Assembly: GCA_945878925.1 (NCBI GenBank)
Contig: CAMDXE010000001.1
Coordinates: 1-55,686 of the forward strand
Length of the DNA stretch: 55,686 nucleotides
Reading direction: 5' to 3'
Origin: Chitinophaga pinensis
GTDB lineage: Bacteria; Bacteroidota; Bacteroidia; NS11-12g; UBA9320
The notes beneath the pieces are model-generated. The model made no database searches, was not told where the DNA came from, and saw only the letters and a program-made list of their open reading frames with translations. The position numbers were made by a program, and so were the translations under genes. The first letter of the stretch is position 1. Each line of letters opens with the position of its first letter. Shown here piece after piece: positions 1-55,686 of the stretch.

Positions 1-1004
1 GTAGAAAGGTCTAAAAAATTAACTGTACCAAAACGTTCTACTTCGTTGGTATTGGAAGCAAAATCAACCACAGGCTTAGAACTAGGTGCAACGATATTGA
101 TGCAACGTAAAGTGGAGTCGCGACCTAAGCAGTTTTGGCTTTTTAGACGAACGCAGTTGGTTCCGGCAGTATTAAAAATATGAGTAGCGTTGGTTGTGTT
201 GTATTCAATTGACCCATTGTCGTCGATATCCCACTGATGTGCAATATAGCCTGTTGGGTTAGAGTTGGTCATTTTAACAGGGGTTCCTAAATAGGCGGTG
301 CTTGGCATATAAAATCCAGCAGCAAGGCTCGCAGGGTTAGCCAAGGTTATGGTATAATCTTCTTGTTCGCCATAATAATGGTATGGGCTTCCAGAGCCAC
401 CCATAGGGCAGCTTCCCGATGCACCCATAGTATAGCTATAGGACGTAATAATTCTCATTCGAGTTTTTCCTGGGCTTACTCCACAAGGAATCGTGAACGT
501 ATTTTCCATTATAGCTCCACCAACGCCTTTTGCATTGCCCGACACTGGGTTGCCCCATCCGGTAGCAATGTATTCGCTAGCGCTAAAGGTTCCATCTCGG
601 TTAATGTCTATCCATGCCGCTAGGTTAATAGCATACCCGTTGTAAACAGTGGTATTGTTGTAAGTCATACTCACACTAATACCAAGGGTATATTTAGACC
701 CACTTGATAAGGTAAAAGCTGGTGTGCTAGAAATTAATGTAAACCCATTACCAGCCGCATTGGGCGTACTAGAAGTGGTGTTACACCCGTCAGCAGCTTT
801 GGCGTAAATAAGATTTTTGGAAATGTCTTTGATTTGAACCTGTTCGGTGGTTCCATAATCGTAGTTTAAATTGCACCCATAGTAGGAATAGGGTGTGCAA
901 TAGGATTGTGCAAAGCTTTGGTTTAAGGCAGCAGAGCCAAAAACTCCCAGTAGGATTAGGATGAGTCCTAAAACGTTTTGTTTAAGAGTAAAATTTTTCA
1001 TCAT
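1..1004 (-). CDS. Secreted GEVED-domain / PKD-like repeat protein, N-terminal part (C-terminus runs off the window start)
   Basis: Hand translation of the minus strand from ATGATG at 1004 is stop-free down to position 1. It gives an MMKNFTLKQNVLGLILILLGVFGSAALNQSFAQ signal peptide, YHYYGEQEDYTITL (GEVED-type motif), then HQWDIDDNGSIEYNTTNATHIFNTAGTN (PKD-like start). It is absent from the ORF track because there is no stop in the window. Confidence 0.75.
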   Translation of the reverse strand, partial: MMKNFTLKQNVLGLILILLGVFGSAALNQSFAQSYCTPYSYYGCNLNYDYGTTEQVQIKDISKNLIYAKAADGCNTTSSTPNAAGNGFTLISSTPAFTLSSGSKYTLGISVSMTYNNTTVYNGYAINLAAWIDINRDGTFSASEYIATGWGNPVSGNAKGVGGAIMENTFTIPCGVSPGKTRMRIITSYSYTMGASGSCPMGGSGSPYHYYGEQEDYTITLANPASLAAGFYMPSTAYLGTPVKMTNSNPTGYIAHQWDIDDNGSIEYNTTNATHIFNTAGTNCVRLKSQNCLGRDSTLRCINIVAPSSKPVVDFASNTNEVERFGTVNFLDLS

Positions 1005-1039
1005 ATAGTTTTATTATTTTATCGAATAATTACAGTGTT

Positions 1040-1047
1040 CAAACATA
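1040..1047 (-). promoter_or_regulatory. Candidate Bacteroidota -7 box (TATGTTTG on minus strand) for the GEVED gene
   Basis: Plus-strand CAAACATA is the reverse complement of TAnnTTTG. It lies 36-43 nt upstream of the ATG at 1004. Confidence 0.35.
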
Positions 1048-1060
1048 TGAATTCTGGTGA

Positions 1061-1068
1061 TATATTTG
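1061..1068 (+). promoter_or_regulatory. Candidate -7 box TATATTTG upstream of the helicase gene
   Basis: Matches TAnnTTTG and lies 92 nt upstream of the ATG at 1160. The distance is long, so support is weak. Confidence 0.25.
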
Positions 1069-1159
1069 ACATATTATTATAAAAAGGTTGCACGTTAGGG
1101 GTAGTTATTTTACTTTGACGCATGTAATTGTATGATAATCAAGTATAAATAATAATTTA

Positions 1160-4100
1160 ATGACAAAAAAAATGACCTTAAATACGGCACAAAATGAGGC
1201 CGTAGAAGAAATAGATGGACCATTAATGACCATTGCTGGACCGGGAACGGGCAAAACACAACTTTTAAGTGCTCGAGTTGGTTCTATTTTGAATAAAACG
1301 GATTTGCTGCCCGAAAATATACTTTGCCTTACCTTTACCGACGCGGCTACAGTGGCTTTAAGAAAACGCTTAATTGAATTTATGGGGGCACAGGCCCATA
1401 GAGTTCCCATATTTACGTTTCATTCTTTTTGTCAAAAAGTAATATCCGATTATCAAAATGAGATGGACATTTTATCTCTAGAACCTATTTCGGATTTAGA
1501 ATCTATTGAATTTTATAATAAAATAATTGATCAATTAGAATTTGGAAATCCTTTAAAAAATTATAAAGTTCCTTATAGGGAAAGAAAAGATTTAAAAGAA
1601 CTGAACCGATTATTAAAACAAGAACAATTAACCAAAGAAGTTATTTATGAAAGTATAAAAAAATTAATAGACGAATTGCCATTTAAGGAAGGAATGACCT
1701 ATAAAATAAATAGGGGAAATAATAAAAAGGGAGATTTAAAATTGAACGAGTACAACAAGGTATTAGAGCAATTTGAAAAATTAAAATCTGCCATTCAGGC
1801 TTGTTACGATTACAGGCAATTATCATCCGAAAATGGCCGTTACGATTTTGATGATATGATTTTGTGGGTTATTGATTTTTTAAGAAAGAATGAATATGCT
1901 TTGCTCCGCTATCAGGAGCATTACCAATATATAATGGTGGATGAATATCAGGATACAAACAAAGCCCAAAACGAATTGATGCTGTTGCTGGCCTCCTATT
2001 GGGATAGTCCAAATATTATGGTTGTGGGCGACGACGACCAATCCATTTACCGATTTCAGGGAGCTAATGTTGAAAATTTGCAAGATTTTGAAAATCGGTT
2101 TGCTCCTGATTTACAAAAAGTGGTGTTGAGTGAAAACTACCGTTCGTCACAACCCATATTGGATGCAGCCAGTCGGGTTATAAATAAAAACACAGTTCGC
2201 CTCATTGCCGATAAAAAATTAGAATCAAAAAACCCTGATATAAAATCGAGCGAGCCACCGCTGGTAGTAGAATGCCCAAACCAAATGTATGAAGCGGCTT
2301 TTATAGTAAACGAAATATTAAAAGCCAAAGCCGAAGGTGTTCCATTATCAGAAATAGCAGTGATATACCGAAACCACAGCCAGGTAGATGTAATAAAAGA
2401 CTACTTAGGTTTAAAAAATATTCCCTACTATTTAAAAAAACGGATGGACGTTTTAAGCATTCCATTTACGGCCAATATTATTGAATTGCTATATTATATA
2501 GGTGATGAAAAAATAAAACCCTACTCGGGCGAACACCGCTTATTTAAAATTTTACATTTTGATTTTTGGGAAATTGCCCCAGCCGATATTGCCAAATTGG
2601 CTTTTTATTTAAAAGAAGAAAAACTGAAATGGCGGGATGCCCTTAATGGAATTTGCGATAATGAAATTTTAAAAAAAATAATATCAAACGAATCATTACT
2701 TAAAATTATAAAATTAGCCTCTGATATTGAATACTGGATTGGCAAAACCTTTAATTTTACACTGCAACAATTGCTTGAAAAAGTGATTGCCAAAGGGGGC
2801 ATTTTAAGTTATGTAATGCAAGCAAACAATAAATTGTTTTTACTTCAGGCATTGCAAACTTTTTTTGATTACCTAAAAGGAGAAACTCGAAAACGGCCAA
2901 CCCTTCAACTCGAAGCATTTCTAAAAACCATAAAATTAATGCAGGAGAATGGAATTGCATTGGAAGCCGAAGAAATTATTGAAAAAAGCGATGGGGTAAA
3001 TTTGCTAACAGCCCATTCGAGCAAAGGTTTGGAATTTGAAATGGTTTTCGTAATAGGTTGCAACACTAAATTGTGGGATAAAACTATAGACCGCTTGCCT
3101 TTCCGCATTCGCGAAGTGATAGTGCCAGCTTCGGTCAACTCACTATTGGAAGAAAACCGCCGCTTGTTTTATGTGGCCTGCACCCGTGCCAAATCGTATT
3201 TAACTATAATGTATAACAACACCGATTTAGCTGAAAAAGACCAACAGGAATCGGTGTTTGTAACTGAATTTTTAGAGTCGGGCATCCCTCAAAAAATTAA
3301 GGCTCAAATAACCAATGAACAAATTAGCGAAATTCAAATTTCACTGTTTGGAGAGGATACAGATGATAAGGATTTTGAACCCCTTGACAAGGATTTTTTA
3401 AATAAATTTACCGATAACTTTGTGCTTAGTGCCACCCATTTGGATAATTATTTGGATTGCCCAATAAAATTTTATTATCGCAATTTATTACAAATTCCTT
3501 CGGCCAAAACCGGCCCCTTAAGTTTTGGGAATGCCATTCATAGGGCACTTGAGCTTTTTTTTAAAGCCATGTTAAATCATCCTGAAAAAAAATACCCAAA
3601 CATAGCACAATTGGTATCGGGCTTTAAATTTGATTTAGAAAAACATGCCGATTCGTTTAGTCCACAAGATTTTGCGCGAACACTTGAATACGGTACCGAA
3701 AAGATATTGCCACAGTTATACACTTCATTTATCAACGAATGGGAGGAAAACAAAAATCGCGAACCCGAAAAAAATGTGGCCGACATAGTGGTAAATGAGG
3801 TTCCTATAAAAGGCAAGCTTGATCAATTGGTATTTCACGACAAGGCCACTGTGCATGTCATCGATTTTAAAACGGGGAAATTTAGCAGCGAAAAACGGAA
3901 ACTTTTAGAGCCGCCTGTCCTAAACATCAACCCCGAGGATGCAAGCCCCGAAGAGCTGTATGGAGGTAATTACTGGCGACAAATAGCATTTTATCATTTG
4001 TTGATTAACAACGATAAATTGCACAATTACAAAACTTTATCGGGCGAAATGTTTTTTGTGGAGCCCGATACAAAAGGAAATTACGCCCGAGAAAAGATAT

Positions 4101-4285
4101 TTATTAGCGACGATGAACTTCGATTTATGGAAAAATTAATTAGTGAAGTGTATTCTAAAATAAAGAATCATGAATTTAGTAAAGGCTGCGGAAAAAAGGA
4201 CTGTGAATGGTGCAATTTTAACACCTATTATTTAGGTAAGCGAAAGTATAGCCATCCCCAATTATTAGAAAACAATGAATACTAA
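1160..4285 (+). CDS. UvrD/Rep-family (SF1) helicase fused to a C-terminal PD-(D/E)XK, Cas4/AddB-like 4-Cys nuclease domain
   Basis: Helicase motifs present: Walker A AGPGTGKTQ, motif II DEYQDT, VGDDDQSIYRFQGA, SENYRS, TAHSSKGLEFEMVFV and RRLFYVACTRAK. The C-terminus has YLDCPIKFYY plus KGCGKKDCEWCNF (C...C-x4-C-x2-C). Confidence 0.85.
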   Translation: MTKKMTLNTAQNEAVEEIDGPLMTIAGPGTGKTQLLSARVGSILNKTDLLPENILCLTFTDAATVALRKRLIEFMGAQAHRVPIFTFHSFCQKVISDYQNEMDILSLEPISDLESIEFYNKIIDQLEFGNPLKNYKVPYRERKDLKELNRLLKQEQLTKEVIYESIKKLIDELPFKEGMTYKINRGNNKKGDLKLNEYNKVLEQFEKLKSAIQACYDYRQLSSENGRYDFDDMILWVIDFLRKNEYALLRYQEHYQYIMVDEYQDTNKAQNELMLLLASYWDSPNIMVVGDDDQSIYRFQGANVENLQDFENRFAPDLQKVVLSENYRSSQPILDAASRVINKNTVRLIADKKLESKNPDIKSSEPPLVVECPNQMYEAAFIVNEILKAKAEGVPLSEIAVIYRNHSQVDVIKDYLGLKNIPYYLKKRMDVLSIPFTANIIELLYYIGDEKIKPYSGEHRLFKILHFDFWEIAPADIAKLAFYLKEEKLKWRDALNGICDNEILKKIISNESLLKIIKLASDIEYWIGKTFNFTLQQLLEKVIAKGGILSYVMQANNKLFLLQALQTFFDYLKGETRKRPTLQLEAFLKTIKLMQENGIALEAEEIIEKSDGVNLLTAHSSKGLEFEMVFVIGCNTKLWDKTIDRLPFRIREVIVPASVNSLLEENRRLFYVACTRAKSYLTIMYNNTDLAEKDQQESVFVTEFLESGIPQKIKAQITNEQISEIQISLFGEDTDDKDFEPLDKDFLNKFTDNFVLSATHLDNYLDCPIKFYYRNLLQIPSAKTGPLSFGNAIHRALELFFKAMLNHPEKKYPNIAQLVSGFKFDLEKHADSFSPQDFARTLEYGTEKILPQLYTSFINEWEENKNREPEKNVADIVVNEVPIKGKLDQLVFHDKATVHVIDFKTGKFSSEKRKLLEPPVLNINPEDASPEELYGGNYWRQIAFYHLLINNDKLHNYKTLSGEMFFVEPDTKGNYAREKIFISDDELRFMEKLISEVYSKIKNHEFSKGCGKKDCEWCNFNTYYLGKRKYSHPQLLENNEY

Positions 4286-4373
4286 GTGCTTATAAAAGTT
4301 TCGGAATCGGTTGAAGTCTTATTTCTTTTCATCTATTTTTGGCAAGAAGCCTTGGGTTTTGGTTCAAAATTTC

Positions 4374-4381
4374 TACCTTTG
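4374..4381 (+). promoter_or_regulatory. Candidate -7 box TACCTTTG
   Basis: Matches TAnnTTTG and lies 20 nt upstream of the ATG at 4402. Confidence 0.45.
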
Positions 4382-4401
4382 TAGAATTATTCTAAATAAC
4401 G

Positions 4402-4965
4402 ATGAACGCTACTGATTTAGTAAATGTATATGCCGAAGCGACTCCTAATCCGGGAAGCATGAAATTTGTGATCAATCGAATGATTTGTCCAAACGAAAGT
4501 GTTGATTTTCGAAAGGCCGAAGATGTAAAAAGTAGCCCCTTGGCCATCGCCCTTTTTGAATTGCCATACGTAAAGGGAATTTTTATAATGAATAATTTTA
4601 TAACCGTTACCAAATCGGACGAATTCGAATGGGTTGATTTGATTTCGGATTTGCGTCAGTTCCTTAAAGACTATATTGAAGCAGGCAAAGTAGTTTTGGA
4701 AAAAAGGGTAGAGCTAACAGAAGAAGAAGAAAGCGGTGTTATTGTTAAAATCAAAAAATTATTAGAAGATCATGTTAAGCCAGCCGTTGAAATGGATGGG
4801 GGCGCCATCGATTTCAAAAAATTTGAAAATGGGGTAGTTACGGTTACCATGAAGGGGTCGTGCAGCGGGTGTCCGTCGTCGACGCTAACCTTAAAAGCTG
4901 GAATCGAAAATTTGTTGAAGCGCATGGTTCCAGAAGTGGAAGCCGTAGAAGCTGAGGCCGTATAA
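4402..4965 (+). CDS. Nfu/NifU-type Fe-S cluster scaffold/carrier protein (Nfu_N plus NifU C-terminal domain)
   Basis: Contains the CSGCPSSTLTLKAGIENLLK motif typical of the NifU C-terminal domain, plus an N-terminal Nfu_N-like region. Confidence 0.8.
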   Translation: MNATDLVNVYAEATPNPGSMKFVINRMICPNESVDFRKAEDVKSSPLAIALFELPYVKGIFIMNNFITVTKSDEFEWVDLISDLRQFLKDYIEAGKVVLEKRVELTEEEESGVIVKIKKLLEDHVKPAVEMDGGAIDFKKFENGVVTVTMKGSCSGCPSSTLTLKAGIENLLKRMVPEVEAVEAEAV

Positions 4966-4978
4966 TAAAAAATCAGTA

Positions 4979-4998
4979 AAACGATTTAGCCATCGTTT
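4979..4998. terminator. Hairpin between convergent genes (aaacgat-ttagcc-atcgttt)
   Basis: A 7-bp stem with a 6-nt loop in the 45-bp gap between the stop of the Nfu gene and the stop of the minus-strand gene. The flanks are A/T-rich. Confidence 0.4.
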
Positions 4999-5010
4999 AA
5001 TAATAGGGCA

Positions 5011-6921
5011 TTATCGTATCAGGTGCACAATGCCTTTTTGGAAATTTTTATCGCCTGCCGAGCAATTTGATTTTGCATGTAGGCTCCAAATATAAACTCC
5101 GTTTTCGCAAAGCTTATTTTCATAAAAGCCATTCCAAGCCTTATTGGGATCTGAAGTTTCAAAAAGTTTTTGACCCCAACGGTTAAATATTACAAACCGA
5201 TAAAAAGTAAACGATTCGATATCCGAAACGGGTTTAAATTCTTCGTTCAAACCATCGTGAGTTGGCGTAAATGCATTGGCTACGCTTACATTGCCAGCCC
5301 CCTCATACACTTTCACTTCCACGCTATCGCTTGCCTTAAAATTGCATAACTTGTCGCGCACCGTAACTAGGTATTTCCCAGATGACGATATGAGTATGGT
5401 TGATGATATAGCGCCCGTATTCCATAGGGTGCTATAATTAAGGGTGTCGTTAATATTTGTTTTTAAATAAAAGGTATCGTTATTGCAAATTTCGAGAAGA
5501 GGTGAGCCAAGATCAACGCTTAGGGCTTTGCGTTTAAATACGCTAAGGGTGTCGCGGTTCGAGCAGTTTTTATTACGCGACCAAACGCAGTATGTTCCTG
5601 CTTGGGTGGCGCGTAAATTCATGAGAGTATCGCCTGTTGGGAGCCCATCTTTATACCAAGTGTATGAGCTGGCTAGCTCCTTGGCTCGCAAAATTATATC
5701 TACTTGGCCACATACAGTGGTGTCGGCTCCTAAATTTATTTTTGGCAAGGGTTCTAATACTAGATTAATGGTATCTCTTTTTTTGCATCCGTTGCGGTCA
5801 ATTTCTAGCCAATACAAGCCTGTTTTTTTTGCAATTAATGTATCTGCCGTCGAGCCATTCGACCATTGATAGCTATCGAATACTCTATTTTTTATTTTTA
5901 AAATTCTGTGAAGAGAATCGCCACAGTAAAGGGTGTCTTTTCCAATAGAGATATCAGCCACACCAGGCAATATTTTTTTAACATCAATAAAATAACCGCA
6001 ATTTGTAAACACCTTTACTTCGTAGGTTCCAAAGGTAGTGACCGTTATTTTTTGAGAGGTATCGGCAAGTTTTACGCCATCTTTATACCACTCTACAAAT
6101 CGGCCTGGATTGCCCGCGTCTAATATGAGATCAAAATTTTCTTTGCAAATAAACGTATCCTTGCCAATACTGGTTTTGTGCTGAAAGCTTCCAGCCTCAA
6201 TAAACACATAAGAATCTAATCGAAAATCGCCCACATCGGCTATAGCCAATTTAATGGTATACGGGCTGCAGGCTTCTAATTTTAAATTTGCAGTTAGATG
6301 AGTAGTGTAGCCATCGGCCTGAAGGGTTTTTTCGCCTAAAAGATTAAGGTTGAAAAACTGAGAGTTTCGCAAATGATTAATATTGTCGATGCTCACAGGC
6401 AATGTTTTGCCCGGAACCAGCGCCACATTTTGTTCGCCAACAATACCAGGACCGCTTATAAAAAATCCAAAAATATCGCTCACATTTTGATCAACAAATT
6501 CGATATATTCTTCGGAGGCAAAAATATAGTTGAAAACAATATCTTCTGTTTGGGGGGTAAATTTAAACTGTAAAGTGGCCGCATCATAGGTTGGCTGACT
6601 GGCGTATTTATTTAATAATGCGCTTCCTGCAGTTTGAAGTTCGGAGGTAGATTTATTGCCAGCGTCATTCGGGCCCTTTGCCCCAACCGCAATACCGGTT
6701 GAAAGGATAATACCAGCGTCCATTTTTAGCTTGCTCGTTAACCCATTTTCAAAAAATCCACACGAACGACTATGGCCTGTATAAATTATCGAATCGGTAG
6801 CTATACCTTTTCCCATCAATACATTGGTTACTAAAATATAGGGATTGGCCTCTCCAACAATTAGTTGAGATTTTGCTGAAATCGAAACAGCAATAATGCA
6901 GAGCAAAAGCCAATGTTTCAT
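5011..6921 (-). CDS. Choice-of-anchor-L domain surface protein with T9SS type B (gliding-motility-associated) C-terminal sorting domain
   Basis: The N-terminus has GIILSTG, DAATLQFKF, FNYIFASEEYIEF, SDIFGFFISG and NVALVPG (choice-of-anchor L pattern). The C-terminus has NAFTPTHDGLNEEFKP...FNRWGQKLFE...WNG (type B sorting domain). The start is placed at MKHWLLLCIIAVSISAKSQ (6921) rather than the ORF-track start at 6990. Confidence 0.8.
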   Translation of the reverse strand: MKHWLLLCIIAVSISAKSQLIVGEANPYILVTNVLMGKGIATDSIIYTGHSRSCGFFENGLTSKLKMDAGIILSTGIAVGAKGPNDAGNKSTSELQTAGSALLNKYASQPTYDAATLQFKFTPQTEDIVFNYIFASEEYIEFVDQNVSDIFGFFISGPGIVGEQNVALVPGKTLPVSIDNINHLRNSQFFNLNLLGEKTLQADGYTTHLTANLKLEACSPYTIKLAIADVGDFRLDSYVFIEAGSFQHKTSIGKDTFICKENFDLILDAGNPGRFVEWYKDGVKLADTSQKITVTTFGTYEVKVFTNCGYFIDVKKILPGVADISIGKDTLYCGDSLHRILKIKNRVFDSYQWSNGSTADTLIAKKTGLYWLEIDRNGCKKRDTINLVLEPLPKINLGADTTVCGQVDIILRAKELASSYTWYKDGLPTGDTLMNLRATQAGTYCVWSRNKNCSNRDTLSVFKRKALSVDLGSPLLEICNNDTFYLKTNINDTLNYSTLWNTGAISSTILISSSGKYLVTVRDKLCNFKASDSVEVKVYEGAGNVSVANAFTPTHDGLNEEFKPVSDIESFTFYRFVIFNRWGQKLFETSDPNKAWNGFYENKLCENGVYIWSLHAKSNCSAGDKNFQKGIVHLIR

Positions 6922-7076
6922 AAACCCGACTTGTTTTTTAGAAATACATTTACAAAGAAAGATAATTATTAGGCCAAAAAAGTTGCACAAGTATTAATGA
7001 ATCCACCTTGTTGGCGGATTATCACATAAAATGGACACAGATTATTTCAAATAATGTGATTAAAGCTTAAAAAAAG

Positions 7077-7084
7077 TATGTTTG
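7077..7084 (+). promoter_or_regulatory. Candidate -7 box TATGTTTG abutting the start codon
   Basis: Matches TAnnTTTG and ends 4 nt before the ATG at 7089, implying a leaderless or near-leaderless mRNA. Confidence 0.4.
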
Positions 7085-7088
7085 TAGA

Positions 7089-7748
7089 ATGAAACAAATT
7101 TTTACGCTAGTTGGATTGTTCTTGTGCATGATGGGGTATTCGCAGTCTGTTTTTCTGCCGGCATCGGCTCGCAATGAACATTTTTGTACCGAATTTGATA
7201 TTGTGGTACACAGTAAATTTACCAATAATTTTAATACTAATAAACTTAAATTCATTCGAATACAAAAAATAGTATCCTCAAAATGGACTACAGCCTATTG
7301 CGATTGCGACTTGTGCCATGATATAAAAACCGATACCGCAAAATTTGAGCTGGCAATTGGGGCATCATGCGAAACATCGGCTCATTTTTATCCCGATTCA
7401 TCCAAAGGAATTGGGCTCGTAAAAATTAAAGTTTTTCCTGAAAACGATCCAGCAACGTTTGTTATTGGCGAATATCAGGCGAGCTGCTGGGGCTTATCGG
7501 CCACCTTTATCGAAAAAAACAAATTGGCTTTATCGCCTAATCCTGCCAATACAGTGTTGAATATAGGCTTTGGTTCGGGCGAACCTTATAATATAAGTAT
7601 TCTATCAAGCGATGGCAAAATGGTGGTAAAAGAAGAAGTAATTACTTTAACCAATTCCCTCGATATTTCGCTCTACCATTCGGGATTGTATACTGTAAAG
7701 GTAGAAAGTGGCGGAAAGGTGTTTTATTCTAAATTTATAAAACGCTAG
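7089..7748 (+). CDS. Small secreted protein with T9SS type A C-terminal sorting domain
   Basis: Has a signal peptide MKQIFTLVGLFLCMMGYSQ. The C-terminus LSPNPANTVLNI...LYTVKVESGGKVFYSKFIK is typical of Por/T9SS tails. Confidence 0.7.
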   Translation: MKQIFTLVGLFLCMMGYSQSVFLPASARNEHFCTEFDIVVHSKFTNNFNTNKLKFIRIQKIVSSKWTTAYCDCDLCHDIKTDTAKFELAIGASCETSAHFYPDSSKGIGLVKIKVFPENDPATFVIGEYQASCWGLSATFIEKNKLALSPNPANTVLNIGFGSGEPYNISILSSDGKMVVKEEVITLTNSLDISLYHSGLYTVKVESGGKVFYSKFIKR

Positions 7749-7763
7749 CCGAACAGAGCGGTC

Positions 7764-8726
7764 TTAGTATAAATTTTTAATAAGCTCGTTAATGCTTATT
7801 CCTTCGGCTTCGGCTTTATAATTTTTCAATACACGGTGTCGCAAAACGGATTCGGCAATGGCTTGAACATTTTCGATATCTGGCGAATATTTACCTTGCA
7901 TTAAGGCATGGCATTTGGCTCCCATAATGAGGTATTGACTTGCCCGTGGGCCAGCCCCATAGCTAACATATTTGTTTACCTGAGCCGTGGCCATTGGATA
8001 GCCGGGCCGGGTTTTACTTACCAACTTTACAGCGTATTCGTACACATTGTCGGCCACCGGAACTTTGCGTATTAGATCTTGAAAATATAGTATTTCTTTG
8101 GCTCCAAACACTTTAGTAGGGATGGTGGTTTTGTCGGTAGTGGTATTTTTAACTACTAATATTTCTTCTTCAAAACTTGGATAATCTAAATAAAGATTAA
8201 GCATAAATCTATCCAATTGCGCTTCGGGCAAAGGGTAGGTTCCTTCTTGTTCTATAGGATTTTGCGTAGCCAAAACAAAAAATGGGTTTGGCAGCTTGTG
8301 ATTGGTCCCCCCTACGGTAACCGTTTTTTCCTGCATGGCTTCTAAAAGTGCAGCTTGCGTTTTGGGAGGCGTTCGGTTTATTTCGTCGGCCAAAATAATA
8401 TTGGCAAATAAGGGTCCTTTCGAAAATCTAAAATTTTTGTGATCATCCAAAATTTCGGAGCCTGTAATATCGCCTGGCATTAAATCGGGGGTAAATTGAA
8501 TGCGATTGAAACTTAAATCTAAGGATTCAGAAATGGTTTTTACCAAAAGGGTTTTAGCTAATCCGGGCACGCCTACTAATAAACTATGACCCCTGCAAAA
8601 AATCGAAGTTAACACTCCGTCTACTACCGTATCTTGCCCAACGATTACACGAGCAATCTCAGATTTTAAGGTTTTAATATGTGCTTTAAATGCTTCGGCT
8701 GCCTCTACTTCGTTTTTAAATTCCAT
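7764..8726 (-). CDS. MoxR-family AAA+ ATPase (AAA_3)
   Basis: Has Walker A GVPGLAKT, Walker B ILADEINR, and LEAMQE...ATQNPIEQEGTYPLPEAQLDRF. Confidence 0.9.
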   Translation of the reverse strand: MEFKNEVEAAEAFKAHIKTLKSEIARVIVGQDTVVDGVLTSIFCRGHSLLVGVPGLAKTLLVKTISESLDLSFNRIQFTPDLMPGDITGSEILDDHKNFRFSKGPLFANIILADEINRTPPKTQAALLEAMQEKTVTVGGTNHKLPNPFFVLATQNPIEQEGTYPLPEAQLDRFMLNLYLDYPSFEEEILVVKNTTTDKTTIPTKVFGAKEILYFQDLIRKVPVADNVYEYAVKLVSKTRPGYPMATAQVNKYVSYGAGPRASQYLIMGAKCHALMQGKYSPDIENVQAIAESVLRHRVLKNYKAEAEGISINELIKNLY

Positions 8727-8743
8727 TTAATAAGTGTTTTATT

Positions 8744-10108
8744 TTAGTCCTTCCAGCGTTTCATTTCTTGGCATGCGGTATAGCTCGGCTCGATATGGAT
8801 ATAAACCGTTTTCTTAAATTTATTGGCCCAATCGTCCATAACCTTTTGTTTCTTTTGTTCCAAAGCGAAGGCTTGAATTTTTTGATAATCATCTTTCATA
8901 TTGGCTTGATGGGGTTTGGTTTCCGATTTTAAATATAAAATTCTATAGGCCGACGAACCATCCGAAGCTTGTATGGGTGTTGGCAATGAAAATTCGCCTA
9001 GTTTCATTTTTTGCACTTGTAAAACCACATCCTTATCCAACAATTCGATGGCTACGCGATTTGATCCAACATTGGGGTCGGTAAAAAAACCACAATTCGA
9101 TTTAGTGGCTTCGTCTTCGCTATATTTTCCGGCAGCTTGACAAAAGGTTAAAGAATCCGTTTTTATTTTAACGATTAAGCCTTTTAAAAATTTCTCAGTT
9201 TCGGCCAAGTCTCTCGAAATTATGGGAGCCTTTATTAATATATGGCGAATGTTTATTCGGTCGCCCTTTCGGTCAATGAGTTTTAAAATATGATAGCCAT
9301 ATTGAGTTTCGATGATGGGCGATATAGAATCGGGTTTCAATTTGAAAGCCATCGATTCGAAAGCTGCTACCATTTCGCCGCGTTTAAAATAGCCTAATTC
9401 GCCTCCATTAATGGCCGAGCCTTTATCGTCGCTAAAACTTTTAGCCGTTAAATCAAAATTGCGTTTTCCCGAAATTATTTCTTCACGGTATTTTTTAAGG
9501 GTTTGGTAGGCGTCGTCTTTGGCAAATTGATTGGGCTTGGGGATTATTACAATCTGCCCTAATTCTACTTCGGCGCCAAAAAGTGGCAGACTGTCCGTAG
9601 GTATTTCATCAAAGTATTTTTTTACTTCGGTTGGCGAAACTTTCACCGCATCCATCATTTTTTTTTGCACCTCTTGCACTTGCATCTGCTGCATAATTCG
9701 AGGCTTCATCTCCTCTTTATATTGTATTATAGGCTTGCCAAGGTATTCTTCGAGGCGCTTTTCATCGCCAATTTGAGATACAAAATAGCGTATTTTTCTA
9801 TCCATCTCATATTCTATCTGTTCATCGGCAATAACCACACTGTCTAATTCTGCTTTATGAAGCATTAGCTTTTGCAAAACAAGTTGATTTAATATTTCGC
9901 ATTTCAAATCGCCTTTGAAACTGGTGTATTGATCCTTAACTTGCAAGTACTCGGCTTCCCATTCCGATTTTAAGATTATATTATCGCCAATTACGGCCGC
10001 CACTTCTTCCAATACTTGTTTGGGTTGTGCAGTTGCGGCCATGCCGCTTAGCAAAATCATGGGCAGTATAATTTTACCCAAATTTTTTATGGATATTAGA
10101 TTAATCAT
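8744..10108 (-). CDS. Periplasmic SurA-like peptidyl-prolyl isomerase (parvulin)
   Basis: Has a signal peptide, a SurA_N-like region and a parvulin signature (GGELGYFKRGEMVAAFE...YGYHILKLI). Confidence 0.8.
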   Translation of the reverse strand: MINLISIKNLGKIILPMILLSGMAATAQPKQVLEEVAAVIGDNIILKSEWEAEYLQVKDQYTSFKGDLKCEILNQLVLQKLMLHKAELDSVVIADEQIEYEMDRKIRYFVSQIGDEKRLEEYLGKPIIQYKEEMKPRIMQQMQVQEVQKKMMDAVKVSPTEVKKYFDEIPTDSLPLFGAEVELGQIVIIPKPNQFAKDDAYQTLKKYREEIISGKRNFDLTAKSFSDDKGSAINGGELGYFKRGEMVAAFESMAFKLKPDSISPIIETQYGYHILKLIDRKGDRINIRHILIKAPIISRDLAETEKFLKGLIVKIKTDSLTFCQAAGKYSEDEATKSNCGFFTDPNVGSNRVAIELLDKDVVLQVQKMKLGEFSLPTPIQASDGSSAYRILYLKSETKPHQANMKDDYQKIQAFALEQKKQKVMDDWANKFKKTVYIHIEPSYTACQEMKRWKD

Positions 10109-10991
10109 AGTGTGGTAAATTAATTTTTACGTGGTTGTCCTTAATGGCTTGGTTTACCATTTGTTCTTCAATTTTTTTCATCAAAACTACCTTTCTTTTA
10201 TTTAATAAAATTTGGGTAATATTTTCTTCTACAAATTCAAACGGCGAAACGGTTTCTTTTAGTTTAAAATCAAGTATGCGTATATACCATACGAATGCAC
10301 TTTCTTCGATCTTAAAAATTCGGGTATTGTTAATAAAGCTTTCCTGATTATAGGTGGTAATGGGCACGGCTTTTAATACATCGTCAAATGCCACCCATTT
10401 GTCGCGTTCTAAAAAAGCAGATCCTCCATTTTTAAGAGCGATTATTGCCATCTTTGTATGGGCTTCGTTTGAGGCATTTGCAAATTTGCTCCAAAATTTA
10501 TGTTTGTTTTCTAGGCCCTTCGGCATTTTTATAAAAACGAATTGAACGATGTTTTGTTTCAATTCAAAATTTTCAGGATGGCTCGCGTAATACGTCTTCG
10601 TTTCGCCTAAAGTAAGATTGGTATCTAATTTTTCGGCAACTAATTTTTTGCAGTATTCAAAGGCTATCAAATCTTGTCGATAATTCTCAACTTTTTTTGC
10701 AATTTCATCGCTTGTAGCCAAGTCGTTTTCTTTGGCTTTGTTTAATATAACTTGTTTTTGCACCCAATGATCAATGTATTCTTTAATAAATAAAAAACTA
10801 TCTTGTTTAGTCATGTTGGGCCCTAGGATAGACTCAACTTCCGACAACTCGAGGGTTTCATTAAATGCCGTGGCAATAATTTGGTCGTCCGACGAGGGAG
10901 ATTTCGGTTGGCAAGACGTTATAGAAAAGAAGGAGCCAATGCCTATGAGCAGGCAAAATATCATTTCGATTCTATAATTTTTATGAAGCAA
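10101..10991 (-). CDS. Periplasmic lipoprotein, chaperone-like (no clear parvulin signature)
   Basis: Has a lipobox-like FFSITSCQ. It overlaps the downstream PPIase gene by 8 nt and sits between two PPIase genes. Function is not recognisable from motifs. Confidence 0.45.
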   Translation of the reverse strand: MLHKNYRIEMIFCLLIGIGSFFSITSCQPKSPSSDDQIIATAFNETLELSEVESILGPNMTKQDSFLFIKEYIDHWVQKQVILNKAKENDLATSDEIAKKVENYRQDLIAFEYCKKLVAEKLDTNLTLGETKTYYASHPENFELKQNIVQFVFIKMPKGLENKHKFWSKFANASNEAHTKMAIIALKNGGSAFLERDKWVAFDDVLKAVPITTYNQESFINNTRIFKIEESAFVWYIRILDFKLKETVSPFEFVEENITQILLNKRKVVLMKKIEEQMVNQAIKDNHVKINLPHYD

Positions 10992-10996
10992 TGAAA

Positions 10997-12940
10997 TTAT
11001 TTAAACAGGTTATCCTTGCCCGAACTATTGATGTTTACCGGATACTTTGTTTTTAATAAAGCAATCCAGTTTGCCTCCAAATCGGCTTGAAAATCGGAGG
11101 TGGCCACACCCATTATTTCTTTTAAATCTTTAGGAGTGGTTTCTAAAACGGCATTTATTTTAACAAAGCTAACTTTTGCGCTGCTGCTTGGTAAATCGTG
11201 AATGCCTGTTTTCCATTCAATTTTATCAATCGTTTCATTTTGTCCTTTTTCATATTTTCCTCTCGAAATGTTTACGGCCAAGGGATCTTTCACATTTATG
11301 TTCTTATAAATCAGGGTGTCGGGTGTGTTTTTCTTCAGCAGTTTTTTAACCATCTTGGCTACTTTTGCATTCGAGCAATCGAATTGGGCTGCGTCTACGC
11401 GTTTGGCCCACATATAGTTACTTTTGTGAAGGGTATAAAATAATTGTAGGCCAATAGTATCTTCAACCGACTTAGTCCAAACCATTTTATCGGTCAATTC
11501 AAATAGTAATATACCGTCGCGGTATTCTTGCATTAAATTTTTAAAATCAGGATATTTTTCCTCCAAATGATCTTCTTCATATGAAAAATTCATTTTTTCG
11601 ACATAGTCTTTATAAAACTCAGAAACCACAAAGGCTACATTATCCGATTTTTTGGGCACCTGAAAATTCATGATAAAGCTGCTAAAATCGTCGTGTGTAT
11701 ATTTCTGTCCAGCAATGGTAAATAATACATTGGTTGTTTTCGATTTTGCCGATGGCACCCAACTGCCCCTTAGCAATGAAGTATCGACGGTGGCGCTAAA
11801 TTTTAAATATTCTTTATCGTCAGCGGTGTATTTGTTTTCCTTTTTTAATCGATCGAGTACTACTTTACTGCTAATTTGAGATCTATCGTCGCGGCTTACC
11901 TTGTATTTAAGATTTTCTTTTTGTTCGCTGAGGGGGGCAATTCCTTTTTGATCGATTTTTTTGATAATATGCCAACCAAAATCGGTCTTAACAGGAGATG
12001 TATAATCGCCGTTATTTTTTAAGGCAAAGGCCGATTCTTTGAAGTTTACAGGCAATTGGCCTGAACTTTTGAACCAAGTCATTTCGCCTTTATTTGCTTT
12101 GGTGCTGTAATCTTCGCTAAATTGACTAACCATCTCTTCAAAATTTTCGCCGCCCTGCAGTTTAGCATAAATGGCGTCGATTTTTACTTTGGCAGCATCT
12201 ACTTCTTTATCGTTATTAAATCGCACCATAATATGGGCTACTTTAATTTCGCCTGGGCTTAAGCGCCTTTCATTCACCCTTAAAATATGATAGCCAAACT
12301 GAGTTCTGAAGGCTGCCGAAACCTGACCTTTTTGAGTGTTAAATGCCATGTTTTCGAATGGATAAATCATTTGAAATGCTGAAAAATATCCCAATGACCC
12401 AAAATTTGATTTGGCCGAAGGGTCTTCCGACAATTGGCGTGCGGCCGAATCGAATGAAAGTTTATTTTCTAAAATTTGTTTTCGGATGTCGCTAATTTTT
12501 TTAAATGCAATGAGCGTATCTTTTGGCAAGTCATCTTTTGAGCAACCAATTAAAATATGACTAACATTTACCTCTTCCAACAGGCGCTCATAGGCCTCTT
12601 GTATTAATTTATCGGTTACTTGATTGTCGGCCAAATACGGTTGGGCCAATTGCTTGCGATAGCCTGCTAATTCTTTAACAAATGCATCGTTTGTGTCCAT
12701 TTGAAGGCTATAGGCTTCTTTAACCTTTAGCTTAAACTTGACATACAAATCCAAATATTCTTGAATTTCTTTTTCGCTTGGCTTTTTGGTTTTCACATCA
12801 TTATTTTTACTATAAACGCGTTCGAATTCGGATTTAAATACGGTGTCGTTTCCAAAAGTAAAAATAATGGACTCATTGGTTTGCGCAAAGGCTTTGAAAG
12901 TTAAAAGGGCAAATACTGTAACTATACACAGTTGTTTCAT
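10997..12940 (-). CDS. Large periplasmic PPIase (PpiD/SurA-like, two parvulin domains)
   Basis: Has a signal peptide MKQLCIVTVFALLTFKAFAQ and two parvulin signatures, FGYHILRV and FGWHIIKK. Confidence 0.8.
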   Translation of the reverse strand: MKQLCIVTVFALLTFKAFAQTNESIIFTFGNDTVFKSEFERVYSKNNDVKTKKPSEKEIQEYLDLYVKFKLKVKEAYSLQMDTNDAFVKELAGYRKQLAQPYLADNQVTDKLIQEAYERLLEEVNVSHILIGCSKDDLPKDTLIAFKKISDIRKQILENKLSFDSAARQLSEDPSAKSNFGSLGYFSAFQMIYPFENMAFNTQKGQVSAAFRTQFGYHILRVNERRLSPGEIKVAHIMVRFNNDKEVDAAKVKIDAIYAKLQGGENFEEMVSQFSEDYSTKANKGEMTWFKSSGQLPVNFKESAFALKNNGDYTSPVKTDFGWHIIKKIDQKGIAPLSEQKENLKYKVSRDDRSQISSKVVLDRLKKENKYTADDKEYLKFSATVDTSLLRGSWVPSAKSKTTNVLFTIAGQKYTHDDFSSFIMNFQVPKKSDNVAFVVSEFYKDYVEKMNFSYEEDHLEEKYPDFKNLMQEYRDGILLFELTDKMVWTKSVEDTIGLQLFYTLHKSNYMWAKRVDAAQFDCSNAKVAKMVKKLLKKNTPDTLIYKNINVKDPLAVNISRGKYEKGQNETIDKIEWKTGIHDLPSSSAKVSFVKINAVLETTPKDLKEIMGVATSDFQADLEANWIALLKTKYPVNINSSGKDNLFK

Positions 12941-13200
12941 AGTAATGGTTTTTTTGAGGTGCGAATTTACTAGATAAAAAGGATTTTTAATGTATTCTAA
13001 TTTAGGGGGCCTTTAGGGACTTTAGCGAAGATGTGAGTAAGACAAATGAATAATTTTGGCTTGTCAAATTGAATTTATAGACACTCAAAATCCTGTAATT
13101 CCATCCCTTTTTGATGGAGCATAACAAAATAAAAAGCAATAATTAATAGTTTTATATTTAAAAAAATTGTTAATTGCCTCGCCTTTTAAAAAAACAAAAA

Positions 13201-14106
13201 ATGAATATCCGTAAGATACTACTACTCGGTGCAATTTTATTTAGCATAAGCAGCACCCAGGCCCAGCGTTGGATGCGTGAAAGTTCGCTTGATTTTGGCA
13301 TATTTGCCGGAGGCAGCAACTATACAGGGGAGCTGTCGAACTTTAAATTTTTTGAAGCAAAAAGCACGCATTTTGCAGCGGGTTTATTAACGCGTTATAA
13401 TATTGGAAACCGACTAACCTTCAAAATTGCAGCCACCCGCGGAAGCATTAGTGGCAACGATGAGTGGTACTCTGATATTAGCAAAAACACACTCAGAAAC
13501 CTACATTTTAGAAGTGTTTTATGGGATTTTTCGGCAGGTATAGATATTAACCTCCGATTGTTGGATAGGGGCAAGCAACGCGGAATGGTTCCATATTTTA
13601 CCACGGGCTTTTCTGTATTTAAATTTAATCCTGAGGCGCAATTTTTTTATAACATTAACAGCCCACACAATACCGGAGTCAATGGTTATCAAACCTTATC
13701 GGGGCGCGATGAAGAATGGGTAACATTACAACCCTTGAGCACCGAAGGGCAGCAAACGGCCGAATACAACGAATTGAAACGATACAGCCTTACGCAAATG
13801 GCCATCCCAATTGGGCTAGGGCTAAAATGTTATATGAACAAACATTGGACAGTAGCATTGGAATATGCGGTTCGCAAAACTTTTACCGATCATTTGGATG
13901 ATGTAAGTGGAAAATATGCCGAACCTTTTTATATCGAAAGCCAATACGGGCCTATTGCCTCGGCTATGGCCGACCCCTCAACATCCCTTCACGAAACAGG
14001 AACCTTAAGGGGCGATCCTGAAAATAAGGATTGGTATGGTATTTTTGGGATAAGCCTTACCTATCGCCTATCTACGGCCAAGGTTAGATGCTTTCAGTTT
14101 AAGTAA
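13201..14106 (+). CDS. DUF6089-type outer-membrane beta-barrel protein
   Basis: Has a signal peptide MNIRKILLLGAILFSISSTQAQ and NYTGEL, LRNLHFRS, TFTDHLDDVSGKY motifs. It is a paralog of the next gene. The ATG at 13201 is preferred over the TTG at 13174. Confidence 0.65.
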   Translation: MNIRKILLLGAILFSISSTQAQRWMRESSLDFGIFAGGSNYTGELSNFKFFEAKSTHFAAGLLTRYNIGNRLTFKIAATRGSISGNDEWYSDISKNTLRNLHFRSVLWDFSAGIDINLRLLDRGKQRGMVPYFTTGFSVFKFNPEAQFFYNINSPHNTGVNGYQTLSGRDEEWVTLQPLSTEGQQTAEYNELKRYSLTQMAIPIGLGLKCYMNKHWTVALEYAVRKTFTDHLDDVSGKYAEPFYIESQYGPIASAMADPSTSLHETGTLRGDPENKDWYGIFGISLTYRLSTAKVRCFQFK

Positions 14107-14137
14107 AATACCCCTTTTCAAAGCGTAGTTTTTTTAA

Positions 14138-14145
14138 TACTTTTG
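14138..14145 (+). promoter_or_regulatory. Candidate -7 box TACTTTTG
   Basis: Matches TAnnTTTG and lies 54 nt upstream of the ATG at 14200. Confidence 0.35.
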
Positions 14146-14199
14146 CATCTTTGCGCTGTTGTGTAACATTGCGTTACATTCATCGTTATTAAATACAAT

Positions 14200-15039
14200 A
14201 TGCCTAAACGCTTTGTACAATTCGTCATTAGCTTCGCTGTATTTTTTACTGCCCATCATTCGTATGCCCAAAAATGGGAAATAGGCGGACTACTGGGGGC
14301 ATCAAATTATCATGGCGATTTGGCACGAAATTTTGTAATGAAGGAAACGCATGCGGCAGGTGGATTATTTTTGAGGTATAATTTAGGGAAATATTGGGCT
14401 TTTAGGCCTACAGCACTTATAGGAACCATAAGTGGAGATGATAAAAATTTTGCCGAAAACAAATACCGCAACCTTAGCTTTCGGTCGCGGATTACCGAAC
14501 TTTCGGCTACTATGGAATACAATTACAGGCCATTCGGGGCTCAGGTGCGCACCGAAAACTTTACACCTTATTTGGCGCTTGGAGTGGCCTTATGCCATTT
14601 TAATCCAAAAGCGAAATACAATGGCGATTGGTTTAACCTTAACAATTTGCATACCGAGGGGCAAAGCAGTGCGGCGCGCTATAAGTTGACTCAACTTTCA
14701 ATTCCTTTTGGGATGGGCTTAAAATGGACGATAACCAATAATTTAACCGCAGGTTTCGAATTTATGTATCGCAAAACCTTTACCGATTATTTAGATGATG
14801 TGAGCAAAACGTATCCCGACCTCGTTGAAAATACAAAAAAATACGGGTCCTTAAGCAGCGCATTGTCCGACAGATCGGCTGAGGTTGAAGGCATTGCTAG
14901 GCCTTTGAGTACCGCTGGCGATATGAGAGGCAATCCTGGATTAAAAGATTGGTATGTATTTTCATTAATTTCGTTCACCTATCGCTTTACGCCAATAATT
15001 TGCTGGCCAAATAAACCTTCTACTGTATGGGATTATTAG
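14200..15039 (+). CDS. DUF6089-type outer-membrane beta-barrel protein (paralog)
   Basis: Shares motifs with the 13201 gene: NYHGDL, YRNLSFRS, TFTDYLDDVSKTY, and a C-terminal beta strand F(T)YRF. Confidence 0.65.
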   Translation: MPKRFVQFVISFAVFFTAHHSYAQKWEIGGLLGASNYHGDLARNFVMKETHAAGGLFLRYNLGKYWAFRPTALIGTISGDDKNFAENKYRNLSFRSRITELSATMEYNYRPFGAQVRTENFTPYLALGVALCHFNPKAKYNGDWFNLNNLHTEGQSSAARYKLTQLSIPFGMGLKWTITNNLTAGFEFMYRKTFTDYLDDVSKTYPDLVENTKKYGSLSSALSDRSAEVEGIARPLSTAGDMRGNPGLKDWYVFSLISFTYRFTPIICWPNKPSTVWDY

Positions 15040-15770
15040 AAACAATCGACAAAAGCGCCTTGCCTCAACACATAGCCATAATAATGGATGGCAATGGACG
15101 CTGGGCTAAAAAGAAAGGACTTTTGCGTGTATTTGGTCACGAAAACGGAGTAAAATCGGTAAGAGAAGCCTGTGAGAGTTGTGCCGAATTGGGGATTCCC
15201 TTTTTAACACTTTACGCATTTAGTACCGAAAACTGGAATAGGCCGAAGCTCGAAGTCCATGCTTTAATGACCTTGCTGGTAAAAACCATAAAATCAGAAA
15301 CGCCAACCCTTATTAAAAACAATATTCGCTTACAGGCCATTGGCGATCTCACGCAATTGTCGGCCGATTGCTATAATGTGCTTAAAGAGGCTATGGACAA
15401 AACCAGCCACTGTAAAGGCACTAGCCTTATTTTAGCCTTAAGTTATAGCTCAAAATGGGACATTGTAAACTCAGTAAAGAAAATTGCAAAGCGTGTTAAA
15501 TCGGGTGAAATTCAGCCCGACGACATAAATGAAGACATGATAAGCAAAGCGCTTACCACCGAAGCCTTTCCTCATCCCGAATTATTAATAAGAACGAGTG
15601 GAGAATATAGATTGAGCAATTTTTTACTTTGGGAGCTTGCATATAGCGAATTTTACTTTACCCAAGTCTTATGGCCCGATTTTAGAAGAAAACATTTATA
15701 CGAAGCCCTCATAGACTATCAAAATAGAGAACGACGATTTGGAAAAACTAGTGAACAACTTACCGCATAA
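15027..15770 (+). CDS. uppS: Undecaprenyl-diphosphate synthase (isoprenyl transferase)
   Basis: Has HIAIIMDGNGRWA, TLYAFSTENWNRP and RTSGEYRLSNFLLWELAYSEFYF. Confidence 0.92.
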   Translation: MGLLETIDKSALPQHIAIIMDGNGRWAKKKGLLRVFGHENGVKSVREACESCAELGIPFLTLYAFSTENWNRPKLEVHALMTLLVKTIKSETPTLIKNNIRLQAIGDLTQLSADCYNVLKEAMDKTSHCKGTSLILALSYSSKWDIVNSVKKIAKRVKSGEIQPDDINEDMISKALTTEAFPHPELLIRTSGEYRLSNFLLWELAYSEFYFTQVLWPDFRRKHLYEALIDYQNRERRFGKTSEQLTA

Positions 15771-15777
15771 AAACACA

Positions 15778-18312
15778 ATGATTCAAAATTTGAAACGCTT
15801 CGGACATGTTGTATCTGTCCTTATACTTATCGTAAATGGGCTATCGGCTCAGGTGAGCGATTCGTCCATCATTCCATTAAATTACCTTACGCCAAATAAA
15901 TATACCATTGAGAGTATTACTGTAACCGGCACACAGTTTATGGACAAAAATGTACTAACGATGATAACGGGTCTTACACGAGATCAAGTTATTAGTGTGC
16001 CTGGCGAAGAGCTAAGAAAAGCAGTAGAAGTATTATGGAAACAAGAGTTGTTTTCGGATGTAAAAATATATTGTACAGGCTTGAAGGAGAATCGTATTTT
16101 TTTAAATATTGACTTAGTTGAGCGACCCCGATTGTCGAAATACAGCATCAAAGGGCTCCGCAAAAATGAAACTAAAAATGTTAAAGAGGAGTTAAATTTA
16201 GAGGCAGGCCAAATTCTTACCGAAAACCTTACCAATAAAACCCGCAATAAAATCAAATCCTATTATCACAAAAAAGGATTTTATAATGCGGTGGTAACGA
16301 TTGCCAATGAGCCCGATTTAGACTCAAAAAAAGCCGGACAGCAAATAATGCGAATACAGGTTGACAAAGGGCAAAGGGTAAAAATTTACGATATTCAAAT
16401 TGTAGGAAACGACCACGTTATTGATCGTAAATTATTGGCAGCCATTAAAAAACCAAAGCGCAAAAAAAATAAAATTAATATTTTCGCTTCATCCAAATTT
16501 ATTGAGGAAACCTATGAGGAAGAAAAGCCTAAATTATTAGAGAAATATGCCAGCTTAGGCTATCGCGATGCCCATATCGAAAAAGATTCAATTTATAACA
16601 TTAGCCCAATTCTGCTTAATATCGTTATTAAGGTAAAAGAAGGAAAACAATATTATTTTAGAGATATCGCCTTTATTGGCAATACCAAATATACAAATGC
16701 CGAACTGGCAAAAGTTCTGGGGGTTAAAAAAGGTGAAATTTTTAACCAATCGAAATTAGAAAGTCGCTTATTTATGAATCCTTCGGGCTACGATATTTCG
16801 AGCTTGTATATGGATGACGGCTACCTGTTTTTTAGCATTAATCCGGTAGAAACCAATGTTGAAAAAGATTCAATCGATCTCGAAATTAGAATTTACGAAG
16901 GCAAGCAAGCCACCATCAACAAAGTAATTGTTACCGGAAATGACAAAACGAGCGATCACGTTATATTGCGACAATTGCGAACCGTACCCGGCGATAAGTT
17001 TAGCCGAGCAAATATTCAACGATCTATACGCGAATTGGCGCAGTTAAATTATTTTGACCCCGAAAAACTAGGCGTAAACCCAATTCCAAATCCACAAAGT
17101 GGTACGGTAGATATTGAATATAAAGTGGTTGAAAAACCATCCGATCAAATTGAAGCCTCAGGAGGTTGGGGAGGTATGGGCGGATTTATAGGTACCGTAG
17201 GATTGAGCCTCAATAATTTTTCGAGCAAACGCATGTTCAAAAAAGGAGCTTGGGATCCTATTCCTGCTGGCGACGGACAAAGAGTGTCGCTGCGGGTTCA
17301 AAGCAATGGTTTGGGATATAGAACCTATAATTTTTCGTTTAGCGAGCCTTGGCTTGGCGGCAAAAAACCAAATTCATTTACGTTTAGCATTTACCATTCG
17401 GTTCAAACCAATTTGTATGTGGGAGGGTTTAATAAAAAGGACGATAGGTATCAATATTTAAAAACAACAGGCCTTACCCTATCCTTAGGTAAATTTTTAA
17501 AATGGCCCGACGATTATTTTACCGTAAGCAACAGTTTAAATTACCAACATTATCAGTTTAAGGATAATGGATACTTTGGCTTTGGAGGTACTTCGGGGCT
17601 TGGTTTTACACAAGGCAATGCCAATAATGTCAATTTCCAGAATATTATTTCTCGAAATTCAACCGATCAACCCATTTTCCCAATGGAGGGATCTACGTTT
17701 ACCCTAACCACTCAATTTACACCGCCTTATTCATTGTTCAAACCCGATGCCGACTTCAAAAATATGCCAGCCATCGAAAAATACAAATGGCTTGAATACT
17801 ATAAATGGAAGGTTGAAGCCATTTGGTATCACAAGGTTGTAGGGAAATTAGTATTGGCATCGTCGTTCAAATTTGGGTTTTTAAATTATTACAATAAAGA
17901 TGTTGGGTATTCGCCATTCGAAAGATTCAAACTTGGCGGAACGGGTTTGGTAGGTTGGAATTTGTATGGCTCCGAGGTTATAGCTCAAAGAGGATACGAC
18001 CAATACACAACGGGAAGCGGTGCAGTAAATTTTAACAAATACACCTTAGAATTAAGGTATCCCATAAGCACCAATCCATCGGCCACAGTGTATGTACATA
18101 CCTTTATCGAAGGCGGAAATGCGTTTTATTCATTAAAGGATTACAATCCATTTAAACTTAATAAATCTACGGGTGTTGGCGTACGTTTTTTCCTTCCTAT
18201 GTTTGGGTTAATAGGATTGGATTGTGGCTGGAGGTTTGATAATGCTCCAAACAATGAACCGGTTTCGCAGAAGAAATTTTTATTCCAATTTTTCTTGGGA
18301 CCTCAGTTCTAG
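15778..18312 (+). CDS. bamA: Outer membrane protein assembly factor BamA
   Basis: About 845 aa, with a signal peptide, POTRA-like repeats and a C-terminal Omp85/D15 barrel. It lies immediately downstream of uppS, as is usual in Bacteroidota. The ATG at 15778 (MIQNLKRFG) is preferred over the overlapping TTG at 15739. Confidence 0.88.
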   Translation: MIQNLKRFGHVVSVLILIVNGLSAQVSDSSIIPLNYLTPNKYTIESITVTGTQFMDKNVLTMITGLTRDQVISVPGEELRKAVEVLWKQELFSDVKIYCTGLKENRIFLNIDLVERPRLSKYSIKGLRKNETKNVKEELNLEAGQILTENLTNKTRNKIKSYYHKKGFYNAVVTIANEPDLDSKKAGQQIMRIQVDKGQRVKIYDIQIVGNDHVIDRKLLAAIKKPKRKKNKINIFASSKFIEETYEEEKPKLLEKYASLGYRDAHIEKDSIYNISPILLNIVIKVKEGKQYYFRDIAFIGNTKYTNAELAKVLGVKKGEIFNQSKLESRLFMNPSGYDISSLYMDDGYLFFSINPVETNVEKDSIDLEIRIYEGKQATINKVIVTGNDKTSDHVILRQLRTVPGDKFSRANIQRSIRELAQLNYFDPEKLGVNPIPNPQSGTVDIEYKVVEKPSDQIEASGGWGGMGGFIGTVGLSLNNFSSKRMFKKGAWDPIPAGDGQRVSLRVQSNGLGYRTYNFSFSEPWLGGKKPNSFTFSIYHSVQTNLYVGGFNKKDDRYQYLKTTGLTLSLGKFLKWPDDYFTVSNSLNYQHYQFKDNGYFGFGGTSGLGFTQGNANNVNFQNIISRNSTDQPIFPMEGSTFTLTTQFTPPYSLFKPDADFKNMPAIEKYKWLEYYKWKVEAIWYHKVVGKLVLASSFKFGFLNYYNKDVGYSPFERFKLGGTGLVGWNLYGSEVIAQRGYDQYTTGSGAVNFNKYTLELRYPISTNPSATVYVHTFIEGGNAFYSLKDYNPFKLNKSTGVGVRFFLPMFGLIGLDCGWRFDNAPNNEPVSQKKFLFQFFLGPQF

Positions 18313-18353
18313 GAATAATCTTTCGATTAACGCGTCAAAGGTTTATGAATACT

Positions 18354-18370
18354 GGGAAATTTATTTTCCC
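18354..18370. terminator. Hairpin GGGAAA-tttat-TTTCCC between convergent bamA and fabH
   Basis: A 6-bp GC-containing stem with a 5-nt loop. It overlaps the fabH stop codon. Confidence 0.35.
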
Positions 18371-19362
18371 TAAGAATTATAGGCCCATTTTAAATAAATG
18401 GAGCCCCATGTAAATCCTCCGCCAAAAGTAGATAGGATGAGGGTGTCACCTTTTTTCAATTGTTTTTCGAAATCCCACAAAAGCAAGGGCAAGGTGCCAT
18501 TGGTTGTGTTTCCATAACGTTGAATGTTCATCAATACCTTTTCGCTGCCAATTTCCATTCTATCGGCGGTAGCATCAATGATGCGTTTATTGGCTTGGTG
18601 GGCAACCAAGTAGTCGATATCTTGAGCACTTAAATTGTTGCGATCCATTATCTCCTTGCTAACCTCGGCCATATTGGTAACTGCAAATTTAAATACGGTT
18701 TTTCCTTCCTGATACACGTAATGTTCACGAGCGGTTACCGTTTCTATGCTTGGTGGTTTTAGCGAACCCCCAGCTTTTTGATGCAAAAACTCACGACCAG
18801 AGCCATCCGTTCTTAGAATGCTGTCGCAAATGCCAAGTCCCTCTTCGTTAGGCTCTAACAATACAGCTCCTGTGCCATCGCCAAAAATAATGCAGGTATT
18901 TCGGTCGGTATAATCCAGTATTGCCGACATTTTATCGCCCCCTACAACCACTACTTTTTTGTATTTGCCCGACTCTATAAATTTTGAACCCGTTTCGAGC
19001 CCAAATAGAAAGCCAGAGCAGGCCGCGGCCAGATCAAAACCCCAAGCATTTTTGGCGCCAATTTTATCGCATATTATATTGGCGGTGGCTGGAAATATGA
19101 GGTCGCCTGTTATGGTGCAACATATAAGCATGTCGATTTCCATAGCACTAATTCCTCGTTTTTGCAGCAATTCGTTGACAGCCATCATAGCCATATCCGA
19201 AGTTGCTTTGCCTTCTTCGAGAATACGGCGTTCCAAAATTCCAGTTCGCGATTGAATCCACTCATCGGTAGTATCTACCATGTGTTCCAAATCTTTATTG
19301 CTTATAATTTTGTCGGGGACGTAGCCCCCAACTGCGGTAATGGCAGCCTGAATTTTAGACAT
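18370..19362 (-). CDS. fabH: Beta-ketoacyl-ACP synthase III
   Basis: Has the active-site Cys context AAACSGF, plus VAHQANKRI and YGNTTNGTLP. Confidence 0.92.
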   Translation of the reverse strand: MSKIQAAITAVGGYVPDKIISNKDLEHMVDTTDEWIQSRTGILERRILEEGKATSDMAMMAVNELLQKRGISAMEIDMLICCTITGDLIFPATANIICDKIGAKNAWGFDLAAACSGFLFGLETGSKFIESGKYKKVVVVGGDKMSAILDYTDRNTCIIFGDGTGAVLLEPNEEGLGICDSILRTDGSGREFLHQKAGGSLKPPSIETVTAREHYVYQEGKTVFKFAVTNMAEVSKEIMDRNNLSAQDIDYLVAHQANKRIIDATADRMEIGSEKVLMNIQRYGNTTNGTLPLLLWDFEKQLKKGDTLILSTFGGGFTWGSIYLKWAYNS

Positions 19363-19489
19363 TTAATTTTTAAAAATAAGTCGGCAAAGATAACCGAATA
19401 GAATAAATTAAAGTGGCTTTATAAAAATAAGACCGAAATGGCGTGTAATGCTTAAGCTTAAGGGAGTTTAATAAAACCCTTTTTGCGCT

Positions 19490-20434
19490 TTAAAGCTGTG
19501 ATTTTATACTGTCGATTAAATTCGAAACAACCACATCGTGTGTTAGTTTCAACATATTCACAAAGGTTTTGGCTTTAGAAATGCCATGACCAATAACAAC
19601 GGGCTTGTTCACCCCAAGTATAGGCGAGCCCCCATAGTTTTCAAAATTAAATTGATTTAAATAATCATCCTTTATGCCGCGTTTCATCAAATGGTAAAAC
19701 ATGCCTTCGCATGCCTTTAATACCACATTGCCGGTATAGCCATCGCAAACAATAACGTCGGCCTTATCGGTGAATAAATCTCTGCCTTCAACGTTGCCAA
19801 TAAAATTTATATAACGGTCGTCTTCTAATAAAGGATAGGTGGCCTGGGTTAAAATATTGCCTTTTTCCTTTTCTTCGCCAATGCTTAATAAACCAACTTT
19901 TGGGTTTTCGATGCCCATAATTAATTTGGCATAAATGGTGCCTATATTGGCAAACTGAACCAACACATCGGGTTTAACATCTGCATTAGCTCCAACATCC
20001 AACATTACACCGTGATTGCCCGATGGGCGAGGGAGAATGGTGGATATGGCCGGGCGAAATATCCCATCTATAGTTCTAACGGTATAAAGCGATCCCACCA
20101 TCATAGCTCCGGTGTTGCCTGCACTGGTAAATCCATCAAGCCTGCCTTCCATAAGCATTTTTAATCCAACCATAATGCTCGAATTGCGCTTAGCAGAAAC
20201 GGCCTTAGTAGGGTGTTCGCTCATGGTAATGGTATCGGGAGCGTCGATAATCTCGAAAGGATATGTTATTTTTAGGGCAAGGAGCGAATCCTCAATGGCT
20301 TTTTTTTCGCCAACCAAAATAATATCCACGTTGGCAAAGTCGGGCTGACTTGTTGCCTTAAATGCGCCTATAATGGCTTCGGCAGGAGCATAATCTCCGC
20401 CCATTGCATCTAATCCTATTCGGATACGGGACAT
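19490..20434 (-). CDS. plsX: Phosphate acyltransferase PlsX
   Basis: Has the N-terminal IGLDAMGGDYAP. It sits in the conserved yceD-rpmF-plsX-fabH order. Confidence 0.92.
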   Translation of the reverse strand: MSRIRIGLDAMGGDYAPAEAIIGAFKATSQPDFANVDIILVGEKKAIEDSLLALKITYPFEIIDAPDTITMSEHPTKAVSAKRNSSIMVGLKMLMEGRLDGFTSAGNTGAMMVGSLYTVRTIDGIFRPAISTILPRPSGNHGVMLDVGANADVKPDVLVQFANIGTIYAKLIMGIENPKVGLLSIGEEKEKGNILTQATYPLLEDDRYINFIGNVEGRDLFTDKADVIVCDGYTGNVVLKACEGMFYHLMKRGIKDDYLNQFNFENYGGSPILGVNKPVVIGHGISKAKTFVNMLKLTHDVVVSNLIDSIKSQL

Positions 20435-20457
20435 AGGTTTTTTTTTAGGTTAATAAA

Positions 20458-20640
20458 TTAAGAAGTTTTCACTTCAATAACTTGTACCCCACGGTAAATA
20501 CCGGTTTCCATATTTATGCGATGGTACAATGAGTTGTCGCCAGTTTTAGGATCGGTAAATATTTGTTTAAACTCAAGATTGTCATGAGTTCTTCGTTTGT
20601 CCCTGCGGGTTCTCGAAATTTTGCGTTTGGGATGTGCCAT
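20458..20640 (-). CDS. rpmF: 50S ribosomal protein L32
   Basis: Begins MAHPKRKISRTRRDKRRTH and is 60 aa long. Confidence 0.95.
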   Translation of the reverse strand: MAHPKRKISRTRRDKRRTHDNLEFKQIFTDPKTGDNSLYHRINMETGIYRGVQVIEVKTS

Positions 20641-20643
20641 TTT

Positions 20644-21174
20644 TTAGTCTTTTATTTTTTTTAACTTATCCCATCTGGGATCGGTTTGTGGTTCAATATT
20701 ACTGTTTTCTTCGCTGCTGGCTGATAAAAAATTTAACATTTCAGCGTTGCATGCTTTTACTTTATTAGCATTGTTCTCGCAGGTTTTAACCATTGGAATA
20801 CAGGTGCAAATAATTTCATAAATATAATCGTAAACATTTATCGAAAGGTCGTTGGGGCTTAAATAAATGATTTCGCCGTCGCTTTCCTTTGGTTCGTCGC
20901 TTATTTTTATCACTATGGTTTCGGCGCCGTTAACGGTCAAATCCAATGAGTCTAAACAAACATCGCATTCGGATTTTACGATTCCATCTACCTTAAAATC
21001 AAGGTTTATTAGCCTTTCTTTTCTGTCAATATTTAAATGAACGTTTACACTACCCTGCTGAAATAATGAGTTTTCTTTGAGGCTAAAAAAGGCATCGCTA
21101 ATTTTATAATCAAAATTATTATGCCCTAGTTTTAGTTTTACAAATTCTATGCTGTAGTTTGCTAAAGAATCCAC
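20644..21174 (-). CDS. YceD/DUF177 family protein
   Basis: Lies immediately upstream of rpmF and has CDVCLD...C...CNAE cysteine pairs typical of DUF177. Confidence 0.75.
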   Translation of the reverse strand: MDSLANYSIEFVKLKLGHNNFDYKISDAFFSLKENSLFQQGSVNVHLNIDRKERLINLDFKVDGIVKSECDVCLDSLDLTVNGAETIVIKISDEPKESDGEIIYLSPNDLSINVYDYIYEIICTCIPMVKTCENNANKVKACNAEMLNFLSASSEENSNIEPQTDPRWDKLKKIKD

Positions 21175-21191
21175 AATTTTTTAACAGGGCT

Positions 21192-21199
21192 GCAAAAAT
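21192..21199 (-). promoter_or_regulatory. Candidate -7 box (TATTTTTG on minus strand) for the yceD-rpmF-plsX-fabH operon
   Basis: Plus-strand CAAAAATA lies 18-25 nt upstream of the ATG at 21174. Confidence 0.45.
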
Positions 21200-21238
21200 A
21201 GGATTTTATCTGTTAAATACAATAGAATTGAATAAGAT

Positions 21239-22441
21239 TTAAGGGAGTTTGCTTAGAATAAATAAAACACCCATGGCATAATAAAATATAGCCGCAATTA
21301 TTAACAGGACAATCTTATGAATATTTTTTAGCGGATGCATAAAAGCAAATACCGGCGCTAGCAACACAATGCTTCGATACAACGAAACATTGACGCCTAT
21401 ACTATAAGGTATGTACCACATAATTAAGGTGTAAATAATAAGCAAGGGGGTTAATGCGTTTTTTATTTTTGTTAAGATATAAATCAAAACCGGCACGGCA
21501 AAAAAGAAGAAAATATTGTGAAAATCGATCCAAGCTTCGGGCCTAAATAGATGGGCCTGAAATAGGCCAAAATGCTGGCCTAAATTTTTAAAAGGGCTGT
21601 AAAGTAAATGGCCATACTTGTTTTGTACCATATACATGGCGTTCCAATGTCCGGTTACCATCCAATCATAAAAATATAAACTTAGCATTCCGCATAATCC
21701 GGGTATTAAAATATAAGTTATGATTAAACGAAACGGGCGCTTAGCCTTCCATTGCTCTACTAGATCAACATAAAATAAGGTAAGTTTTTTGTGTGTTCGG
21801 TTGGTCTTCCACAAATAAATGCAGTACACACCCATACAAAAGAAAATGATAATGGCCGAACTATAAGTAAGGGCTATAAGATAAGCTGGCAATAAGGCAT
21901 AGCGATATTTGTTGTTTTGTATACACCAAAAAATTATACTTATTAGAAGAACCAACAACGAAAGCGGATATAGACTATACAAATAAATACCTCCAGGACA
22001 TAGAGCACACAAAAACAAGGTGAGCAGGTTTGAAAAACTAAACGAATGCAGAGCGCTTATGGAAGCAACCATGTATAAAAACGCTATAAAAAATAGATGG
22101 GAAAGTAAAAGCCCGCATACATTCGATGGGATTCCCGAAATAAAATTGAATAGGTAAATTAAGAAGGGATAAAATGGCGCCCAGCCTGCATTGCCGCACC
22201 ATTTGCCCGAACCAATAGCGTATCCATTATCGGCATTGCAAGGGATTAGAGTATGGCCAATTTTTGATATTTCGATATATAATCCCGAATCGCATCGCGA
22301 CCAACAAACCTCCCACCAACCATGGCAATTGCCAGCCAAAGCAATTAACTGCGCACAACCAAATACGGTTAAATACACCAGAATAGGCATTATCCAGAAG
22401 GCATATTTGTGTTTGTTTTTGAGGTTCAAGTGAAGTGGCAA
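21239..22441 (-). CDS. Polytopic integral membrane protein, GT-C-like glycosyl/mannosyltransferase fold suspected
   Basis: 400 aa, very hydrophobic, with roughly 10 or more predicted TM segments by eye. No catalytic motif recognised. Confidence 0.4.
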   Translation of the reverse strand: MPLHLNLKNKHKYAFWIMPILVYLTVFGCAQLIALAGNCHGWWEVCWSRCDSGLYIEISKIGHTLIPCNADNGYAIGSGKWCGNAGWAPFYPFLIYLFNFISGIPSNVCGLLLSHLFFIAFLYMVASISALHSFSFSNLLTLFLCALCPGGIYLYSLYPLSLLVLLISIIFWCIQNNKYRYALLPAYLIALTYSSAIIIFFCMGVYCIYLWKTNRTHKKLTLFYVDLVEQWKAKRPFRLIITYILIPGLCGMLSLYFYDWMVTGHWNAMYMVQNKYGHLLYSPFKNLGQHFGLFQAHLFRPEAWIDFHNIFFFFAVPVLIYILTKIKNALTPLLIIYTLIMWYIPYSIGVNVSLYRSIVLLAPVFAFMHPLKNIHKIVLLIIAAIFYYAMGVLFILSKLP

Positions 22442-22559
22442 AGGTGCAAAATATTATAAGTAATCAATCATTGATTTATCCAAATTCAAAATTAAATGCT
22501 TCATCCAATGCGGCATAATAGGATTGCGCATCCAACATTTTTTCTTTCGTCTAAATGAA

Positions 22560-22567
22560 TATCTTTG
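22560..22567 (+). promoter_or_regulatory. Candidate -7 box TATCTTTG
   Basis: Matches TAnnTTTG. It overlaps the ORF-track TTG start at 22565, which supports the downstream ATG at 22595 as the true start. Confidence 0.45.
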
Positions 22568-22594
22568 TCCGTTAAGAACAAAAAAATTAAAACT

Positions 22595-24034
22595 ATGGTA
22601 AAAAGCCAATCGACACAAAATAACACTGCTCTTGTCACAATTGTTTCTGTATTTTTTTTCTGGGGGTTTGTGGCCGCCAGCAATGATATTTTAATTCCGG
22701 TCTTTAAAGAAAAATTAAATTTACTGCAATGGCAATCGCAAATGATATCGTTTGCCTTTTATGTAGCCTATACCGTGGGTTCGCTTATCTACTATTTCAT
22801 CTCCAAATCATCGGGGGGCGATATTCTTAATCGCTTAGGCTATAAAAATGGGATAGCACTTGGATTGGTTATTTCGGCCATAGGCACGCTATTATTTTAT
22901 CCAGCCGCCGAAACCGCATCGTTTCCATTAATGATAAGTGGATTGTTTATAGTTGGGCTTGGATTTTCGCTGCAGCAAACGGCTGCCAATCCGCTGACGA
23001 TAATGATGGGCGATCCTTCAAAAGGATCGCAAAGGCTAAGTTTGGCCGGAGGAGTTAATAATGTAGGAACCACCATTGGTCCGCTTTTGGTAAGTTTTGC
23101 CATTTTTGGAACCCTTGCCACCGGCACAACATCAGTGGCAAGCATCGAAAGCATTAAAATACCCTATTTAATTTTGGGAGCCGCATTTTTGGTTTTTGCC
23201 TTGATCTTTAAATTTTCATCTATACCCAATAAAATTAGCGTTGATGAACCCGCGGAAGTTCAAGAAAATAATGTTTCAAAAACCGACCGTGCCAATGCTC
23301 TTAAATACCCTCAACTTGTTTTAGGAATGATTGCCATTTTTTTATACGTAGGCGTCGAGGTTTCTACAGCCGGCAATTTATCCGAATTTATGAAGCAAGA
23401 AGTAGGAATGACAGCCGACCGAGTGGCCCCTTATATTTCATTGTTTTGGGCCAGCTTAATGATTGGCCGTTGGACATCATCGGTAGGCGCCTTCAACCTC
23501 AAAGGTGGCCTTAAAACCACCCTAAATTTTTTGATGCCATATATTGCCTTTGGTGTTTTTTTGATGGTTAATAAAATTGCCAACCACGATCTTACACCTT
23601 TTTATATTTATGGATTTGTTATTTTAGCCTTAATAGGAGCCGATATAGCCAGCAAGGGCAATCCGGCACGCCAATTATTTATTTTTTCGATATTAGGAAT
23701 TGTAGCTTTAGGCGTTGGTATGCTTGGATCGGGCATGGTAAGCGTGTATGCATTTATAAGCGTTGGTTTGTTTTGCAGCACCCTGTGGCCATGTATTTTT
23801 ACCTTAGCCATTTCGGGACTTGGCAAACACACCAATCAAGGGTCAAGTTTTTTGATAATGATGATTATGGGTGGAGGATTTATAAGCTTATTGCAAGGGG
23901 TGCTAGCCGAAGATAATTTATTAGGAATACAGTGGAGCTATTTGGTTGGGGTAGCCTGTTTCGTTTATTTAGGATATTATGCCTGGAAAGTTAATTCGAT
24001 ACTAAAAGCGCAAGGCATTGCCTTTCATAAATAA
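22595..24034 (+). CDS. MFS sugar:H+ symporter (FucP / glucose-galactose transporter-like)
   Basis: Has a 12-TM pattern. N-terminal FFWGFVAASNDILIPVFK and central GTTIGPL resemble the FucP/GluP family. Confidence 0.7.
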   Translation: MVKSQSTQNNTALVTIVSVFFFWGFVAASNDILIPVFKEKLNLLQWQSQMISFAFYVAYTVGSLIYYFISKSSGGDILNRLGYKNGIALGLVISAIGTLLFYPAAETASFPLMISGLFIVGLGFSLQQTAANPLTIMMGDPSKGSQRLSLAGGVNNVGTTIGPLLVSFAIFGTLATGTTSVASIESIKIPYLILGAAFLVFALIFKFSSIPNKISVDEPAEVQENNVSKTDRANALKYPQLVLGMIAIFLYVGVEVSTAGNLSEFMKQEVGMTADRVAPYISLFWASLMIGRWTSSVGAFNLKGGLKTTLNFLMPYIAFGVFLMVNKIANHDLTPFYIYGFVILALIGADIASKGNPARQLFIFSILGIVALGVGMLGSGMVSVYAFISVGLFCSTLWPCIFTLAISGLGKHTNQGSSFLIMMIMGGGFISLLQGVLAEDNLLGIQWSYLVGVACFVYLGYYAWKVNSILKAQGIAFHK

Positions 24035-24060
24035 TAATCAAGATTTGATAATAACAGATA

Positions 24061-26994
24061 ATGTATTTGATTAAAAAATTTTTAACACTTTACCTGCTCG
24101 TTTCGGGCTTTATGGTTTGGGCTCAAATTAGGGTTCCACAAAACGGAGTAGTCGATGCATTCGAAGGCATAACTGCTTTTACCAATTGTACGCTGATTAA
24201 AGATCCTCAAACCAAAGTTTTAAATGCCACACTAATTATACAAAATGCAAAAATAATTGCAGCAGGACCCGCCTTAATTATTCCAAAAGAAGCCAAAATT
24301 ATTGATCTTCACGGCAAGTGGGTTTACGCTTCGTTTATCGATTTGTGGTCGGAATACGGAGTAGCAAAAGCTCAAAATAAAGCAAATGAACGTGGGCCGC
24401 AGTTTTTAAGTTCAAAAAAAGGAGCATGGTATTGGAACGAGGCCATACATCCCGAAGTTAAAGCCTCGGAGGTGTTTTCGGTTCAAAAAGAGGAAGCCAA
24501 AGCTATGCGCGATTTAGGCTTTGGATTGGCAGTTTGTCATCAACAAAATGGCATAGCAAGAGGCACAGGTTTAGTGGTGGCCTTAGGCAATGAAACAGAG
24601 CAAAAAATGATCATTAATTCAAGCTATGGACATTATTTTTCGTTTAATAAAGGCAATTCCACCCAAGATTATCCGTCGAGTTTAATGGGAAGCATCGCTC
24701 TTCTACGGCAATTTTATTGCGACTCGAAATGGGCCATGGGAGCCAAAGAAAATGAAATAGACCTTTCCTTAAAAAACTATAAGCTAAGCCAGGGAATGCC
24801 ACATTTTTTTGAAACCGGCGATGTACAAGATTTGCTAAGGGCCGATAAAATTGGGGATGAATTTGGAATTCAATATACGCTCAAAGGAAATGGCGACGAA
24901 TACCAATTTATCGACGAGGTAAAACGTACCAATACGCATCTTATACTTCCCCTTAATTTTCCTGAGGCTTTTGATGTAGAAGACCCCTTGGATGCGCGAT
25001 TGATTGGCCTCACCGAACTAAAACATTGGGAAATGGCGCCTTTTAACCCTGTAATGGTATACAATAAGGGCATTGAATTTTCGATGACTTTGGCGGGATT
25101 GAAAAAATATGATAAATTTTGGACCAATATTTATAAATCGATTGCAAATGGTTTGACGGAGGAATATGCTTTGAGGGCGCTTACCACCAATCCGGCAAAA
25201 GTTTTAAAAATGGAAGCGCTTTACGGAACCCTTGAAGTTGGGAAATTTGCAAATTTTATTATCACCGATGGCAATGTATTTAAAGAAGGGACTACTATTT
25301 TAGAAAACTGGGTTTTAGGAAAACAAAATGTAAACATCGATTGGCAAAATTCTAATTACTCGGGAAAATATAATTTAGCTTTCAACGATTCCACTTATAC
25401 CATAAATATCAATGGCAAATCGTGGCAACCAAAGGCCGAGTTTCAGCCAAAAACAAAAGGTGAACTCAAACTCAGTCTAAAAAATGGATTTATCACCTAT
25501 CAACTTACCTTAAAAAATGGTAAATTTTCGAATGGTTCAGGCTATAAAACTGGAAATAACATTACCCTAATCTCTAGCGATTCGTTGGGCAAACCCATGA
25601 CTTTTTCGGCTGTTTATATAGGCCCTGCAGATGTTCCTACCGATTCGATTAAGAAAAAAACAGAAGCTTTGGTGCCCAAATATGCTCTGCCTTGGCAATA
25701 TAATTTGCCTAAGGAATTATCCTATTTAATAGCAAACGCCACGGTATGGACTTGCGGCAGTCAAGGTAAATTAGAAAATACAGATGTATTGATAAAAGAT
25801 GGAAAGATAATAGGTTTAGGTAAAGGATTGATAAACCAAGGCGCTGTGAAAATTGATGGCACCGGAATGCACCTTACTCCTGGCATAATAGATGAACACA
25901 GCCATATTGCCATTTCAAAAGGGGTAAACGAAGGCACTCAATCCATAACCAGTGAAGTAAGAATTGAAGATGTTATCAATGCCAAAGATGTGAATATTTA
26001 TAGGCAGATGGCGGGAGGCGTTACTACCTCGCATCTGTTGCACGGCTCGGCCAATGCTATTGGCGGGCAAACTGCTTTGATAAAATTAAAATATGGCGAA
26101 GCCCCCGAAAACCTAAAATTTCCAAACGACCATCGATTCATAAAATTTGCCTTGGGCGAAAATGTAAAACAGAGCAATTGGGGCGATTTTAATACCATAA
26201 GGTTTCCTCAAACTCGAATGGGTGTTGAGCAAGTATTTCAAGATGGATTTATGCGAGCCAAAGCCTATGGCGATCTTAAAAAAACAATAGGCTACCGTAC
26301 TGATTTGGAATTAGAAGCCCTTTTAGAAATTTTAAATGCCAAGCGTTTTATAACCTGTCATTCGTATGTGCAATCCGAAATAAATATGCTGATGCATTTG
26401 GCCGATAGTTTTGGGTTTAAGGTAAACACGTTTACGCATATTTTAGAAGGGTATAAAGTAGCCGATAAAATGAAAAATCACGGAGTAGCTGCCAGCACGT
26501 TTTCCGATTGGTGGGGTTACAAATACGAAGTGGTTGATGCCATCCCCTACAATCCGGGAATTATGCAAAAAGTAGGCGTTTTAACGGGCATCAATAGCGA
26601 CGATGCTGAAATGGGCCGTCGTTTAAATCAAGAAGCAGCCAAGGCCATCAAGTATAGCGATGTATCAGAAATAGATGCGCTAAATATGGTTACCACCAAT
26701 CCGGCAAAAATGCTTCATATCGACAATCGGGTGGGGCAAATACGCATTGGAATGGACGCCGATTTGGTGCTTTGGGATGGACAGCCTTTGAGTAATTATT
26801 CGAAACCCCAAACCACTTGGATTGATGGGAAAATATATTTTGACCGAACAGAAGATGCAAAAAAACGCCTTGAAATAAGCAAGGAGCGGCAACGAATAAT
26901 TAACGACATGCTTAAAGCAAAAAAGAAGGGAGAAAGTACCCGAAAAGCAGGAAAAACACTTGAACCTGAATACCACTGTGATAGCGAAAATTAA
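24061..26994 (+). CDS. Secreted two-module amidohydrolase-family protein
   Basis: Has a signal peptide. The C-terminal module has the canonical LTPGIIDEHSHIAI (HxH) motif. The N-terminal module has the degenerate VYASFIDLWSEYG at the same position. Confidence 0.75.
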   Translation: MYLIKKFLTLYLLVSGFMVWAQIRVPQNGVVDAFEGITAFTNCTLIKDPQTKVLNATLIIQNAKIIAAGPALIIPKEAKIIDLHGKWVYASFIDLWSEYGVAKAQNKANERGPQFLSSKKGAWYWNEAIHPEVKASEVFSVQKEEAKAMRDLGFGLAVCHQQNGIARGTGLVVALGNETEQKMIINSSYGHYFSFNKGNSTQDYPSSLMGSIALLRQFYCDSKWAMGAKENEIDLSLKNYKLSQGMPHFFETGDVQDLLRADKIGDEFGIQYTLKGNGDEYQFIDEVKRTNTHLILPLNFPEAFDVEDPLDARLIGLTELKHWEMAPFNPVMVYNKGIEFSMTLAGLKKYDKFWTNIYKSIANGLTEEYALRALTTNPAKVLKMEALYGTLEVGKFANFIITDGNVFKEGTTILENWVLGKQNVNIDWQNSNYSGKYNLAFNDSTYTININGKSWQPKAEFQPKTKGELKLSLKNGFITYQLTLKNGKFSNGSGYKTGNNITLISSDSLGKPMTFSAVYIGPADVPTDSIKKKTEALVPKYALPWQYNLPKELSYLIANATVWTCGSQGKLENTDVLIKDGKIIGLGKGLINQGAVKIDGTGMHLTPGIIDEHSHIAISKGVNEGTQSITSEVRIEDVINAKDVNIYRQMAGGVTTSHLLHGSANAIGGQTALIKLKYGEAPENLKFPNDHRFIKFALGENVKQSNWGDFNTIRFPQTRMGVEQVFQDGFMRAKAYGDLKKTIGYRTDLELEALLEILNAKRFITCHSYVQSEINMLMHLADSFGFKVNTFTHILEGYKVADKMKNHGVAASTFSDWWGYKYEVVDAIPYNPGIMQKVGVLTGINSDDAEMGRRLNQEAAKAIKYSDVSEIDALNMVTTNPAKMLHIDNRVGQIRIGMDADLVLWDGQPLSNYSKPQTTWIDGKIYFDRTEDAKKRLEISKERQRIINDMLKAKKKGESTRKAGKTLEPEYHCDSEN

Positions 26995-26998
26995 GATA

Positions 26999-28282
26999 AT
27001 GAAATTAGAAATGAAGAACATATTTATAGGATTGGTGTTGGCGTCAACTTTGGCCAAGGCTCAAGTGCCCTCACCTGCCGCCATCGAAAATAGTAAGGTT
27101 TGGATTATGGCAGGAACACTTCATATTGGCAATGGCAAAGTATATACCAACGCCTCCTTGCGATTTGATAAAGGCATTATAACCGCTATTGATAGTTTTC
27201 GTGCCCCAAAAGATTTTCCAGATCATAAAATATTTTTGGCCAAACACGTTTACGCAGGATTAATAGCGCCAAATACAACCCTTGGATTAAATGAAGTAGA
27301 CGCCATACGGTCAACGCGCGATTATAATGAAGTAGGGCAGAATAATGCTAATATTCGCAGCCTTATAGCCTATAATACCGACTCAAAAGTTATTCCAACC
27401 CTAAGAAGCAATGGCATACTTTTGGCCCAAATAACCCCTTCGGGCGGCAATATTTCAGGCCAATCGTCGGTGGTGCAATTGGATGCTTGGAACTGGGAAG
27501 ATGCGGCCATAAAAGTTGACGATGCCTTACATATTAATTGGCCTCGAATGTCGCTACAATTTGGATGGGGAGCCGAATCAAGCGAAGCCGAAAAAGGCCA
27601 AATAGAGATGGCGATTAATGCCATGAACAAAATTTTTAGCGATGCAAAATCGTATTGCAGCAGCAAAGGGATGGAGGTTAATTTAAAACTCGAAGCTTTT
27701 AGAGGTGTTTTCGGTGGAACCAAGAAAGTATTTGTTCATACCGATGGAGCCAGGGAAATGATTAGTGCCGTTCAATTTATGCAGCGCTATGGCATTAAGC
27801 CCGTAATAGTAGGAGGAGATGAAAGCCATCTGATTACCAAATTTTTGAGAGATAATCAGATTGCAGTAATTTTAATAAGAACCCATAATTTGCCTTCGTT
27901 GCCCGACGATGATATTGATTTGCCTTATAAAATGCCAAAAATTTTGCATGATTCAGGCGTGCTTTATTGTTTGGCAGACGTATCGGCATGGCAGCAGCGC
28001 AATTTACCTTTTCAAGCGGGCACATCGGTGGCCTTCGGGCTTACTGCCGAGCAGGCCCTGATGGCAATAACAAAAAACACTGCAGAAATATTAGGAATAA
28101 GCGATAAATATGGGACACTTGAGGTAGGCAAAAGTGCAACCATCATTGTAAGCGAAGGCGATATCCTGGATATGAAATCATCAAAAGTAACACGTGCATG
28201 GATTGATGGAAGGCCCATTGATTTGGACGACACTCAAAAGCAATTGAATAGAAAATACAATACAAAATATTTTGGGAAATAG
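26999..28282 (+). CDS. Secreted amidohydrolase-family protein lacking the HxH metal motif
   Basis: Has a signal peptide MKLEMKNIFIGLVLASTLAKAQ. VYAGLIAPNTTLG replaces the (G)xIDxHxH motif. The amidohydrolase C-terminal pattern GTLEVGKSATIIV is present. The ATG at 26999 is preferred over the overlapping TTG at 26960. Confidence 0.65.
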   Translation: MKLEMKNIFIGLVLASTLAKAQVPSPAAIENSKVWIMAGTLHIGNGKVYTNASLRFDKGIITAIDSFRAPKDFPDHKIFLAKHVYAGLIAPNTTLGLNEVDAIRSTRDYNEVGQNNANIRSLIAYNTDSKVIPTLRSNGILLAQITPSGGNISGQSSVVQLDAWNWEDAAIKVDDALHINWPRMSLQFGWGAESSEAEKGQIEMAINAMNKIFSDAKSYCSSKGMEVNLKLEAFRGVFGGTKKVFVHTDGAREMISAVQFMQRYGIKPVIVGGDESHLITKFLRDNQIAVILIRTHNLPSLPDDDIDLPYKMPKILHDSGVLYCLADVSAWQQRNLPFQAGTSVAFGLTAEQALMAITKNTAEILGISDKYGTLEVGKSATIIVSEGDILDMKSSKVTRAWIDGRPIDLDDTQKQLNRKYNTKYFGK

Positions 28283-28394
28283 ATTGAATACAATCTATGA
28301 TGTTCTTAGTTTAAAGTTTTAAACATAAAAAATCACAAAATTTCAATTTACTAATAATTCAAAATCAAGGTCAAAAAAATCTCATATTCAAAAC

Positions 28395-28736
28395 ATGATA
28401 AAAGAATTTAACGAAGGCCGATCTAAAGGCAATGAAGCGATAATGGCCGGCGACAATTTAGTGTTAAAGCGCTTATTTAATTTAGATACAAATACCTATG
28501 CCGAAGGGGCCTTGCCGGTAAAAACAAAAGAACTTTTGGGTTTGGTAGCCAGCATGGTTTTGCGTTGCGATGATTGTATAAGTTATCATTTAGGTAAATG
28601 TTTTGAAATTGGAGCAAGCAAAGCCGAAATTTTTGAGACATTTGCCATTGCAAATATTGTGGGGGGAACAATTGTTATACCCCACACCAGAAGGGCTGCA
28701 CTGTATTGGGAGGCTTTAGAAGAGAGCAAATCTTAA
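28395..28736 (+). CDS. Carboxymuconolactone decarboxylase (AhpD-like) family protein
   Basis: 113 aa, with the CDDCISYH CxxC motif in an AhpD-like helical context. Confidence 0.7.
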   Translation: MIKEFNEGRSKGNEAIMAGDNLVLKRLFNLDTNTYAEGALPVKTKELLGLVASMVLRCDDCISYHLGKCFEIGASKAEIFETFAIANIVGGTIVIPHTRRAALYWEALEESKS

Positions 28737-28773
28737 GCGGTTTTGAAATCCCGTCAGGTTAAAAAATTTACCT

Positions 28774-28781
28774 TAATTTTG
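28774..28781 (+). promoter_or_regulatory. Candidate -7 box TAATTTTG abutting the purQ start
   Basis: Matches TAnnTTTG and ends 5 nt before the ATG at 28787. Confidence 0.4.
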
Positions 28782-28786
28782 TAGGC

Positions 28787-29488
28787 ATGAAATTTGGTGT
28801 GGTTATCTTTCCAGGATCTAATTGCGATCATGATTTAATTGACGTTTTACAGCGCTTAAATGGAGCTGAAGTTGTGGAGCTTTGGCACAAAGAAACAGAT
28901 TTGAAGGGCTGCGATTTTATTTTTTTACCTGGAGGCTTTTCATACGGCGATTATTTGCGAAGCGGTGCTATTGCTCGTTATAGCCCAATAATGCAATCCA
29001 TTACCGAATTTGCGAGTCGTGGGGGTTACGTGATGGGCATTTGCAATGGATTTCAAATACTTTGCGAAGCAGGTTTATTGCCAGGTGCATTATTGCGCAA
29101 TACAAATCGCAAATTTATTTGTGATAATTTGTTTTTAAAACCAGCCAACACCAGTTTGCCAATTACTCAAAAAATTAGCAAAACCGATATTCTAAAAATT
29201 CCAATTGCCCATGGCGAAGGCCGATTTTATGCCGACGAGAACACATTGGCCGAAATTTTAGCCAACGATCAGGTTTTGTTTTATTACTGCAATCAAAACG
29301 GCCAAATAGTAGAGGAGGCCAACGTCAATGGCTCCTTAAACAATATTGCGGGCGTTTGCAATAAAGGGAAAAATGTATTTGGAATGATGCCGCATCCCGA
29401 ACGCTGCGCCAACGATTTGCTTTTTAACTCAGACGGTAAACTGCTTTTTGAAAGTATTATGGAGGCGCTCGAAACGGCGTCTTGTTAA
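28787..29488 (+). CDS. purQ: Phosphoribosylformylglycinamidine synthase, glutaminase subunit PurQ
   Basis: Has GGFSYGDYLR, GICNGFQIL (nucleophile Cys) and MMPHPER. Confidence 0.92.
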   Translation: MKFGVVIFPGSNCDHDLIDVLQRLNGAEVVELWHKETDLKGCDFIFLPGGFSYGDYLRSGAIARYSPIMQSITEFASRGGYVMGICNGFQILCEAGLLPGALLRNTNRKFICDNLFLKPANTSLPITQKISKTDILKIPIAHGEGRFYADENTLAEILANDQVLFYYCNQNGQIVEEANVNGSLNNIAGVCNKGKNVFGMMPHPERCANDLLFNSDGKLLFESIMEALETASC

Positions 29489-29639
29489 GCATTCGCCGTT
29501 TTTGTTTCTAGAACCATTGAACCCGCTTTTTTGCCAAGACTTTGTTACAAGCGGTCTTTCTTTTTGGTCATAGGCCTGTCGTGTCGAGTTTGCACCAAAA
29601 TAGTTCGAAGGTCAGAAATATATATTTTAACTGCTATCA

Positions 29640-31949
29640 CTAAGCTACTTTTTGTTGATATAAATGTTTCTGAAATTCTATAAACAACGAACTAATGTTT
29701 GCAACATCACCTAATATGTCTTTTGCGTCTTCTAACGATTGATATTTATTTATCAGCAAGATTGGTAATTTATCTTGGTCAAGTTCTTCCACACCAGTTT
29801 CAATGTATTTGCTGAGTATAAATTCGATGAATTCTTTTTGATTGCTATCTAACAAAGCAAAGATTCTATTTTGAGCAATTGCTACTCGGTGTTCTCTAGT
29901 AATTGGGGCAACAGAGAAAGATAGATATTCCAATACATCGAATAGATCACTTTTTTCACAATCCACTACTTTTTGCAATTGGGCAAGCTCCTCTTTGCCG
30001 AATCCGGCCGCTTCCATTTTGTCGAGCAATGCTTTTCGGGTATTTGGTACCGACCAAATTTTTCGAAGTTCTTCTTCATTTTTAAAAAATTCAGGGATCG
30101 ATCCGTATAAATTAGTTAGAAATTCTTGTGTGGTAATGGGTGTTCCATCGGCACTGAAAAATGAAGTTTGAACAGAATGTGTAATCTGATGTTCTTTCCC
30201 GTTCCGCAATTTTATCTTCAGTTTTACTTTTGGTTCATAAGGTACATCAATATCTATTACTATACGATCATCCAATTCTGGCTTTGGTTTATTGGTTTCA
30301 GTTACAGGTTCTTCCGGCTCACCATCCCATTCGGGGTCGTTAAAATGGTGGTAGGCGTTCACAAAATCATATATCGTAAAGAAGTCTTTGCCATCAAAGA
30401 GGCGTGTGCCTCGCCCAACAATCTGCTTAAACTCAATCATTGAGTTTACTGGCCGCATTAATATAATGTTCCTGATATTTCGGGCATCAACCCCTGTTGA
30501 AAGCTTTTGCGATGTTGTTAAAATTGTCGGGATCGTTTTTTCGTTATCCTGAAACTCACGCAAATATTGCTCTCCACGCTCACCGTCATTAGCTGTTACA
30601 CGTACACAATAGTTTGTATCCTTACTTTGTTTGTATTGATTTATCAAATCTCTTACTGCTGCAGCGTGATCTTGCGTTGCACAGAAAACGATGGTCTTCT
30701 CTTTTTGGTTAATTAAATCCATAAAGATATTAACCCGTTTAGCTTCACGTTCTTTAATCTCTATTATTTTATTGAAATCGGCTTCTTTGTATGTTTTGCC
30801 TTCTTCAATAGCGCCCTCCATAATGTTATCGTCCGATTTATAGGTGTACTCATCCAACGAAGTTGTTACTCGTTTTACTTTAAACGGAGTAAGGAAACCA
30901 TCGTTAATCCCATCCTTAAGAGAATAAGAATATACAGGATCACCAAAATATTTATAGGTGTCCACATTTTCATTGCGTTTGGGAGTGGCAGTTAACCCAA
31001 TTTGAACTGCTGGAGAAAAGTATTCGAGAATGCCTCTCCATGTACTTTCATTATTTGCGCCACCACGGTGACACTCATCAATGATAATGAAATCAAAATA
31101 ATCTTTAGGATATGAACCGAAGTAGGGCGTGTCGTTCGGACCGCTCATAAACGTTTGAAAAATAGTAAAGAAGATACTTCCGTTTGTTGGAACTACACCT
31201 TTTTTCTTTATCTCTTTTGGACTAATACGCACAAGCGCATCTTCTGGGAAAGCAGAAAATGCGTTATATGCCTGGTCTGCCAGAATGTTTCTATCAGCTA
31301 AAAACAAGATGCGAGGTCGGCGAGATGCTTCGTAACTTGTATTCCAGCGAGTTTGAAAAAGTTTCCAGGCTATTTGAAAGGCGATGAATGTTTTTCCGGT
31401 GCCGGTAGCAAGAGTAAGTAAAATGCGATTTTGTTTACTAGAGATGGCATCCATTGTTTTTTCAACGGCTGTTTCCTGATAAAACCGTGTGCCTTTTGAA
31501 CCACCAACATCTTCATATGGTAAAATGGAAAACTTATTTTGCCAATCGTTTTTTACCGGAAAAGTAATCTTCCATAATTCGTCTGGTGTGTGAAAATTTT
31601 CTGCCGAAGATTCGGCAGCAGTTTCCATATTGATATAATAAATCTCTTTTCCGTTTGCAGCATAAGCATTCTCGATTTTTAATTTCTCGGCATAGTCCTT
31701 TGCTTGTTGTACACCTTCACCAACCACGCACGCATCGCTCTTTGCTTCAACTATAGCTAATTTCCGACCTTTATATGCCAATACATAATCAGCAAACTTT
31801 GGATTTTTGCGTTTGCCTCCCACTTGTATTTTGCCTGGTGCAATTGGATATTCGCGATGTACCTTTACATCGGCATTTGCCTTAGCATCCCAGCCGTTTT
31901 CTTTTAGCTTGGGGTCAATAAGTTCAGCTCTTGTTTCTGCTTCGTTCAT
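29640..31949 (-). CDS. hsdR: Type I restriction enzyme R subunit (EcoEI_R_C-type C-terminal domain)
   Basis: N-terminal MNEAETRAELIDPKLKENGW with D...VEAK nuclease motif, LATGTGKT Walker A, IIIDECHR, QIVGRGTR, and a C-terminal helical EcoEI-R-like domain. Confidence 0.92.
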   Translation of the reverse strand: MNEAETRAELIDPKLKENGWDAKANADVKVHREYPIAPGKIQVGGKRKNPKFADYVLAYKGRKLAIVEAKSDACVVGEGVQQAKDYAEKLKIENAYAANGKEIYYINMETAAESSAENFHTPDELWKITFPVKNDWQNKFSILPYEDVGGSKGTRFYQETAVEKTMDAISSKQNRILLTLATGTGKTFIAFQIAWKLFQTRWNTSYEASRRPRILFLADRNILADQAYNAFSAFPEDALVRISPKEIKKKGVVPTNGSIFFTIFQTFMSGPNDTPYFGSYPKDYFDFIIIDECHRGGANNESTWRGILEYFSPAVQIGLTATPKRNENVDTYKYFGDPVYSYSLKDGINDGFLTPFKVKRVTTSLDEYTYKSDDNIMEGAIEEGKTYKEADFNKIIEIKEREAKRVNIFMDLINQKEKTIVFCATQDHAAAVRDLINQYKQSKDTNYCVRVTANDGERGEQYLREFQDNEKTIPTILTTSQKLSTGVDARNIRNIILMRPVNSMIEFKQIVGRGTRLFDGKDFFTIYDFVNAYHHFNDPEWDGEPEEPVTETNKPKPELDDRIVIDIDVPYEPKVKLKIKLRNGKEHQITHSVQTSFFSADGTPITTQEFLTNLYGSIPEFFKNEEELRKIWSVPNTRKALLDKMEAAGFGKEELAQLQKVVDCEKSDLFDVLEYLSFSVAPITREHRVAIAQNRIFALLDSNQKEFIEFILSKYIETGVEELDQDKLPILLINKYQSLEDAKDILGDVANISSLFIEFQKHLYQQKVA

Positions 31950-32836
31950 TGTTCGGTTGGTTTATATTCTTCTGCAATCATCCATTTTTCACGCATGCGA
32001 AAGGCGGGAATGGTTTGCCTTTTGGCTTTATTGGCAGCCACGTTTGGTTTTATGGCTTTTTGCGAAGCCCATATTGAAAGTGGAATTATTTTTTTTGCCG
32101 TAAGTATGGTTATGCGTTTGTGTAATGTTTCTTGCAACAGCAAGGCAAATAACTGGGTAAAACCACCAAATTTCATAGTTGACCGGTAATTGGTAAACAT
32201 GGGATAGTATTCGGTATGCTTGCTTTTGTTTTGAATGATTATAGGCGGTAAACCTGCATTCATTAACTGTAAGTTTATAAGCACTCTCCCTATTCGTCCA
32301 TTACCGTCAACAAAAGGGTGAATGGTTTCAAACTCTGCATGAAAGTGTGCAATGGAATCTAAAAAATAGCTGGTTTTATTTTGGTTGTAATTGTTCACCA
32401 ACTCTTGCATAAGTGTAGGTACAAACTGCGGATTTGCACCCAAGTGATTGCCAACCCGTACCCATTCTTTGCCACTGCGAAAACGACCAGCAATGTTGTC
32501 GTCAATGTGGGTGAGCAAGGTTTTATGCAAACTTAAAATGAGTTTGATGTTAAATTTGGATTTGTTTTTTTCTAATTCGGTTTCGGTGAGTTTTGCCAAG
32601 TTTTTGGCTTCGTACACCTCACGTACATTTACTTTTCGCTCTAAACTGCTACCCGAAAGAATTTTTTCGGTGTCTTCTAAGGTAAGTGTTGAGTTTTCGA
32701 TAGCGTTGGAGTTGTAAACCATTTCAGGAATTTCGGCTAGGGCTATTTCTTTCAGCAAAGGCTCATTGCCCGTTGCCAAGTATATGTATTGCTGGTGCAA
32801 TGCCGCAATTTTATCTTTTGTGGTTTGGTTTATCAT
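31946..32836 (-). CDS. Fic-family protein (class II, N-terminal inhibitory motif) embedded in the hsd operon
   Basis: Has the canonical Fic motif HPFVDGNGRIGR and the inhibitory-helix motif SNAIEN, matching (S/T)xxxE(G/N). Its stop overlaps the hsdR ATG (ATGA, 31946-31949). Confidence 0.9.
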   Translation of the reverse strand: MINQTTKDKIAALHQQYIYLATGNEPLLKEIALAEIPEMVYNSNAIENSTLTLEDTEKILSGSSLERKVNVREVYEAKNLAKLTETELEKNKSKFNIKLILSLHKTLLTHIDDNIAGRFRSGKEWVRVGNHLGANPQFVPTLMQELVNNYNQNKTSYFLDSIAHFHAEFETIHPFVDGNGRIGRVLINLQLMNAGLPPIIIQNKSKHTEYYPMFTNYRSTMKFGGFTQLFALLLQETLHKRITILTAKKIIPLSIWASQKAIKPNVAANKAKRQTIPAFRMREKWMIAEEYKPTEQ

Positions 32837-32884
32837 TTTATGCTTTTATATTTACCGTGAAAACATATGTAAAAATACGTATTT

Positions 32885-34125
32885 TCACGATAAATTACTA
32901 GTTGCTGTTTTTGCCACGGCAGGCTCTCTACAAGTTAATTGCCCGCTAAACGCTTTTTGCAAAACGGATTTTTTGAGTTCTTCCAAATCATTTATTTTTT
33001 GCTGATATATGGCTTCTAATTTTTGGGTTTCGGTTAAAAGTGCTTCCAAATTTTGAACAATGGTTTGTTGTTCTTTTAACGGTGAAAGATTGTAAATTTT
33101 AAAAGCCCTAATATCTTTCATATTGATATGCTCAACTGTCGCACCTGTTGAATGTGATAATAATTGCTCTTGCACATCCTTTGAAAGAATTAAATGGGCT
33201 AAGAATTTTGATATTAGTTTATTCTTTTTAGGTCTAATCAATACTGTTCTTTGTCCTAAGCAAACTTTTACATTTTCTGGTATTACAGCAATGTTACCTG
33301 CTGGTGCTTCCCTCGCTAAAATCAAATCATCTCCTTGCGGAATTGCACGTCTTGTCCATTCATTATATGTCTTTTCTGAAACTCTATTAACACCTTCTAA
33401 AATCAAAACACCTTTTCCAATATTAGGCGTCCGTATTGATGGATAGCCTGTTTCTTGTGTGGGTGCAGTTTTATGTTCACAATCAACAATAAGTTCGCAA
33501 AGGCTGTCTAAAGTTTCAAATTTTGAACCGTGCAATTTGTTCTCAAAAACTGCTTTCAAATAACTTTCAAAAAGTTCCTTGGCGTTTTTGAGATTTTGTT
33601 CGGCATTGGCTTTTGCCTTGGCTATGGCGGCAAAGGTTTCATCTAATATGGCTACTATGCGTTGTTGCTCGGGAAGAGATGGAAGGGGGATTTCAATATC
33701 CTTCAATCTGCTAATTGGGATGAAGTCAATTGTTGCTTTTCCACTTAAATTTGATAATGTATCTTTTAAGGTAGAACTGAAATACAAAAGGAACATTGGA
33801 TACATTCCTTTTTGCTTTTTATGACCAATCCATTGAACTGCTGATTTGTTGTCAACTCAATTTCAGTAATTGCATACTCTCCAATAGATGCAGTGCAACA
33901 AAGAAGTATAGCATCTACTGGTAAAACTCTTAGTTTTTTAAGTGCTGCTTGTGTAACTTTTTGTTTTGTATCGCTAATAATTCTTCCCTGTTCTCTAATA
34001 TCATCAATAGTAAACCAAGGGAAATCCCCTCCTTCCCAAAAATCTTTGTTTGTTCTTAATGGCGTTGAGCCATTAACTATATCACAAACGTCTCCCAACT
34101 TTTTTATTTCCCAACCTTGTTTCAT
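32885..34125 (-). pseudogene. hsdS: Type I R-M specificity subunit, split by a frameshift into 119-aa and 306-aa ORFs
   Basis: ORF 33766-34125 starts MKQGWEIKKLGDVCDIVNGSTP (HsdS TRD1). ORF 32885-33805 carries YPMFLLYF, the central LPSLPEQQRIVAILDE repeat, TRD2 and the distal PLKEQQTIVQNLEALL repeat. The frames switch within the T5GCT5 tract at 33809-33820. Confidence 0.8.
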
Positions 34126-34177
34126 ATAAGTTCCAAAATAGAGTTTAAAATATTTGTTACCGAGTTTTTATCCATTT
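34126..34177 (-). pseudogene. Remnant of an hsdM 3' end (about 17 codons) fused by ATGA to the hsdS start
   Basis: The minus-strand translation KMDKNSVTNILNSILELI* parallels the C-terminus of the intact HsdM (KALDKESAGILNSILELI*). The DNA CATATAAGTTCCAAAATAGAGTTTAAAAT matches CATATCAATTCCAAAATTGAGTTTAAAAT at 35010-35038. Confidence 0.7.
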
Positions 34178-34179
34178 TA

Positions 34180-34203
34180 GTCAGAATTAGGATTTTTAAG
34201 ATT
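34180..34203. repeat. Left inverted-repeat arm of the GxxExxY cassette
   Basis: See the cassette entry. Matches the right arm at 23/24 positions. Confidence 0.85.
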
Positions 34204-34219
34204 TGTTGATTTTAGGATT

Positions 34220-34615
34220 TTATTTGACATAATCTTTGTTTTCAGGATGATTGATGTTGTATACTCTTTTAAATTCTAAACTTTTTGCACCAAAATTTAT
34301 CAGCAATCCAATGGGCAGGTTATAGGCTTGGCAATAATTCATTGCCTGTGCCAAATGCACATCTTCCAATTTTGTCAAGGCCTTTAGTTCAACCATTATA
34401 TTTTCTTCTACAAAAAAATCAACCCTGCGTGTACCAATGTCTATGCCTTCATAGCATATAGTCATTTCCATTTCTCGCTGAAACCCCAAATCTTGTTTTT
34501 GCATTTCAATGGCCAATGCCCTTTGGTAAATGACTTCCTGAAAGCCATTGCCTAAAGTGCCGTGTACTTTCATTGCACAGCCAATAATTTTATGCGTTAT
34601 TTCTTCGTATTTCAT
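34220..34615 (-). CDS. GxxExxY family protein (PD-(D/E)XK-like)
   Basis: 131 aa, with HKIIGCAMKVHGTLGNGFQEVIYQRALAIEM (G-F-Q-E-V-I-Y is the GxxExxY motif), VDFFVE and MVELKA. Confidence 0.85.
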   Translation of the reverse strand: MKYEEITHKIIGCAMKVHGTLGNGFQEVIYQRALAIEMQKQDLGFQREMEMTICYEGIDIGTRRVDFFVEENIMVELKALTKLEDVHLAQAMNYCQAYNLPIGLLINFGAKSLEFKRVYNINHPENKDYVK

Positions 34616-34644
34616 TCTCTTTCTTTTTAATCCTATTATCTATT

Positions 34645-34668
34645 AATCTTAAAAATCCTAATTCAGAC
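34645..34668. repeat. Right inverted-repeat arm of the GxxExxY cassette
   Basis: See the cassette entry. Matches the left arm at 23/24 positions. Confidence 0.85.
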
Positions 34669-34800
34669 GTGGTTTGCCCATATTCTAAACTATGTGCCTT
34701 GTTTTGATTTTACACGGTACCCTAATGAGATGATTACATCGAGGTTGTAGAATTCCACTTGGCGTTCAACCCTTCTGCCACCTTCATTTTGAACCGGTCG
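34669..34800 (-). pseudogene. RhuM-family (virulence RhuM-like) gene fragment with an in-frame stop, truncated at the cassette IR
   Basis: An alternative minus-strand frame reads RPVQNEGGRRVERQVEFYNLDVIISLGYRVKSKQGT*FRIWANH. This matches the RhuM hallmark YNLDVIISVGYRVKSxxGTxFRxWA. The frame ends exactly where the IR begins (34668). Confidence 0.6.
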
Positions 34801-35012
34801 CAATTTGCGACCAGTTCATTTGTTTCAAGGTCATTTAATTGAAATCGAAATACTTCAAGGAAACGATCAATGTTTCTTTTTACTTGCTCATTTAATCTTT
34901 TTACTTCCACCTTATACATTTCAGCTAAATCACGGTCAATCATCACCTGCATTTCTCTTATAGTAAAAATGTGGTTTTCGATAGTTGAAAGTGTTAGTTG
35001 ATTTTTGCTCAT
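34734..35012 (-). CDS. ORF6N-domain protein, truncated (92 aa)
   Basis: IFTIREMQVMIDRDLAEMYKVEVKRLNEQVKRNIDRF..FRFQL is the ORF6N signature. It lacks the usual C-terminal half. The start overlaps the hsdM stop (ATGA at 35009-35012). Confidence 0.7.
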   Translation of the reverse strand: MSKNQLTLSTIENHIFTIREMQVMIDRDLAEMYKVEVKRLNEQVKRNIDRFLEVFRFQLNDLETNELVANCDRFKMKVAEGLNAKWNSTTSM

Positions 35013-36463
35013 ATCAATTCCAAAATTGAGTTTAAAATGCCCGCACTTTCTTTATCTAGAGCTTTCATTTCTTCTAATATCTCCTGCGGTTGGCGTAAGG
35101 CAACTTCTGCTTTTTTATTAGGGTTTTTAGCACTTAGGTCAAAGGTTGTTTGGTCAATGTCTTTTACATATATGCTCCAAGAGTTTTCACTTTCTCCTTT
35201 TGTTTGTTGTAGTAATACAAATTCAGCCAAATCTTTTTCGTTCAGGGCATTGGTCTTGCCAAGGTTTCTATCCAAGTTCAGTTGGTAAAACCAAACTTTT
35301 TTGGTGCTGCTGCCTTTTTCAAAAAACAACACTACCGTTTTTACGCCTGCACCTGTAAATGTTCCGCCTGGCAAATCCAATACGGTATGCAGGTTGCAAT
35401 TTTCCAACAGCAACTTTCGCAAACTCACAGAGGCATTGTCGGTATTGCTCAAAAAAGTATTCTTAATTACAACACCTGCTTTGCCGCCTGCTTTTAGTAT
35501 TTTAATAAAGTGCTGCAAAAACAAAGAGGCCGTTTCGCCAGTTTTTATAGGGAAGTTTTGTTGCACCTCTGCACGTTCTTTTCCGCCAAATGGAGGATTA
35601 GCCAACACTATATCGTAACGGTCTTTTTCCTGTATGTCGGCAAGGTTTTCGGCAAGGGTATTGGTATGCACAATGTTTGGTGCCTCTATACCATGAAAAA
35701 TCATATTCATTGTGCCAATAATGTAAGCCAATGATTTTTTCTCTTTTCCGTAAAAAGTTTTTTTCTGCAAGGTGGTAACATCGGCGGTGGTAAGTTTTTT
35801 GCTGTGTTTTAAATATTCAAAGGCTTCTACCAAGAAACCCGCTGAACCTACTGCACCGTCATAAATTTTTTGTCCTATTTCGGGGGCTACCACTTTTACT
35901 ATGGTTTTAATCAAAGGTCGTGGCGTGTAATATTCCCCACCATTACGCCCAGCGTTACCCATATTTTTTATCTTGTCCTCATATAGGTGGCTCATTTCGT
36001 GCTTTTCAGCGTGGGTTCTAAAACGCAGTTCGTCAATGCGGTTAATTACCTCTCGTAAATTGTAGCCGCTTTGTATGCGGTTTTTTAGTTCACTAAAAAT
36101 CTCACCTATTTTATATTCAATGGTATCTGCACTTTCGGCATCGGCTTTAAATTTTTTGAGGTATGGGAACAATTTAATGTTCACAAAATCGGCAAGGTCA
36201 TCGCCAGTTAATGCTTTGTGGTGGTCAAGTTTGCCATCTTTGTCTTTGGGCGTTGCCCAAATCGTCCACTGAAATTCTTTTGCAATAATGTTGGTATAAG
36301 TCTTACCACTTAGTTCGGCTGCTGTGGCTTTGTCTTTCTCCAAGTCGTCCAAATATTTAAGGAACAAAACCCAAGAAGTCTGCTCTACATAATCCAATTC
36401 ACTTCCGCAACCTGCGTCCTTATGAAGTATGTCGTCTATATTTTTAAAGGTTTGTTCAAACAT
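35009..36463 (-). CDS. hsdM: Type I R-M DNA methyltransferase subunit
   Basis: Has an HsdM_N-like N-terminus (LFLKYLDD), motif I DGAVGSAGFL and motif IV LANPPFGGKE. Confidence 0.92.
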   Translation of the reverse strand: MFEQTFKNIDDILHKDAGCGSELDYVEQTSWVLFLKYLDDLEKDKATAAELSGKTYTNIIAKEFQWTIWATPKDKDGKLDHHKALTGDDLADFVNIKLFPYLKKFKADAESADTIEYKIGEIFSELKNRIQSGYNLREVINRIDELRFRTHAEKHEMSHLYEDKIKNMGNAGRNGGEYYTPRPLIKTIVKVVAPEIGQKIYDGAVGSAGFLVEAFEYLKHSKKLTTADVTTLQKKTFYGKEKKSLAYIIGTMNMIFHGIEAPNIVHTNTLAENLADIQEKDRYDIVLANPPFGGKERAEVQQNFPIKTGETASLFLQHFIKILKAGGKAGVVIKNTFLSNTDNASVSLRKLLLENCNLHTVLDLPGGTFTGAGVKTVVLFFEKGSSTKKVWFYQLNLDRNLGKTNALNEKDLAEFVLLQQTKGESENSWSIYVKDIDQTTFDLSAKNPNKKAEVALRQPQEILEEMKALDKESAGILNSILELI

Positions 36464-36778
36464 TATATATTCTCTTTTTTAAGTCGCTAAGTTATGTTTT
36501 TAAGTTCTGTTACATTCATATCTACTCTCAAATTATCACCAGTCCATTTGTTGGGTGGTAGATGGGTTTTGGGTGTTCCGATAGCTAACGTGAGGCAAAA
36601 TTAAATGTGCTGCAAAAGCGTTGGTTTACTCACTATACTTATTGTTTTTAATGGAGTTCGTGAATGATTCGAATTTGTGTGTTGGCTTGAATCTCTTTTT
36701 GTTTTGCTGAAGTGTTGGCTGTCTTTTCATCTTTATCTGCCTATCTAATGTTTGCGCAGTCGTCTTTTAGAATTGCTC

Positions 36779-37285
36779 TTATTTAAAAAATTTAAGCACC
36801 CAACTTTGGCCGGCTTCTTTCATAAATTCGGATCGAAATTTTCCTAATTGCGTGAGCGTAGTGTCGAAAATTAAGGTAGATTTAAGAATTTCGCCATCGG
36901 CTATTTTTTTTGGCAAATCCGAAAGGGCACTTAATTTTTGAACTTCACGATCCATATAAATCAGCGACAACCTGTTAAATAAATTCAAAGAATAGGAGGT
37001 TTCTATTGATTTAATAAAATGTATGGACTTGTCGATGCTGCATCCGCTAGCATTGGCCTGCGTTTCGTCAACAGCCAAAATAATAAAACGATTATTCATT
37101 ACGGTACCACTTGCTTTGAGAGCCTGGTTGTGAGCGGTCCAATCTTTGGTAAACGCAAAAATTAGGGTATTAATAGACTCGATTTCCGATGGCTTCAGAA
37201 CGCGCTCGGCAGTATAAATCCAAATTTTTGAATTGGGGTGAAAATCCTTAAAGAGCTCGGATTGTATGGTTTCGGTAGCATACAT
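36779..37285 (-). CDS. Conserved Bacteroidota hypothetical protein (family often mis-annotated as ABC transporter ATPase)
   Basis: The WIYTAERVL...FTKDWTAHNQALKASG...RFIILAVDE...ASGCSIDKS pattern is one I recognise from flavobacterial homologs. No Walker motifs are present. Confidence 0.5.
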   Translation of the reverse strand: MYATETIQSELFKDFHPNSKIWIYTAERVLKPSEIESINTLIFAFTKDWTAHNQALKASGTVMNNRFIILAVDETQANASGCSIDKSIHFIKSIETSYSLNLFNRLSLIYMDREVQKLSALSDLPKKIADGEILKSTLIFDTTLTQLGKFRSEFMKEAGQSWVLKFFK

Positions 37286-38441
37286 AAACTAAATTCAAAA
37301 ATAAGCTTAATAAAGCAATTGGTAAATGAAAATGAATCCAAGCTATGGATTTAAATATCCCATTTATGGGCAAAAACAAAGGGCACAACAACAGCATCCA
37401 AACCCAATTAAACATTCTCCTGTTTTTGAATAATGGGATTAAAAAAATTAAGAGTATGCAATCGTAAATGAGATGGTAGCTAAATAAAAAATGCCACACT
37501 ATTAGTAAAGCTAATAATTCAGCAGCATTCATATAGTTTTTCGAGTAACACCACATTAAACCCAGCGAACCTATGATAATCATACTTGGGTTGAAAATAG
37601 AAAGAAACGAATACGATACCCCGCCAAAATAATTGAGCAGGATTCCTAATTCGGTAAGGTTGGTATTGACGGCCGTAATTGTATGGCCGGCATAGTTTAT
37701 CTGCATCTGTTGGTTTATGTTTTGAGCCATTTCGGCCCAATAAAAATGCCCGGCTTGGCTATAAAAAACAAGAGCGCCCATAACAGGTATTAAAGCCGAA
37801 TAAGCTAATAATTTCCATTTTTTGCTTAGCATAAATAAAAGCACAAAAGGGAGGCATAGGGTTATTTTTACAAAAGCCACTCCTAAAAATAGTCCTGAAA
37901 GGGTGTCTTTGTTTTTTTGGTAAAAATACCAAGAGACCATAATAGATGCCATGCTCATGAGCAATGGCTGTCCTAAGGCCACCGCTATTAGTGACGATTT
38001 GAATGCCAAAAGTATGAGGAGGCATAAGGCGAAACTTAAGCCAACTTCGGCAAACGATTTATAAGTAAAATAGGCGAGCGTCAAAAGGAAGATGCCGCTT
38101 AAAAATAAAATAAGTAGTTTTGAAATTGGCCAAATACTAGCAAAATAAGGATAAAGCATTGGAATAGACCAAAAGGGGTAAATCATTCCGCAATCTTTAA
38201 ATCCGGGCGCTTTTGTAGATGCAATATCATAAAACGATGCCGTTTGCTGCCATTCCAACTTTAGCAAGCTATCGTTATATGGATTTTGATGTTTTAACCA
38301 CATTTTGCCGGCCAAAAAAATATTTCGTGCATCATAAGGCGAGTCGGGATGCGAATACAATGAGATTGATTTGTAAAGATTTATACAGACCAAAAAACTT
38401 AATATCCCGATTAATATACTTTTAACAGGAATGTGCTTCAT
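37248..38441 (-). CDS. Polytopic membrane protein, DUF2029/GT87-like glycosyltransferase suspected
   Basis: 397 aa and highly hydrophobic with many TM segments. The 3' end overlaps the next ORF by 38 nt. Confidence 0.4.
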   Translation of the reverse strand: MKHIPVKSILIGILSFLVCINLYKSISLYSHPDSPYDARNIFLAGKMWLKHQNPYNDSLLKLEWQQTASFYDIASTKAPGFKDCGMIYPFWSIPMLYPYFASIWPISKLLILFLSGIFLLTLAYFTYKSFAEVGLSFALCLLILLAFKSSLIAVALGQPLLMSMASIMVSWYFYQKNKDTLSGLFLGVAFVKITLCLPFVLLFMLSKKWKLLAYSALIPVMGALVFYSQAGHFYWAEMAQNINQQMQINYAGHTITAVNTNLTELGILLNYFGGVSYSFLSIFNPSMIIIGSLGLMWCYSKNYMNAAELLALLIVWHFLFSYHLIYDCILLIFLIPLFKNRRMFNWVWMLLLCPLFLPINGIFKSIAWIHFHLPIALLSLFLNLVYVCYRNHTIRAL

Positions 38442-38448
38442 GTTGGTA

Positions 38449-39237
38449 TTATAAATCCTTTGCTTTGGCCACCAATTCAGCTATATCGAGCACTTGTACA
38501 TGATCTTCGCGATTTTCATGCTTGAGCCCATCGCTCAACATGGTCATACAAAAGGGGCAGTTTGAAGCAATAATCGAAGCGCCAGTGGCTAATGCTTCTT
38601 CGCTTCGTTCAATATTTATTTCTTTAGTGCCTTGTTCGGCTTCCTTAAACATCTGTGCTCCTCCTGCGCCACAACACAAACCGTTTTTTCGGCAGCGTTT
38701 CATTTCTACCAGTTCGGTGTCGAGGGCTTCTAATATTTTTCGAGGAGCAATATATTCATTATTAGCTCGGCCTAAATAGCAAGAATCGTGATAGGTAATT
38801 TTTTTTCCTTTAAAAGCGCCCCCTTCAAATTTTAGCCTGCCAGTATCTATCAAGTCTTGTATCAGTTGCGTATGGTGTACAACTTCATAATTGCCACCCA
38901 AGTTTGGATATTCATTTTTTATAGTATTGAAACAATGAGGGCAGGCGGTAACTATTTTTTTAACATTATAGCCATTTAGAATTGAAATGGCATTGGCGGC
39001 TTGCATTTGAAATAAAAATTCGTTTCCGGCACGTTTGGCTGGGTCGCCTGTGCAACTTTCTTCGGGGCCAAGTATGGCAAATTCTACCTTGCAATGCTGT
39101 AATATTTTGGCAAATGATTTAGTTATTTTTTGGGCACGTTCGTCAAAACTCCCTGCACAGCCTACCCAAAAAACAATTTCAGGTTCTTTGCCTTCGGCTT
39201 TAAATTCAGCTACAGTTTTTATAGGTTGCATTGGCAC
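38449..39237 (-). CDS. (Fe-S)-binding protein with two CCG (cysteine-rich) domains, HdrD/GlpC/LutA-like
   Basis: Has VGCAGSFD, CPHC, LCCGAGG and CPFC motifs. Confidence 0.75.
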   Translation of the reverse strand: MPMQPIKTVAEFKAEGKEPEIVFWVGCAGSFDERAQKITKSFAKILQHCKVEFAILGPEESCTGDPAKRAGNEFLFQMQAANAISILNGYNVKKIVTACPHCFNTIKNEYPNLGGNYEVVHHTQLIQDLIDTGRLKFEGGAFKGKKITYHDSCYLGRANNEYIAPRKILEALDTELVEMKRCRKNGLCCGAGGAQMFKEAEQGTKEINIERSEEALATGASIIASNCPFCMTMLSDGLKHENREDHVQVLDIAELVAKAKDL

Positions 39238-39354
39238 TAAATGAAGGATACAATATTAAATAATATTCAGAAAGCTGGTGAAGAAAGTTTGCCCAATATT
39301 ATCAAAAAAAATTAGTAGAAATGGTAAAAACAGGATCGCCATTCAAGAGAATTA

Positions 39355-39618
39355 TCAACTCTGATAATGACCATAAAGTGAGTGAACTACAATCTGTAAA
39401 TCTTCAACCTTATAAACAAGCCTATGTTCAAGACTAATTCTGCGAGACCAATATCCGCTATAATTGGCTTTGAGAGGCTCGGGTTGACCAAGGCCCGAAA
39501 AAGGTGTTTTAGATGTATTTTCTAAAAGGGTATAAATTTTTTTTACTGTCTTCAAATCATTTTTAACCCACCAGCCCAAATCTTGCCAGGCTTTTGGCAT
39601 AAAATAAATCTCACGCAT
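39355..39618 (-). CDS. yoeB: Txe/YoeB-family toxin (RelE superfamily mRNA interferase)
   Basis: Has AWQDLGWW, PFSGLGQPEPLKANYSGYWSRRISLEHRLVYKV and LYGHY. Confidence 0.88.
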   Translation of the reverse strand: MREIYFMPKAWQDLGWWVKNDLKTVKKIYTLLENTSKTPFSGLGQPEPLKANYSGYWSRRISLEHRLVYKVEDLQIVVHSLYGHYQS

Positions 39619-39820
39619 TGACCATTTCTCTTAATTCCTTCAAATTAAGGGATGTCGGTTTTATTCTATTTTTTTCGTAATTCTCAATGCTTTGAAGAAT
39701 AAGAGGATTGGTTATCTCATCAACCGCTACCTGTTTAACGTTTTTTATAAAAGAAACAGACTTAAAAAATGCTTCAGCAATTTCAGTTTTATTGTCAGCA
39801 ATTTCCACTATATATTTCAT
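39611..39820 (-). CDS. Putative cognate antitoxin (no recognisable YefM/Phd signature)
   Basis: A 69-aa ORF directly upstream of yoeB, overlapping it by 8 nt. The assignment rests on position only. Confidence 0.55.
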   Translation of the reverse strand: MKYIVEIADNKTEIAEAFFKSVSFIKNVKQVAVDEITNPLILQSIENYEKNRIKPTSLNLKELREMVNA

Positions 39821-39849
39821 ATCAAGATTTATTATTATACACTTCTACA

Positions 39850-39857
39850 CAAAAATA
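39850..39857 (-). promoter_or_regulatory. Candidate -7 box (TATTTTTG on minus strand) for the TA operon
   Basis: Plus-strand CAAAAATA lies 30-37 nt upstream of the ATG at 39820. Confidence 0.4.
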
Positions 39858-40101
39858 AGCTGATTTTGGCATTTTCTAAATAGGGAAAATTAATTGTAAG
39901 GATAATTAAGATATTTGAGGCAAGAGTTTTAGTTGTTAAGTTGACGTGACCACTTCCCATTCACAAGGTTATTCAGGTGAAACAACGACCGGGAAGTCCA
40001 AAGGAGTGCTTTCGATAAGGGATAATTTTGCTTTGCTGTCAATGGTCAATAAAAATCTTTGTTGTTTCAAAACCATTCTCGGTTTTATTAAGATTTGCCC
40101 A

Positions 40102-40464
40102 TCAAACACTTATTTTTTTTACCAATACACAATAATGGTCATCTAATTTTCTATACCCATATTCGAAACAGAAATAATAGGTGTTTCCGGTTTTGGTGGT
40201 CAAAAAATGGGTGATATAATCGAAGTTGAATCCAAAAGTGATTAACTTTTTTGTGGTAATCGAAGCCTTTCCAGATTCGGTAGGAACTAAATCGTGAAGT
40301 ATGCGTCTGTTTTTCCGAAGAATATTATGAATATTGCGCATTTGCGCCGTACTATCGCTGTTCAGTCGGTTGTTAAAATTATTTCGACAGGCGTCACAAC
40401 AAAATTTCTTATCAGTTCGGCCTAAGAGTTTAGATTGACAATCCAAACAAGTCCTGATGTCCAT
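40102..40464 (-). CDS. Conserved Zn-ribbon protein of unknown function
   Basis: Begins MDIRTCLDCQSKLLGRTDKKFCCDACRNNF (CxxC...CxxC). The start at 40464 is favoured because a -7 box lies inside the longer ORF. Confidence 0.55.
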   Translation of the reverse strand: MDIRTCLDCQSKLLGRTDKKFCCDACRNNFNNRLNSDSTAQMRNIHNILRKNRRILHDLVPTESGKASITTKKLITFGFNFDYITHFLTTKTGNTYYFCFEYGYRKLDDHYCVLVKKISV

Positions 40465-40488
40465 AAGTAAGTTTATTAAAGGTTCAAA

Positions 40489-40496
40489 CAAATATA
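40489..40496 (-). promoter_or_regulatory. Candidate -7 box (TATATTTG on minus strand)
   Basis: Plus-strand CAAATATA lies 25-32 nt upstream of the ATG at 40464. Confidence 0.4.
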
Positions 40497-40661
40497 ACAT
40501 TAATTATTTTTCCGACAATAATTGGTTACAAATAGTTATAAAAGACTGTAATTATTTTTTAACCGAATCGAGATAGCGTGTTTAGAGACCTTTGTTTGGC
40601 CTTTCAGAAAAAAATTGGAAAGGACTTAAATATTTATTTATACAACTAAATTAAAAAAATC

Positions 40662-41045
40662 ATGAACACCTTACGAAATTCCGTTCGCCTTTATGGCAAT
40701 GTAGGCCAAGAGCCTGAAGTGAAAACCTTAGAAAACGGCACAAAAAATGCAAAATTTTCGTTAGCTACCACCGAAAAACGAAAAGACAACAAAGGCAATT
40801 GGGTGGACGAAACCACCTGGCATAACCTTTCGGTTTGGGGCAAACCTGTAGATGTAATCGAAAAATATGTGAACAAAGGGGACAAGTTATCTATTGAGGG
40901 GCGCATAAGCAATCGCAGTTATGAGGCTAAAGATGGTACCAAAAAATATTATTCAGAAATTATTGTGAATGAGTTTTTATTAGCAGGAGCGCCTAAAGCA
41001 GTGCACGCCGAAGTTGGTGAATTGGACGAAAATTTACCATTTTAA
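40662..41045 (+). CDS. ssb: Single-stranded DNA-binding protein
   Basis: Has an OB-fold pattern (LYGNVGQEPEVK...TTWHNLSVWGK...GDKLSIEGRI) and an acidic tail DENLPF. Confidence 0.88.
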   Translation: MNTLRNSVRLYGNVGQEPEVKTLENGTKNAKFSLATTEKRKDNKGNWVDETTWHNLSVWGKPVDVIEKYVNKGDKLSIEGRISNRSYEAKDGTKKYYSEIIVNEFLLAGAPKAVHAEVGELDENLPF

Positions 41046-41066
41046 ACAGGCAATTATCCAAAGCTT

Positions 41067-41106
41067 AAAATCCTGAGAGGCAATCTTACCGCTCAGGATT
41101 TTTTTT
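41067..41106 (+). terminator. Rho-independent terminator of ssb
   Basis: An 11-bp stem, AAAATCCTGAG / CTCAGGATTTT, with a 14-nt loop, running into a T-tract. Confidence 0.75.
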
Positions 41107-41281
41107 GCAATATTGTACCTTAAAATATTTTTACAATTCATTCTTAGTCTACTTATCTATGATTTTTGCTTAAAAACTTAAAATAAGAAATTGTTAAAAC
41201 TTGGCATCACTGGGCTTGGCCATACAAATTAATTATATAATCTTTGACCAGGTATTAGCTTTAAAAGAAATTGTACGCGAT

Positions 41282-41713
41282 TTGAAAATATCATCACTCT
41301 ATCTCTCACTTTTATTTCTTTTGAGTGCATCGTGCAAGCACAATTATACAAGAACCTCTCAATTGCCCAAAAAACATATAGCAATTGGTTCGTATGGCGG
41401 GTTTACAGGCATGGATGCTAAATTGATATACCTTAAAAATGGCCAAGTTTATTCATCCGAAACCCTCCCTGGGGCAGCTACAAAAGTTGCGTTTTTAAAA
41501 CAATTGCCTAAAAAAAATTCAATTAATATGTTTAAGGCCGTCAAACGGATGAACTTTAATCAAGATGGGTTTGCCCAACCAGCCAATATAAATACATATA
41601 TCGAATATAAGCGACGTTGGCTCCCCGATTATTATTATCAATGGGATGGAATACTAGATTCGACCGATCAAAATTTCAAAGCCATTACTGAATTAATGCA
41701 CTGGCGTGATTAG
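41282..41713 (+). CDS. Hypothetical lipoprotein
   Basis: LKISSLYLSLLFLLSASC is a lipoprotein signal with lipobox. The TTG at 41282 is proposed as the start. The ORF-track TTG at 41201 would add a non-signal-like extension. Confidence 0.45.
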   Translation: MKISSLYLSLLFLLSASCKHNYTRTSQLPKKHIAIGSYGGFTGMDAKLIYLKNGQVYSSETLPGAATKVAFLKQLPKKNSINMFKAVKRMNFNQDGFAQPANINTYIEYKRRWLPDYYYQWDGILDSTDQNFKAITELMHWRD

Positions 41714-41904
41714 TCGTGTTGACTGTAAATTTAACAGAAATCAATTGCTTTACTTAGATGCAACTTTTGATGATTGAGGCATCGTGAGACTTTCTCTTTT
41801 CGAAGCAAAACGTAAAAACCTACGATTTTGATGAAGTGTTAAAACGGATTTTTTATGGTATTTAAAATATTTATAGCCAACTATTATTAATGTAAAGGAA
41901 GTAA

Positions 41905-41912
41905 TAAGTTTG
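41905..41912 (+). promoter_or_regulatory. Candidate -7 box TAAGTTTG
   Basis: Matches TAnnTTTG and lies 10 nt upstream of the ATG at 41923. Confidence 0.4.
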
Positions 41913-41922
41913 AAGCCAACTA

Positions 41923-42945
41923 ATGAAGGGAATTAAAATACTGAGTATAGTTTTATTTGGCCTAATAAATTATAAGGTTCATGCCCAATTAGGCTTTGGC
42001 ATCAGGGGAACATTACACCAATCTATACCACTTATACTCCGCGATTCGTTTTCGGGGACCCCTGCATTTGGCGCAGGATTAAATGTGTATTTCAATGCCA
42101 AATCAAAATTGCATTTTGCTGCCGGATTAAGTTACAAATCCATTGCTCTAAATCATAAAATTGAGCCTTATAGTATTAATTGGAAAGTAATAGGAGGCAA
42201 TATGGGATGCGAATGGGCACACCCTAAAATGAGTCATATCCGTTTTTACACAGGAGCCAATGTTAATTATATTTATGAATCTGGCCAAACCTTTTTATCG
42301 TCAAACTCGGCCTCAGGCAAGGGTTATAGCGTTAGCAGTGTTTTTAAAACCTTTGTGCCATCCATTGAGCTGGGCCTCATATTCAATCCGCACCCCTTGG
42401 TTACCCTTAATATATCCACCCTTCAGCCCATTCCGCAAACAAGCTTTGAAAACAAACCTACTTTGCCTGGCATGCTTAATATCTCGATTGAATATAGAAT
42501 TACCACTAGGGATATGAAGAAGTGGGATTCGGATACGTCGATTTTACCTGAACACCATTTTGCCGAAAATTTAAAAAGAGGAATGCTCTATGTTATCGAA
42601 GAAGGAAATAGCGCCTCGCTTACTATTTTTCGAAAAAAAATAATGGATTATTATTCCTTTAGTAAAGTAAGGTTTATAGAGGCCTCACAATTAACAACGC
42701 TGCTTGAATCCTTGAAGCATTCGCCCGATTCGAGCCAGAGTTTTATATTAAAGAGCGGACGCATTATTTACGATATCGAAAGCCCAAGTACCCTTGGCCT
42801 AATTATTTACAACTACAAAATGCAGAATCCAATTCCTGGTAATCCGTTTTTTGTGAGAGATTTATCTGGCAATAGCAATTTTGATGATCCAATTATTTTA
42901 AAAAAGCTGATCCTAAAACTTAATAAACGGCTGTATAAATTATGA
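41923..42945 (+). CDS. Hypothetical secreted protein: N-terminal OM beta-barrel-like half plus C-terminal domain of unknown function
   Basis: Has a signal peptide MKGIKILSIVLFGLINYKVHAQ and an alternating-hydrophobicity N-terminal half. No family recognised. Confidence 0.4.
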   Translation: MKGIKILSIVLFGLINYKVHAQLGFGIRGTLHQSIPLILRDSFSGTPAFGAGLNVYFNAKSKLHFAAGLSYKSIALNHKIEPYSINWKVIGGNMGCEWAHPKMSHIRFYTGANVNYIYESGQTFLSSNSASGKGYSVSSVFKTFVPSIELGLIFNPHPLVTLNISTLQPIPQTSFENKPTLPGMLNISIEYRITTRDMKKWDSDTSILPEHHFAENLKRGMLYVIEEGNSASLTIFRKKIMDYYSFSKVRFIEASQLTTLLESLKHSPDSSQSFILKSGRIIYDIESPSTLGLIIYNYKMQNPIPGNPFFVRDLSGNSNFDDPIILKKLILKLNKRLYKL

Positions 42946-43018
42946 AAATTTTGCAGTTCAGTAATTTTTGGATGAATTTGTTGAATGTTGTCAAACCTAT
43001 AGGAAAATTAAATAAAGG

Positions 43019-44791
43019 ATGAAAAAACAATCGCCTGTTGATGGCATTTGGAAAGTAATCACCGCTTCGTCTGTTGGAACACTCATCGAGTGGTATGATT
43101 TTTATATTTTTGGAAGTCTTGCCACCATTATTTCAAAACAATTTTTTCCGCAGGATCAGGGTACGGCAGCTTTACTTTCTACCTTAGCCATATTTGCGGC
43201 AGGGTTTTTGGTGAGGCCATTTGGCGCTTTGGTTTTCGGGAGGTTAGGCGATATCATAGGGCGTAAATACACCTTTTTACTCACCTTAGTTTTAATGGGG
43301 GTTTCTACTTTTTTAATAGGGTTAATACCCTCCTATGCTTCCATCGGTTTTGCAGCGCCTATCCTCGTTTTAATTTTACGCCTTATACAAGGTTTGGCCT
43401 TAGGTGGCGAATATGGCGGGGCAGCAACCTATGTGGCCGAACACGCTCCCGAAGGGCGACGAGGCTTTTTTACAAGTTGGATACAAACAACAGCCACCCT
43501 TGGATTATTTCTTTCGTTGGGAGTTATATTGCTTACACGGAATGCATTAGGTGTCGAAAACTTTAACAGTTGGGGCTGGCGAATTCCTTTTTTAGTATCC
43601 TCTTTATTGGTAGTGGTTTCCATAATTATTAGACTTAAAATGAAAGAGTCGCCCTTGTTTTTGGAATTAAAAAAGGAAGGCAAAACATCGACCAACCCTT
43701 TAAAAGAAAGTTTTACAAAACCCGAAAATTTAAAAATGGTTTTACTGGCCTTGTTTGGAGCTGTAATGGGCCAAGGCGTTATTTGGTATACCGGTCAGTT
43801 TTATGCCCAATCGTTTATTGAAAATACCTGTAAGGTGGATTTTGAACAATCGCGAACGATTATACTTTGGGCTATTTTATTTGCCACTCCGTTTTTTGTG
43901 GTTTTCGGCTCTTTGAGCGATAGTTGGGGACGAAAATGGATTATGCTAGGGGGTATGTTGTTGGGGATAATTTGCTACCGCCCTATTTATCAGTCCTTTT
44001 TAAATATTACAAATCCAGTAAAAAAGGAAATAATTGCTTCTAAAACTTTAATAGATAAAAAAACAGTTTTATTAGCAAACAGCTCCAATACGCTCATAAA
44101 AACAGATACTATAAAACAGTATGAAGATGGCGCTATTTTTAAATTTACACAAATTGACACAGCCTATTCGAATGGAAAAACTTCATTAAAACCAATCTTA
44201 AAAATTGAGAAACGCCTAGGCGACGCACATTATTGGCTTATGGTATTTTTAGTTTTTATTCAAATACTTTTTGTTACGATGGTGTATGGTCCCATTGCTG
44301 CCTTTTTGGTAGAACTATTTCCTACAAGAATCCGATACACTTCCATGAGTTTGCCTTACCACATTGGCAACGGGGTGTTTGGCGGACTGGTTCCATTTAT
44401 TGGACTGCTCATTATCGAATATACCAAAACTACCCAAAATCCGGGCGGGAATCCCTTGGCAGGATTATGGTATCCTATAGGGGTGGCATCGCTATGCTTT
44501 GTGATTGGGGCTTTATTTTTAAATAATAAATCGAAAAATTTAGGTTGGCCGATTTTTAAAAAATGCATGGGCTTTTTGTTAATGATTCTTGGCCCTTTGG
44601 CTATTGGCTTGTTGCTTTATTTTGCCACCCAAAAATTATCCATGGCCACCTCCACCATTAACGATATATTGCAATGGAGCATCATTATTGCCATTTTTAT
44701 ACCCATTGCTATTGGTCTGTTTATTTTTGGGAGATTTGCGTTTAGGGGCGAGTTTGATAAAATGGCGAATGGTAATGATAACATTGAATAG
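43019..44791 (+). CDS. MFS transporter, metabolite:H+ symporter (MHS/ProP-like) with internal insert and C-terminal extension
   Basis: EWYDFYIFGS and GRLGDIIGRKY are MHS signatures. At 590 aa it is longer than the usual 430-500 aa. Confidence 0.7.
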   Translation: MKKQSPVDGIWKVITASSVGTLIEWYDFYIFGSLATIISKQFFPQDQGTAALLSTLAIFAAGFLVRPFGALVFGRLGDIIGRKYTFLLTLVLMGVSTFLIGLIPSYASIGFAAPILVLILRLIQGLALGGEYGGAATYVAEHAPEGRRGFFTSWIQTTATLGLFLSLGVILLTRNALGVENFNSWGWRIPFLVSSLLVVVSIIIRLKMKESPLFLELKKEGKTSTNPLKESFTKPENLKMVLLALFGAVMGQGVIWYTGQFYAQSFIENTCKVDFEQSRTIILWAILFATPFFVVFGSLSDSWGRKWIMLGGMLLGIICYRPIYQSFLNITNPVKKEIIASKTLIDKKTVLLANSSNTLIKTDTIKQYEDGAIFKFTQIDTAYSNGKTSLKPILKIEKRLGDAHYWLMVFLVFIQILFVTMVYGPIAAFLVELFPTRIRYTSMSLPYHIGNGVFGGLVPFIGLLIIEYTKTTQNPGGNPLAGLWYPIGVASLCFVIGALFLNNKSKNLGWPIFKKCMGFLLMILGPLAIGLLLYFATQKLSMATSTINDILQWSIIIAIFIPIAIGLFIFGRFAFRGEFDKMANGNDNIE

Positions 44792-44819
44792 AATTTGATT
44801 ACTAAATAAAAGCGAATCG

Positions 44820-44911
44820 AAAGTAAAATAAGAAAATATTTATTTTACTTTACACCATTAAAAGTAAAATAATTAATTTTTTAATTTACATTTGTATCTC
44901 AAAGTAAATTA
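44820..44911. promoter_or_regulatory. Four copies of an AAAGTAAA(A/T)T motif (one inverted) around the promoter of the second fic gene; operator-like
   Basis: The copies are AAAGTAAAATAA at 44820-44831, its exact reverse complement TTATTTTACTTT at 44840-44851, AAAGTAAAATAA at 44861-44872, and AAAGTAAATTA at 44901-44911 overlapping the ATG. Confidence 0.55.
44887..44894 (+). promoter_or_regulatory. Candidate -7 box TACATTTG for fic-2
   Basis: Matches TAnnTTTG and lies 17 nt upstream of the ATG at 44911, between motif copies 3 and 4. Confidence 0.45.
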
Positions 44912-46050
44912 TGATTGTCCTTGAAAAATTTAATGCTGGCCAATTATTGAAAGGCATTGACTATGCTTATTTTAAACCAAATGCCATAAATACCAAATGG
45001 ATTTGGACAGATTCAAAAATAAACCGACTCATAGAAAATGCCTCGTTTGAATTAGGCCAACTCAATTCATTTGCCCAATTGGTGCCTAATATTGATTTAT
45101 TTATTCAATTGCATATTACCAAAGAAGCTGTAGTTTCAAGTAAAATAGAAGGAACACAAACGCGATTTGACGAAGCTTTTTTACAAAAAGACACAATTAA
45201 CCCCGAGCGAAAAGATGATTGGCAGGAGGTTCAAAATTATACCTTGGCCTTAAATCAGGCTATAACTGAGTTGAAAACTTTACCTATCTCTTCACGCCTT
45301 ATTTTAAAAACCCATCAGGCATTGATGCAAGGGGTGAGAGGACAGGCAAAAACACCAGGCGAGTATAGAAAAAGCCAAAACTGGATTGGGGGCAGAAGTC
45401 TCAAGGATGCTTCATTTATACCGCCGCACTTTCAGTATTTGGACGAACTGATGGGAGATTTGGAAAAATTTATCCATAATGAAAATTTGGAAATTCCGAT
45501 GCTAATAAAGGCAGCTATTATTCATTATCAATTCGAAACCATTCATCCTTTTTTGGATGGAAATGGAAGAATTGGACGGCTTTTAATCACACTTTTTTTA
45601 ATTGAAAAGCAGGTATTGACCCGCCCTTTGCTTTACCTATCCAGCTATTTTGAAAAAGATACAAATTTGTATTACGCCCATTTGATGGGGGTAAGAAAAA
45701 ACCATGATATGCGGCAATGGATAGTGTATTTTTTGACAGGGATGGTTCAAACGGCAAGGCAAGCTGTAAAAACACTTGGTGAAATTATTAATTTAAAAAC
45801 CATGAGCGAGAAAATAATTCAGGAAAAATTTGGCAAACGAATAAAATCCGGATTGCTGCTTCATACTTATTTGTTAAAGCAACCAATTGTAAGTATAAAA
45901 GAGGTTCAGAAAGTGTGTAATTTAACTCCAAAATCGGCAGGAGACTTGGTTAAGGCCATGCAACAAAATAATATTGTACAGGAAATTTCGGGCAATTTTA
46001 GAAACAGGTTATTTATGTATAAAAGTTACCTTGATTTATTTAATCACTAA
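44911..46050 (+). CDS. Fic-family protein (class II) with C-terminal winged-helix-like domain
   Basis: Has the Fic motif HPFLDGNGRIGR and the inhibitory motif SSKIEG, matching (S/T)xxxE(G/N). A C-terminal tail of about 90 aa is typical of HTH-bearing Fic proteins. Confidence 0.88.
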   Translation: MIVLEKFNAGQLLKGIDYAYFKPNAINTKWIWTDSKINRLIENASFELGQLNSFAQLVPNIDLFIQLHITKEAVVSSKIEGTQTRFDEAFLQKDTINPERKDDWQEVQNYTLALNQAITELKTLPISSRLILKTHQALMQGVRGQAKTPGEYRKSQNWIGGRSLKDASFIPPHFQYLDELMGDLEKFIHNENLEIPMLIKAAIIHYQFETIHPFLDGNGRIGRLLITLFLIEKQVLTRPLLYLSSYFEKDTNLYYAHLMGVRKNHDMRQWIVYFLTGMVQTARQAVKTLGEIINLKTMSEKIIQEKFGKRIKSGLLLHTYLLKQPIVSIKEVQKVCNLTPKSAGDLVKAMQQNNIVQEISGNFRNRLFMYKSYLDLFNH

Positions 46051-46094
46051 TTTTATAAGTTTAGCTCATTGAGGTTAAAATAAGTTACCATACC

Positions 46095-46102
46095 TATTTT
46101 TG
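46095..46102 (+). promoter_or_regulatory. Candidate -7 box TATTTTTG for acs
   Basis: Matches TAnnTTTG and lies 15 nt upstream of the ATG at 46118. Confidence 0.45.
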
Positions 46103-46117
46103 CCTAACAAATAATCC

Positions 46118-48013
46118 ATGAATTACCAAATCCAATCCATAGGCGAATACGAAGAAGCTTATAAATTTAGCATTGAAAATCCTGAAGCTTTTTGGGCCGA
46201 AATTGCTTACAATTTTAAATGGGAAAAGAAGTGGGATAACGTTTTAGACTGGAATTTTAAGGAACCCAATATAAAATGGTTTGAAGGCGGAACCTTAAAC
46301 ATTACTGAAAATTGCCTCGATCGGCATTTGGAAATTTTGGGAAATAAAACAGCCCTCATTTGGGAGCCCAATAACCCCGATGATGAAATCCGCACGTTTA
46401 CTTATAATCAATTGCATAAGGAGGTTTGCCGTTTTGCCAATGTTTTAAAAAATAACGGAGCAAAAAAGGGCGATCGAATTTGTATTTATATGCCCATGGT
46501 TCCCGAACTGGCTATCGCAGTATTGGCATGTGCGCGGATTGGCGCTATTCATTCGGTGGTGTTTGGTGGTTTTAGCGCTCAAAGCATAAGCGATAGAATA
46601 CAGGATGCCCAATGCAGTATGGTAATTACAGCAGATGGCGCTTTTAGGGGAGCCAAAGAAATTGCTTTAAAACCTATCATGGATGAGGCTTTAGTGAATT
46701 GTCCTTCGGTAAATAAAGTAATTGTTTTAGAAAGAACCAAAGCTAAAATAAACATGTTGAAGGGTCGCGATGTTTGGTGGCAGGATGAACTTGCAAAAGC
46801 AAACTCCGATTGCCCGGCCGAAATAATGGATGCCGAAGACATGCTGTTTATTTTATATACGAGCGGCAGCACCGGAAAACCAAAAGGAGTGGTACATACC
46901 TGTGGAGGCTATATGGTTTATGTGGGATATACGTTTGCCAATGTGTTTCAATATCAACCCAATGAAATTTTCTTTTGTACGGCCGATATTGGCTGGGTTA
47001 CAGGGCATAGTTATATAATTTATGGTCCTTTGTTAAACGGGGCTACTTCCCTTATGTTTGAAGGGGTTCCGAATTTTCCAGATGCCGGACGTCTTTGGGA
47101 TATTGTGGCCAAACACCAAGTCAATATTTTATATACAGCACCTACCGCTATTCGATCGTTAATGCAATCGGGTCTCGATTTTGTGAAAGGAAAGAATCTA
47201 AATTCATTAACCAAATTAGGATCAGTAGGCGAACCGATTAATGAAGAAGCCTGGCATTGGTATTCAGAAAATATAGGCAAAAACAATTGCCCAATAGCCG
47301 ATACCTGGTGGCAAACCGAAACCGGAGGAATTTTGATTTCACCCATTGCTGGTGTCACACCAACAAAACCAAGTTATGCGATGTTGCCATTGCCTGGCAT
47401 TCAGCCGATATTGGTAAATGAAAAAGGAGATGAAATTTTAGGAAACAATGTCAGCGGAAATTTATGTATAAAATTTCCATGGCCGGGAATGCTAAGAACC
47501 ACTTATGGCGATCATGAGCGCTGCCGACTAAATTATTTTGCAACTTACGAAAATCTTTATTTTACTGGTGATGGTTGTTTGAGGGACGCCGATGGACATT
47601 ATCGGATTACCGGAAGGGTAGACGATGTGCTTAATGTTTCGGGTCATAGAATTGGAACGGCCGAAGTGGAAAACGCCATCGACAAACACCCCGATGTAAT
47701 TGAAACCGCAGTAGTGGGCTATCCTCATGATATTAAAGGGCAGGGTATTTATGCTTTTGTTATTTGCCAAAAATTCCCTGATGATGAAGCCAAAACCAGA
47801 ACCGAAATTTTAGAAATAGTTACCAAAGAAATAGGAGCCTTTGCCAAACCAGATAAAATTCAGTTTGTAAACGGATTACCCAAAACCCGTTCGGGAAAAA
47901 TAATGCGCAGGATATTGAGAAAAATTGCAGAAGGAGAATTAGAAAATCTTGGGGATATTACCACCTTGCTCGATCCGGGAGTGGTGGAAGATATTAAAGG
48001 CGGAAGGCTGTAG
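46118..48013 (+). CDS. acs: Acetyl-CoA synthetase (AMP-forming)
   Basis: Has YTSGSTGKPKGV, WWQTETGG and LPKTRSGKIMRRILRKIA. Length is 631 aa. Confidence 0.92.
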   Translation: MNYQIQSIGEYEEAYKFSIENPEAFWAEIAYNFKWEKKWDNVLDWNFKEPNIKWFEGGTLNITENCLDRHLEILGNKTALIWEPNNPDDEIRTFTYNQLHKEVCRFANVLKNNGAKKGDRICIYMPMVPELAIAVLACARIGAIHSVVFGGFSAQSISDRIQDAQCSMVITADGAFRGAKEIALKPIMDEALVNCPSVNKVIVLERTKAKINMLKGRDVWWQDELAKANSDCPAEIMDAEDMLFILYTSGSTGKPKGVVHTCGGYMVYVGYTFANVFQYQPNEIFFCTADIGWVTGHSYIIYGPLLNGATSLMFEGVPNFPDAGRLWDIVAKHQVNILYTAPTAIRSLMQSGLDFVKGKNLNSLTKLGSVGEPINEEAWHWYSENIGKNNCPIADTWWQTETGGILISPIAGVTPTKPSYAMLPLPGIQPILVNEKGDEILGNNVSGNLCIKFPWPGMLRTTYGDHERCRLNYFATYENLYFTGDGCLRDADGHYRITGRVDDVLNVSGHRIGTAEVENAIDKHPDVIETAVVGYPHDIKGQGIYAFVICQKFPDDEAKTRTEILEIVTKEIGAFAKPDKIQFVNGLPKTRSGKIMRRILRKIAEGELENLGDITTLLDPGVVEDIKGGRL

Positions 48014-48030
48014 GTTAAACTTTTGAAAAA

Positions 48031-48130
48031 GTCTGAATCACAGATTAACCTGATTAAATGATTACACAGATTAATGAATAAATAAAAAAAATCAGCGAAA
48101 TCTCTAAATCCGCTTAATCAGCGATTCTGA
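48031..48130. repeat. GATT-periodic palindromic intergenic element, copy A (about 100 bp)
   Basis: About 95% identical to 48795-48895 by hand alignment. The left arm has GATTA(A/C) units about every 10 nt and the right arm has the complementary TAATC units. The two arms are about 70% self-complementary around an A-rich centre. Confidence 0.85.
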
Positions 48131-48143
48131 TGTTTGGTAGTAT

Positions 48144-48176
48144 AACTTTGGAAAAGTTTTAAACTTTTCCAAAGTT
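48144..48176. terminator. Perfect 14-bp-stem hairpin between convergent acs and the lipoprotein gene
   Basis: AACTTTGGAAAAGT-tttaa-ACTTTTCCAAAGTT. It ends 8 nt from the lipoprotein gene stop. Confidence 0.55.
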
Positions 48177-48183
48177 GATTTGA

Positions 48184-48762
48184 TTATTTACAAAAAACTT
48201 TTTGACTAACGGCTCTCATCACAAGCAAGTTTTCTTTAGTAGCCAAAATAATAAGTTGTATATTTTTAGAATTATGTGGTGAAGGAAATTTTACTTCAAA
48301 TTTATCAAGTGTAGTAAGGTTGTTAAAATGTTGGATAAACCAACTTTTATCCTTTTGAAAGTTAAATGATTGATTATCAATTTTTAGTTCAATTAAATGG
48401 CTTGGAATAGTATCTGCATTTAAAATATCCCCGTCAATTGCTAATTTAAAAACCCATTCAAAAATATAGTTATTTTGTCTTAACCCGCTTTCTGTTAAAC
48501 CACATGCCATTGCTGAATATATTGAAATTTGTTTTGGTTTAAACATTGAAATTTCAGATTTTAATAAAACGATGGCATCTATACTATCAGTCGTTATAGT
48601 GTCGCCTTCCTGATATATTGTAGTACTATCCTTTTGTAATTTGTTTTCAATTCCTGTGTAAGTCCAAGGCGTAACATCACTACATCCTCCGCATGCACAA
48701 CATGCAGCAAATATTATGGGAACAATCAATACAATAAACCCTAACAATGCAATTCGTTTCAT
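48184..48762 (-). CDS. Hypothetical Cys-rich lipoprotein bracketed by the two about 100-bp elements
   Basis: Has a signal peptide plus MKRIALLGFIVLIVPIIFAACCACGGCSD. No family recognised with confidence. Confidence 0.5.
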   Translation of the reverse strand: MKRIALLGFIVLIVPIIFAACCACGGCSDVTPWTYTGIENKLQKDSTTIYQEGDTITTDSIDAIVLLKSEISMFKPKQISIYSAMACGLTESGLRQNNYIFEWVFKLAIDGDILNADTIPSHLIELKIDNQSFNFQKDKSWFIQHFNNLTTLDKFEVKFPSPHNSKNIQLIILATKENLLVMRAVSQKVFCK

Positions 48763-48779
48763 TATTGTTAATTTTTTAT

Positions 48780-48787
48780 CAAAAGTA
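48780..48787 (-). promoter_or_regulatory. Candidate -7 box (TACTTTTG on minus strand) for the lipoprotein gene
   Basis: Plus-strand CAAAAGTA lies 18-25 nt upstream of the ATG at 48762, between the gene and element copy B. Confidence 0.4.
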
Positions 48788-48794
48788 CACTAAA

Positions 48795-48895
48795 GTCTGA
48801 ACCGCTGATTAACCTGATTAAATGATTACACAGATTAATGAATAAATAAAAAAAAATCAGCGAAATCCCTAAATCCGCTTAATCAGCGATTCTGA
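48795..48895. repeat. GATT-periodic palindromic intergenic element, copy B (about 101 bp)
   Basis: A direct repeat of 48031-48130. Differences are 3 substitutions near the 5' end, an A9 versus A8 run, and TCCC versus TCTC. Confidence 0.85.
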
Positions 48896-48930
48896 CAATT
48901 GCGATTCAGACAATTGCGAATCAGACAATT
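48894..48930. repeat. 2.5 tandem copies of a 15-mer (GACAATTGCGAWTCA)
   Basis: GACAATTGCGATTCA, GACAATTGCGAATCA, GACAATT. The array abuts the stop codon of the acyl-CoA dehydrogenase gene. One junction contains ATTCAGAC, the inverted form of the element terminus. Confidence 0.75.
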
Positions 48931-50069
48931 TACCTCAATATATCCCGTGCAATTACAACCCTTTGCACTTCTGAAGTTCCCTCGTAAATTTGGGTAATTT
49001 TAGCGTCGCGCATTAGCCGTTCTACATGATATTCTTTCACATAACCATAGCCCCCGTGAATTTGAATGGCTTCGATGGTTGTTTTCATGGCCACTTCACT
49101 GGCAAATAATTTGGCCATGCTGCTTGCACGGTCATAATTTTCATGCTTATCCTTAAGCCATGCCGCTTTTAAACAAAGCAAACGCGCAGCTTCAATTTCT
49201 GTAGCCATATCGGCTAATTTAAACTGTATGGCTTGATGGTTTTTTATTTCCGTTCCGAAGGCTTTGCGTTCCTTCGAATATTTAAGAGCTAATTCATAGG
49301 CGCCCGATGCAATGCCTAAGGCTTGAGAAGCTATACCGATGCGGCCCCCACTAAGCGTTTTCATGGCAAATTTAAACCCGAAACCGTCTTCGCCAATGCG
49401 ATTGGCCTTGGGAACTTTCACATCCTGAAACATCAGCGAATGGGTGTCGCTGCCTCTAATTCCTAGTTTATCTTCTTTTTTGCCAACAATAAAGCCTGGC
49501 ATATCCTTCGTTACAATCAAGGCATTTATACCCTTGTGTTTGAGCTCAGGATGGGTTTGAGCCATTACAATAAATGTATCGGCACTATGCCCGTTTGTAA
49601 TCCAATTTTTGGTACCGTTAAGTAAATAATAATCGCCTTTATCTTCGGCAGTTGTTCGTTGAGATGTTGCATCCGACCCGGCTTCGGGTTCCGATAAACA
49701 AAATCCTCCGTGAATGGTACCTTGTGCCAAAGGGATTAAAAATTTTTGCTTTTGCTCTTCTGTTCCAAACGTTTCAAGGCCCCAACAAACCAATGAATTA
49801 TTTACAGATAAAACCACCGAAGCCGAAGCATCTACCTTCGATATTTCTTCCATGGCCAGTACATACGACACCGTGTCCATACCTCCCCCTCCATATTCGG
49901 GCGAAACCATCATTCCCAAAAATCCCAGTTCGCCTAATTTGCGTATCTGTTCGGTAGGAAATTTTTGTTCAGTATCGCGTTCAATTACGCCAGGCAACAA
50001 TTCGGTTTGGGCAAACTCTCTTGCCGCTTGTTGAATCATTAAATGTTCTTCGGTAAATTCAAATTGCAT
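48930..50069 (-). CDS. Acyl-CoA dehydrogenase (short/medium-chain, butyryl-CoA dehydrogenase-like)
   Basis: 379 aa, with LSEPEAGSD, ITNG and a C-terminal QIYEGTSEVQRVVIARDIL. Confidence 0.88.
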   Translation of the reverse strand: MQFEFTEEHLMIQQAAREFAQTELLPGVIERDTEQKFPTEQIRKLGELGFLGMMVSPEYGGGGMDTVSYVLAMEEISKVDASASVVLSVNNSLVCWGLETFGTEEQKQKFLIPLAQGTIHGGFCLSEPEAGSDATSQRTTAEDKGDYYLLNGTKNWITNGHSADTFIVMAQTHPELKHKGINALIVTKDMPGFIVGKKEDKLGIRGSDTHSLMFQDVKVPKANRIGEDGFGFKFAMKTLSGGRIGIASQALGIASGAYELALKYSKERKAFGTEIKNHQAIQFKLADMATEIEAARLLCLKAAWLKDKHENYDRASSMAKLFASEVAMKTTIEAIQIHGGYGYVKEYHVERLMRDAKITQIYEGTSEVQRVVIARDILR

Positions 50070-50091
50070 TCTACGTGTTTTAGGTTTGGTG

Positions 50092-50099
50092 CAAAAATA
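50092..50099 (-). promoter_or_regulatory. Candidate -7 box (TATTTTTG on minus strand) for the acyl-CoA dehydrogenase gene
   Basis: Plus-strand CAAAAATA lies 23-30 nt upstream of the ATG at 50069. Confidence 0.4.
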
Positions 50100-50235
50100 A
50101 TTAAATGGAAGCTTGGAAACGATAAGATAATAATAGGTTTTGGTGAATGATCCAAAATTATTGCAAAAAACTAAAAAAGCAGGCCTAATTTATTTTTTTA
50201 AAAACTCTAATTTAGCGGTTCGAAAAATAAACAGA

Positions 50236-51201
50236 ATGGGTAAAGAAACTGTGATGATTATAGGCTCCTGCGGACAGGTTGGAACGGAGTTAACCGAATC
50301 GCTGAGAGCAATTTATGGAACATCAAATGTTGTGGCTTGCGATATTCGAAAACCAGAGGCCGATTTTTGGAAAGCCGGGCCATTTGAGCAAATGGACGTT
50401 TTAGACACTCAAAGAATCGCCGAAGTATTTAAAAAATATAAACCAGTACAGGTTTACCATTTGGCGGCGCTGCTTTCGGCCACGGCCGAAAAAAATCCTA
50501 AATTAGGCTGGAGTTTAAATATGGATGGATTGTTTTATGTGTTTGATGCCGCCTTAGAATATGGAGTAAAACAACTTTTTTGGCCAAGTTCAATAGCAGT
50601 ATTTGGGCCTAATACACCTAAACAAAACACCCCTCAAAATTGTGTAATGGATCCAAATACGGTATACGGCATTACCAAGCAAACGGGCGAAAGGTATTGC
50701 GAATACTATTTCAAACGTTACGGCCTAGATGTAAGAAGCTTGCGCTACCCCGGGCTAATAGGATACAAAGCCGATGCAGGCGGAGGCACCACCGATTATG
50801 CCGTCGAAATATTTCATGAAGCCTTAAAGGTGGGGCGCTACGATTGTTTTCTTAGCCAAAACACGGCTTTGCCCATGTTGTATATGCCCGATGCAGTAAA
50901 AGCCACCTTAGAGATAACGCATGCCGAGGCCAGTCGAGTAAAAAATCGTTCTTCGTATAATATTTCAGGTTTTAGTTTGACACCGGCTTTGTTGGCCGAA
51001 AAAATTAAAAAACACCTTAACTCCTTCGAAATTTCGTATACGCCCGATCATCGCCAAGCCATTGCAGATAGCTGGCCACAGAGCATAAATGATGCCGATG
51101 CGCGTGCAGATTGGGGATGGAAAAACGACTTCGATCTTGATGCCATGGTTGTGGATATGCTTAAAAATTTAGCTCCTCGATATAAATCGGCTGTACTATA
51201 A
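50236..51201 (+). CDS. NAD-dependent epimerase/dehydratase family protein, SDR-type L-threonine 3-dehydrogenase-like
   Basis: Has the Rossmann motif IGSCGQVGTEL and catalytic YGITK (YxxxK). The ATG at 50236 (MGKETVMIIG) is preferred over the TTG at 50140. Confidence 0.65.
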   Translation: MGKETVMIIGSCGQVGTELTESLRAIYGTSNVVACDIRKPEADFWKAGPFEQMDVLDTQRIAEVFKKYKPVQVYHLAALLSATAEKNPKLGWSLNMDGLFYVFDAALEYGVKQLFWPSSIAVFGPNTPKQNTPQNCVMDPNTVYGITKQTGERYCEYYFKRYGLDVRSLRYPGLIGYKADAGGGTTDYAVEIFHEALKVGRYDCFLSQNTALPMLYMPDAVKATLEITHAEASRVKNRSSYNISGFSLTPALLAEKIKKHLNSFEISYTPDHRQAIADSWPQSINDADARADWGWKNDFDLDAMVVDMLKNLAPRYKSAVL

Positions 51202-51248
51202 GTTTGGCCTTGCTTTTGCGAGCAAGTTTGTAAATAAAAATTAAACAC

Positions 51249-51980
51249 ATGAAAAACCTTAAAGCCCTGCGATCCGTTGTTCCATTTATTTTACTTTTTT
51301 CTTGTGGCAATACCCTTCAATTTAAAGACCCTTTAAAACGGCTAGATTTGGGTGGAATCACAAACGATGAAGCCGCAAGCGGAATAAAGGAAGCCCTTGA
51401 AAATGGGGCAGGAGTTGGCACTGATTTTTTATCCAAAAAAGACGGTTTCTATAAAAATCTAGCCTATAAAATATTATTTCCTCCCGAGGCACAAAAAATT
51501 GAACAAACCTTACGAAAATATGGGTTTGGTAAACAATGCGATAAAGTTATCGAAAATATTAACAGGGGGGCCGAAATGGCGGTAGCCGAAGCCAAACCGG
51601 TGTTTGTAAAAGCCATTACATCGATGAGTATAAAAGATGCGATTGGGATTGTAACCGGCGGCGATGGTGCCGGAACCCAATATCTTAAGCAGGCCACCAC
51701 CAACGATTTGACAGAAAAATTCAAACCCATTATTCAGCAATCTCTTGATAAAACAGAAGCTACAAAATATTGGACACAAGCGATGAAGAGCTACAATAAA
51801 TTGCCGGGGGTACAAAAAATAAATCCCGACCTAAATTCGCATGTTACTACCAAGGCTTTGGAGGCCCTGTTTAGTCAGATTGAATTAGAAGAAAACAAAA
51901 TACGCAAGAATCCTTTGGCAAGAACCTCTGAAATTTTGAAAAAGGTTTTCAATTTTGCCGATTTGAAAAAGAAAAAGTAG
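51249..51980 (+). CDS. DUF4197-family secreted/lipoprotein
   Basis: Has a signal/lipobox FILLFSCG, then NDEAASGIKEALENG and ILFPPEA, a pattern I associate with DUF4197. Confidence 0.5.
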   Translation: MKNLKALRSVVPFILLFSCGNTLQFKDPLKRLDLGGITNDEAASGIKEALENGAGVGTDFLSKKDGFYKNLAYKILFPPEAQKIEQTLRKYGFGKQCDKVIENINRGAEMAVAEAKPVFVKAITSMSIKDAIGIVTGGDGAGTQYLKQATTNDLTEKFKPIIQQSLDKTEATKYWTQAMKSYNKLPGVQKINPDLNSHVTTKALEALFSQIELEENKIRKNPLARTSEILKKVFNFADLKKKK

Positions 51981-52078
51981 CAATACCGACCTTCTAATAG
52001 ATTGCAACTTTTTTGCAATGAAGTTAGTCTCAATGATATAAAAGTAATCTCATTATTTTATATTCGCATCTTAGCGCT

Positions 52079-55000
52079 TTGAAAAGGTCACTCTGCATTA
52101 TTGTACTTCACCTTTTTGCTGTTTCCATTTTAAGGGCCCAGCCTACTGCCCTTTTTAATGCAAGCCCCAACAAAGGGTGTTCACCCGCCACCATTAAATT
52201 TACAAATCAAAGTACAGGCAATGGGTTGACCTATTTTTGGGATTTAGGAAATGGAAACACGAGCACCCTTAAAGACCCGCAAGCTATATATTACTCGCCC
52301 GGGCTCTATTCTATAAAGCTATTTATAACCGACAATAAAGGGAAAAAAGATAGCATTATTAAAAGCAAATACGTGGAGGTATATAAAAATCCTGTAACGG
52401 ATTTTGATGCTAAAGAAACAAAAGGCTGCACCCCTTTTGACCCCGGACTTTATGATAAAAGCACCCGTGGAAGCGGAATGATTACAGAATGGGTTTGGGA
52501 TTATGGCGACGGCAAGGTCGTAACAAGCCAAGCTCCTGCCCATGCCTATGCAACCGAAGGGGTTTATAACGTTTCGCTAGTGCTTAAAGATGCAAATGGT
52601 TGTATAAGCGATGTTACAAAAAAACAATTTATTATAGCCAATTCAGCTCCACAAGTAATTTTCAGTGCCGATAAAACCACCGGCTGCAACCAACCATTCG
52701 AAGTAAATTTCACAAATAAATCAACAGGCCTAAAAACCGGCGACCAGTTTGAATGGGATTTTGGAGATGGAACGAAATCAAGTGATAAAAATCCTAAAAA
52801 AACATTCTACGATACCGGTAGCTTTACCATTAAACTATCGATAAAATCGGCAAATGGATGCAATACAAGCAGTCAACTTACTAATTTTATTACCATTTCA
52901 AAACCAAAACCTTCCTTTATTGTAGCTCCTAATCCGGTATGTGAAAACGGGGCAGCTATCTTCTTAAATACATCAAAACCAGGGGGCATTAGTTATACAT
53001 GCTCTTGGGATTTTGGAGATGGCAATACCGCTAAAGGAATCAAAGTAACTAACAAATACAAAATCAAAGGAAAATATACTGTAAAATTAACGGTAAGTCT
53101 TGCCGATGGTTCATGTAAAGAAACCATTACCGTACCTAATGCTATTGAAGTATTGGCAAAACCAAAGACAAATTTTACAATTAGCGATACACTTTTATGC
53201 AAGCTAGGAATGGTAGACACCTTGATAGACAAATCCGTGGGGGGATATTCACGAAAATGGTTTTTAAACGACACCTTTATTTCTTCGAATAAAGGAGTGA
53301 TTGTTAATATTAAAAAAGGAGGCTACTCCAAAGTAACCCTAGTTTCAAGTAACGGAGCTTGTTTTGATACGCTTGTTAAACGCAAAGCCATTTTTGTAGA
53401 TTCAGTAGAATTGGGTATGAGTATAATTCCTAAAAAAGGATGCAAGCCTTTGGATGTAATTTTTTCAGATCTTACAAAAACAAAAATCCCGATCAGTTCC
53501 CGATTTTGGGATTTGGGCGACGGCAGTTATCAAAGTCAGGAATCGTTTGGATATACCTATACTAAAGCAGGCATTTATCCAGTAACGCTTACTCTTATCA
53601 CAAAGCCGGGCTGCTATTTCAACCTTCGTGATACCGTTAAAGTAGGCCTCAAACCCGACATTACATTTGGCTTCTCTAAAGTATCGAAGTGCAATGGAGA
53701 TTCGTTAATTATATCCAATGCAAAAGATAAAAATAAATTGGACATAGATGAATGGCGGTGGTATCTCGATTCTGCGCTCATTAGTGAGAGCCAAAATCTG
53801 AAATACCGTCTTAAACGAAAGCCAGATACCTATAATATTAAGTTGATTGCTGGTAATTATGGGTGTTATGATACGCTCGTGCTAAAAGATATTTTACGCG
53901 TATTGCCACCCATGGTTTCCTATACAATTCATTACGATTCTTGCAAAGGATATCCCTATACTTTTATTAATACTTCCGACAGTGCAGATGAAATAGGATG
54001 GGTATTTAAAGGAGATACTTATATTAAAAATCAGGACACGATTATTGTTAGAGATGTTAACGATCCTTGGCCCATTAAAATGTGGGGAAAGAATTATAAA
54101 TCGGGCTGTGTTGATACCGTTGAAAATACAATTAATGGAGTAAGTCAATGGGTTGATTTTAACTATTCGGGAGGCTTGTGCTCGCCGGCCAACTTAACAT
54201 TTACAAACTACTCCTCAGAATACGTGAATTTTAAATGGATTTGGGGAGACGAAACCTCTGAATCGAATGATACATTGACTGTAAAAAAATCATTTATAAA
54301 CGCAGGAACCTACTACGTAATGCTTGAAGGAAAAGCGAGCAATGGCTGTAAAGATACTTTTAGCAAGGTTATAAAAGTTACAGGACCCAAGGTATTAGTA
54401 GAAGTAAGCCCAAAATCGGGGTGCGGTCCTCTGCAGATAACTTTAATTAATAAAACCAGCGATACATCGCACAAAAACAAATTTTGGCATATCAGCGGTT
54501 TAGATTCTATCCCCTATACCAACGACACCATGGTGTATACCCTTAAAAAACCAGGGCCATTAAAAGATGGAAAGTATGCCGTGAGCCTAAGTATGAAGGA
54601 TGAAAATGGTTGTATTGGCCTGGCATCCGATACCGTGCAAGTAGTAGGATTAGGATATCATTTTAAAATATTATCCCTTGCTACCTGCTCCTATCCGAAG
54701 TTGACCATAAGGCCTATATTTCATATGGCCGATTTGGATGAGAAAAAGCTAAATTATTTTTGGGATGTAGGTGATGGTAGAAAATTTACAGGGCCCATCG
54801 TTGATTTTTGGTATAAGGCACAGGGAGTTTATAAATTAAATCTTAAAATTATTGATGAAAATGGATGCCTAACCGAACGCGACACCCTGATATTAACCAA
54901 TCAAAAATCCATTACTGCCGACCTTCTAGCCGATAAATTAGAAGCAAACTGCCCTCCTCTAAGAGTCAACTTTATTTCTAAATCAAAAAGCAATTGGGGC

Positions 55001-55686
55001 CAAATTGAGAAATATTACTGGGATTTTGGGGATGGCACTTATTCAAGTTTGCCCAATCCTTCCCATGTTTATATTGTGGCAGGTAAGTTCACCATTACCC
55101 TTATGGTTATTGATGAATTAGGGTGTAAAGATAAAATAGTGTTTAAAGATTTAATATTAATTGATGGGCCATTGGGTTCCTATACTTTTGATAAAAAAAC
55201 AGGCTGTACACCCTTGTTTGTTAATTTTAATTCAACTACCTCCAATACCTTTAAAATGGAATGGGACATGGGCGATGGAGAAATTATAAAAGACACCTCC
55301 AAGGTAGCACACCAATACACTCGAGTAGGCAAGTATGTGCCCTTGTTGGTTTTGGCCGATAGTTTTGGATGTAAATATACCCTTCCTCCTAATGACACTC
55401 TTGAGGTTTTTCCGATCCCTGTTCCTCAATTTAGTTTTACAACGCCTTGTTTAAAACAGCCGGTTTATTTCAAAAACACAACCTTGCCCCTCAAAGGAAC
55501 GATAAAGCGCTGTGAATGGAATTTTGGAGACGGAGATACTTCCACACAGTTTGAACCCCTCCATATTTTTAAAGCCAAAGGCGTATATAAGGTTTTACTA
55601 AAGGTTTGGAACAGCGACAGTTGTCAGGCAGAAATAACCCATCCCCTCATTATAAAAAACACGTATGCAGGGTTTAAGCCAGGAAA
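52079..55686 (+). CDS. Very large secreted PKD-repeat protein, N-terminal more than 1200 aa (runs off the window end)
   Basis: The frame is stop-free from 52037 to the window end. The only plausible start is TTG at 52079 (LKRSLCIIVLHLFAVSILRAQ signal peptide). There are 10 or more PKD-like units with (W/F)(D/N)(F/L/M)GDG motifs and GCxP pairs. It is absent from the ORF track because no stop occurs in the window. Confidence 0.8.
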   Translation, partial: MKRSLCIIVLHLFAVSILRAQPTALFNASPNKGCSPATIKFTNQSTGNGLTYFWDLGNGNTSTLKDPQAIYYSPGLYSIKLFITDNKGKKDSIIKSKYVEVYKNPVTDFDAKETKGCTPFDPGLYDKSTRGSGMITEWVWDYGDGKVVTSQAPAHAYATEGVYNVSLVLKDANGCISDVTKKQFIIANSAPQVIFSADKTTGCNQPFEVNFTNKSTGLKTGDQFEWDFGDGTKSSDKNPKKTFYDTGSFTIKLSIKSANGCNTSSQLTNFITISKPKPSFIVAPNPVCENGAAIFLNTSKPGGISYTCSWDFGDGNTAKGIKVTNKYKIKGKYTVKLTVSLADGSCKETITVPNAIEVLAKPKTNFTISDTLLCKLGMVDTLIDKSVGGYSRKWFLNDTFISSNKGVIVNIKKGGYSKVTLVSSNGACFDTLVKRKAIFVDSVELGMSIIPKKGCKPLDVIFSDLTKTKIPISSRFWDLGDGSYQSQESFGYTYTKAGIYPVTLTLITKPGCYFNLRDTVKVGLKPDITFGFSKVSKCNGDSLIISNAKDKNKLDIDEWRWYLDSALISESQNLKYRLKRKPDTYNIKLIAGNYGCYDTLVLKDILRVLPPMVSYTIHYDSCKGYPYTFINTSDSADEIGWVFKGDTYIKNQDTIIVRDVNDPWPIKMWGKNYKSGCVDTVENTINGVSQWVDFNYSGGLCSPANLTFTNYSSEYVNFKWIWGDETSESNDTLTVKKSFINAGTYYVMLEGKASNGCKDTFSKVIKVTGPKVLVEVSPKSGCGPLQITLINKTSDTSHKNKFWHISGLDSIPYTNDTMVYTLKKPGPLKDGKYAVSLSMKDENGCIGLASDTVQVVGLGYHFKILSLATCSYPKLTIRPIFHMADLDEKKLNYFWDVGDGRKFTGPIVDFWYKAQGVYKLNLKIIDENGCLTERDTLILTNQKSITADLLADKLEANCPPLRVNFISKSKSNWGQIEKYYWDFGDGTYSSLPNPSHVYIVAGKFTITLMVIDELGCKDKIVFKDLILIDGPLGSYTFDKKTGCTPLFVNFNSTTSNTFKMEWDMGDGEIIKDTSKVAHQYTRVGKYVPLLVLADSFGCKYTLPPNDTLEVFPIPVPQFSFTTPCLKQPVYFKNTTLPLKGTIKRCEWNFGDGDTSTQFEPLHIFKAKGVYKVLLKVWNSDSCQAEITHPLIIKNTYAGFKPG

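Follow-up and report, generated by a model that had tools for sequence, protein, structure and literature searches.

A Fic gene in the hsdS-hsdR junction of a type IB restriction operon may be a self-regulated defence cassette carried as cargo

If a gene lies between the specificity and restriction genes of a type I operon, is it bound functionally to the restriction complex, or does it only ride in the operon? The question is raised by a stretch of 55,686 nucleotides from Chitinophaga pinensis (hereafter, the window), in which a fic gene occupies this position. The prrC gene of the E. coli prr locus likewise sits between hsdS and hsdR, and the first-pass annotation of the window proposed that Fic is a toxin or backup effector that is masked by, or senses the state of, the restriction-modification complex.

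The genes in question form one minus-strand run in the order hsdM, ORF6N, GxxExxY, hsdS, fic and hsdR, and the open-reading-frame calls together with matches to Pfam, NCBIfam and PADLOC bear out such an array. An intact type I methyltransferase subunit of 484 aa with the domains of an HsdM (Pfam N6_Mtase, 2.7e-62, and HsdM_N; PADLOC MTase_I, 2e-158) is encoded by hsdM (35009-36463), and is 88% identical to the HsdM of locus L120. The product of hsdR (29640-31949) is an intact type IB restriction subunit of 769 aa (Pfam ResIII, HSDR_N and EcoEI_R_C) that combines an N-terminal nuclease, an SF2 motor and an EcoEI_R_C tail, and over residues 1-765 it scores 800 bits against the EcoAI/FtnUII (type IB) equivalog NF046051 of NCBIfam, whose cut-off is 550. 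By these matches, the operon is of the EcoAI type (type IB). One flank is purQ, as first annotated; on the other side, where unrelated housekeeping genes had been named, there is a gene without a family match and a GT87 gene.

That array had been listed with an ordinary hsdS, which needs correction. The gene (32885-34125, minus strand) is split by a frameshift into pieces of 119 aa (33766-34125) and 306 aa (32885-33805), whose reading frames overlap at 33766-33805. Both pieces match Pfam Methylase_S and PADLOC Specificity_I; a single uninterrupted HsdS that holds both target-recognition domains is thus replaced by two halves in different frames. The frameshift lies at 33800-33820, in the region AAAAAGCAAAAAGG. 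Sequencing error is an unlikely cause because the site is identical in L085, an independently assembled sample that differs from the window by 1 nt in 8.5 kb, and phase variation was rejected because the tract comprises only two runs of A5. Because hsdS is frameshifted in both assemblies, the restriction-modification system of the window is probably not intact, i.e., already disabled.

Insertions are also found at the other internal junction of the operon. The start codon of an ORF6N-domain gene (34734-35012, minus strand; 92 aa) overlaps the hsdM stop, and this gene is a short, probably truncated piece that covers only the N-terminal part of its profiles (positions 1-62 of 86 in Pfam ORF6N and 1-77 of 177 in PADLOC PDC-S05); homologues occupy the equivalent place in loci L192 and L201. 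What had been called decayed cargo proved to be an intact 131-aa gene (34220-34615) of the GxxExxY/PD-(D/E)XK kind (PDDEXK_3, 8e-40, in Pfam; TIGR04256, 1e-40), within a minus-strand cassette (34180-34668) bounded by 40-nt inverted repeats (I1; 34180-34219 and 34629-34668) that are 85% complementary. The cassette recurs between fic and hsdR in locus L023, where it is 81% identical in nucleotides, and between hsdS and hsdR in L201. Just upstream of the hsdS ATG, the last 30 nt of hsdM occur a second time (34122-34151, minus strand; a copy of 35009-35038, direct repeat D2, 90% identity), which indicates that cargo was inserted at the former hsdM/hsdS junction.

The fic gene itself (31946-32836, minus strand; 296 aa) is intact. 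Its product matches Pfam Fic (1e-21) and the PADLOC profiles PDC-S04 (1.5e-37) and SoFic (1.5e-32), and Fic is the only domain recovered by profile searches of Pfam, NCBIfam and PADLOC, which returned no PrrC-type combination of ABC-ATPase and anticodon nuclease. The catalytic motif reported initially is indeed present: HPFVDGNGRIGR (aa 173-184; 32285-32320, minus strand) fits the consensus HxFx(D/E)GNGRxxR and is nearly invariant in alignments of the family. N-terminal to this core, on the same chain and on a helix that spans residues 36-46 in the structural model, lies SNAIEN (aa 43-48, with Glu47; 32693-32710, minus strand), which conforms to the class II inhibitory motif (S/T)xxxE(G/N), aligns with TVAIEG of FICD (phmmer), and is invariant or nearly so in Fic alignments A1 and A4. 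An AlphaFold model of the full-length protein (pLDDT 94, pTM 0.91) has the Fic fold, with FICD matched by Foldseek at TM 0.73 and probability 1.00. Motifs and model together identify the protein as a FICD-like class II enzyme that carries its own inhibitory glutamate. Its C-terminal module (aa 247-290; 31967-32098, minus strand), which bears the conserved motif NKAKRQTIPAFR...W, is predicted to be winged-helix-like, with a beta-alpha-alpha-beta-beta order assigned by DSSP. This assignment relies on the topology of the full-length model, because the 64-aa tail has no match in Pfam and a profile search of PDB sequences with the module gave nothing significant; modelled alone from a single sequence, the tail was predicted poorly (pLDDT 70).

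Directly upstream of fic is a 34-bp palindrome, CGTGAAAA-N18-TTTTCACG (32856-32889, minus strand), that ends 19 nt before the ATG and whose left half-site contains the hsdS stop codon. It is present in 56 of the 80 fic genes evaluated, across phyla (Bacteroidota, Saccharibacteria and others), as an exact 8+8 palindrome with a fixed N18 spacing that ends 19-27 nt before the fic ATG, and it had zero matches over 711 kb of fic-less loci of the HsdR family. Most copies of fic lack a downstream hsdR yet retain it, and it accompanies the solo copies as well. Many copies from Bacteroidota have TAnnTTTG in the spacer, which we take to be the Bacteroidetes -7 box consensus; the spacer in the window reads TATTTTTA. 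We read this candidate operator as a putative autoregulatory element that overlaps the fic promoter. There are precedents for such an arrangement: SoFic, as a dimer, binds to its own promoter no more than 100 bp from the start codon (bioRxiv 10.64898/2026.07.09.737422), CccR is an autoregulated Fic enzyme that doubles as a DNA-binding regulator (PMC9755527), and DNA binding and dimerisation control the activity of CbFic2 (PMC10628234).

Were this Fic a dedicated partner of Hsd proteins, its relatives might be expected to keep the company of hsd genes. Because a neighbourhood scan seeded with the Hsd proteins of the window alone (phmmer) overlooked other type I families, we report a scan extended with seeds from Pfam-labelled neighbours and cross-checked by a Pfam scan of 114 neighbouring proteins. 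Of 42 well-flanked loci, 13 have a type I gene no more than 5 kb from fic, and 17 have a type I or type III gene in that range; type IIG restriction, Abi_C, HipA and OLD-like genes are also enriched. The count of this clade beside hsd genes and elsewhere, which the first-pass annotation had recommended, thus came out both ways: the clade is strongly enriched near restriction genes but is not tied to them, and the majority of relatives lack an hsd gene in their vicinity. The neighbours are heterogeneous (151 Pfam families among the 114 proteins), and DNA homology to about 35 loci is limited to the fic leader and reading frame. A phage vehicle was considered and dropped, viral contigs having yielded no close relative of the enzyme (36% identity at best).

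Within restriction operons, the order hsdS-fic-hsdR recurs in a Chlorobiota genome (Fic 91%, HsdM 88% and HsdR 68% identical), and the loci with fic between hsdS and hsdR include L023 and L120-L123. The closest Fic relatives (94-95% identity) are solo genes amid housekeeping genes. Solo lineages have the order ridA-fic-DUF5723 (one protein, found on 23 contigs) or rnpA...fic-ABC-tyrS. Values of dN/dS are 0.13-0.17 for these closest relatives and 0.10-0.17 in solo and embedded copies alike, indicating that the solo copies are under purifying selection; fic is therefore tolerated and kept without a restriction system. These same solo copies bear remnants of hsdS (its 3' end) and of hsdR (its 5' start); the restriction context is therefore ancestral for this subclade, which would accommodate a genuine functional link.

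The association was also examined from the side of HsdR. Among its 80 closest relatives, not one is accompanied by a Fic of the type found in the window. Their hsdS-hsdR junction was evaluable in 65 loci of the family, being empty in 23 and filled in 42, with cargo that includes Schlafen/AlbA_2, other Fic families, 23S_rRNA_IVP, IS200-like transposases and AAA_13/AAA_21 ATPases. Reading the fic-hsdR junction confirms that the stop of fic overlaps the ATG of hsdR as ATGA. As a sign of a specific tie between the two proteins, this overlap must be rejected because it is generic to the HsdR family: the HsdR start reads (A/T/G)TGAA(C/T) in all 75 evaluable relatives, and in 32 of them the upstream gene, whatever its kind, ends in that TGA.

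How does the window's Fic compare with characterized systems? Millman et al. are said to have described SoFic (Shewanella oneidensis Fic) in 2022 as a single-gene defence system. Both proteins are class II with an inhibitory glutamate, have a C-terminal DNA-binding module (here by prediction) and can stand alone; but the window's protein reaches only 35.9 bits against the NCBIfam SoFic equivalog (cut-off 550), aligns with SoFic chains in the PDB at E 1.6e-6 over just 70 residues of the active-site region, has no Pfam Fic_N match, and possesses a module of about 45 aa where SoFic has a wHTH domain at aa 281-432 (bioRxiv 10.64898/2026.07.09.737422). Its core is nearer to FICD: FICD/HYPE, BtFic (3cuc) and CdFic (4x2c) are the best structural and sequence matches (TM 0.73, 27-29% identity), although FICD belongs to the eukaryotic ER, carries a TPR domain, and has neither a DNA-binding tail nor a link to restriction. 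The best PADLOC match is to PDC-S04 (profile positions 28-216 of 244), a set of candidate genes with a Fic domain that lie inside BREX, DISARM and type I restriction systems (Payne et al., bioRxiv 10.1101/2024.01.29.577857). Three PDC-S04 models match at E 1.5e-37 to 2.6e-34 in a library that has no curated cut-offs, and such candidates are defined by arrangements like the one here, in which a lone Fic gene is nested within a type I operon; PDC-S04 is, however, a candidate class, and its models leave the C-terminal module uncovered. The window's Fic thus resembles genes already known as embedded defence candidates (PDC-S04, SoFic-like). CccR (Yersinia) and CbFic2 (Coxiella) similarly unite a Fic enzyme and a DNA-binding regulator in one protein, but are secreted pathogen effectors of other sequence families without a restriction context.

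The explanation that we favour overall, with a probability of about 0.6, is a type IB operon whose gene junctions serve as cargo slots and whose hsdS-hsdR slot houses a self-contained, self-regulated Fic defence cassette. This cassette of roughly 1 kb would consist of a leader (promoter and palindromic operator) and the class II enzyme. Fic would be kept off by its own Glu47 helix, and its winged-helix-like module, as a dimer, would bind the palindrome and repress the fic promoter, which in the arrangement of the window may also feed hsdR. Upon an infection or stress cue, the enzyme would AMPylate an essential host protein and so provide a one-gene abortive or backup defence akin to SoFic or PDC-S04. 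Fic would ride in restriction operons because their junctions accept cargo and travel horizontally, and not by virtue of masking by Hsd subunits. Several observations run counter to this account: the hsdS-fic-hsdR order is conserved across phyla, solo copies keep the hsdS and hsdR remnants, L018 has an ATGA overlap between fic and a different hsdR family, and the winged helix comes from predicted topology.

A PrrC-like guard, in which binding to HsdMSR keeps Fic latent until a phage anti-restriction protein disables the complex and frees it, shares with the prr locus (EcoprrI, type IC) both the gene position and the notion that a restriction operon may harbour a second-line effector, and draws further on the Chlorobiota gene order, the derivation of solo copies from that order and the enrichment of the clade near restriction genes. 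We consider it very unlikely. PrrC is an ABC-ATPase and nuclease without homology to this Fic and scarcely occurs outside type I systems (Payne et al., bioRxiv 10.1101/2024.01.29.577857), whereas this Fic mostly does, as the 13 of 42 loci, the solo lineages and the 80 HsdR relatives attest. The stable solo copies, which are kept by purifying selection without any hsd gene, disfavour Hsd masking, as do the enzyme's own inhibitory glutamate, the palindrome that we read as the gene's own operator, an intact fic beside a frameshifted hsdS, and Fic proteins at 78-82% identity that adjoin HsdR proteins only 25-26% identical to that of the window. What survives of the original reading as a defence module in the PrrC slot is the clade's enrichment and the recurring gene order, and not the masking.

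Control of hsdR timing or level by the DNA-binding module and palindrome, through a shared fic-hsdR transcript and in the manner of a C protein, is unlikely as well: a palindrome overlaps the promoter directly upstream of fic, the two genes are translationally coupled, and a full-length hsdR follows within 1 kb on the same strand in L018, L023, L024, L059, L074 and L120-L123, but most fic copies keep the palindrome with no downstream hsdR, the overlap is generic regardless of the upstream gene, and an enzyme of 296 aa whose catalytic and inhibitory motifs are conserved exceeds what a controller needs. Improbable, but deserving more weight, is a cargo with no role in defence: Fic, under its own control, might adjust the activity of a host protein during stress or simply persist as a mobile gene, and would only hitch-hike in restriction operons. 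The many solo copies amid housekeeping genes, the heterogeneous neighbours and the lack of close relatives on viral contigs fit this possibility, SoFic is described as a canonical deAMPylase acting on EF-Tu (bioRxiv 10.64898/2026.07.09.737422), and one native-host test of a PDC-S04 gene, which also counts against the defence reading, gave no phenotype (bioRxiv 10.1101/2024.12.20.629700). It is opposed by the strong clustering of the clade with restriction genes of types I, III and IIG and with Abi_C, HipA and OLD-like genes, and by the protection against T5 conferred by the class II Fic SoFic, as cited in PMC11514479. A highly speculative variant would make Fic a DNA-occupancy sensor: the palindrome-bound dimer would be both repressed and repressing, and a DNA mimic of the Ocr/ArdA type, or some other infection cue, would strip it from the DNA, derepressing fic-hsdR and switching on AMPylation. 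Such a sensor is compatible with the conservation of the palindrome, with the behaviour of CbFic2 and SoFic, and with the repeated occurrence of fic upstream of hsdR; if real, it would make operon and cargo a coupled two-layer defence without contact between Fic and Hsd proteins.

The general idea of embedded backup defence has been published as guilt-by-embedding (Payne et al., bioRxiv 10.1101/2024.01.29.577857), and the gene content described here is not new because Fic nested in restriction operons has already been catalogued among defence candidates. The name PDC-S04 was not found in the supplements of that study that were searched, and the text and supplements searched make no mention of the palindrome or of solo derivatives. 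Triggering of Fic via its DNA-binding module would, if true, constitute a new sensing route, although present evidence does not require it. The same cassette, embedded in the window and in the Chlorobiota genome and solo beside fossils of hsdS and hsdR, offers a natural experiment, and the conserved 34-bp palindrome a direct handle on autoregulation. More broadly, with cargo in 42 of 65 loci, the junction between hsdS and hsdR in this type IB family is often occupied and should be a useful place to mine for defence genes.

The genes hsdM (35009-36463), ORF6N (34734-35012), GxxExxY/PDDEXK_3 (34220-34615), hsdS (32885-34125), fic (31946-32836) and hsdR (29640-31949) lie in a single minus-strand array, as the first-pass annotation had proposed and as the ORF listing and family scans of the window bear out, and the fic stop does overlap the hsdR ATG, the junction reading ATGA. 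With 800 bits against the NCBIfam equivalog, for which the cut-off is 550, HsdR classifies as an EcoAI-type (type IB) subunit. A frameshift near 33800-33820 splits hsdS; because it recurs in a second, independently assembled sample, which differs from the source contig by 1 nt in 8.5 kb, it is probably real, and the restriction-modification system is therefore probably no longer intact.

The catalytic motif of Fic, HPFVDGNGRIGR, is intact, as had been claimed. The solved-structure sequences nearest to Fic are those of FICD/HYPE, and SNAIEN (residues 43-48) aligns with the inhibitory TVAIEG of FICD. The AlphaFold model, for which 34 sequences were used (pLDDT 94), matches FICD (TM 0.73), BtFic and CdFic, and together the alignment and the structural matches argue for a class II, self-inhibited Fic. 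Residues 250-288 are modeled in the order beta-alpha-alpha-beta-beta and carry a conserved NKAKRQTIPAFR...W motif; since a Pfam scan and a PDB sequence search gave no supporting match for this C-terminal unit, it is from the model that we infer a winged-helix-like fold.

By analogy with the anticodon nuclease PrrC, it was proposed earlier that a Fic enzyme in this position could be held in check by the Hsd complex or sense its state. Solo copies of fic, which have no restriction genes beside them, exist: the closest relatives of the window fic (94-95%) stand alone between ridA and a DUF5723 gene, beside ileS, in many samples, and in a second solo lineage fic is flanked by rnpA-side genes and an ABC/tyrS pair. 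Relative to the window fic, dN/dS is 0.10-0.17 for solo and embedded copies alike, which suggests that the solo genes are maintained. Several of them keep the hsdR start for 12-50 nt right after the fic stop (ATGAACGAAGCAGAAAC..., MNEAETRAELIDPK), and some keep the last hsdS codons upstream of fic. The Chlorobiota chromosome CP065014.1 has the order hsdM (88%), 23S_rRNA_IVP, a small Fic gene, hsdS, fic (91%), ATGA and hsdR (68%). These fossils and this gene order indicate that the hsdS-fic-hsdR arrangement is probably ancestral for this fic subclade, which would repeatedly have lost its restriction genes and retained fic. Downstream of one solo fic (L002:1341-2142), a 111-aa ORF is a fusion of HsdR N-terminal sequence (28 residues) with HsdS C-terminal sequence (55 residues) and may be a scar of ancestral-operon rearrangement; the 153-aa ORF that follows resembles, by eye, an IS200-like Y1 transposase.

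The Fic family is large, with more than 8000 clusters at 90% identity and at least 482 species-level genomes, and its members (57-95% identity) occur in Bacteroidota, Ignavibacteria/Chlorobiota, Patescibacteria, Verrucomicrobiota-related groups, Campylobacterota, Elusimicrobiota and one alphaproteobacterium. Of the 42 genome loci in which fic has 3 kb or more of sequence on either side, 13 have a type I gene no farther than 5 kb away, and 17 have a type I or type III gene at that distance; for copies at least 70% identical, the figure is 2 of 16. By rough estimate, well under 1% of genes are this close to a type I system, and against that rough baseline the enrichment is large, but the link is not obligate, and the earlier suggestion of a tie between this clade and hsd genes is supported in part. 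Other neighbors include type IIG enzymes, Abi_C, HipA, OLD-like ATPases and integrases, as well as UvrA, TPR proteins and peptidases. The HsdR partners are mixed, in that fic genes 78-82% identical adjoin an HsdR only 25-26% identical to that of the window (L018, L023, L024). In six Saccharibacteria loci (L053, L057, L064, L067, L070, L078), a different, SoFic-type Fic of 383-395 aa with Fic_N, Fic and winged-helix matches (e.g., L053:3056-4213) sits immediately ahead of the hsdM gene of a separate type I system, 1-2 kb from the studied fic; the intervening Abi_C gene encodes 313 aa in four loci, and in L064 and L067 it is a 261-aa minus-strand gene of another cluster.

In the reverse search, the studied Fic clade accompanied none of the 80 nearest HsdR relatives from metagenomes (64-78% identity). 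In 23 of 65 evaluable loci the hsdS-hsdR junction is empty; in the other 42 it is filled by 0.2-4 kb of cargo, which nearly always has the orientation of the operon. Schlafen/AlbA_2 with HATPase_c_4 is commonest (7 loci); other Fic families, some SoFic-like, account for 5, and the remainder includes DUF559, 23S_rRNA_IVP, IS200-like transposases, Bro-N, and AAA_21 and AAA_13 ATPases, along with several genes that have no Pfam match. All 75 evaluable related hsdR genes start with (A/T/G)TGAA(C/T), and in 32 the TGA is the stop of the upstream gene, whatever its kind; thus the ATGA overlap belongs to the slot rather than to fic.

The hsdM-hsdS interval likewise carries cargo. The part of it that the first-pass annotation had considered decayed is the GxxExxY (PD-(D/E)XK) gene, which is intact and bracketed by 40-nt inverted repeats (85% complementary; 34180-34668); the short piece is ORF6N. 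The 3' end of hsdM (35009-35038), with its ATGA, is duplicated directly before hsdS (34122-34151) as a 30-nt direct repeat of 90% identity, which suggests that both ORF6N and the GxxExxY gene entered at the former hsdM/hsdS junction. The GxxExxY cassette recurs between fic and hsdR in L023 (81% nucleotide identity) and between hsdS and hsdR in L201 and L198 (91% amino acid identity), and looks like a small mobile cassette aimed at restriction-operon junctions. Some 3 kb past hsdM there is another small mobile-type module (~39300-39900; L084:130-595), in which a YoeB-family toxin gene is preceded by a small partner gene.

The window and about 35 Bacteroidota loci share DNA homology over the fic ORF and a leader of ~60 nt only. 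This leader contains a palindrome, CGTGAAAA-N18-TTTTCACG (32856-32889), that is better conserved than the fic coding sequence and is present in 56 of 80 evaluated fic genes (at most 1 mismatch per half-site), including Saccharibacteria copies of about 60% protein identity. In every case its end lies 19-27 nt (34 nt once) upstream of the fic ATG. Related restriction loci without this fic, 711 kb in all, contain no copy, and the window has no other, save one isolated half-site in the fic coding sequence. In many Bacteroidota copies the spacer contains TAnnTTTG, which we take to be the Bacteroidetes -7 box. Given its conservation, and since the SoFic dimer binds its own promoter (bioRxiv 10.64898/2026.07.09.737422) and CccR (PMC9755527) and CbFic2 (PMC10628234) are DNA-binding Fic enzymes, autoregulation of fic seems the likeliest role. 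In a Saccharibacteria genome, a second fic palindrome (L045:8334-8367) precedes an unrelated pair of 239-aa and 167-aa genes just before fic, which may be co-regulated with it. In a Fibrimonadaceae contig (L046:1163-2720), the terminal ~54 nt of fic recur; a 34-nt palindromic unit within the repeats, formed by fic codons themselves (CGTGAAAAATGG...GATTTTCACG), occurs three times, bracketing two small, oppositely oriented two-gene cassettes that resemble toxin-antitoxin pairs by eye, and the repeated end may serve as a hot-spot for insertion or as a site of recombination.

The best reading is that fic would be an autonomous, self-inhibited and probably self-regulated cargo gene of the PDC-S04/SoFic kind, residing in a cargo slot within a type IB operon that is decaying. 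That the embedded gene order is old and conserved speaks for masking by Hsd proteins, but the existence of solo copies, an inhibitor built into Fic, the variety of HsdR partners and the broken hsdS all count against it, and we disfavor this part of the earlier proposal. It is possible that Fic acts as a controller of hsdR, or that fic is purely selfish or regulatory.

As autonomous cargo, the window Fic belongs to a known kind: it matches the PADLOC models for SoFic, a single-gene defence, and for the phage defence candidate class PDC-S04, and Payne et al., treating PrrC as a model of backup defence, defined 145 candidates on the basis of their nesting inside BREX, DISARM and type I systems (bioRxiv 10.1101/2024.01.29.577857). 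One PDC-S04 gene gave no defence when assayed in its native host (bioRxiv 10.1101/2024.12.20.629700), and a class II Fic has been validated against T5, according to a citation in PMC11514479. What the present analysis adds are the palindrome, the short predicted DNA-binding tail and the solo derivatives with their hsd fossils.
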